Assembly (NCBI GenBank): GCA_010909165.1
Contig: MU008155.1
Coordinates: 1,550,001 to 1,614,000 of the forward strand
Reading direction: 5' to 3'
Length of the DNA: 64,000 bases
DNA from: Anthoceros angustus
Lineage: Eukaryota > Plantae > Anthocerotophyta
In this document: positions 1 to 64,000 of the stretch, in pieces
Numbering within the stretch: position 1 is the first letter of the stretch
How the letters are laid out: the number at the start of each line of letters is the position of its first letter
Translations under genes and position numbers: made by a program
The notes under the pieces: generated by a model
Database searches by the model: none
Told to the model about the DNA's origin: nothing
The model's input: only the letters and a program-made list of their open reading frames with translations

Positions 1-11868: not shown

Positions 11869-14800
11869 GGCCAGCGCTGCCTCCCCGGCTGCGCCACACC
11901 CGCCTTTTATACACAGCCCAACACCCAGGGCACTCACAGCGGGCCAGGAATCTTCCGTCATCATCCTCCGTTACCGCCGGCCGGGAGGGGAGGGGAGGGG
12001 AGGGCAGCTGCACCAGGCCCCCGTACGCCTCCCTTCCTGCCTGCCGAGCACAAATGCGGGGCTGGGCTTCCGCCCGTATGTGTAGGCGCTCGCTGGCAGG
12101 CTGTAGACCGACGCTTTCACGCCGTATCCGCATTCCCCCCAGCCGCCTTCACAGTACATGGACGATGGGTTTGCCATGGCGGGCTCGGAGATCCTGGGGC
12201 CCCGGCTGGAACCGCCACGGCCCGCCCCGCTCTTGCCCCTGCTGCCTCGGGCGACTGGCACCTTCCAGTGGGGCCAGGGTCAACGACATGTTTTTCCAGC
12301 ATGCCTTCCCCCCTCGGCCTCGGGCCGAGCGGCCTGGCCTGTCTCCTCCCAGAGCGGCCCTGCCCGCATTCAATGCCATGGCGTGGGAAGGCGCGCCTTC
12401 CCCGTCGCGCAGTCCGGGCTTCCGTGGGTGTGAAAGCCTTTTCACACTCACGTCACACCCGTTTCGTGAGTCGTGAATTCACCGGTGAGGCGAGTCGCGG
12501 ACGCGGGGGCGAATCGTGAGTCGTGCTTTTGCCCTAATCAAGAAGCCTCGCGAATCACGAAGGGCTGCAGGCGACAGCACCGCCACCGCGGGTGAAGGCG
12601 AAGCGAGTGATGGAGTGTTGTCGTACAGAGCGGGGGAGCGGACGGAGGAGCAGCTTGCGGTGCGGTGCGGTGCAGTGCAGTGCAGGAACATTCTACCGAC
12701 GCCGACGCCGAAGCCGACGCCGACGCCGACGCGTCACTCTTCACCGACTGCCTTGGTTTTGTCCACATCATGCGAGGCCGCATTCGAGGCAAGATGCTGC
12801 GGCAGGAAGGCAGGACAGCGGCAGTAAATGAGGCGTTCGGACTATGGATCATGGACGGTGGGGAGTGCAGACATGATGATACGGCGGGGAAGGACGTGGA
12901 TTTCCCTTCGCGACCTAGGGTTTGGGGATTGCAGCAGTGCAGTCAGAGCGCTGGCAGGCCCGAGGGGATGCAATGCGGAACCGATGATAGGCCTGCTCCG
13001 GAATCTCTTGCGAAAAAAAGGCTCCATGGCAGGAGGATAGCTGGCAGCGCATTTACTTGCGAGTCCTCGCGTTGCACGATATTTATGTCTCCTGGAAGAC
13101 ATCTGGACAGGCCAAGGCATTGTAACCGAAAACAGGTAGAAAGGCCGCCGTACCGGGTGCCTGCGTCTTCAGTTTCAGCGAGAGAAGGCGAGGGTTGCAC
13201 AGCTTTCCAGGAAGGATTGTTGAGCGCTTGCCTCAAGGCGAGCTTCACAGGTCAGGACGCCTGCGGGCGGGCGGCCACGTAGAGCCACGTACAGTAGCCT
13301 GCGGGGCAGGCGGAAGCTTCCTGCTTCCGACTTGGAGCTGGCGCTGAAGCGGTATTAGGTCTTGTACTTGCGTATGCCCCGGGCCCCAATGCGGCTGCAA
13401 TAGATTGTGAGGGCTCGGGCGTAGCCAGCCAGCCAGCAGCGCCATAGCGGCATGGTGTCATCAGCAGCTGCATGTTTTTCCGACGATTGTACAGTCATGT
13501 GTGGGCACTCGAGCCAGCGCAAAAACCAGATTTCCTGTAGTGGATTGATCCGGATTCCGGCCTCACCACCAACAAGGATAGTTCCGCTTCCACTGCAACC
13601 ACCGCACCAGAAACGCTTCGCAGGACATGGCATGGGCATCGGGCACGTAGGCCGCCGCACAGCTAGGGGCCCAGACCTGCAGTTCCTGAGATCATGATGT
13701 CCTGGGGAGTACCCCCGTTGTCTGCAGGCAGCTAAAACTGGCCAGGCCAGGCCAGGCCAGCCCTGGGCCAGGAGCAGGAGTAGGAGCAGGAGCAGGCCCA
13801 GGCCACGCCAGGCCCCACACAGAAACAAGCACGTCTGCAAGGCCATGAAAAGCACTGCCTGCCAGGCGCCTGATTGGTACATTTTCGGGGAGCGGGAGAA
13901 CGGGCGGGCTTCCCCAAGAACTTCGTCAAGAGTTGCCTTTGCCCTTGCCCTGCACAACAGCCCCAGACACGCGCAAGCCTGCATTATTTTGCACTTTCCC
14001 CTTAAACGTGGCAAATCGGCTACAGTCCAGGATATGTACATCGGGCCGCACACACACAGACAGGCAAGCCCATCAATTTTTTTTGTTTCACAAGCTAATG
14101 GTACAAATGACTCTCTTTTGTCCCGTTGCTCCATAAAGTGGAGCATTTTGGTTGCTTCCAGAGGTTGGGAAGCGAAATATAACTCCTTTCTCCTAACAAT
14201 CACTTTTGCTGTGCAATGCACAGGGAGCACTTGATTTGCTTGTAAGTTGTGGGTCCACTACGGGAATGCAGCTCTGCACAAGGAAAGGGAGTCGGACCCC
14301 GCTCCCGTCCGGGGCCCGGGCCCCTTCTTGCTTCCATTAAGCGCTTCTCACGGAATACTGTAGGAGTGTGTGTGGGTGACAACTTACATACAAGGTGGCC
14401 ACTGGCAAGGTGGCATGCTAGATGCGATACGTCTTGATGCTCATACTACTGTACACAAGCATTGGACATACGTCACTCGTCACTTGCTTCCATGTGCATA
14501 CACACATGGCATGAAGCTCTGGACCAGATTTTTGTCCCACAAGTCTGGGCTTCGTGGCATCGTTCCGTTCAATCATCCGGCATGTTTCCTTACCATGGAT
14601 TTTTTCACATGCACGTAGCAGTCAGCACTAGACGCTGTGTGCAACAACGCAATACAAATGGTTGAAGGCTCCTCCACAGGCCATGACAAGGATCCGATTC
14701 TTAACGTTTTGCCTGATTCGAATTCTAGTAGTGCCGGGATTCTGAGTTGGGGTGCACCTATCAACGTAGGTGATCGATTCGTTTCTCGCAACTTCCAGAA

Positions 14801-15580
14801 CATGGAAGATAGAAGGTACATCTTATTTAAAAGCCAGGCAAAGCCAGTGAGGCTGTGTCACACGGAACTTGCAAGGCCCTCCGGTTACGTCTGATTCACA
14901 AGTACTGCTCACTCTCTTATTGGCCTATCTGTTGTTCAGAAGTCAAACTCGAGCAAACATCAAGCACCGTTGGGAGCATGCCACCTGATGGTTCCGTCAG
15001 AAGGAAGTTGAAGAAACTGCCTGCAGGCTTCCGGGTTTTAGGAAAAACGAGTTTGGATGGCACCTTGTACATAGCTTGAACAAAGTCCGAGCCAAGAAAG
15101 AATGGACAAGTTTATTATACTGCACTTCCAAGGGCTCCACAAAAGGGCTTCATATTCCGGTTATGTACTGCAAACAGAATCCTCAAAATTGAGACATGCT
15201 GACCGGCCGGCATCAACGGACATCACATCCTTCCTTCAGCTTTGAGAATACAGAAAGCTGAGAAACAAAAGGCATATCTGGAGACAAAGGACAAGGTGTC
15301 GGGAGGGGAGACAAGAGAGTATGAAATCGTCCCCTGGCCAGATACATGCCATGGATACAATCACACACACAAGCAAAAAGAGTGAAGGTATTTCCCAGAT
15401 GGTTTCCATACCTTATCGGAGGCCTGCGAGTGGAAAAGATACTGGAAGGAGGTCCAAACAACGCAAATTGAACATGCAAGAAGGGCTCTTCAAGGTACCA
15501 TACATCTAAACATTGCCTGAAACCCTAGAAGCAAAGTCCCCCACCCGCCCCCATGCCCTGGTATGTGGTTTTCCCATCCT

Positions 15581-15994
15581 TCAATCCGTAGCCGATTTGG
15601 AGAAAGTCGAAATGTTTGACTCCGCATACGCAGCGTCCCAATTTTGACCATCGAAAGCTCTCACTTCCACCTTCTTGATGGTGCCCGCATCGACACAGTG
15701 CACAGTGACAGCAACGCCGTCGGGATTAGAGCGGGGAATGTAAAACGGGCTGATCCCGCAAACCTTACAGAAAGTGTGTTTAGCCTGGCGGGAGCCAAAT
15801 GTGTAGATTGTGAGCCAGTCCTCCGAGGCTGCCTCCAGCTTGAAGTCGGAGGCAGGCACGATGAAGTGAGTGTTCTTCCGCATGGCGCAGTTGGAACAGT
15901 TGCAGTCCCAGGCAACCAGCTCGTCAGCAGCTGTGACCTGGAACCTTATCTTCCCGCAGTGGCATCCTCCGCGATGAAGAAGAGTATTCACCAT
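15581..15994 (-). CDS. GFA/CENP-V (Mss4-like zinc-binding) family protein, 137 aa, intronless CDS
   Basis: GGCHCG..RF, CNCSNC, FCKVCG..PFY..RSNPDG.AV, FDGQNW motifs. ATG at 15994. Confidence 0.93.
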   Translation of the reverse strand: MVNTLLHRGGCHCGKIRFQVTAADELVAWDCNCSNCAMRKNTHFIVPASDFKLEAASEDWLTIYTFGSRQAKHTFCKVCGISPFYIPRSNPDGVAVTVHCVDAGTIKKVEVRAFDGQNWDAAYAESNISTFSKSATD

Positions 15995-17199
15995 TTTGGC
16001 TGACGAAAGGGCGCATTCACACCACCATCTAAGAATTGGAAGCCAGTATCCTTCGCCATAAGCTCTCACCGATTATGATCCTGATCTGATTCAGATACAT
16101 ATATTTTTTTGAAGTAAGTGACTGTAACCAACTCTCGTTGCCGCTCTAGACTGGACTGCTTGCTGTCCTGGCCTGTTTGTCTCACGTTGTATGCAAGCTT
16201 GCATCACACCGTGTATGGACATCGTTTGCCCTCAGACTTCTGAGCTCGGCGCTTGGACTATCGTTTTCTGTAGTGATTGCATCCGCTTCATCATGGCTCT
16301 GTACATATGTAGTTGCTTGCAAGTCGCTACAACACTTTGGTTTGTCCTTTCTGGAGGCTGTGGCATCACTTGCAAGCCTCGTGCCGTGACAGTGGGTCAC
16401 TATTAGGAAGAAGAGAAGAAGAGGGAAGAAAGAGGAAGGAAGCTTGAGGAATCCTGCTGCCATATCGCCAAGGGCAAGATGTAGAAGCATACACGACTTG
16501 CTTGCAAACTCATCGTTAGATCCTCCTGTCTGCCATTTGCAAATTACAGCTGGATGCTTTTTGGAGAGTGTTATCCTCTCTTCTTGCCGACTCCCGTTTA
16601 AAGTTGTCAGATGCGTGATTGCACTTACATACCTTGATGTCTTGTGTACATGATGGAGAGATGGAAACAGGGGATTATGCCTGAATCTTCTGTATGTCCG
16701 ACTTTGTTTTTACGTCTTAGTGAGAACTTAGGTTCTTGCGCGGGTGTCTGATCCCTCAGACTTGCTCTGTATGGAGTGCCCTGTGGTTAGCTCTCTATGG
16801 AGTGCCTGTGGTTACTCGAGTGCAGCGGAGGCTTATGCCATGAGCCACTGTTCACTTCCAGCTCGTCTAATCGAATATAATAGTCTGCATCTGTCCAGAA
16901 TGTTTCTGCATCGGGAGGAGAAGATTCCTCCGGCCAACTTTTTGTCCACAGCTCATGATCTCCATCATTCAAATGTCAGGCGTTCAAACTACATGTCGAC
17001 AGTCGCAGGTAGCCAGAGGCAGCTCGGACCTCACCGGAGAGTCGACTGCCTAGCAAGTAGCTAGCTTGCTTCCAGAATGAAGGCGTTCCAGAATGATCGG
17101 AGGATCTGGGTAAATTTGTGGGCCAGAATCCCATTCAGTTTCTGGTAGGAGAGCTGGTGACACCGTAGTTGCCCTTTCCCGGTCGCTTTCCGATCGATA

Positions 17200-17520
17200 C
17201 CCGATGGCCATTAAGGCTGCGGGTACGGCCTATAAGGTTCTTAATGCTGCTTTGAGCAAAGTCACAAGCGTGTCCAGGGTTTTGAGAACTGGCAGGCGTG
17301 TGATCCAGAGAAGAGATCTCTTGGGACATGGAACGGAGAGCTGGTTGTGGTGTGGGCCGGGTAGGAAGAAGAGGTGCGATGCGTTGGCTCCATCTAATGT
17401 ATCCTTGATTAAAGACTTTTTGGGACTCTACACTAGTCCCTCGAGCTGCAGGAAGGATATTCGTCTCATCAAGAGTGTGAACTCCCCGGTACTACATACC
17501 ACATGCGATTCACTAATTAA
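17200..17520 (+). mobile_element. Transposon-derived coding remnant (unclassified DNA-transposon-like)
   Basis: SRVLRTGRRVI.RRDLL....WLW..GRKKRCDAL...V..IKDF...TSPSSCRKD resembles, from memory, a recurrent transposon-associated motif. It is flanked by stops and abuts the minisatellite. Confidence 0.3.
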
Positions 17521-17679
17521 ACATGACGCAGGTGGGTTGGTGAGTTCTGGTTGTGTACGTGTGCTCAACTGTTCCTCTTGTTTGTAGTCCTCACGAGCGC
17601 TTTCTACAAGGCCCCTATGCCCTCTGCAGGCGTATACGTCTTTGCTCTGTGCGGCTCCAGGTGGCGCTCTGTTCAAGCC

Positions 17680-18510
17680 AAGTGGTGCTCTAGTAATCTA
17701 GGTGGTGCTCTTTGTAATCTAGGTGGTGCTCTTTGTAATCTAGGTGGTACTCTGTGGAAGCTTGGTGGTGCACTTTGCAAGCTGGATAGTGCTCTGTGCT
17801 CTCTGCAAGCTGGGTGGTGCTGGCTGCGCAATGTCGTGTGTTCATCGATCTCAGCAGGCCAGGTGGTGCTCTGTGCAAGCAGGGTGGTGTTCTGTGCAAA
17901 TCGGTTGGTGTTGTGTGCAAGCCTGCTGGTGCGCTCTACAAGCTGGGTGGCCCTGCTTGGATGCTGAGTAATGTTCATCTCTACAGGCTAGGTGGTGCTA
18001 TGTGCAAGCCGGGTGGTGCTCTTTGCAAGCCTGGTGGTGCTCTTTGCAAGCCTGGGGGTGCTCTTTGCATGCTGCGTGTTGCAAGCCAAGGGTACGCTCT
18101 GCAAGCTGGGTGGTGTTGTTTGCATGCTGCGTGTTCATCTGCAGGCCATGTGGTGCTCTTTGTAAGCCGGGTGGTGCTCTTTGCAGGCCTAGCGGTGCTT
18201 CATGCAAGCCTGGTGGTGCGCTGTGCAAGCTGGGTGGTGCTGCCTGCATGCTGAGTGTTGGGTGGTGTTGTTTGCATGCTGCGTGTTCATCTCTGCAGGC
18301 CAGGTGGTGCTCTTTACAAGTCGGGTGGTGCTCTTCACAGGCCTGGTGGTGCTTCTTGTAAGCCGGGTCGTGCGCTCTGCAACCTGGGTGGTGTTGTCTG
18401 CATCTGCGTGTTAAATGTCCATCTCTGCAGGCCAGGTGGTGCTCTTTGCAAGCCAGGTGTTGCTCTTTGTATGCTGCGTGTTGCTCTCTGCAAGCCAGGT
18501 GCTGCTTTGT
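17680..18510. repeat. Degenerate 21-bp minisatellite (consensus ~GGTGGTGCTCTTTGCAAGCCT) with higher-order structure
   Basis: About 30 or more diverged units, interrupted every ~120-160 bp by a variant (ATGCTGCGTGTTCATCTCTGCAGGCCA) at ~17835, 17960, 18120, 18275, 18400. Confidence 0.92.
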
Positions 18511-19703
18511 ACAAGTCAAACAGAGATCCATGCTGTCATTCCATGGGGCCTGCGAAACCTTGCCTACCTCTGACATGTGATCGAAAGCCTCCATGTACCT
18601 TCGCAGAATCATGAATGCACGTCTGGTCACTCATACTGGTAAGCCTGCAGAGGAATTGCCCATTGTGGCTCGACACTTCGCAACCGGTACGCCTCCTGTA
18701 CCCCTGGTTTGGTGGTTCCCTCCGACGCTAAGAGCACATCGGCCATACCTCGTTGGGGCTGGCCACCCTGGTCCAGAACTTGCCCAATTGTTTGCAAGCT
18801 CTCTTTCCAGCCAAGTACTACTACAACCGGGAATGTGTGTGCTCGTTCCACTATGGCCTCAGCTTCAACAGTGTTAGAACAGACGAGCAGCTGGGATACC
18901 AGGCCCTTGTATCCCTTTAGGAAACTTTCAACCTTTCCTCTAAATGACTGCCACAACGTGACCCACCCAATTCATGTAACGGAAGGTGCAAGTGCAAGTT
19001 CAGCACAGATCACAACCGAGTGGCCAGAGAAATGATTCCAATCTCTGCCTTCCTGGAAACATCAACATCGGAGGTTGTTACCCAGCAGACTGACGTTACG
19101 TACCTGGTTAACAGGAACGAGGGCAGCAGGCTTCTTTTCAGTTTTCAGAGGGAGCTGAATAGTCAGCAAGTCACAGTGATTCTCGGTCGTAAATCGAAGC
19201 TCACAAGATCTCCGAGCTCATGAATTCCCGTGCCCAGCTTTCACTGCCTAGTTTCCCCTTCGCAACCCTTGGACCTGACCTGGACTGGAACCCGATTCAC
19301 TCAAAATGCGCCGGAATCGATAGGCAGTCTGTGTTGTGTGGCAATGGCAGACGGGAAGAATTTACCTGTCGGCTTACACTGGGGCACCGGCAATTGGGCA
19401 TTCGTCGCTGCATCAAAGCAGGCTCCCAGACCAAGCAGATGGTGTGTCACTCTGAACAGACACGTTTAATCTCATTCGGAAGTTGCAAACAGCTTGGGAA
19501 CACCGCAGATAGTTGCAACAATGCAAGTTTACTTGATCAGTCACAAATTCCGTGCTTGCCTGGGACCTGTGCGTGTGGGAAGTACCAAGGAAGAGAGATG
19601 CTTGTAGTAGGCTGCTACAAGTTGTGACCTAAAGTTGCAGAGGTTTTGGCAGAGGAGCGTGCTTTTGACAGGTTTGTTTTCATAGCAGCATTAGGATCGG
19701 TTT

Positions 19704-22130
19704 ATGATGCATCAGCCAGAAGGAGTCGGCAAAACAGGGCTGGGCAGGCCTCCGCTGCAGGTGGAACCAGAGGCTGGATCACATGTCGCGGAGCTTCCAC
19801 CCCTGTCGGAGGCACAGGAGGACAATTTTACACAACCTGCTACCCTGTTTCGAGCAACTCCTCCACGCCCGGTTGTCGAGTACGTGCGCCTCCTCTTGCT
19901 GGTAAGCATGTCAGAACGCCCAGTTTCTCACAATTGACGCAATTCTCTGTACAGATCACCTCGTGGTAGGTACTCGCCCCTGCCCTGGGATGGCTACTTC
20001 GATGAGGAACGAGATATTGGGGTCGAAGACTCGGAAAACGTAATGCCGTCCTTGTCTTCTGGAGCCTGGTGTTGTGCTTTCCGTCTTTGCTTGGCAGCAA
20101 CATGGGAAGGATGGAGGTTCACTCGCTTTGCTGTTGGGTTCAGACTTTCCACGTTTATCTGGCTGGAACAGAAGGGGCGGTTGTGTTTTGTCTTCACGGA
20201 GGTGGCGCTTGCGGGTAATCTCCTTCTGGGAGCCTTGTTCCTGGCAAACAGCATGAGATGTAGAACTGAATGGGAGGAAGCAGTGCACAAGCTTCGCAGC
20301 ATGATGTCTCGGGAATTTTATTTCCTGAGCATGTCAGAGATTGCAGTCAGCATTTGCTATGCATCCGTGTGATATCCACGTTCACTCCTGCTTGAGATTT
20401 TAGTATGGCGTGGGCCGATTTGTTTGACTGGTTTTGGATTGGTTGGAATTGGTGCCCCAGCTTGTCATTCGGTCTGGTAGCAGCGAAGATGAAAGAGAAG
20501 GTTAGAGTGGTTTCTGTGGATCTGCGGGGTCACGGACTGACACACACTGACAATGATTCAGACTTATCAGCTGAGGTATGCTCCAAGATTCTCCCTCTTG
20601 CATTGGTATCTTGGTTTTCCTCAAGAATCCGCACCTACACAGCAAATGGGGCTTGCTCTCTTCAGACGCTTTCATCGGATGTCTTATCCGTGATACGTAC
20701 GATGTATGGTGCTGATCCACCTGCCATCATTCTTATTGGCCACAGGTTCTCCTTGTCCCCTACCACTGTTTTGTTTGTGTCAAAATAACTCTTTGTGCAG
20801 GTTCATTGCAGTGGTGTTCTATATGTACTTGGGATCTGCTAACACGGTGCTTGTACTTAGCACGTGCTAGCATGGGCGGTGCTATTGCAGTCCACGTTGC
20901 TGCCAAGAGAGCATTGCCCACCCTGGCAGGACTTGTAGTGGTTGATGTGGTTGAGGTTGGTCCTTACACCTCCTTTGGTATCTTAGGAGGTTGGGAGTGA
21001 GGGCTATAGCAAGCTTGAGACATCAATATCTGACTTCGTATCTGGCTTCTCAAACTCAACAGGGAACGGCGATGAATTCCTTGATTCATATGCAGAAAGT
21101 CCTCTCAAATCGCCAGCAACACTTCCCTTCTGTTGAAAGAGCAGTAAGCGGACGCTTAACTCTAGCCTCCAATTATACTGCAACGCCTGACAGTTGAAAG
21201 AGGTGACCATGAATTTAATGCACAGATTGAGTGGAGTGTCAAAGGAGGAGTTCTAAGAAATGTGGATTCTGCTCGACTCTCTGTTCCAAGAACTTTGAAG
21301 TTTGACGACCAAAAGCACTGGTATCTAAACAAATTTTACAGCATCTGTTGAAGTCTTGGAATTTAGGCCAGAACTGAGAGAAACATCCTTTCTTTCTGCA
21401 GCTTATGATTGTCCTTTCTTTCCGCAGCTTTGTTTGGCGTACACCCCTGGAGCAGAGCGAACAGTACTGGAAAGGCTGGTACACAACTTGATCCCTCCAT
21501 GTCTTGAAGCAAACGACCACTGTGTCCATAGGTGTGCCATCAGCCTTGAGCATTCGTTCCCCCATTCCCCTGCTAGGTACAAAGGTCTATCAGATATTTT
21601 CCTTTCCTGCCCCGTGCCGAAGCTTCTACTACTGGCAGGCACCGACAGATTGGACAGGTATGTGGACTCTCTACTTCCTCATACAAATCTCTGTGCCATT
21701 CTCCATGCAGAGTAGCAGCACGCTGATGCAAGTCTTATACTGAATCCAGGCCATTAACGATAGGTCAGATGCAAGGCAAGTTTCAGATGATGGTGGTCCG
21801 CCATACCGGACATGCCATCCAGGTTCGTAACCTCTTGCACCTCCCACTGCCCACCAACCCAACAGTCTCTCACGATGCTGCCCCTCTGCAGGAGGACGTG
21901 CCTGATGAATTCAGCAACATCGTCCTCAGCTTCATTTCAAGGAACCGCATTGGGGCACATGGGGTGGAGGTCTGATTTGCAAACTCCTTCCTGCTTTCCT
22001 ACCTCACAGTTTATCACCATGCTCATTTTCTGTCACAAAAGAAAAACAAAAGAAGGAAGCTCACTCATCCCTTCCTTGTGCACTGTCTCAGCTGCCATTC
22101 AACCTGCGGCCTGCAACCCGAAGTTTATAG
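19704..22130 (+). CDS. PPME1: Protein phosphatase methylesterase 1 (PP2A PME-1, alpha/beta hydrolase), multi-exon
   Basis: Exons include ..-19879, 19970-20039 (YSPLPWDGYFDEE), 20144-20214 (FHVYLAGTEG.VVFCLHGGG), and from 20461 (RVVSVDLRGHG). Further motifs: GH|SMGG catalytic Ser, VVDVVE|GTAM, PKLLLLAGTDRLD, QMQGKFQ, HTGHAIQ|EDVP. Last exon 22092-22130 and the start codon are inferred. Confidence 0.92.
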
Positions 22131-22363
22131 CAATTACCAGATGCAGCGAGTCTTCTTTCACCCAAGCTCTAGAGCGTAGTTCAAAACTACATGACGTTAT
22201 AACGTCATACGGTTCGTGGACACGAGGCCGTTGAGCATGTGGCTCGTGTACATGTGTACAGCCATGCACACATATATGTGAAACTGGATATTTTCACTGT
22301 GTACACACATACACTACAAATATACACAGTTTCGCCCTCGCCTGACCGAGCCGGTGCCCGGCT

Positions 22364-22371
22364 CACGTGGC
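22364..22371 (+). promoter_or_regulatory. G-box (CACGTGGC) in the GC-rich region upstream of CAO
   Basis: Exact CACGTGGC about 690 bp upstream of the CAO ATG, with several GCCACG half-sites and a CCAAT nearby. G-boxes are typical of light-regulated photosynthesis genes; function here is inferred. Confidence 0.35.
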
Positions 22372-23055
22372 GCGCGTTGAGCCACGCAGCTGGCTCGCCA
22401 ATGCGTGATGCCAAGCAACGCAGATTCGCGCTCGGACAGGCATAGCCACGGGCGCGGCCACGCTGGACGGCCACGCCAGCCGTCGCGGGCCCACCCACAA
22501 TCCGGGGCCTCTACCCGGCCAATGCGTAGGCGTGCCATATCCGCAGGCCCAATCCCGGGCGGCTCCCCGCCACTTCCCTGGTTCCATCCTCTCGCCCGGC
22601 CTCTGACGTGCTCGCCGTCCACTGGCCGACAGGATTTGAGCAGTCAATCCTCGAAGCTCTGAGCGACAGCCCGGACGAAGGCGAGGAAAGGCCAGCCCGC
22701 ACCGGCTGCAAGGCAAAATCAAAATTAGGCTCCGGGCTCCATGAAAATTGCAGCTTCCAGCTAGGAGGCAGGCCAGCTGCGCACCTGTTGCTGCAAGTCG
22801 GGTTTGCCTGTGACCGGCCTGGGGAATGGACAGGGGATGGGAGCGCTTTTGTGAATCCTGTGCAGGAGGAGGCCTGGAGCCCGGTACCCCAGGCCGCCGG
22901 GATCGCAGGTAGCCAGAAGGCGGCCTCAGGCTCGGACAACGTCTTCATTGCTCAAATTTGGGAGATGATATGAAAATGCATCCAGGTGGCGGAGTAGGCA
23001 GGATATGAGGGCCCCTTGCAGCTCGCAGGCCAAGCTCTGGTGTTGCCGTCTGTGA

Positions 23056-25666
23056 ATGCGAGTTATGGCCGGTGCCGCAATTCCCGGGGCAGCTAGGTGG
23101 GAGTGCGCGTCGTCGGCTGAGGTCGGCTGTAGCAGCCCTTCGTCGTACAGCAGGTCGAGGCGGGGTGGTGTGGATCTACACAGACTGCCGCCCGGGCCTG
23201 GTAGGGCCGATGCCCGGGGCCACCCATCTTTCCCTGGGTGGCTGGCTGCCAATGCGGGGAGGGCGGTTTCTCTTGTGCCTGGCGGCGGGGGGCGGAAATG
23301 GATGAGCAGTCAAGGTTGTGTGGCGGGGGCGGGCAAGGTTTCGCAGGCTTCTACGCAGCAGAGGAAAAAGGATAGCATATTTGACGTGGAAGACCCCAGG
23401 GCTGCAGTGCCTCCCAGTCAAGCGTGGGAGCTCTTGCGGCAGGATGTGTTGTATTTGGACTGGAGGGCTCGGCAAGATGTCCTGGCCATCAAGGCTGCGC
23501 ATGACAAGGTCCGGCACCTGTCTTAAGTTGCGGTGCTGGCGGTGATGGAGAGTTTGGATGCCAGGGTTTTTTGTGGGTTGTGATGGAAGGTGTGGTGACG
23601 CGATGGGTCTGTTATGTTGTTGAACCTTGACAGGTCGTTGAAGTTTTGAATCCACTAGCTCGTGAACAGAAGTCAGTGGAGACCATGCGGCAGCAGCTGG
23701 CTGTTCTGCAAGAGGAGTTGGGCAGGGCACACGCTCAGGTATTTCATTATGCGTAGTGTTGTGTTTGTGCATCACTCAGTATCGTTTGTGATCGTTTGCT
23801 CTTGTTTCACAGTGAGTTGTAGATGATGTTGTCGCCAGCTCATTGAGGTTTGTCGGTTTGCAGGTTCACCTCTCTGAGGCTCGTGTGGAGCACACTCTGC
23901 AGAAGCTCGCTGATATGGAGGCGGCTCTTAACGATAAACTCCTGAAGTTGAATGTTTCAGACAACAAGCCCTCGAATCCAACAACAGAGGTTCCTGCTCA
24001 AGATGTTGCATCCCAACCACAAGCAACAGCTGCACCTGTAAAGAAAAAAGGGCTGGATATCTCTGGACCTGTTGCTCCCTATCCGTCTTGGTTGAAGAAC
24101 TTTTGGTATCCTGTTGCATTTTCGGCCGACATCAATGAAAGTACTTTGGTAACTTCCTGCTCCCTGTCTCGTTCGGTGCCATACCACTTGCATGTGAGTG
24201 CGTACGGTAGTTTGACGACTGCTCTTTTACATCCAAGGATATTCTGATGTAGCCTTCTGATCTTTACCCGAATGCATGGTGCTAGGTTCCCATTGAAAGC
24301 TTTGAGGAGCCTTGGGTTCTTTTTCGTGGCAAGGATGGGAAGCCTGGTTGTGTGCGCGACGAATGTGCCCACAGGGCATGTCCACTCTCACTTGGCTCAG
24401 TACAAGATGGTCGCATAGCGTGTCCCTACCATGGTGAGGACTTTTTGGTGGTCGCTGAACGTGAAAGGTGGTGAAAGGAAGGGTGTGGCATGCCTGTAGT
24501 TTTGGTTGTTTGAGATGTTGCAACTTTGTTTGAGATCAGTTTTTGTCTCGGCTGGGAGTGTGACACAAACTGATCTCTGATATCCAGGATGGGAGTATTC
24601 AACAAGTGGCACTTGTGAGAAAATGCCCTCGACAAAGTTTGTGGCCACAAGCATAAGGTCTTTGCCGTGCATCGAACAGGATGGTATGGTGTGGATTTGG
24701 CCTGGAAATGAGACACCAGAAAGTACGCTACCACCTCTGATGCCTCCTGAAGGGTACACGATTCATGCAGAGGTGCGTTGTTCGCCAATGGGCACAGCAT
24801 ATGCCGTGGATTCCTTGCTACATGTTTTCTAAACTGTTGATTGTTGCACAGATTGTCTTGGAGCTGCCTGTGGAGCACGGCCTTCTAGTGGAGAACCTAC
24901 TCGACTTGGCACATGCGCCTTTCACGCACACTACTACATTTGCCAAGGGCTGGTCAGTCCCTAGGTGCGGTGAATCGATCTCCATCATGGATCTGTTATA
25001 ATTTTGTTGCTGGTTCTGCCTGACTATACCCTACTGTCCTGAAAGGTTTTGGATCAGCAGCCTCGGTCTTACTTCGTATTCTGTTTACTCCTCGCTTGTT
25101 CACAGCTCAGTGAATTTTATGACAACGGTGGATGCACTTCGCGGTTACTGGGACCCCTATCCAATTGACATGGCATTTCAGCCTCCATGTATGGTGCTCT
25201 CTACCATTGGGCTCGCCAAGCCCGGTCAGCTGGATGGCACGAGTGCAGCGCTGTGCCAAAAGCACCTCCACCAACTGCATGTGTGCATGCCATCGTCCAG
25301 AGGCAAGACCAGACTCCTATATCGAATGGCTTTGGATTTTGCAAGCTGGGCAAAACATGTACCGTTCATCCATCGGCTTTGGGAGCACCTAGCAAACCAG
25401 GTGACTTGTCGTCACTTGCACCCTGCATTCGCTGACGTGGGTCAAAGTGTGCACCGCCTTTGCCCTGACTGGTGCCCAGTATGCTTTTCGCTGAACAGGT
25501 CCTCGCCGAAGACCTAAGGTTAGTCGAAGGCCAGCAGGACCGGATGTATCGGGGTGGAAACGTATGGAATCAACCAGTGGCGTATGACAAGCTGGGCGTG
25601 CGATATCGGAGATGGAGGAACGCCGTGGAAGCCGGGAATCCGAAGCTTCCGTTTGGTGGCAGGTGA
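23056..25666 (+). CDS. CAO: Chlorophyllide a oxygenase, chloroplastic, multi-exon
   Basis: Transit-peptide-like N-terminus, [28 protein letters not shown], Rieske [16 protein letters not shown]|W, mononuclear Fe [38 protein letters not shown]. Stop at 25666. Confidence 0.96.
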
Positions 25667-27348
25667 TGCATGCAGGGGCCGAATCCTACTTCAACCATCG
25701 TCAAGTGACGGACATGACAAGCACCACGGTACTCTTTCCATCACCTCCGGAGAGAACTACATGAATCCCTGCTACAGTGTTTTGAGTATTGTTACTGTGG
25801 GTCGACACCTGGTGCCGCGCGCATTAATTGTCTGTGCTTTGTCTCTTCCTTTTGGAAGGAGCGTACAGGCCTGCAGTTTGCCTGTACAGTTGTATCATCT
25901 GCCGTAGTCTGCAGTTTGTAGCCCGCCCATGTTCTTTGGCAGCACCTTGAAGTCCCTGGTTTTCCCAAATCGCTTTGAGTGTAACAAGAGTGGTCGGCAC
26001 CCATTTCAGCCACTGTTCATAGAAACCAAAATTGCTCCCTGGACAGGTTGTTGTCGTGACACGCCAGTACCACTGCAGACAGTGATGTGGTGTGACTACC
26101 AAAAGGTCCTGTTCCAGGGTTCAAAATATTGACAAATATTACGCCGCACATGCAAGCAGGCTTCAAGATGTCGTCTTACGTATGTATGTACTGGGAAAAG
26201 CTTCAGACGCTTTTGGATGCGGTGTAATAAAGTATCGTTGGGAAAAGTGGGTGACAATGTACATGTCGTATCATCACCCACGAGTCAACGCTTCTCATCA
26301 GGCGGCACAAGGCAGCCGGAGCCTCTCAGTTCCACCTTCTTTTACGGTGCAAGCAGACGAGGAAGCAAAAGAGACACGAGATACTTCTGCACGCTTCCAC
26401 ACAAAGCTGTCTGGATAAATGCAGCACGACCGTGTCCACTTTTTACCAACTCGTTCATCTGTCTATTCGCGTGAGAGACACAGGCATAACATCTCTTCTT
26501 AAACCTTCAGTGCAAGAAGCCTGCCACGAAGTGGAGCTTGGCCAGCCACAGATTGTACACCCCGCGTGCATAACATATCAGAAACCCCCACAACTTTCGA
26601 AATTCATTTCTTTCAGCCTACGGAGCCAACATCTCGATCTAAAACGATCGAATGATCGAGACACGGAATTTGAAGTGGGTCTTTTGGAAGTGTAATGTAC
26701 GTTCAACGAAGCTTCGGTGCTATCGCGCACCTGGCACAAGCGTAGGGAGCCGACACAACCCAGCTTCCCAGACATGAAAGAGAATTCTAAATTTGTGTGA
26801 CTACATCGATACCGCTATTGCCGACCAAATCTCTGATCGGTCCAATTCATCAAGAGACGTGATTGGCACAAATTACTTGGGCTACCTTACCTTTCGTGAC
26901 GATCTCAAAGCCTTGCACCACAGCTATGCCTTCTACACCTGGAAAACGACCCGAGGTCAGCTATCGCAGCGGGCTCCCAGACACTCCGTAGACAGCGCGG
27001 AATTCACGTGAGCATAACGGGCAGACGCAGTAGTGCCTAGGAGCCCGCAACGATTCTTGACCGCGTGTCGCAGTATCCACTTCGATCAACAGGTCTGCCC
27101 AGTCCATAACAGCACAAGATCTCCACATTCACCTGCAGCAGGGCGGAAGATCACACAGAGCATTAATCAGATCCTGCCAATGCCGGATCGGCCCGTCACT
27201 CATTATCCATCCAGATTGGAAATGATTCCTGGAAGCTAACCGACTCAGTATGCGCCACTGGCGGCTGCGGACTGCTCACCACGAAGTACATACGTATCAC
27301 GGAGAGCGCAGGAAGGAATTAACGAAGCAGTCGTGAATGCACACACAA

Positions 27349-27463
27349 CACGGCGCGAGAAGAGAGGGGGCACAGCCCTATAGAATTCGGCCTTCCCACA
27401 AGCTTCCGCAGCGTCAGGAAACAGGACAGCAAGGGGCTGTGCTCTCTCTCTTCTCACTCCATG
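27349..27463 (-). ncRNA. MIR529: MIR529 (miR156/529 family) precursor hairpin; miR529-5p at 27434-27454, star arm ~27358-27378
   Basis: The minus-strand 5' arm AGAAGAGAGAGAGCACAGCCC is the known miR529-type sequence. It pairs with the 3' arm GGGCTGTGCCCCCTCTCTTCT, and the lower stem extends (CAUGGAGUG/CGCGCCGUG, one mismatch). Loop is ~55 nt. Confidence 0.9.
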
Positions 27464-30132
27464 TTCGGTGGAGGTCGTCTCAAATTCATGGGCGTGCCAA
27501 AAAAAAAACTTGGCAGCTCATAGAACTATGCAGTAGCAACAGGGAGAAGCATGCCATGCAACAAGAAACCACACAAAGTGCATGCCCCCGACGCAGTGAG
27601 TTCACAGAACAAGGCGCACCTCACATGCCACAGCCTGCAACGACGCAATCCCGGACGGCAGCCAAGGATCCTGAATCACGTTCACCTAACACGCAAGACT
27701 CCAAAATCTCCGGCAGGACACAGGACGGGAAAGGAATCAGATAGAAGGCCAAGTACCAGGAAGCGCTAGCAGCGTGTCGACCGCATGCGCAGCACTCCGA
27801 GCTCCGCCGAGGCAAATACAGGAGAAGAAGCGGGATCGGAGGGACTTAAGAAGGCCTCCAAGGAGAGAGGCAGGAGAGGAAGGCCCAACCAGAGGTCCGT
27901 CCAGTGGGCGGGAGATTCTCGATGAAGTCCATCGGGCGGACCAAACAACGAGACAATTGGGTAGAAACCAAGACCACTGTGGCTCTGCGCGTTGCAGCAG
28001 GCTGCAGGAGCAGCAGTGCGGGTACAGCGGGCAAGCAGGGCAGAGATCGAGGAGCGGCTGACCGGGAACGTCCAACAGTCGCAATAACCTACATCCACGA
28101 TATACAAACATCGGCAGGAACAGGACGAAGGACAGGACGAGGAACAGGACATTCACGGCGCTTGCAAACGACTTCACAGAACCCCAAGCAACAACTGGCG
28201 CTGATCAATAAGAGCGCACGCAGCGCATGCAGCAACAACCGACGGCGAGCGCAACAGACCAGCTCACTCCAGTACCCGCACAGGAATCTCTCAATCCACA
28301 GCCACAGGCGCCACGGACAGGGCAGCGGCAGCGACAGCGGCACCAGCGGCCACAGGAACGCAGATGCACAGAGGAATGGAAGAGACGGCACAGTGGTAAG
28401 AAGAGGCGCAGCCGGGGAGGCGCGTCAGAGAGAGAAAGAGAGAGCGCGGCAGGCGGGCCGGGCCCGGCCCGGCAGGGCAGGGAGAAGAGAGAGAAAGAGG
28501 GGGCGGATGGCGTCCGTATTGGGCAACCCAAGTTCCACGATATGCTCTGTCGCCGAACACGGTAACCCGCTCCCGTGGGGAAGGGCGCCGCGGCCACCGG
28601 CTCCAAGCGGTGCCGCCTGTTTTTACCTGGATTTATGTGCACTGTACCGCTTCAGCACGGCCTTGTATGTTCATGAAAAGCGCCGCACAATCACGGGTCC
28701 CCGGCGGTCGGCGGTGAAAAAGGGAAGCCCCTCCGAAGCAGCCGGTGGGGCACCCACCAACTGCGCGCAGCCGGACCGCCACCCACTTCCTTTCCATTTC
28801 GTTGCTGCGGGCCCCACACTAAGGAATAACGGCTCTCCCTCTCTCAAGTCGCGTTCCGTCACCAACGGTGTGGACACTGCGTGCCCTATGAACTAGTAGG
28901 TCTCTGGCGTCTTGGATCTGTTTATCTCGAAGTTCACAATGCCAGGATTGCAACGCATACAGTCGGCCCTCTCTAATTGGGAATTCTATAAACGGAATCC
29001 CTCTCCTTTCGCGTCCACCTCACGCCACCCTTATAATTAGCCGCGCAATATTGCCCTAGCTGCATCACAAAAATATTAATCACCGTGGATACACCATCCA
29101 CCGACAAGCATCCGGCCCATTATTAGCCTTCCCGTAACCACAGACCTAGGCCGGCAATGGAATTGGCCATGGCTCCCCCATACAGGTTTTTTCGGTGAAA
29201 CGGCTCCAGATATATTCGGTGAAAAAGAAAATCCAGTTAGAGGCTAGAAACAAGAGGGAAGAAGTGGAGTGCCTTAGAGTGCAACACCTTATTTGGTACA
29301 TCAGCTTGAGGGAAGAAGAATAAGAAGAAGAATTTAATTTGTAAACTTATAATTCGCGGAAGAAGAATTTAATTCGCATTCAAAACTTGTAAAGATCTAC
29401 CGGATCCTTAACTTATAGGTAATAATCTTCATCAACGACCAAGTGAAGATGATATACACTCATAGAAACAAAATTGACGAACTACTACTCCCCCTGCACT
29501 CTAGACAGCCTAATCCACTGCATGATGAGATACGTTAAAATTAAAAACGTTAAGTAATCCAAATAACATACTTTAGAAACAAAGATACGTACGTGTTGCA
29601 AGCAGTTGGCACAAATCCTGAAACGAGCGCTCTGGAGCCGCCGTTTGCATGGGCTTCTAATTTCTTATTATCACGGAGCCCTCCAGCATCGCATCCAGCA
29701 CTGAAATATGGGTTTTGGCTCCAATGCAGCCCTTTATATCTGTACGCAAGGGTTTGGAGAGAGAGCTGACTATCAAAAACTAGAAACTCAATGTCCATGT
29801 ATGTGTCATTGTGGCACTTATAGGGGTAACTTGATGAACCTTCATCCTAGTTTTCTTCCATGCCTCCTAATCCTGTTGTCCACACATACTAGTCCTTCTA
29901 ATTGTATTTTAGTAAGTAACATAAAATTGCATAGTAACATAGTCGATTGGCATAGAAGCAAAATACTTCTTAAATGCTTGCATTTGCTAGGAAACTGTTC
30001 CATCAACCGTGTTAGAAAACAAGGCGATGGACTTAATATCTCTATTTCAGCTAGTGAACATATGAAAGTATGCTTGATACGAATTGGTGGATCATTACAT
30101 GGCAAACAAAATACATATAACATGTAAGGCAT

Positions 30133-30337
30133 TATTAGAATGGCCATTACCTATTTCAGACACTAACCCAATAACGTTTTGTAATTAAGTTAGGTTAAAA
30201 CGGTTACAACTCGCTCTTTGTTGATATGCTTCTTTGAACCTCAATGTAGTTATCTTTTACGTCTACGCTTGTGCACCTTCGTGCTTTTCGATCATGATGC
30301 TGTCTATGATCAGGCTGGCCACGCCATAACCTCTATA
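30133..30337 (+). repeat. 5' LTR of the Copia element
   Basis: TATTAGAATG...CCTCTATA, followed directly by the PBS. It differs from the 3' LTR at 5 of 205 positions by manual alignment. Confidence 0.95.
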
Positions 30338-30692
30338 TGGTATCAGAGCAACATGGACCGCGTACGGATCCCACACGGTATGAGGTCTGCCCCATCAACT
30401 TGGATGGCAGCAGCATTTGCCGTAGGAGGCACTGAAAACCCAAGGCGATCTGCATACTCGGTGATCACAAGGATCAGATCCTTGGGGGCAGCAATTAGAC
30501 GCATGTTTCAATTACATTAGCAACATGGATCATGTTGCAACGCCGCGTCCAGTCTTGACAGCACCTCCATTGAGTATCCCTTGGAAGGAGGAAGAAAAAC
30601 AGCTTTATTTCACCCTGCGCAAGCAATTCTGGCAAGCTTTGAGCAAGTGGGAGCGTAATCAGAAACGCAGGCAGCATAATTGATGCTGCACC

Positions 30693-31199
30693 ATGACAAG
30701 GAACAGGAACAGAGATAGGTTCTCAAGAGATTATGATTCACTTTCTCCTAAACAGTATCGTACTTGCAGCCGCTGTAATTGTTGCTATGAACATCGTGTA
30801 GAAGACCGCCATGTGTCCCGCCGTCCTGCATCTACACAGCACCTCACATCACAACAAAACAACATAGCAATTAGACACTTGAACATTACGGTAGGCATCC
30901 TAAAGCACCAAGCACACATAGCTCAGCAGAAATATAGGAAAGATCAGATACAGCTACAAAAGCAAATAGGTATTTTGACAAAGAAGTTGTCACACGTTAC
31001 CATGCAATCTGATCCTCTTGAAAACTACAATATGATTTCTAAGATGTTTGACAGACCTGTTGTTTCTGCTGCTCCAAAGCCTGACATTTCTCATTGTAAT
31101 CCATCAGTTGGTTTGATTATAGTACCTGAGCCAACAGATCAGATATTAGGGTCCTTAGCCACAATGTTCGGTCATGGTTCAGAGTCCTCAATTCTCTAG
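30693..31199 (+). CDS. Extra ORF (168 aa) in the Copia leader, upstream of gag; unknown function
   Basis: ATG-initiated open frame with a Cys/His cluster (CSRCNCCYEH) and a Q/K-rich predicted coiled coil. It lies between the PBS and gag. Confidence 0.5.
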   Translation: MTRNRNRDRFSRDYDSLSPKQYRTCSRCNCCYEHRVEDRHVSRRPASTQHLTSQQNNIAIRHLNITVGILKHQAHIAQQKYRKDQIQLQKQIGILTKKLSHVTMQSDPLENYNMISKMFDRPVVSAAPKPDISHCNPSVGLIIVPEPTDQILGSLATMFGHGSESSIL

Positions 31200-34100
31200 A
31201 AATGTTAGATAGGTTATGTAGTGCCCTGGAAGAACATTAGGGATTTTGGCAAAATCACAAAACTATGTCCATAGTTGCGAAATTCTGCTGAAACCCCCAC
31301 TGTCCCTCCTGTACACACATTTGTTAGTACCATAGCTACATGTGGTCAACTCCACATAGATATCTCAGAGCGCCTCGTCATACATACACACCTCTTCCAC
31401 CTCAAATCATGGGGACCAACCTACCAGTAGGCAACACAACCATTAATAACAACACCACAAACACTTTCAAACTGGATATGAAAGACAAGGACCGGTTTAA
31501 TGGTTCAGATTACCCAATCTGGGATCTTCGAATGGAGGCAATCTTCGAGGAGCATGATCTTATGGATGTTGTGACCGAAAAGAGCACAAGTCCAGCATTA
31601 GCAAACCCTAAAGGCACAGATGCTGAAATTAAGGCTTGGGAAAGGCAGGACAAAAGAGCACGTAGTATAATCCTATCAGCTCTCGATAGGAACATGATTC
31701 AACACACTCAAGGGCAGACCACGTCTGCAGCAGTCTGGAGTTTATTTAAGGACATGTTCGCAGCAAAGGACGGAATGTCGCTTATTAATGCAACCAGACA
31801 ACTCTATGGCCTTCGTATGAAGGAAAGTGATAGTGTGGAGCATCACTTACATAAATTTCGCAGCTTGCGTGCTAAGCTTGCCTCAGGCGGTGATGTCTCA
31901 TTCCCTATGAAAGATGGGACACACATCACATCCTCGCCACATAGCTACAGAGCATTTGTCACCACTTAAACCAATTTTGCAAACCAGGCAGGTGCTAATA
32001 TCACCTTTTCACAAGTTGTTGGTGCACTGCTAGAGGAGGAATCCAGCAGAGTTGCTACTGGATGAGGTCAGCAGCAACATAGTTCACATGTCCTCTACAC
32101 CCAACGTGGACGTGGGAGAGGACGTGGTCGAGGAAGGGGAAGACCCTATCCTGCACCAACATCTTATATACCTGGACAGAAAAAGAAGGGCAACTGTCAC
32201 TGGTGCAGAATTCCAGGTCATTTTGAAAATGAGTGTAGAAAGAAGCGGGCTGGAAAGCCTCACCGTGAAGCATTACCTGATGCTGAGACGAATATGGTGA
32301 CTCGTGGACAGAGCAGCTCTTCATAGACTGCCTCCAAGCCACCTACCATCCTCGCTGTATGTTTATCTCTTACACAAGCAGATACAAATATGTGGTTTTT
32401 GGACTCCGGTGCCACTCACCATATCTGTCTATCTAAAGACAAATTTATTAATTACAAGCCAGCACCAACTAGTCAATTCGTGCTACTTGGAGACGACAGC
32501 GGACTTGCAATTGCTGGATATGGTGATGTCTCATTCCCTATGAAAGATGGGACACACATCACACTGCTGGGTGTCCTACATGTACCTAGCTTGAAGAAAA
32601 ATTTACTGTCAATCATGAAACTTGTTATAGACCACGACCTGCAAGTATGTTTCACACCAAGTGGCTGTATAGTGACATCTACACATGATCATTCACTCAT
32701 ATTGGGAGAAGGAATCACTTACCATTCAGTCATATTGGGAGAAGGAATCACTTACAATGACCTTTATCATTTTGAGAGTACAGCTAATTATGCATATGCG
32801 CTAGTGACCGATGCAAAGAGTGATGCAAACAAGACTTCTCTTTGGCATCATCGTCTCTGCCATCCTAGCATGTTTGGTGACGATGGTGGAGAAAATAAAT
32901 ATGGCAGTAATGGCTCCATTCATCAAGGAATAGCAGAAAATAAATTGCCCCACCGAACGATGCCGTCGACATCGGGCCACAAATGTCAGTGTGCACCACA
33001 TCTAACAGCCTAGTAGCCTTTGTAGGTTCAGGATCATTGTATGGCTTTTGTGCCATCTTGCCAACTTGGCAGTCTTCACAGAAAATGTGATCATTCACTC
33101 ATATTGGGAGAAGGAATCACTTACAAGCCACCTACCATCCTTGTACAATTCTAGTTTGCTAACAACTTGACGTATGTAAGTTTCTAGACTATGTACAACT
33201 AGCGGAGACTCAAACTGGCTGCATCCTTAAGAAACTAAGAAGTGACAATGCTAAAGAATACCTCAGTCAGGACTTCCAATCATATTGTTGATAGAAGGGC
33301 ATTCTTCACCAACTAACGGTACCTATCATCCTGCACAAAACTCGTATGTTGAGAGATACAATCGCACTTTGCAAGAACGTTGCAGAGCTACTCTTTCATC
33401 AGCAGGACTTACAAGGGGATACTGGGCAGAAGGTGTAGACGCTGTTAATTATAGAACAGGCTGCCTGTAAAGCCACTCTTCAGCTATACACCCTTTGAGC
33501 GGTGGACTGGGCACAAACCTAGGATCAGCCATTTACGCATTTTTGGCGCAGCAGCCTATACATATACACCAGCGGAGAAATGAGGTAAGATGGATAATCG
33601 AGCTACAAAACATATTTTTGTTGGTTATTCTGAACAGTCAAAGGACTACAAGCTGTATAGTCCACATACAAGGCAACTTACCCTAGCTAGAAGTGTGAGT
33701 TTTAACGAGAGCTTCATCATTGCCTCTCATCTTCAGTCTGTTACAAGCCATAAGCCCTTGTCAGAACCTTCAATCTATGGTCATACTCCACAACAACACT
33801 TAGAAGAAGACGAAGTAGACATAGATATTTCGCTTTTCCTTTAGAGTTCCTCGACAACTCACCGCCTCAGCACCATTAGGGCCAGTATACCAACAGCAGC
33901 CTTTGCCCGCAGCACCTCCTTTACCAGACCCTGCAGATGTCCTGGATGATCCTCCAGAGATTGAGCCTCCAGCAAATGATCCTGCAGAGTTAGATGAAAA
34001 TCCTCAACCAGAAGAACATGAACAATTAGCAGTAGATGAACAGGAGTTACCTTTACCTCGTAGATCAACTAGGACCCATCGCCCTAGGTCTGAATGGCTT

Positions 34101-36768
34101 AATACACCTTATGAACCAGGTGATACCTTTGTCTTTGTTCCACCTAGGACATCCCTAGCAACTCTAGCTACAAATGCAGCTGCCTCAATACTCGATCCTT
34201 CAGATACACCTGCCACATACAAAGAAGCCCTATCAGGCCCCTACAAAGCTGAATGGCAAAAGGCCATTGATTCAGAATACAATAGCCTCATCACAAATCA
34301 CACTTGGGAGCTGGTGACTTTACCTCCGGATAGACGCCCCATTACATCCAAATAGGTGTTTAAATTGAAGCTAAATCCAGACTGTTGCTCGCTTTAAAGC
34401 TCGCCTAGTGGCCCGGCTATACCAGTTCGTGGTTTGACTATACCAAAACTTTCATCAGGTGAAGCCGACATCTATGCGGATTCTTCTGACATTATGTCAG
34501 AAACACAAGCTCCTTGTCCACCAAATGGACGTTAAAACGGCCTTTTAAACGGAGAACTAAAGGAGACTATTTACATGAATGAACCGGTGATACCTTTGTC
34601 TTTGTTCCACCTAGGACATCCCTAGCAACTCTAGCTACAAATGCAGCTGCCTCAATACTCGATCCTTCAGATACACCTGCCACATACAAAGAAGCCCTAT
34701 CAGGCCCCTACAAAGCTGAATGGCAAAAGGCCATTGATTCAGAATACAATAGCCTCATCACAAATCACACTTGGGAGCTGGTGACTTTACCTCCGGATAG
34801 ACGCCCCATTACATCCAAATAGGTGTTTAAATTGAAGCTAAATCCAGACGGTACGGTTGCTCGCTTTAAAGCTCGCCTAGTGGCCCGGGGCTATACCCAG
34901 GTTCAGGGTTTGGACTATACCAAAACTTTCAGTCCACTGGTGAAGCCGACATCTATGCGGATTCTTCTGTATTATGCTGTAAAACACAAGCTCCTTGTCC
35001 ACCAAATGGACGTTAAAACGGCCTTTTTAAACGGAGAACTAAAGGAGACTATTTACATGAATGAACCGGAAGGCTACATTATAGATCCGACTAAGGTATG
35101 TCACTTACTCAAATCTATATACGGACTGAAACAGTCTGCAAGAATGTGGAATGCAAGAGCTGACAAGAAACTTCGCAAACTTGGGTTCGTACCTCTCACT
35201 GCAGATTGCAGTGTATATGTAATGAAGAGAACCAACCAGCTTTGTATCATTGCAGTGTATGTTGATGATAATTTTCTTTTTGCTAGTGATTCCCACATTT
35301 TGGTAGAAAAGAAAGAAGCCCTGTCACAGGAATGGGACATGACTGATGTAGGTCCTTTGAAGTTTGCTTTGGGCGTTCAGTTTAGCTTTAGCCCTGATAG
35401 GATCTGCGTCACCATCCACCAGGCACACGTCATAAGACAAGCATCATCAAATTCAACCTTTCAGCATTACATCCTGTCACCACCCCTATAGCATCTGGAG
35501 ATAAGTTATCCATAGAGGACTATCCAACCACCCCAACAGACATTGCAGAAATGGCAAAAGTACCCTACAGAGAAGCAATAGGTAGTCTCTTGTACTTATC
35601 TGGTTGGACTCGTCCGGACATCTCCCAAGCTGTAGGTGTAGTGTCTCGTTTCCTCTCAAACCCAGGTCAGAAGCACTGGACCGCTGTCAAAAGAATCCTG
35701 CGTTATTTGACAGGCACACAGGATTTTTCCATGAAATATACTGCTGCTGGAAGTGGTACACTTACTTCTTATTCAGATGCAGACTGGGCTGGCGACGTGG
35801 ATTCGAGAAGTCCATCGCTGCATATTGTCTGCTATTATGTGGATCCGCCATCAGCTGGCAGTCTAAAAAACTTACAACAGTGAGCCTCTCATCAATTGAG
35901 GCGGAATACAGAGCCCTATCACTTGCAACACGTGAAATCATATGGGTCCGTCGGTTCTTGGAGAGCATTCACTGGCAGCAACCGACAGCCACAATATTAG
36001 CATGCGACAATCAGTCAGCGATTGCTCTCACAGCGAATCCTATTCTTCATGCACGATCAAAACACATTGAGATACAGTTCCACTTTATTCGTCAAGCAGT
36101 TGAAACAGGCATGATCCGGCTTCAATATGTGCACACGACAGAGAATGTTGCTGACCTGCTAACTAAGGGTCTTCCTAAGGCTACACACGAGCAGCATTGC
36201 AGCTCATTGGGCTTGACGGGGACATCAACTTATCTGGAAAACAAGCTGCATGCCACAGCCTATGAATTTAGGATTCCGTGCCATTTGGGCATCCACGGAG
36301 AACACATCTCCCGTGTGTTACGCACAACTCAGTTATTGGAGCCAGTCCTGCATCGCCTACACACACGCACATGAATCAGTCCTGGATGAAGCATCAAGGT
36401 AAACAAATCAGGACTCACGGAAACTCTTAGCTTTATCGCCATACCATTGCTGCAAGCATGAGTTACGTCGATCAGCTTGCAGCGGATCTTCACACATGGT
36501 GGATACACGGGTTCTGCACTTCACCTTAATCACCTTGCGGTGAGCATGGGATTTAGGAGGCAATAATACCCAGTAGGCTAGCAGGATCGCTAGGGCAAGC
36601 TCAAACAGTCGAGCGGCGATCAGCCAGCATGCACAAGCCATAGCAAGGGGGCGCGCGTTCAAAGTACGTTCGCGGCACCAAAGCTAACAGTGTGGAGACC
36701 TTTTTTTTTTGCGCTTCACCTCAAGCCTTCCGCTGCGAGTTAAGATTGGCGTTAGGTCTGAGGGGGCG

Positions 36769-36973
36769 TATTAGAATGGCCATTACCTATTTCAGACACT
36801 AACCCAATAACGTTTCGTAATTAAGTTAGGTTAAAACGGTTACAACTCGCTCTTTGTTGATATGCTTCTTTGAACCTCAATGTAGTTATCTTTTACGCCT
36901 ACGCTTGTGCACCTTCGTGCTTTTCGATCATGATGTTGTCTTCGATCAGGCTGGCCACGCCATAACCTCTATA
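36769..36973 (+). repeat. 3' LTR of the Copia element
   Basis: Copy of 30133-30337, preceded by the polypurine tract and followed by the TSD GGCAT. Confidence 0.95.
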
Positions 36974-37589
36974 GGCATATTCGAACCCTTACAAGTGTGT
37001 TAAAGTTGCCAAGCCGACCTCAACTGAGAGCCATTGACCATAAACAAGGACTTGTCTAGACATAGCAAGCCAATCTGTTGTGCAGACCAAAACACCATGC
37101 ACTGAAGAAGATTCACGGACCATGACGAGACGGAAAGTTCTTATGGATGCATCCGCACATGCATTGAACATGCTCAATTCATTGTCCGAGAGGCTTGAAC
37201 ATAGAATAAAAAAAAACTTCTTTTGCTGGGGAGTTTGGTAGGTAAGTACTATTGTTGATAATCTAGGCAAAAACCAACAAATGATGTCCTAGTATGACAG
37301 TGTTGAAGAAAGTGAAGTTGATATTGTTCTTAAAAAGGGTAGGTCATGAGCAAGTTTTTGCACTTTTCAAGGTTTCCATTATAGATTGGACATTGAACTA
37401 ATATCTTGATTCCACTTTGAATATCAATGATAGATGGATAAATACTGTACAAATTTTGTTACACTTCCTTGCAAATGATATGGCATGGTGAACCCACCGA
37501 TACTTTGTATGTCCCACTATGGTACATCCGTTCCCAGTTTCCGATGGATCTAAATTAATAGAGGTTATAGATTATAAAAGGCGGCCTCC

Positions 37590-38304
37590 GCATAAACATA
37601 TACTATTTTTATTGTCTCCACGCGATGCTGGATGGCTAGTGAAAGTCGGGAACTTGTTGCATACTACGGCTCTCAATGTGGACTAAGTGTTTAGAGATGG
37701 GATGCACTAAGAGACTTCAAGGAACTTCTTCATGATTACACGTGCTTGAGGTGTTCCAAAGTGTGTCACAACAATGTTTCGCACTTCAATCACAATCTTA
37801 TGCCGGCACATAGGCTGAAGCCATTGCCTCTGAAGAAGAAGGATCATCAGCATGACGAACTACTTCTTCCAAAAATCACCAATCCAATTGGGCTGAAGAT
37901 GCACCAAACTGAGAAGAGGCGCAAAACCGAATGAGAGAAGCTTGTGCATAAACATATACTATTTTTATTGTCTCCACGCGATGCCGGATGGCTAGTGAAA
38001 GTCGGGAACTTGTTGCATACTACGGCTCTCAATGTGGACTAAGTGTTTAGAGATGGGATGCACTAAGAGACTTCAAGGAACTTCTTCATGATTACACGTG
38101 CTTGAGGTGTTCCAAAGTGTGTCACAACAATGTTTCGCACTTCAATCACAATCTTATGCCGGCACATAGGCTGAAGCCATTGCCTCTGAAGAAGAAGGAT
38201 CATCAGCATGACGAACTACTTCTTCCAAAAATCACCAATCCAATTGGGCTGAAGATGCACCAAACTGAGAAGAGGCGTGCAAAAACTGAATGAGAGAAGC
38301 TTGT
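37590..38304. repeat. Near-perfect 356-bp tandem duplication
   Basis: 37590-37945 is repeated at 37946-~38304. The duplicated small ORFs 37746 and 38102 are offset by exactly 356. Confidence 0.93.
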
Positions 38305-41300
38305 ACAGATAAACAAGGAATAAGGTGCACCAACCAAGGAGTGAAATGTTCATAAATAAATGTTTGTTTTCCTTAGAGCATGTTTGGGGAAGAACTAAGA
38401 AATTTAACATAACTTGGAAATGCGTATGCGCGAACGATCCAAGGACCAACCCAAGGGTAAATAATGCAACCCTAATCATTGTCATAATTTCTATGTACTG
38501 GGATAACGGGATATCCCGGGGTTGACGGAACGGACCGCGGGGATAACAAAACGCCGTGATAACTATCACGGAATGACCGACGTCCACGAGGATGGTAATG
38601 GATAAGTTTAAGATTACGAGACAAAAGTGCTGGCAAAAGAAAGACCGACATGTTAGTGTATATGTGTATTTAGGGACTGAACTCAAGCCTATTAAATACT
38701 AGCACGGCCAAGGGCTGCCATGTTTGGTGGTGTGAATCAACGTCCTTGCTTAGGCTGCTAGGCTGTTTCATTCTAGATCCCTACATTTTGCACTTAATCT
38801 TTCATTCTAGATCCCTACATTTTGTACTTAATTTGCCTTCATAATGCCACCAGGAGACTCGGGGCCAAGACAATGAAGAAATCCAGCCTGCAGATGCACC
38901 AACCCCACCACCAGCCATTGTGAGCAGTGCATATGAGTTGCACTCTACCTCGGCCTGCACTGGCCTACGGATCCCTTGGCAGTTTCCTAGATCATGACTC
39001 ACTCACGACTTCTCCACTAAAGGCTTTTACCCTTGTTCAAACACCGGGTTTTGCAACAGTCGTCGCATTCCCTAGCCTTCCTGGAGCACACAAAACATGG
39101 CTAGGATGCGGCTAGCACTCCACAAAGAAAGAATATCGTCAAACAAGTTGCTTGTTGCCTCTTCATACTCAACCAGTTGAATCCTTCTTACCCGAGCTTT
39201 CAGCGCTGGCATGCTTCATCTCTTCAAGAAGCCTATCATCATGCCATGTTGGCGAATATAGTGAATGAATCTTCTAGCGGATGTGCTGCCACTGGCATCT
39301 AGCTTATGCACGAAAAGCATTGGAGGACCAATTTGTGGAAGCTTCTATACATATATAATAATAATAAAAACTCATTAAAAATAAATATTAAGACGCAAGC
39401 TGACGACACACTTCAAAGTAGGCTGCCGTATCCGGGATGGACGGAAAGTTATTGGATTCGTATTTAGCACGAGACGAAGAGCAGGTATGTACGAGGGCAA
39501 AATGCCTAGCATGGTCAACTTTCGGTTGCGGCCACATGTCTAAAAGGGGATGTGATTGTTGCTTTTGGGTTTGCCCCACCCAATCCACAATGGTTGGCGA
39601 GCGCCGTTGCCTAAAGGCTGAATTATTCCTCAAAAGGTGTGCGAGCCCGCAAAACCAAGCGCGCATGCTCCTTTGTGTCCTGGACACCCAACAGTTTATC
39701 GGCAACGTGATAATTGTACATAAGGAATGTTGCGATGGGGGGGATCTTCCCCAGGGACGGGGCCTGAGGCCGGCTGTGGCAGGTGGCTACCCCGATGTGG
39801 GATCCGGTAATTATTGGCGTGTTTGTGCGGTTGCGCTTTATTTTACAGCGTCGAATTTCGTTCTGCGTTTGGAAGGAGGACATGTCCATCCACCAGGGGG
39901 GGAATCTGGGGTAGTCAACCAATGGCGCCGTGGGTTTGCGATTGCACGATCATTCCCCACCAATTATGCGCTGTGTACTAAGCGGATGCACTGTATGTAC
40001 ATCCTGTAACAAGGGAGGGAGAACGAAATCCATGGCGGTGAAGGATGGTACTTACCCTGAGAGAAATCCCCTTCCTGGCGGGTACTTTGCGCCCAATGCG
40101 TTCCCGACACATCCCTACAACGCACTCCAGTGGCTCCCTCGATTTGACGTGAATAAAGAATGGCAGAAGGTGCGTGGAACGGTCAAAGGAGAGTAGCAGG
40201 GCCCCACGAGTTCGGGCGCCAAGCTGCTCTGCTTCCCCGGGTCAGCTCGGCTCCTCCGGCAGATGGAATATGTTAAAGATAGCGGAGCCGCTGCCGAAAT
40301 GGGAGGATGTGGATCTGACGAGTGACCACCGAAGCGGCTGCTGCTGCAGAGTGCGGAGTGGCCGCATGATGCATGTCGTCACGCCACCTTGCCAAGGGCG
40401 TCGCCCATGGCACGTCTTGGGTCCTGGTGAGCTGCTGTGGCCACATGGACGCGCGTGGTGGGTCGTCAGACCTCCCCAACCGGACTGCGTAATGGCGCCG
40501 TATCTTCAAGTATCCTGAGGGCCCGCCCAGGGGCACCGGGCAACGAAGCCAAGGGGATGTGAAGGGAGCTCTACTCTCTCTAGATCCTTGGCTAAGCGCC
40601 GGACGAAACTGGGACTCTGCTGGAGCCGGTCTTGCGCTTTGGAGTTGGGAACTGTTTGGAGTCTTGGGACACACGGGGCTGATAAGCCATGCCAGCCGTG
40701 GCCTCCTGCTGCTGTAAGATATCAGGGCATCGAACCGTGAGACAAATCCACGCACTGCTCGATGCGGATTTCGTTCTCGGCAGTGCGCACTTACCTGACA
40801 AGAAGCGACACCGAGGTATGGTTGCCAACGATTTCAGCCAAGCAGCTGCACTCTGCTGTGGTACAGAGTAGGGAACGAGGCTCTAACAACCCGAGAACCG
40901 GACCCACCTTTAGCAGGGAAGAATCATGTCAGACAGGAAGGAATCGTGCTCAAAACTTTCTCGTGTTTCGTCAACCAGGGGATTGCCCCTGGAGAATCCA
41001 AGCCTCGTTTGGAACAGCAACGCACAGTGAACTTAAATGTATCTAGCAATTTTCCATCAACAGCATCCAGCAATAGTGTGAGAACTTTAAAAGACACACT
41101 GTGGAAGCCAGGGTGTGCCTGCATGCACCACGATTGTTTGAGAACTTAAAAAAAAACAAGACACCGTGCCTGCATGCACGACAGTTGTTTGAGAACTTGA
41201 AAAAAAAAGGACACGCAGTGGAGATCAGGGTATGTCTGCAGGCAGATTCCCAACAAGATGTTAGCAGTTGCTGCTAAGGGAAGGGAAACGTGGCAAGAAA

Positions 41301-41930
41301 AAACGTCCAACGAAATTAGTGCATGCTCCCCCGTGTCTCAGATAGATACTTGACTGTCAGCAATGCATCAGCTTGCGGGCAAATCGTCACCTGTGGACCC
41401 TCACTCAAGTCTTCCGCGTCACTGGCAGTGGAAGTGCTAAAATTTTTGACGTGGGGAGAGCATAAAATATGTCAAATAGGGAGAAGGGCCCCAGGCCTTG
41501 TTCCCATGTTTGAAGGGGACCGCGCACCTTCCGAACAACCCCGCCAGGTAGGCACTCCCTCACAATTCACGTTGTTCAGGAATCTGGCGGAACATCGATA
41601 GAAAAATTGTCTGCAACCCGCACTTGAACAATGACTAGGTATCTACCAGCTTCCACCCGTTTGCAGGTGCTTTTACAGCTTAGTCCCAACGGCAGCAGGG
41701 GACTTGGTCACGACCACATTTGTCAAGAGGGTGACAGTAGAGACGGCGAGCATGATCCCCACTTGTAATAATAAGTGGGGGAGGGAAGCCCGTGCTGGTC
41801 GCTGCGTCCTCTATCACACACCTCAAGGAAGTCGAAATGGATGTCAAGCTGATATCTTGAAAACCATTTGCACCTGGAAGGCTTCTGTGATGAAGCCAAT
41901 GGCATAAAATGGCTGCAGAACCACTTCACC

Positions 41931-43310
41931 TCATTCCCAAACTGCATCTTCGTCCTCAGGAAGGGGGGGTCTCAAAACAACTACAACTTTCCCGAATGTC
42001 TTTGGGTTTGTGACAGCTGCTTTGGAGCCTAACCGCAGAGCCAAGCGCTGGTTTTCCTCTACCAGAAAGTAAGCATCTTCCTCCAGATCGACGTTTCCCT
42101 TGTCCACCACCAACAAAACAGGCTCGTTCCTGCCCTTCCTTGTAACGGTCCCCGGAGATGACCCCACATCTAAAACAGTTGCATCAGGGAACACCACAGC
42201 AATGGGAGCCCGGGACGTCACGACAGAGGACCATCCTGGAAGAGCGAGCCATGACTTCCACGCAGGTTGTGCACCGTAAACGTTAAAGGGACCATCACCA
42301 AAAGCTCCAACCAGAGGAGCTTTTTCCACAGACGCCAGGTCAGTAGCTGCAGGCAGTATAACAGGCAGGGGAGAGTTTTCCGCATCCTGTTTACTAGGAA
42401 GCCTCACCACCTGTAACCTAGCCCTAACGGCCTCCTCCCGCACGGATGACTCCGGAGCTGCTTCCAACCCTAGGGCTCCCCTCAGCTTGCTCCGTGCAGA
42501 TTCAGAAACGGCATAGCTGAGCCCCTTGCTGATCAGGCTCTCTTTCTCAGCATCGGATCTCACCTCCTTGCTCTGACGGTAACAAGCGAAGGCAAGACAG
42601 TCCCCCGGCCGGCCGTTGTTGAAGGCTCCCCACCCTTCCTCCCTCTTCCTCCTATCGTAGTCCTTCACAGCCCGGGCCAGCTCCTTGGCCTCTTTAGGGT
42701 CCATCCTTCTCTCCACGATCAACTCCGCCGAAGCCTTCCTCTGATCCGTGGACAGAATTCTGAGCTCGTACAGCAGCTCTGCCCCTCCCACATCGAAGAA
42801 ATTCAGCACCTCCGCGCCCATTCCCCCGGCTATGAGCGACAGCCGCACCTGGGACGCCCCCACGATCATGTTCTGCTCCACCCCGGTCACCCCGGTGGCC
42901 TCATCGATCTGCGTCGGGGTGTAGCCCGCCCGGGTGAGGAAGGGGACGACCAGCGCGTACTCGTGCCACAGCCCCCGCCTCTCCCTCAGGATCTGCAGCT
43001 GCTCCTCCGGGGACGCGGTACCCGGAGCAGGCAGGTTGGTGACCGGGGGCCGGAAGGGCTGGTACACGTCCTTCCCCCCTGCTGCTGCGCACACCCATCG
43101 CGCGCATCTCTGCCTTCCGCTGCCGCTCAGATCTGCACACGACGATGCGGCACCGAATCGTGCCGCCTGCGCTTGGCCGCTGCACAGGCTGAGAAAGGGA
43201 GGCGCGCAAGAGCTCCTGACGACGCTAGGGCTCCTGCACTTCCAGCCCTCGAAATGCTGGCAGATCGCCGCGGCACATCCGGGACCGGCAAGGCTGGCCT
43301 CCATGGCCAT
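41931..43310 (-). CDS. RAF1: Rubisco accumulation factor 1, chloroplastic, intronless, 459 aa
   Basis: Transit peptide, then YQPFRPP, LRERRGLWHEYA, IDEATGVTGVEQN..VGASQVR.SL, LYELRILS..QR, ELARAVKD, and C-terminal VVVVLRPP....DE..WE. Confidence 0.95.
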   Translation of the reverse strand: MAMEASLAGPGCAAAICQHFEGWKCRSPSVVRSSCAPPFLSLCSGQAQAARFGAASSCADLSGSGRQRCARWVCAAAGGKDVYQPFRPPVTNLPAPGTASPEEQLQILRERRGLWHEYALVVPFLTRAGYTPTQIDEATGVTGVEQNMIVGASQVRLSLIAGGMGAEVLNFFDVGGAELLYELRILSTDQRKASAELIVERRMDPKEAKELARAVKDYDRRKREEGWGAFNNGRPGDCLAFACYRQSKEVRSDAEKESLISKGLSYAVSESARSKLRGALGLEAAPESSVREEAVRARLQVVRLPSKQDAENSPLPVILPAATDLASVEKAPLVGAFGDGPFNVYGAQPAWKSWLALPGWSSVVTSRAPIAVVFPDATVLDVGSSPGTVTRKGRNEPVLLVVDKGNVDLEEDAYFLVEENQRLALRLGSKAAVTNPKTFGKVVVVLRPPLPEDEDAVWE

Positions 43311-43622
43311 CTCTCAGAGCGCCTCCTCCAGCAAGCCCCGATGCAGAGAACGTAACGCCGGGCCCGGCACAGTGCAACGCTTCGGCATCGTGCCCAAAAT
43401 CGTCTTGAAACATTGCATTTACATTATCCGTATATATCTACATACATACATATACACTCGACGGGTGTGTCGTGACGCTTGCTCCATCGTTATCCTGAAA
43501 TCGTGAGATTTGTTTGGAATCGATGCCTCTCGCGACATCGCTTTCGGCTCAACATGGTTTCAATTCTGGCACGTCAAATGTTGTCCTGGCACTTCGGCCT
43601 TAGAGAAGCTGTGGATTGGAAT

Positions 43623-46284
43623 CTAGACGAGCTCGACATCTGGATGGCTATGGCCACCATTGGATTGCGGAAGACGGGAGGGTGACACGGTCACAGGGTT
43701 GTGCACTTTGGTGGGTCGTGAAATGTCAGTGGCAATGGTATCGGCACTATGAGTATCAATGACGCTGGCCCAGCGCGGCACTGCATAGCTGCGCCGTACA
43801 ACCAGCAACCAGCCGACGATGGCCAGGGCAGTGGTCACAGCCAGGGTTAGAAACAAGATCCAGATGGACCGCAGAGCGGCCTTTACCTGCGGGCATTGTT
43901 GCTGGATGGCGGAGAAGGCATCAAGAACGAAAGAGCAATTGGCCAAGACCTGGATCGCGGGGACATCTTCCGTCACCAGAGTCTGCAGTCCGGAACAGAG
44001 GAGAACCGTCGCGTTGTACTGTTCTGGAGTCACCATCTGGAGTCTCAAAGCGCACGCAATCGGGTCCGGGTCGTGGCACACGAATGGCGCAAGCACCTGC
44101 CATATGGGGAGTTGCTGTCAGAGCACGGACTTCATTCATGGGCGGCCATCATCTGGGGGAAGGGAGGAGACGGCACTTACCTCGGGCAAGTTCCCGATAG
44201 GGACTGTGTTCGGTGGACAGGATGGTGTCATGGTGGTTAGACTCAGGGTTGAGTGGTTTGCGTTTGCAAAGGGGTCGCACACAGTAGGGAAGCCGGGGCC
44301 AAAGTCGATGCCGAGGTCGCGTTGAGCGATGGCAAAGCTGTCGTTTATCTGAAGAGAGGAGCCACAAGAAGAGGGATCGGTAAACAGTGCGGAGCAGCTG
44401 CGTACGTGGAGGAGAGATACTTACATCCCACACGATTATACCCAGCTCATCCTGAAGTTGGCTTAATTCTTCCACAGATTCTCCCTGTAGCTTGCGGCAA
44501 GGAATAATGGGTTCCAGTGTAGTGCTTTCCGGGTATTGCTGGTATTCTTTCAGAGCTGTGCAAACGTCAGCTGCAACACTGCATCCACAAGAGACAAACG
44601 GGGTGAGGTGAGTTATGATCAACCGTTGGAGTGTAGACACCTTTGTTGCTTGCAAGGTGGAAGTCATCCCTGGAGAGGTACTCACTTGTCGACAACCAAG
44701 TATATTGCAGATGACAGCCATACGAGTAGGGTGAATAGCCAGCAGATGAGCGTGACCCTGCCAGTTCACACACTGTAAGATGACGTACCAGGCCACTACT
44801 ACTGCCGGTGATCAGGATGGGGCACAAAGGTAAAATGTTTGAGAACTGTTACCACAACAACGTATGACCTACTTTGCGAAACCTGAAAAGCATTACGCCA
44901 AGCACTGCAGCTCACAAGAAGAATGAGAAGCAAGTCAGTCTCACAAATGGCGGGGATGGGAACGTGCGGTGCAGTGCTGTTTGACTCCAAAAGTACATAC
45001 ATACCAAGGCCAAGGAAGAGCAGGGCAACCTCCACAGCCGAGATAACGTACAGAGTGATGTTCCTGCAGCCACGGAATCATCAATACGGCTTCTGCTGTA
45101 CGAGGAAAAAGACAACCTGCCTACGGGCACCGAACAAGGAAAACAACGGACAGAGGTGGTTTTGTAGCTTACATGGGTTTGAGGACTTTTCTCATCATCT
45201 TCAAAACTTGTGACACCTCACGTTGGACCGAGCCTGCTTCCTTGTTGATGTCGGTCAAGTCTGAAGTATCCCCATAGTCTTCGTCCAAGGAGATGCCCAG
45301 CGAGCTGGTGTTGACTTGCATTAGTGAAGAAAGATGCGATGTGATATTGGTGACAGCCAGCGTAGCTGTTTCGGTTGTGTTGTAGATGATGTCCTCCACC
45401 TTCCTCATGTCCTTCTGGAAGTTCATGTTGTTATGGACTAGCATCCCCAGGAGTCCTCTGCAAGTTAATTGCCTCAAAGCTCAGGTGCAGGCAGAAATAA
45501 TCCGAGTCTTGCCATATCCAAGAACACTGAACTGCAACAGCAAATTCAGTCAAGACAGTGACTCACACCGATATCAGAGCCACAGCTGCGGCCAGCGAAA
45601 GAGCTCCCCCGCCATGAACAGCTGGTAAACCCCTTGCTCCAACCCGTTTCCTGAGCAAGCGCTCCCTCCACCAAATCGCGGGTATCCCAACAAGAATCCA
45701 TACTACGCCTAGAGACACCAGAGTGATACCTGTGAAGACAACAGACTGCCCGCGTTCCACATCCGATCAGTACCAGTATCAGCACCGAACCGAATTCTGC
45801 CTCACGCTGGCCATCACAATTGCTGTCAACATACCGCCCAGTAGTGCTTGTTCTTGACATCAAATCCCCCTCTATATTTTTTAAGCTTGTCAAACGGGTC
45901 TGGGCGATCCCCACGCACAGCCAAAGGCCGGCTCGAATTGTCCGGCACCTGAAGCGCCTCCCTTCTTCCCAATCCCGCCACCTCCCGCCCGCCATGCCGA
46001 TTCCACACCCGGTCAGAGCGCAACCCTGCGTCTGAGCCTAGCACAAACCCTGAAGTCCCCGGATTGTGCTCCCGGCCCGCTGTAATCGCATGGCGAGCGG
46101 CACCTGGACCACCCCCACCGCCATCCGGATCGTGGTGAATTCGCAGCTGCTGCTCAAGAGAAAAAATCCTGCCCGAGTCGCCTCCAAAAGCATGAATCCG
46201 TTCCACGCCACTGCACACGCTAGCAAGCAAAGGCAACACTCCCAATACAATCCATCTCATCAATCCCATGACTCCCTTGCCCAA
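43623..46284 (-). CDS. Plant tweety-like multi-pass membrane protein, multi-exon
   Basis: Signal-peptide-like start, RPDPFDKLKKYRGGFDVKNKHYWA|SVVFTG, TM segments, ADVCTAL..YQQYP..TTLEPIIPC, Cys-rich extracellular segment (NCSFV..AF..I...CP), final TM. GT-AG junctions are phase-consistent where checked. Confidence 0.85.
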
Positions 46285-46912
46285 GCTCTCTTCTCAAAGG
46301 CTCCAGAAGCAGCAGCCAACTACTCGTGTCATGGTCCAGAGACGGCGATTGTGAAACGCATAAATGAATTCCGCGCTTTATTTAATCCCTCACACCATAC
46401 TTTTACCAAATCGGTCGCTGCCTGCGGACCACTGCTCGGCTCAGCGCCCGCCATCAACCTGCCCGTACCCGAGCAGTGGTGTCCACTGTCGGGCCCGCTA
46501 GAGAGGAAACAACCAGGGAACGATACTTCCACGTCCAGTCGAAGCCCGCCTCTGAAATTCTGAGTTCCTAAAAGCAGTGGGCGCTCATTGCAAACTTAGT
46601 CAAGGAGCAGCAGCAATTATACAGGCGTGGCGCATCAGAAGCCGTGAACCTGCACAGTCCGAGCGCGGTCGGCGCAACTACAGGCTCCGCGTGATTGCGA
46701 GCCAACAACCGCGAGACGCCCCCGATCGGGGTCCTCGAGGACTCTACAACGACGCTAAGAAGGTGACCAGGAAGATGGCCAGGCGGTGGGACGAGGCATG
46801 TGCGGGGCGGGAGGTCTCGGTCTCGAGCCTGGAGCCGGACAGGACAATATGCGAGAAGGACGCTAGTCGTCCAACATCCCCGTCTAGAAGGATCGCGCAT
46901 GAGTTTCTCACG

Positions 46913-48112
46913 TCAGTCGTACTTGACATGCTTCTGCGCGCTGTGGTGCGGGATGGAGTGCCATGTCTCGCACTCGATCCCGCCAGGGCAGCGGCGGTAG
47001 AAGCGCGCGTGCTGCGTCCCGAAGCGGATCAGCGCCGTCTCGGCGTCGCGGACATCCAGGCCCCCGCGGGCCGCGAGGCCCCGGAGCGACAGCAGGATCG
47101 AGGACGGCGCCTCCTCCGAGTGCAGGAGCTTGAGATGCCGGAGCGCGCTGAGGGCCCGGGTGCCCAGCTCCGGGGCCGCGCCCGCCCACAGGCCTCTGAG
47201 CTCGCGGAGGAAGACCCCCGCGGTGCTCGGCCCCACGCCGTAGATTTGGCCCACGCTCTCCAGCAGCTCGTCGTAGGTGGGCACGTCCTTGAGCGCGGTG
47301 ATGCGCCCGCCCAGCTGGGCCTGCAGGCTCTGCGCCAGCTTTTGCAGCCGGGAGGATAATCTCCGGTTGTAGACATCCGGTTCCTCCAGGCTCTCCAGGA
47401 GTTGCGTCAGACGGCGTTCCTCCACGCCCAGCACGTCCGCCGGAGTCCGGATCCCGCCTTCTTCCAGCCGACGCAGGAGCGAGGCCGAGGGGTGGAAGCT
47501 GGAGCGGCGGTTGAAGAGCACCGACGCCAGGAACCAGCGCTCCACCTCCTCCTCGCTCCGGTCCACCTCGATGCCCAGCTCCCGGGAGTAGCGTCCCCCG
47601 TACTTGTCCACCAGCTGCTGCAGCACCTTGGCGGCCTCGTCTGCGTTCAGCGGCTCCTGCGCCCCGGCCCCGCTTGCGCCGTGGTAGAAGACGACGCAGC
47701 TGTCTGCGTCGTCCGTGTTGCCTTGCTCCGGGCCGCTGCCCAGCACCGAGTCGTCTCCTTCCCCCATCGCCTCTAGATCTGGGTCCGCGCCGTGGTAGCC
47801 GCTGCCGGGGGATCCCAGCGCTTCTCCCTCCTGTGCATGCGGGGATGCTAAGCAAGGCACGCCCGTGTGGTGGCTCAGAACCTGCATGCTCCGCTCCACC
47901 TTCTGCAGGCGGATGCGGACAGGCTTCCGGGCCCCGGGGCTGCCGCTGTCTTCAGATCCGTCTACGTGCTCGTGCTCAGGCTTCTCTTCCCGCGCTGTCC
48001 TCTGAGCCTTGTTGCTCCCCGCCCGCCACGGCTGCAGCTGCAGCTGCCTCGCCCGCGCCGGCCTGTTCCGAGCTGTTATCCCGCTCCCGAGCCGGCGCCC
48101 CTTCGGATCCAT
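46913..48112 (-). CDS. Protein with a C-terminal prokaryote-type HhH-GPD (endonuclease III-related) domain; true start possibly 48338
   Basis: Continuous ORF. The domain from ~47614 reads LVDKYGGRYSRELGIEV..SEEEVERWFLASVLF, GIRTPADVL, HhH motif IYGVGPSTAGVFLRELRGLW...P, DVRDAETALIR, CPGG.EC. From memory this matches the archaeal/bacterial HhH-GPD-like family (..YSEELGI..WFLA..LFG..I; GIGP.T..IFLRELR..W). Confidence 0.75.
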   Translation of the reverse strand: MDPKGRRLGSGITARNRPARARQLQLQPWRAGSNKAQRTAREEKPEHEHVDGSEDSGSPGARKPVRIRLQKVERSMQVLSHHTGVPCLASPHAQEGEALGSPGSGYHGADPDLEAMGEGDDSVLGSGPEQGNTDDADSCVVFYHGASGAGAQEPLNADEAAKVLQQLVDKYGGRYSRELGIEVDRSEEEVERWFLASVLFNRRSSFHPSASLLRRLEEGGIRTPADVLGVEERRLTQLLESLEEPDVYNRRLSSRLQKLAQSLQAQLGGRITALKDVPTYDELLESVGQIYGVGPSTAGVFLRELRGLWAGAAPELGTRALSALRHLKLLHSEEAPSSILLSLRGLAARGGLDVRDAETALIRFGTQHARFYRRCPGGIECETWHSIPHHSAQKHVKYD

Positions 48113-49956
48113 GACCGCGAGCGGAGGATGGCCCGAGTCCTCCCGCCTCGGCGTCTGATGCCGCGAGGCGCAACGGGCCGTACATGTAGCTTTCCGAGAA
48201 GAGGAAGTCCTTGATGCTCCTCGCCAGCGCACAGATGCGCGTCTTCATTCCTTGCGGCGCCTTCCTCCCCCGCTTCCTCACGGAAGTCCTCGCCGCCGAT
48301 TTCCTGCCTCTTTTGCTGTGCGGCCGTGCATTTCCCATGGTGGGTGTCCGGCGCGAGGGGCAGGAGCCTCACGCTTTCTCCGACCCCGGGGTCTGCCTCT
48401 GCCGGCTCGATTTCGTCGCCAGCCCTGACAAGCAGTGTGTAGGGTGGGGGACAGGTGTCACCGCCGCTCTCGGAGGCGCAGACGCAACTGCAGCTAAGTG
48501 TGTCACGCCTGGTGCGTCATCCGCTTCAAGTTCAGCCGATTGCGGCGGACGAGAACTAGGAACGAGCTGGCAGAACATCCAGCACCGGCGACGGAGATCT
48601 TCGTGTGCAGGTTTCTGCTGCAATTGCAAGCAGCGGCCTGAATGGCTTCGGCTTCTGGGCCGGAGCCTCGGCCTAGGATCCACCTCTCCCAACTTAGGCC
48701 TTCAGTGCAGGCACCATTCGCGAGACCTAGACACACACACATTCCCTTGACAAAGGGATTCTCGGAGGGATAAGGAAGGCTGCACACTTCTCGGTCCCAA
48801 TGTTTTGTCTGGTACCAGAACAGGGCTCTTCAACTGCGACATGCAGCATTGCGCACTTGGACTGAGGTCCGATCGCAGCCTGCAGGCATTTGCAGGGCGG
48901 TGCTAGCTAAGCTCCAGGTTATTAAAGCTTGAGCATTCCGAGGCAATGTTTTTGTTAGGGCCAGGGTTTCTCAACGTTTCTCTGGTGTTTAGAAGTAGCC
49001 ATGAATGCTTGTGCGTGTGTAGCCGAGCATCCAGGCCTTGTGTCCCTACGCCCACTGTCTTGGCTGCCAGCCACCCTTCCTGGCGCTGGAGCCAACAACC
49101 CTCCGTGTGTCCGTACCATAACATTGCCTTCAGTGCAGGAGCGACTGATCTGAGTGAACGCCTGAACGCCAACGCTGATCGTTTCTGTTTCTTTTGTAGT
49201 CCTCGCTGCCGTGAACTGTAGCATTCAGTTCTTGCTGTACTGACCTGGAGAGTCTCCAGTATGAACTGCGAATGTCCACATGTTTTAGCCAGTGATGTGC
49301 ACCTGCGGGCCCCTCCCAGTATGCCCATGCATCTGTGTCCGCTACAGTATTTCTGCCAGATCCAGGTAGAGCCAGGAGCCAGTGTATGGGACAGTAACCT
49401 CACTCTCACCTTGCATATATGTGTGTTTGTGCAAATGTGTGTAGGCCCGTTAAGTCTGAGCAACTTTAACACTTATCAATCCTTAACTAACACAAGAGAT
49501 GCCACCCACATTGTTACTTGACACTTGTCTTCCACTCAACTCTTGAAATTCAACAATCTACGTCAAAAGAGTCTACACATGGCCAAGCAATATGAGAAAC
49601 TGAGCAAAGTGTAGTTCTTCTTGGCAGAGGGCTTTTTATCATCTTGGGTCCCTTGTTTCGCACTCGGCATTATATTACCATATCATTTTGGTACCCTCCA
49701 GGACTTGTGTATCTACTCATGTTTATGTTGTTCCCCCTTTTTCTCGGGGTAGATGGGATTTCCCATCTCTTTTCTTTTACATAATGTCTCTACAACATAT
49801 TCAATTAGCTTGTTTGGAAAACTAAGGCTTGTTTGGGGGAGGTCTATACTTAGTTCTACATAGGTAGATATTTGAATAAAATTTAAAATTTGATAAAACT
49901 ATTTTTAATAAAATATAAAAATATAAAAATATAAATATAGATGTTGAATCTTTTTT

Positions 49957-50602
49957 TCAAGAAATAATTATTCTAGTATTATCATGTTGAACCACCCCTT
50001 TTGGTGTGGTAATAAATTGAAGTAGTATCCCCTTATTTTTTGACAAATGAAGAAACGTCATACTACAAGGAAGAGGGAGACCAACCCCATTCTTGCGAGA
50101 GTGGTAAGCCTTCGCATAGGCCTTCATGAACCTGGGGAAATCCTTGCCCATGGCCCCATGAGTCTAGATTGCAAGGGGGATGATGGTGTGGCCATTCTAC
50201 ACGGAAGAGTACTTGTGGATCTTCGTTGTCGCACATCCCTCCGCCGCCCACACCGGGGCTGAGAATAATATGCTCGTAGACAATATCCCACGTAGGGTCT
50301 GTTACAGCCACATCAGCAACATAAACGTAGTCCCCCCAAGTCAAAAGCAGATCAGCCCTGAGAGAAGCACTGTTGAGCATAGTATATGAGCCCTCTCTAT
50401 AGGGAAAGAACCCACTCTCCTTAGACATCGAGAATAAGACGTCCAGGACGGCATCATGCATAGCAATGTGCTGCCCGCCAATGAAACAACAAGCCACGTG
50501 GGTCCCAAAGTCGTTGAGGGGGGTCCCACAGCTGAATGTTGAAAGAGAATAGGCCAAAGGTTGGACCAAACCCAGACGGAACCTCATTGTGGTAGAAAAC
50601 AT
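49957..50602 (-). mobile_element. 3' fragment of a non-LTR retrotransposon with restriction-like endonuclease (CRE-like clade)
   Basis: RFRLGL...CG..L..FG.H...C..GG....HD.V.D.L (zinc knuckle), then RADLLL..VADVAVTDP and, after a frameshift, KIHKY and PLAI(*=E)THG.MG..F. This is the PD..D..K endonuclease pattern, with stops. Confidence 0.7.
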
Positions 50603-50684
50603 TGTTGGTGCGATGCATAAAGCTTGGATATAACCTCTAGTTTCTAAAACAAGCTAGTTTCCTAAAAAAGCCTATACGTATGGG

Positions 50685-50860
50685 TATAGATTAAGTACAT
50701 CTTGGCCCAAGCCTTCCACGATGTATCCTGCATTCATAGTGTTGTTTTGACAGTCCGGTTGGCCATATTGTTAGATACTCTAAGAGCATTCTTCAGGCTC
50801 TCACACTTTGCGTACATGTGAACTAGAACATTCCCAATGGTGGGCATATCTAGGTGCAGG
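50685..50860 (-). pseudogene. PLS-class PPR gene fragment
   Basis: IGNVLVHMYAKCESLKNALRV.NNM.NR.V, then a frameshift to AGYIVEGLGQDVLNLY. This matches the PPR consensus GNALVDMYAKCGSLEDA..VF..M / AGYAQHG.G.EAL.LF. Confidence 0.65.
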
Positions 50861-51379
50861 TCATTGCAGCATTCTCGATCTCCTAATCCCAGCATGCTCG
50901 ACCTCCCAACCCTTACTCGCTTGCCCCTTTTTTTTCCTGGTTTTCCACATCTGGCCTGGATAATTTTCTCCACATTTAGTGTTTTCAGCATAATAATTTC
51001 TTGATTTTTAAAATTATTAATATTAACTAATCAACACCAAACCATCCCTTAGGGTACAATAGCAGATCTTCAACCGACGTATCTTCATTTATTGAAAAAT
51101 AAGGAGCACTACTTCAATTTATGTGCTCAAAATTGGCAGTACCTATTCAATCTGAGGTTTTTTCATTTGTTAGAGATTCTGGTTGTGTTTCTATATAAGG
51201 AAGCAATTCTTCATGGTCTGAATCAAAATCTTCAATCTTGCGTTTTACTTTGCCGAGGATGATAAAATGCTGGAAAAAGTTTTAGTCATTGTTTCAAAGT
51301 AAGGGACCACTCCTTCCAGTTCTGTGGTGAAAATTACCCAAAGATATTTAAGGTCAAGGACAAGCTCTTCTAAGTAAGC

Positions 51380-51720
51380 TCTTCACAATTCTCACAAACA
51401 CAAGTCATAGAGTGGAATGCCATACCCTTTAAGTCCTTGCTCTAGCCCTTATACATCCCGAAGACTGGCCTCAACAAGGCAACTGCTATCCTTGTGAATT
51501 TCTTGCATACCACTTATCATTAGGAGTCCTCTCTAGGCAGCTGTTATCCCCGTGAATTTCTTGCATACCACTTATCATTAAGAGTCCTCTCTAGGTAGCT
51601 CTTCTGTAATGCCTGCGGCAATTCCTATCTATTCGGAGATTGTAAGAAGCATGCAACTCCATGCAGCTTCTTAACAAGGTAGCTCCTAATTAGCTTATTT
51701 ACTCATTTCAACTCTTATTT
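51380..51720. repeat. Degenerate LTR-like repeat related to 55980-56250, containing an internal ~58-bp tandem duplication
   Basis: Shared blocks TGCTCTAGCCCTTATA.ATCCC, ATCATTAAGAGTCCTCTCTA and GAAGCATGCAAC occur in both regions in the same order. Confidence 0.55.
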
Positions 51721-52869
51721 CACCAATGTCTATTACTCTCTCCCTCGCTCAGATAATGTCACAGTCCTCAATGACCTCTACTGTAACGTGAGATCATCCA
51801 TGATCCTTGTTGCACATCTTGACGTGAAACCCATACAGGATCTGCAAAACCCTCAAAGCCATACCAAATACTCTGATTTAGATCCTATATTAGTAAGTAC
51901 ATACTTCTATTCCAAATTCCAAATAGTAAGTACGTACTTGTATCTAGTCTAGATCCTGAATTGGTAAGTTCATACTTCTAGTCCAAATCCCAAATAGTAA
52001 GGACACTAACCAAGCCTTCCAAAAGGTCAAGGGGACCATCGATGAGGTCTAAGTTAACAAGGCGCTGGATTCGTCGTTTAGTAGCCGGGATCAAGAGCGT
52101 GGATAAATTGTGCTGATCGTTGAACTCATTCAATTGTGTGATCTGAACTAGGTTGACACAGAACATCTTCAGTTTGTTGTTTTATGAATTCAATGACTTC
52201 TTTCATTCATACACGCGCAAGCCACCACCTTGTTTGAATTGTGCCACCACGAGCTAGCTTAACTCGCAAACATGTTTCCTAATATGATGTCCGAGCTGGG
52301 CTTTTGGCAAGAGCAATCTCCAGCCAAAGATACATAGATAAATAGACAGCTAGATTCTTTTACATGTTGCAAATCTCGCACGAGAGAAACCAGCGTGCCC
52401 TACAAGTAATCCCTAGTGTAAATCGTTTTGGTCATGGACCTCTTCGTGGGCATGCTTACCCTGAGGGCGCTCACAGCGGAACAACTCTTCGAGCCAAAAC
52501 AACACGAGATTGGGTCTTTGAAGCATTCTCAAAGTCGATGAGAATTTGACCCTTAGCAGCTGGTCTTATTTCTTCTGAACCACTAGATCTTTTGTAGACG
52601 TCACATATGACGAGACTTTATAAAGAAAAAAGTATACTTCAAATCCCAGTGCGAGAATAAGGAGCAGACCCGGCATAGCTGGGGAGCACATAATGGTCTG
52701 TTTAGACTTTTTTGCCAAGCTTAAAGATAACAACTCTTTGTTTGTTTGATGTTTTACTCTATAATTTGAGAAAGATAAAAGATTCATAAAAGTTTTTGAG
52801 GTAGTCTAAGCTTAATTATTGCTCATGCTCTAGGTAATTAATTTATAACTTGAAAGTTCTGAAGTGAGA

Positions 52870-53362
52870 TAAAACATATAGAGGTAATAGGTTATTTACT
52901 CTCAAAATGTACTACCTATCTTCTATTGTTTGCTGGCCACAAATTTGGAATATGAAATGCCACTCCAAGAAAAGTCTTTCAATTTTTTCATCAAGCATAC
53001 AAGGCACACTTGAAAAGAGTTGGCATGGTGAGACTTCTAGTATTTGGCATCATAATAAAATGAACTTGACCATATATAATATGATATGAAGCACATTTGA
53101 TTGTGTTTTGTAGATCGAAGTATAGTGGTAATAGGTTATTTAGTCTCAAAATATGTTACCTATCTTCTATTTTTTGCTGGCCACAAGGTTGGAATATAAA
53201 ATGGCACTCCAGGAAAAGTCTTCCAAATCTTTCATAAAAGCATACAAGGCACATTTGAAAAGAGCAGGCGTGGTGAGGCTTCTAACATTGCGCATCATAA
53301 TAAAATGGACGTGACCATATATAATATAATATGAAGCACATTTGATTGTGTTTTGTAGATCC
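52870..53362. repeat. Diverged ~245-bp tandem duplication with transposase-like coding vestige on the minus strand
   Basis: Two aligned copies (52870-53115 and 53120-53362). The minus frame reads DLQNTIKCA...YGHVHFIMM..VRSL.TP.LFKCAL.AF.KD.E.FSW. Confidence 0.6.
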
Positions 53363-55729
53363 AAGTATCATCATGGTTGGATCTTGTAACACCACCACAG
53401 AATATGCACCAATATTACTATAAAGCAAAGTGTAGTAAGAGAGCTTACTTACTAAATCCTTTCCATAAATACTTTGAGTATATCAAAACATATAATTTGG
53501 GAAAGACGTATATGAAAGCATACATATCTTAGTATAAAAACACTTGTATATCTTTTGATATGATAGGTGAAATATTTTTCAAAAGAACGGGATACAAAGT
53601 GAACGAGTTATACTACACAACAAATTTTTGAGAAAATATATTTCTAATATTTATCTAGCGAACTAAGAATTTATATGACCTATGTGAAGGCCATTTTTTC
53701 TTTATTAAATTTCTTGAAGAAAAATGAGTAATGCAAAGTGCATTATGAAGAGGATTGCTTGGTGCTTTATGTTTTTGTGACAACAAAAATCATTCAAAAA
53801 ATATTTTTCTTCTTAACTTTATCTTGCCAGCGATATATATACCCAAGAACATGAGTGGAAGCTGCATTCATGATGATTAGGCCATTCATGCATTACCTTC
53901 AAGATGATGGGGGGATTAGGAACTTCTTAGGACAAGAATTATTGACCACTAGAAAGTACAACAACATATGGAGTAAAAAGTTTTAGAAAAACTTTTTCAA
54001 TTCTTCTTGCCAATGTGGGGAAAAAGTTAGCATTTATTATTAATACATATAGTCAAATTGATATCCTTACTGATCCAATAAAAACTTTATATACATGTGT
54101 GATATTCATGTTTATAAAATACAACATATTCTCATGTAAAATAATATCAAGTAGTGAAATCTCAATAACTACTTGAAATTTATTCAATAGGATGGAAGCA
54201 ATGGTATGGCAATGTTTGAATTAGAGAATAAATAATAGTTTGAATAAAATCTGATCTTTTATCCAATTATATACCTACTAGAAGTGTGACACAATTGTTT
54301 CAAAGATATAAATTTTATAAATATCTACTTTGTAAACATAAAATAAAAATATATAACCTATGTATATAATAAAATTCAATAAGGACATGATAATAGTCAA
54401 AAGTATGTATTGTTGTTAAAATGGATAAATATTTTATGGAAATATAAATATAAAAAATATATTGTATGAAAGAATTCTTATTAAGTTGTGAGGTCTTGTT
54501 TACCAAAATGGAATACTTAGTACTCTAAGTTATTTGTGCACAATGTCTTATACAAGAGAAACCACAATACCTCATAATAGTAAGAACCCACGCTTGCAGT
54601 CTTTTCTTATAAGTTTTACATCTTGTCATATCTAAGCTCTCCTCCTACACTATGCACAAAGATGTGACGATTAGTCCTCTAAGGAGGGATCCTTGGTCAG
54701 TGGGTTTGACTAGAACCCAAGAGGCGATTAACCATGACTTATGGTGTATAATCTCATATCTACCTAATACACCATATGATAAAACCCTTAACCCTAATGA
54801 AGATCACTATGTAGTGATCCCTGTTGATTCCTAACTAACGAAGATAAATGAACCTAATCTAAAAGATATCATGATTATGCAAATGAAGAGTGACTAAATT
54901 TTAGAATAGTTAAGTTGATGGGCAAGATGTATGCATTGCTCTTCAAAGGGCTTTGGTAGGTGGGGATATTCATAAAAACGGGTAATGTGGTAATGTAAAA
55001 TAGGTATTCTATAATCATTAATAATAATAAAATATTTTTACCTTCCTTACATGATAGTGTAGACGAACGAGTTCATTATCTCTGATCTACATGTGGAACA
55101 TCCCAGACTTGACAATGCAGAACATACGATTCCACACCACGTAAAGCAAGAGTATGAGAAGAGGAAGGAACAACATGCAAAAGAGGAAGGAATGACATGC
55201 GAGCCATTACTAAGGAAAGAGAAGATGGGTAAACCCATCTACTAAAGAACGTCGAAGGGAGAAGAGGAAGGAACAAGCAGAAGAGGAAGGAATAACATGT
55301 GAGCGATTACTAAGGAAAGAGGAAATGGGTAAACCCATCTACTAAGAAACATCAAAGGGAGACCCCATGGGTCACAATAAAGAAAGAGCAAATAATCTCC
55401 TACAAAGTCATAACTAGGGAGATTGAATGGCCAGCATATTATTATTGAACTAGTCGAGGATGAGATTGAATGGTCTGCATATTATTGAACTAGTCCAGAA
55501 TGCATCTCCAGCATTAGCTCGTGTCTGTAAGATAGCCCCTGCAAGTGCAACCTATTTAAGTACGATGGTACTTTGTTTTCAATATGGGTTTTGACTAGGT
55601 GTAAACCTATGAAAAGAATACCTATGAAAACCTATTTAAATAACACCCCTCACTGTGCAGCTAGTAAGGAAGCGACAAGTGCTGGCTTCCCATCGGTCTA
55701 GGACCTAGCCAATTCACTCCACAAGAGAC

Positions 55730-55805
55730 TTGCACGATTCTCAGCGCTCTCAACCTCACAACACACTTGCACGATTCTCAGCGCTCTCAACCTCACAACA
55801 CAGCA
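55730..55805. repeat. 37-bp tandem duplication
   Basis: TTGCACGATTCTCAGCGCTCTCAACCTCACAACACAC occurs twice. Confidence 0.85.
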
Positions 55806-56204
55806 CTAGGCTCCAAGTATCCCGCCGTCCACTCACGACTCGCAGGCCACCTCCTCAAGGTGCTACTCTTTATTGCAAGAATACAACAATGGAATCTGGC
55901 TATCTACGCCCAATTGGCTACTGCCCTTGATTCCATGACAAGCTCACTAGCTAGCTCTCCACAGCTCTCTCAACACAAGGCTTGCAGCGCACACTTACCT
56001 GCTCTCTCTCAAGGAGTGAGTAATTTGTTCCTCAAAGCCCTTGCTCTAGCCCTTATATATCCCGCAGCCTCACCTCAACTAGGCAGTTGTTTAAATCTAG
56101 GGATTCTTACATACCACTGATCATTAAGAGTCCTCTCTAAGCAGCTCTTCCTCCTTAACAGGAGATTGCATGAAGCATGCAACACATGCATCTTCTTAAC
56201 AGGG

Positions 56205-56450
56205 CAGCTACTACCTCAGCTTTTCAGCTCTTTCAACTTTTCACTTTTCTATCTTATTTCACAAATACCATTACTATTTATATCATATCGCCAAAAATAT
56301 AAAACTGAATAATAGGTACATATGTAACAGCTACTACCTTAGTTTTTTGACTCTTTCGATTTTTCACTTTTCTATCTTATTTCATCAGTACCGTTACTAT
56401 TTATATCATATCGCCAAAAATATAAAACTGAATAATAGGTACATATGTAC
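56205..56450. repeat. ~124-bp tandem duplication
   Basis: CAGCTACTACCT...TATCATATCGCCAAAAATATAAAACTGAATAATAGGTACATATGTA occurs twice. Confidence 0.85.
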
Positions 56451-57482
56451 CAGTATAATTACGAGCTCAACGAGGCAGTGTAGGTAGTACTGGGGTTATT
56501 AATGCGGTGGAGGTAGAGTAGGGCGGCGCTGGAAGACAATGTGCTTCTGTGGCCATCTGGCCGTGCCATGGCCTTTCCCGTGCGTTTTTCTATGCTGGCC
56601 ACGCGTTGTCGCCGCCAGCTTTCTCTGGAGAGCTCACCACCTGTCGTTGCCCTGATTTGTCAGCCCATAGCATCTTTGTTCTTGTGCTTTCATCTCCTGC
56701 TGTAATGCTGCATCTACAGGGATGGACGTCTTCCCGCGCGCGCCAAACAATTGTTTTGCTGGCCAGGGTCCGGCCTTGGAAACATTGCTACTGCTTCCTC
56801 CACCTCCCCCTACATTGTTTTCTAGGCGGATGAAATCCCCCCTGCAAGCATTTAGGAGGTAGACAACCTCAGCAGTGCTCCCACATTTCAGTATTCGTAT
56901 CTCAGCGGGACAAGTTGGGGCAGGAGAGTGGAAACAGGTTGCACACCGACGCCTTGTTGTCCACTCTTTGCTCGTGGAGCGTTGAGGAGGAGTGGGCGCC
57001 GTTGAATTCTGCAACTGAGGGTATCGCACGTGAGTTTTCCATCCCTTTGGGGGTGTCACTTCAGTTATTTAAGAAACATCTGGGAAGATCCGCACATGCA
57101 TTCCTGTTTGGAGACACAGCCCCGTGTCCGAGGCGCATGCAGAGCTCCATGATCAGTTGGGGACAGTGCGGTCTAGTCTTCGCTGGGAACAATGTGAGCA
57201 CTGGAATTGCACCATTTTTAGTTGACATCTGGATCGCGAACGAGGAATGCTGCCAGGGAACTCGTCTTGAAGACCCTCGGAGCACAGCAATTGTTGGCCT
57301 ACGATCATCTCCCCTTACAGTTAAGGAAGCAGCAGAGGTATGATGATCTGTTAACAATGGAGGAGATGGAGCGACACAACCCCAAGTCGGATTTGGAGTC
57401 GCATGTTTTTGGTCTGTTACCTCCTCGGCGTCTTGCTGCATCTGCAAATTGAGAACTTACAATTCTGCGAATAGCAAGAACC

Positions 57483-60004
57483 ATGGGAGGCTGCCTTTCC
57501 AAGCCGAGGGAACATGTACGGTGGAAGGGAAGGAAGCGTAACACAACTTCCGCTAGGGGAGTCCTTCCTCTGTCTCGATCGCCGCCGAAGAACAGATCCG
57601 GCTTATCGAAAGAGCAGGAATGGGACGTACGGGGTATGTTCCCTTCATCGAGAAGCTCGCATATGTTAGAATTTGGCTCCTTGGTAGTGAATGAGAACAG
57701 TGGTGTTCAGGTGTTCGCCTGCTATCGACCAGCCTGGTAAGGTTTACTGACGCATTGTTGCTTCCCAGATGAAATTTGGTTTGACGCTCAGACTTGGTTT
57801 GAGAAGGAGAACTCCGATGACGAGTACCAGAGTGTGGACGAAGGTAATATACCTCTGCTCAATTTCGAGCCCTGTACGTAACAGTGTTCAAGTGTAACCT
57901 CATTAACACCCACTTGTTGCATCTGCAGATTTCCAACCTCCGCTTAGGAAAGCTTCGTATGCCTTCCTCAAGAAGAGAATGTCAAGGGTTGCAGCGTGGA
58001 TAGCACTGCCTCCATATCGTGATCGGAGTCATCGTTCTCAGTGTGGTTCTGGAGACGTTGTAGAAACCTCTCTACAGACAATTAGGTCCAATGTGGAGGC
58101 GCCAAGTATCTCTGCTAGCATTGCATCCGATGATTTGGACCTCCCTCCCCGCTCAAGGGCTCTGGAAAGTTCACTGGAGCAACACTTGCCAGACAGCCCT
58201 TCAAGCCTAGGACTAGAAAGAACAAGCCTCAGTCGTGTTAGGAAGTGGGACAAGGTTCTGTCCATAGATATACCATGTAGGAAGGCAAGCACATCTGAGA
58301 CTTCTCCTGCTTGTAGCTCTGGTCGTAGCAATACCCCGGACGGGCAATCAGGAAGCAAGTCAGGAAAAGCTGGAGAGGATGCTGCTAAATCAGTTTTTGA
58401 CAGCTCCTGCATCCCCCGGTTGCTCAATTCCGTCGCCTTTCGAATCTCTTTCAAAAGGCGCTCAGGGGGGGAGCCACATTGTAAGTTCCTTTCCATCAGG
58501 TCCCTTCAGCTTGTTTCAGTGAACATGCTTTTCCAGAGCTGTTTACCAGTTTGTAGCATGTGGCAGCAATGCAAATGGTGGAGAGACCAGTGGCTGGTAC
58601 CCAGGTGCCCAAGTGTGCATCAAATAAGAAGGATGATGGGTGCTGGTCAAAAGTCAATCCAGCCACATTCAAGCTACGGAGCATAAGTTACTTCAAGTAT
58701 GGCTGTTTCCTTCTTTATTGCGTTTCATTTTTACTGAAAACAATATGCATGTAGATTATACTTCTCCATAATGACTACTCGATGCAGAGACAAGAAGAAG
58801 TCATGTGCACCAGATTACGCAATTTTTGAACCACTTGGAGTCGATGTTTTTCTTACATCACACAAAGTTGATCACATTGCCCAGTTTGTTGAGCTACCCT
58901 GGCAGAACTTGGAGGGTGCACCAGATAATCTGCCTCACATCCTGATTGTGAACGCTCAGGTAGTTCTCTAAGAGGATTGACAAATTTGAGAAGTATCCCT
59001 AGTCATTTGATTAGTGTGCTATTAGTATTACTTGGGGTGAAGGGTATGCGTAGTCAAAGCAATGCTTACTGATTGCCTCAGCTGACACACAACATGGTTC
59101 TAACAGGTGCCATCTTACCCTCCAGCTGTTTTTTTGGGAGACACCGATGGTGAAGGATACAGCATCTGCATGTACTTCAAGCTTTCAGATGCGTTCAAGA
59201 AGAGAACACCATTGCATTTGAAAGAGATGCTACAGGTCGCTGATCCCGGCTTTCTCATCTTCCTGCACTATATTGACTTATCAATTCTTCACTACGATTA
59301 GGTCATGGTTTTCTTACCTAGATCTCCTCAATGTCTGCCTCACGCTGATGTTTGTGCAACAGAAGTTTGTTAACGATGACACGGAGAAGGTCAGAGGGCT
59401 TGTTGGGGAAACCACCCTGTCCTTTAGAGAAAGGTTGAAACTGGTAGCTCGCCTTCAAAACTTGGAGGATTTGCAAGCCAGTGCAACAGAGAAAAAGCTC
59501 TTACTTTCCTACAATGAGAAGCCTATTCTATCACGGCCACAGCATGTCTTCTACAAGGTATGCCTTCGAACTGTTCGAATTTACAGGTTTGTGAGCTACA
59601 GAGACCTTCACTCAAACTTACGGTGTGATTTCATTTTCACGAATATCAGGGCCCTAATTACCTAGAAATAGACCTGGACGTGCACCGCTTCAGTTACATT
59701 GCCCGTAAAGGTCTGGATACTATTCGAGAGCGACTGAAGCTGTCTGTTCTGGATATTGGACTCACAATTCAGGTATCTAGACCCTTGGGACAAATCTAAT
59801 TGTTTAGCACAAAAGGTGACGATAGGTTTCAGACTTTATCATGCTTATCACACTGGTGCTTTGTAGGCACAGAAACCAGAAGAGCTCCCGGAGCAATTGC
59901 TCTGCTGCGTAAGACTGAACAAGTTAGACTTTGGAAACTTCAAATACTTGACCACTCCCGAATCGCTCTCCTTGGCAGCGGAGGGAGGCTGTTATCTCAA
60001 CTGA
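57483..60004 (+). CDS. EDR2-like C-terminal (DUF1336) domain protein, multi-exon, putative N-myristoylated
   Basis: MGGCLSKP start, EIWFDA...DDEYQSV, FKLRS.SYFK|DKKK..AP, GVDVF, ILIVNAQ|VPSYP, FRERLKL, YNEKP.LSRPQH.FYK|[34 protein letters not shown]. Stop at 60002-60004. Confidence 0.92.
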
Positions 60005-60584
60005 GTTTTCTTTTTTGAGTTGTCTAGACACCAACCGACAACGCTAGCTTCTGTTGTGAGAGTTGGAGAGAACCTAAAGGTTGCAAAGGGTAGAACTGAG
60101 TAAAATCACCCATCGTCCAACTTGAAAACTGGAGCTGTCCGACTACATTGAGTCAAGTACAACTACCCAACGGGCCGCCAGCATGGGCCAATTAGTTTGC
60201 TTGTTGAGACAAAAATTCAATTAATCCTCGGCTTGCCGTCACAGTTGGACTTTACAACATACCAAACATCTGGGAAACTCTGAAGGCAAAAATCAGAATA
60301 AATTCATGAACCATGATCCATGGGAGCGGCTCATTTACAACAGCAACGTACGACTACTACCAAAATTGAAGGGCTTCCACATCTCGAACTCAATAGGCCT
60401 AACGATATCCAACTAGGCGGCTGAATTTCACTCAAGTAGAATAGTTGGCATACACAGGCCAGCCAAACAATCATGAGCTACATGTGGAGCGATTATGCAT
60501 GCCAGATTTCACAGCGGTATCTACTTTCCGGCATTTACTAAGCGGCACCTATATTAGACTTTCAGAGGTGATGTCTAAACATCA

Positions 60585-63500
60585 TTATCTGAAGGTCTGG
60601 CGTGTTTTTATCATCCGCTTTAGAGCAGTTAGCCAAAAGCCACACTCATCCCAGTCACTAGTTGTCAGTTGCACCTGCAACCCACACACCATCGGATTAG
60701 AGCTGAATCAGGAGCTGCCTCCCTTTCTTCCCCTCAGCTAAGTAAGGACCTGTGGCATGATGCACAGTTTTACCTGGATCTGTGAAGCGGTGGCATAGTC
60801 TCCAGCATGCAGACACTGACAAAGCTGTATTAGCTTCGCTGAGGCATTAGGCGAGATATCTCCCACATTCAACTTCAAGAACAGTGCACCCAGCTTCTTT
60901 GAGTTGTCTTCTATTTCTCGCTTGGACTTTGGATTTGCTCTGCTGCCGCCGATGGCTTCTGATGTTTCGTTGAAGAGCTTGGTCAAAGTCGCCACTACAG
61001 GCTTCAGCTCAACTGCAGAGATAAATACAGAAAAACCGGCAACCATCATAATGAAAAGTTAAGTCAACGTGCCGAAAACATCAGTGACAACTAGACAATC
61101 TATGAAAACATACCAGCTACATTTGAGGTGTCGACACTCTGAACAGTTGGTGGTGGTGCAGGGGGTGCAGTGACGGCCGGTGGACTTTCTGGCTGTATTG
61201 CGTGGATTTGCTGAATTTGCGGACTTGGTTGGGATGTTGTTGGGTAAAGCACAGCTGATGGCTTAGAAGCAGAGGAATGTAAAAGAGGAGATGTGGTCGG
61301 GGGACCATGGGCTACTGGGTTTTCCCAACCCATGGTGCTGGATGGGCTTGGCACATTTCGAACAACGGGACCTTGTTTTGGCTCAAAACCTCGAACTTGG
61401 GCACCAGGTTTCAGAATGGTAGGCTGTAGTCCTGCTTGATAGGGAATCGGTGCCGGATTATAGGGGATTGGTGCCTGTCGAAATGGTGCCGGTTGAAAGG
61501 GAGTTGGTGAAGGACTCTAAAGCAAGAAAGGCAGTTACGTAAGATGTAAAATAAAAAGGACAAAGACATTGAAAAGCGCTTGCACCAGCAAATCAGAGCG
61601 GCAACAGCTAGCAAGTTAGAACAACATTCAACGACAGCCAATCAGGAGTAAAATCTGAAAAGTAAAGACATACAGTGTAGGACGGCCCAGGAATAGCTTT
61701 TGCTTGATCCGGAATGAGAAAGCTTGTCGGCTGGATGTTCCAAACAGGCACACAGAGTTTAAGTGCAGGCTACAAAGCACAACAAAATCCAATTGCAGCC
61801 GCAGTGTTCAAAGCTTACTTGAACAGCTTGTCTGCCAGGTTCATTATAATTTGGTAGACCAGGGACAGTTGAATACATATTCTGAGGGACAAGTGGTTGA
61901 GGTTGTGAACGAGGCTGATAAGATGGCTTCGCATAGCTCTGCACAGAAGGTTGTCCATATTGATGTCCATATCCATACGCAGTTGCAGGTGCAGCGGCTG
62001 CCTGATAAGTCTCCTGAGAAACGTACGTTGGGCATCCACACCCATCAGACCCAGACAACTAGCCACACAACTGTGAAGCTCAATCTCAAGATCATTACCT
62101 CGCTGGCTGGGCTTGGAACATGTTGGGTTACCTCCACAGGTTCAGGTTGAAAACCTCCTTCGACAGGGACAGCTGGATGAGTAGCACCTGCCCCAAACAG
62201 TGGGGTGGATAAGAGACAACTTAAGAGACTATACTCGGGAATACCTCCAACAGGTTCACACTGACCAGAAAGTACCTTGTCCACAAGAAGATAACCTATC
62301 TCGCAGGATTGCTAGGTCATGCACTGAATGCTCGTCAGATACAAATGACAGATACTTCAATGCTGTGTCGACTAGCCCCTGACTTGCTAGAAGCTCTGCA
62401 TAAGTACCAAACAGCCTGGCCAATGCTGCACTGACCATTGACTGCCCCGTCGCTAGAAAGAGAACCACCGTCTTCTCCATCAGGTCCTGCACACTAAGAA
62501 GTCTTAGGTGCCCATCCGAATCTCATGCATGCAGATACAAACAAAAGAGCAAATCGCAAAACGTGATGGGGATAACCTGCAGCCTGTCCACAAAGTTCTT
62601 GCCTACACTGCTGACTTCAAGGTCGCGTGACCAGATTTCAACAGCCCTCTCAATGTTCCCAGCACAAATGTAGCAGAGAGTAGCAGCTTGAGTCTCATGG
62701 GCGCCATCCAGCTTTCCAGCCAGCAGATCAGCCAGTTCTGTCCACTCGTCACTACGGGCATACTGCAAAAGCGCAGGAGTTTCGTGTAAGGGGAAATCAG
62801 TACCTAGAATGTCAAATCCAGGCTACGCTTGTGAACACCTACAGGAACATTGCGACAGATGCATACCGTGCAGAGCAAAGCAAGTGTCTCCCTCCATGCC
62901 TTTAAGGGTCTGCTTTCAACCAGCCCTTTCAGGTCGTTGTTAATTACTCCAGAAACAATCTACAATGAGCATAATTTGTCCCACCAGTTACCAATCCACC
63001 ACAGACTGTTCAAAAAGACATTATGACAGTCCACATACCTTCAGGTAGGGTCGGTGACTTTGTTTCACGTAATCATTTCGAGTTTTGTCCCACAGATCTC
63101 CACCTTTTACAAAAGCAAGAATAAGGGCATCTGCCATTTTGTTGGCTTTAAGGCAATGGTCCACAGCTTTTGGAAAATCGCCAACAACCAATGCCTTTTG
63201 GATAGCAGCTTCAAGCTCAGCATCGACTGCATCTCGTTCCTCTTCAGCTTCAGTGTGCTCCTCACCAGTGTGCTCAGAGACACTATCAAGGGACTCAACT
63301 CTGCTTGCATTCTCAGATAGAGTTCCCCTAGGAGTTTGAATGTTGTTAAAAAAGTCATCTGCGTCATCTAGTTGTGAACCTCCATTCAGACCAAGAGGCT
63401 GACCGGATGAAGCAGTTGGCAGTGTCTCCACCCTGTTCTCAGTAAACCCGTCATGAACATTCAAGTTCAAGTTCTGTGCAAACTCTTCACTGACCACATC

Positions 63501-64000
63501 TTCTGCGGCTCTTGAAGACTCTGTATTGTCACCATTTTCCTTCACTTCAAAATCAAGGTGAGACAGGAGCCTCTGCCTGGCATCCTCATCGAACATCACC
63601 TTCAGGAAGCTCCAAGTCTCCTTTTCCTCCTCAGACCTGAAGACTAGTGTAAAAAAAACATGAACCTTGCAGTACATAACTAGTCAGGCACAAGTGGTCA
63701 GGCACCTTACCCTGATGAGAGAGACTTGCTTTCACAAAAAGTGAACAGCGCTGACTTTTCTTTCAATGTAATTGCTGCTTCAAACTCAGTTGACCGTTTG
63801 ACAAGCCCTTCCTCGGTTATAACACTATGCAGACGAATCTGCACGACAAAGCAAATCATAATTTGAAGTTACACTGTTCATAAAACAGAGCAAATCCGGA
63901 AATGCCTCATACCTCATTGCTTTTTGCCATACCTCAGTGGTAGGGGGGGTCCCTTGTGGTACTTTCTTTGGCACAAAAGATACAAGCTTTCCACCAAAGC
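60585..64000 (-). CDS. SEC31: COPII coat protein SEC31, 3' portion (5' end beyond the window)
   Basis: [21 protein letters not shown]...MADAL, QYAR..EW..L...[20 protein letters not shown], a Pro/Gln-rich region, [22 protein letters not shown], and last exon [25 protein letters not shown]. Confidence 0.95.

Follow-up and report, generated by a model that had tools for sequence, protein, structure and literature searches.

The HhH-GPD superfamily is defined by a two-lobed all-alpha fold with a helix-hairpin-helix (HhH) and by a conserved catalytic Asp after a Gly/Pro-rich loop. In endonuclease III (EndoIII, or Nth), the hallmark of the hairpin is a lyase lysine (GxGxKTA), and four cysteines spaced as C-x6-C-x2-C-x5-C make up the 4Fe-4S motif. 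Among plants, the land-plant DNA-3-methyladenine glycosylase (MAG) was acquired from bacteria (PMC5570899), and a bryophyte DNA methyltransferase is of actinobacterial origin (PMC7027989).

The gene considered here lies in a 64,000-nucleotide stretch of the hornwort Anthoceros angustus genome (assembly GCA_010909165.1, contig MU008155.1, positions 1,550,001 to 1,614,000; hereafter the window). A sequence-only reading had flagged it as a prokaryote-type HhH-GPD gene embedded among plant genes and a candidate for horizontal transfer. The prokaryotic origin of the gene is supported by the analysis reported below, with the transfer being ancient, neither recent nor lineage-specific. Plants probably received the gene once, long ago, from a bacterium and inherited it vertically afterwards, this being the hornwort copy; its HhH-GPD-type product would be a DNA-binding protein. 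If this is true, a gene with a DNA-repair fold joins those of bacterial origin that plants gained at about the time they colonised land.

Fold and active-site residues

The open reading frame (ORF) lies on the minus strand at 46913..48232, where the ORF listing counts 439 aa from a GTG. Started instead at the ATG at 48110-48112, the same frame gives 399 aa (46913-48112), which is the ORF originally described and proved to be real; its stop codon is at 46913-46915. The motifs picked out at that time (YGGRYSRELGI, WFLASVLF, GVGPSTAGVFLRELRGLW, DAETALIR, and CPGGIEC) were all found in the translation. The local DNA is GC-rich (0.67-0.71) and has long ORFs in other frames too, so that ORF length alone is weak proof of a gene and homology has to supply it. 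An Rfam scan of 45.5-50.5 kb gave zero matches. The C-terminal 245 aa are uninterrupted and form an HhH-GPD/EndoIII-like domain (ORF residues 195-439, 46916..47650, minus strand), as indicated by phmmer, profile, AlphaFold2, and fold matches.

An exhaustive phmmer search with the domain over 1.84 billion representatives gave 286 proteins at E <= 1e-3, led by protein P0012 (from SRR33208241; E 2e-80) and followed by 14 further representatives at ~1e-45 to 1e-30. Searches with the single protein against curated models and structures were far less informative. Nothing usable came from Pfam, where the window protein had no match and the gathering score of PF00730 was not reached; NCBIfam returned only a sub-threshold TIGR03252; and phmmer of the single domain against the PDB returned only noise. 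A profile built from 35 family members (alignment A1) matched EndoIII structures in the PDB at E 2.5e-6 to 2e-4, and PF00730 matched 5 of the 35 members weakly (best E 0.0026). In the profile alignment, the family HhH LPGxGPxT (LpGvgpvtv in HMMER) stands opposite LPGIGRKSA of Nth, the family PPLDxRA stands opposite VDTH of Nth, which holds the catalytic Asp, and the C-terminal Cys region stands opposite the iron–sulfur loop of Deinococcus radiodurans EndoIII-3.

An AlphaFold2 model built on alignment A1 was confident (pLDDT 91, pTM 0.88), and the two-lobed all-alpha fold with the helix-hairpin-helix is present in it. The top 50 Foldseek matches were almost all HhH-GPD DNA glycosylases, the remainder being QNG1, which has the same fold. 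In an independent structure comparison (VIA-align) of the model against 48,161 chains, EndoIII 2abk scored Z 12.9 with 200 residues aligned, followed by thymine glycosylase 1kea (Z 12.4), EndoIII-3 8a5g (Z 12.3), and QNG1 7ugk (Z 11.6), with MutY, MagIII, ROS1, AlkA, and OGG1 below the last of these. The fold comparison proposed in the sequence-only reading thus bore out its assignment to an HhH-GPD/EndoIII-related fold, as did the profile match to EndoIII. Judged from the profiles and the model, the family appears to be an uncharacterised HhH-GPD branch related to endonuclease III that has no Pfam model, and it should best be filed as an unnamed sister family that works like, and descends from, EndoIII-like proteins. 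None of its members has been studied, whether from plants or from its soil-dwelling carriers among the Actinomycetota and Chloroflexota.

The helix-hairpin-helix hairpin is GVGPSTAG (47216..47239, minus strand). The lyase lysine that marks Nth is absent from it, and the alignment and column counts place a Ser at that position in the window copy and V, T, or S across the family; the replacement had been read correctly from the sequence. The absence of a visible GPD/VD Asp was also read correctly. The Gly/Pro-rich loop is present, but the conserved catalytic Asp after it is missing, and in the loop E161-L-G163 (47162..47170, minus strand) the EndoIII alignment places G163 at the canonical Asp column. 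That column is D in 70 of 74 sister-clade bacteria and mostly Ser (24/47) in distant family members; among nine plants it is D in four, E, S, and N in one each, and G in two, namely the window copy and P0012. Two positions before the column, where E161 stands in the window copy, E or D is found in 7/9 plants vs Pro in 55/74 bacteria, so that an acidic residue there is specific to plants. Across the family, W39, F147, and E204 are invariant and S22, R149, E150, R152, and D202 nearly so (alignment A1). The D202-A-E204 segment (47039..47047, minus strand) is kept in all plant copies and supplies candidate functional acidic residues.

The iron–sulfur loop is reduced as well. In the window protein the full C-x6-C-x2-C-x5-C motif is replaced by two Cys only, in CPGGIEC (46970..46990, minus strand), which the Cys-loop alignment to D. 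radiodurans EndoIII-3 identifies as what is left of the EndoIII 4Fe-4S loop, namely its last two Cys. In distant prokaryotic members the EndoIII-type four-Cys motif persists, with the exact spacing in P0063, and the actinobacterial/chloroflexal and plant clades have the last two Cys only (CPGGxxC).

With the Asp conserved, the bacterial relatives look like monofunctional glycosylases. Glycosylase activity of the window protein seems doubtful on the strength of its residues, given that the canonical Asp is Gly both here and in its closest relative P0012. The Gly in the window and the predominance of Ser in distant members mean that canonical Asp chemistry is not assignable family-wide. The window copy nonetheless appears well maintained: of 61 positions that show at least 90% conservation among the sister bacteria it retains 44, the most of any plant copy, yet it lacks the textbook catalytic residue, which is itself not universal in the family.

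Reading frame and N-terminal region

Upstream of the domain lies a low-complexity linker (47651..48170, minus strand) in which frame analysis locates a one-base register break. The linker is of low complexity, as first described, and rich in G/S/A/P; the acidity attributed to the whole N-terminal part is limited to its second half. Beyond the linker, tblastn of plant orthologues onto the window found a second conserved block (48350-48171) in another frame than the domain. This plant-specific conserved N-terminus (48171..48338, minus strand; tblastn and alignment A3) starts at an ATG at 48336-48338, so that the N-terminus of the ORF as first described is not the true one, the conserved start being further upstream and in a different frame. 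It contains a basic cluster, KRGRKSAARTSVRKRGRK (KRGRK...RKRGRK; 48237-48314), and the motif IKDFLFSESYMYGPL (48171-48215), for which the plant consensus is FLxSDSYMYGPL.

The FLxSDSYMYGPL motif is common to P0012, Ceratopteris, Physcomitrium, Selaginella, Riccia, P0013, and P0018 (alignment A3), as well as Adiantum P0029, and all plant sequences except P0031 carry it. The bacterial homologues, 230-270 aa in length, lack it. The proposal of a newly acquired eukaryotic N-terminus therefore holds for the extension itself, which is real and found only in eukaryotes, but not for its age: it is old and common to other land plants.

A TGA at 47976-47978 closes the frame with the N-terminal motif, from which the domain frame is displaced by 1 nt. 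The distance from 48338 to 46913 is 1426 nt, or 3n+1, and the register break is somewhere within 47979-48170. When an intron bridging the break was sought, GT/GC...AG pairs proved abundant, as is usual where DNA is GC-rich, and none was convincing. In the P0012 gene, the N-terminal part and the domain are in a single frame. A DNA-run contig and the window disagree by 21 one-base gaps over 2.5 kb; homopolymer runs hold most of the listed ones, indicating that indel noise is present in the data. The register break could be a fault of the assembly or a true frameshift. With one base fewer in 47979-48170, the gene would be intact and encode about 474 aa; in the case of a true frameshift, translation from the ATG at 48112 might yet yield a 399-aa product without the motif. 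The gene appears to have been missed or mis-modelled in the hornwort annotation.

The surroundings of the gene are those of a plant chromosome region. The window holds Rubisco accumulation factor 1 (RAF1; 41931-43310), whose presence nearby had been noted from the start, together with a P450 fragment and a copia reverse transcriptase. The best named relatives of the RAF1 are from ferns, mosses, a lycophyte, and liverworts (44-52%), with a seed plant and Closterium at 38%, a pattern that puts the host among the land plants but in none of the groups with annotated proteomes. Some 630 bp beyond the stop codon, a tweety-like gene had been proposed; the neighbouring gene is there, with an ORF that starts at 46284 and spliced RNA-type contigs that cover two exons (45835-45968 and 46091-46253), but the name "tweety" was left unconfirmed by Pfam and Atlas. 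A single 2.5-kb DNA-run contig spans 45878-48359 and thereby takes in both the gene and the first exon of this plant neighbour. The gene has a GC content of 0.69 and an unusual GC3 of 0.91 vs 0.67 in RAF1.

Several of these observations could be signs of a gene decaying in the hornwort genome, with a real register break, the catalytic Asp gone, and no expression. The frame is broken by one base between the conserved N-terminus and the domain, there is a Gly at the Asp column, one small RNA-type run from the same sample covers the neighbour with no contig on the gene itself, and the protein collections searched hold no annotated protein of the gene. Decay is nevertheless unlikely. The 245-aa domain is intact and, as described above, keeps more of the conserved positions than any other plant copy, and in comparison with P0012 the domain gives a dN/dS of 0.23 (NG86, with dS saturated at 1.6), which points to constraint. 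P0012 also has Gly at the Asp column with an intact single frame, suggesting that the Gly is old and tolerated, and the mismatch between the DNA contig and the window falls mainly at homopolymer runs, evidence of the indel noise in the data.

Distribution, phylogeny, and origin

The longer matches to the domain, which carry it at the C-terminus, are from land plants. Orthologues were found in Physcomitrium patens (XP_024381862; gene PHYPA_011776), Riccia sorocarpa (KAL3682978), Selaginella (XP_024520579), Ceratopteris (KAH7277668), and Adiantum (KAI5055955; protein P0029), and those of five plants sit on large nuclear contigs of 0.5-137 Mb. The search of 1.84 billion representatives found no seed-plant copy and identified no member from green algae. 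The gene thus has a clean distribution over hornwort, liverwort, moss, lycophyte, and fern, from which seed plants are missing. One further protein, P0014 ("IMG endonuclease III"), is identical to the moss protein P0015 over the domain and is, by that identity, moss DNA caught in a metagenome.

The short homologues (230-270 aa) sit in bacterial gene contexts, near GatCAB, a PASTA kinase, toxin-antitoxin pairs, and Usp (loci L001-L006). A scan of prokaryotic genomes seeded with nine close bacterial sequences confirmed 101 loci in species-representative genomes. Most are from soil Actinomycetota, including Acidimicrobiales, Gaiellaceae, Solirubrobacterales, Streptosporangiaceae, and Micromonosporaceae (among the last, Catelliglobosispora koreensis DSM 44566), and the remainder are from Chloroflexota, Dormibacterota, and one Gemmatimonadota MAG. 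Distant family members come from Dehalococcoidia, Bathyarchaeota, Paceibacterales (CPR), and sediment metagenomes. No strongly conserved bacterial neighbour genes emerged among the loci compared, and the largest neighbour cluster turned out to be an artefact, consisting of the gene read in antisense. A Pribosyltran/hydrolase fusion stands near the gene in 13/80 bacterial loci, and Usp is directly upstream in three (L003-L005).

A maximum-likelihood tree (LG+C20+F+G4 PMSF; 130 rows, 232 columns) was built from the family, leaving out sequences with <80% profile coverage, such as Adiantum P0029 and the shorter Physcomitrium isoforms, and those >=80% identical to a retained row. The phylogeny with prokaryotic homologues that had been proposed as a check places the plants as one clade in an otherwise prokaryotic family. 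The nine plant rows are monophyletic (100/91; UFboot/SH-aLRT here and below) and are sister to a 75-row clade of Actinomycetota, Chloroflexota, and Dormibacterota (94/87). The two are joined at 98/91, with 46 distant prokaryotic rows outside. Within the plant clade, P0031 is basal, and the window copy and P0012 make a pair that has the liverwort/fern and moss/lycophyte groups as its sister. The searches and the tree agree that the nearest relatives are prokaryotic and not plant NTH1, OGG1, MUTYH, or ROS1. The archaeal/bacterial resemblance first reported is thus correct as to bacteria, and archaeal members occur only among the distant family. The shared plant clade and the common N-terminal motif indicate that the gene was already in the ancestor of living land plants. 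Descent as a vertical eukaryotic clade across green algae and land plants, which would have spoken for a native gene, is found in its land-plant half, but not in green algae.

The position of the plants as sister to the bacterial clade, and not nested in it, means that the donor lineage is not pinned and that the direction of transfer rests on distribution and rooting. The same position would fit a history without such a transfer, in which the gene is ancient in the plant lineage, either vertical or handed down by the plastid ancestor, and has disappeared from nearly all other groups. Such a history could also draw on P0031, a transcript-like sequence from ERR2041114, a 1KP-like transcriptome run; it is without the plant N-terminal motif and its source could be an alga. 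This history is nonetheless distinctly unlikely. Every named eukaryote among the 20 matches looked up, long N-terminal extensions included, is a land plant, and among unnamed matches with >=80% domain coverage none joined the nine plant rows in the tree. The relatives on the bacterial side belong to Actinomycetota and Chloroflexota and not to the cyanobacteria, and the plants share the derived two-Cys state with the nearest bacterial clade.

An ancient transfer accommodates these observations through a short series of steps. The donor family would be an uncharacterised EndoIII-related HhH-GPD branch without the lyase lysine, in which the part nearest plants had lost two of the four iron–sulfur cysteines. 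A bacterium would then have passed the gene on in a single transfer, in the land-plant stem or shortly before it. The N-terminal region, with its basic NLS-like cluster, the FLxSDSYMYGPL motif, and a disordered, partly acidic linker, was presumably gained after the transfer and before the living land-plant lineages split, and vertical descent in hornworts, liverworts, mosses, lycophytes, and ferns would have followed. The NLS-like cluster suggests nuclear targeting of the product. It may be a DNA-binding protein in which the helix-hairpin-helix grips DNA, probably inspecting a flipped-out base. The hornwort copy could be a non-catalytic lesion or DNA binder, or could catalyse through other acidic residues (E161, D202, and E204).

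A role away from DNA is conceivable for the same fold. QNG1, a nucleoside/nucleotide glycosylase of queuosine salvage, belongs to the QNG1/DUF2419 structures that match the model at Z 11.6 and 10.7 over 213-220 residues, and much of the family can do without the canonical Asp. That the hornwort protein is an enzyme of this kind is improbable, with sequence profiles matching only EndoIII, MutY, and Ogg, the HhH hairpin conserved, and no sequence similarity to QNG1 detected. Within the DNA-binding interpretation of the transferred gene, a bolder and speculative idea, which we consider unlikely, is that non-seed land plants keep a bacterial-derived clusterless HhH-GPD protein with Asp-independent chemistry. 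Such a protein would be a glycosylase of a new kind or would read DNA lesions or base modifications without catalysis, and it would be recruited via FLxSDSYMYGPL and have become dispensable once seed plants arose.

The earlier proposal of a lineage-specific acquisition does not hold, with orthologues present in Physcomitrium, Riccia, Selaginella, Ceratopteris, and Adiantum and the plant sequences in one clade. A prokaryotic gene that came recently, to hornworts alone, and was given a new N-terminus there is accordingly very improbable, even though the domain is without an intron, GC3 is very high, and identity of the domain to bacterial proteins (39-45%) about equals that to other land plants (~37-42%); the 100/91 monophyly of the plants and the N-terminal motif common to fern, moss, lycophyte, and liverwort proteins stand against it. 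Bacterial contamination or a chimeric assembly join, a concern raised at the outset that the high GC and bacterial-type relatives might seem to favour, is scarcely credible and is contradicted by the 2.5-kb DNA contig that bridges the gene to the start of its plant neighbour, the plant-only motif on the protein, and the orthologues on 0.5-137 Mb contigs in five plants. By the same three lines of evidence, the gene is integrated in the nuclear genome.

Comparison with known systems

In the searchable literature, no paper was found under the gene identifiers or on HhH-GPD transfer in bryophytes; the large catalogues (Ma et al. 2022, PMC12513842) are beyond that scope, and the family may already stand in them uncommented. 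The hornwort genome paper and Yue et al. 2012 do not list the family. The closest precedents in terms of history are MAG and the actinobacterial DNA methyltransferase, which are likewise cases of bacterial DNA-repair genes entering early land plants (PMC5570899, PMC7027989). They differ in belonging to other protein families, and the present family, which has no seed-plant copies, is not mentioned there.

In terms of protein family, the nearest curated model is TIGR03252, an uncharacterised "HhH-GPD-type base excision DNA repair protein" that matches 27/35 members weakly (best E 1.3e-7). The window protein scores 12.5-14.3 bits vs a cutoff of 136.5, which places it in a different family. The clusterless MutY (MutYX, PDB 8uuc; Z 10.4) offers a parallel as an HhH-GPD enzyme that has lost the iron–sulfur cluster, but a close sequence relationship is undetectable and the catalytic Asp and Glu of MutY are unconserved in the window protein.

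With Nth and D. radiodurans EndoIII-3, the window protein shares an all-helical fold of two domains (Z 12.3-12.9), the Gly/Pro loop, and the HhH hairpin; the Asp column aligns in the bacterial relatives, and the C-terminal Cys loop aligns as well. There are differences as well. Identity over the structural alignment is 14%, scores stay below the thresholds of the Pfam HhH-GPD and NCBIfam nth models, and the window protein is without the lyase Lys, has 2/4 of the cluster Cys, and has Gly in place of Asp. The family as a whole presents an unusual mix of features, with the HhH conserved, the lyase Lys absent, the iron–sulfur loop degraded, and the Asp dispensable.

Nuclear context and codon usage of the gene

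Elsewhere in the window there are fragments of ordinary plant content, namely a copia-type reverse transcriptase fragment (34823-35491), a cytochrome P450 exon (10380-11273), and a Sec16-like TPR fragment (63021-63677), and these support a nuclear context for the gene. The codon usage of its HhH-GPD/endonuclease III-like domain (46916-47650) stands apart, with a GC3 of 0.91 versus 0.67 in the neighboring RAF1, the gene for Rubisco accumulation factor 1. For a gene with hundreds of millions of years of residence in plants, such a codon bias is extreme.

A minus-strand ORF (45826-46284) with a signal-peptide-like start is located some 630 bp downstream. The sequence-only reading had placed a tweety-like gene here; the presence of a gene holds up, while the tweety-like identity found no confirmation from Pfam or the Atlas. 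This ORF is expressed, as two RNA-type contigs that show a splice-like loose end cover it. Immediately upstream of the gene (48459-48944) are three blocks of 62, 43, and 181 nt with 90-95% identity to contigs from other organisms' runs (codes C and D), separated by unrelated sequence. The 181-nt block, the largest of the three, has stops in all six frames. Rfam gives no match here, and the blocks look like a repeat or a conserved noncoding element.

Compared with the window at 45878-48359, a DNA-run contig from what is likely the source sample shows 21 single-base gaps over about 2.5 kb. Because the listed gaps fall mostly within homopolymer runs (C5, A6, G5), one of the two data sets, that of the window or that of the contig, carries systematic indel errors. 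Such errors bear on every frame call in the Anthoceros angustus genome.

Family members in bacteria and environmental samples

In three bacterial loci (L003, 973-2618; L004, 7156-8801; L005, 761-2405), the gene immediately before the family gene encodes a universal stress protein, and the abutting or overlapping arrangement suggests that the two form an operon. A Pribosyltran/alpha-beta-hydrolase fusion is found near the family gene in 13 of 80 loci. One apparent bacterial homolog, the IMG metagenome protein P0014, named "endonuclease III" and encoded on a 903-bp contig, was rejected; it matches the Physcomitrium-type moss protein P0015 exactly across the domain and is moss DNA within an environmental sample.

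A putative metal site at the former iron-sulfur loop

Two histidines and two cysteines of the domain, H172 (47135-47137), H214 (47009-47011), and C221 and C227 (both within 46970-46990), are conserved in the plants and in their bacterial sister clade, the clades that retain only two of the four cysteines holding the 4Fe-4S cluster of endonuclease III. The four residues sit within the former iron-sulfur loop or close to it, and may constitute a replacement metal (Zn) site.
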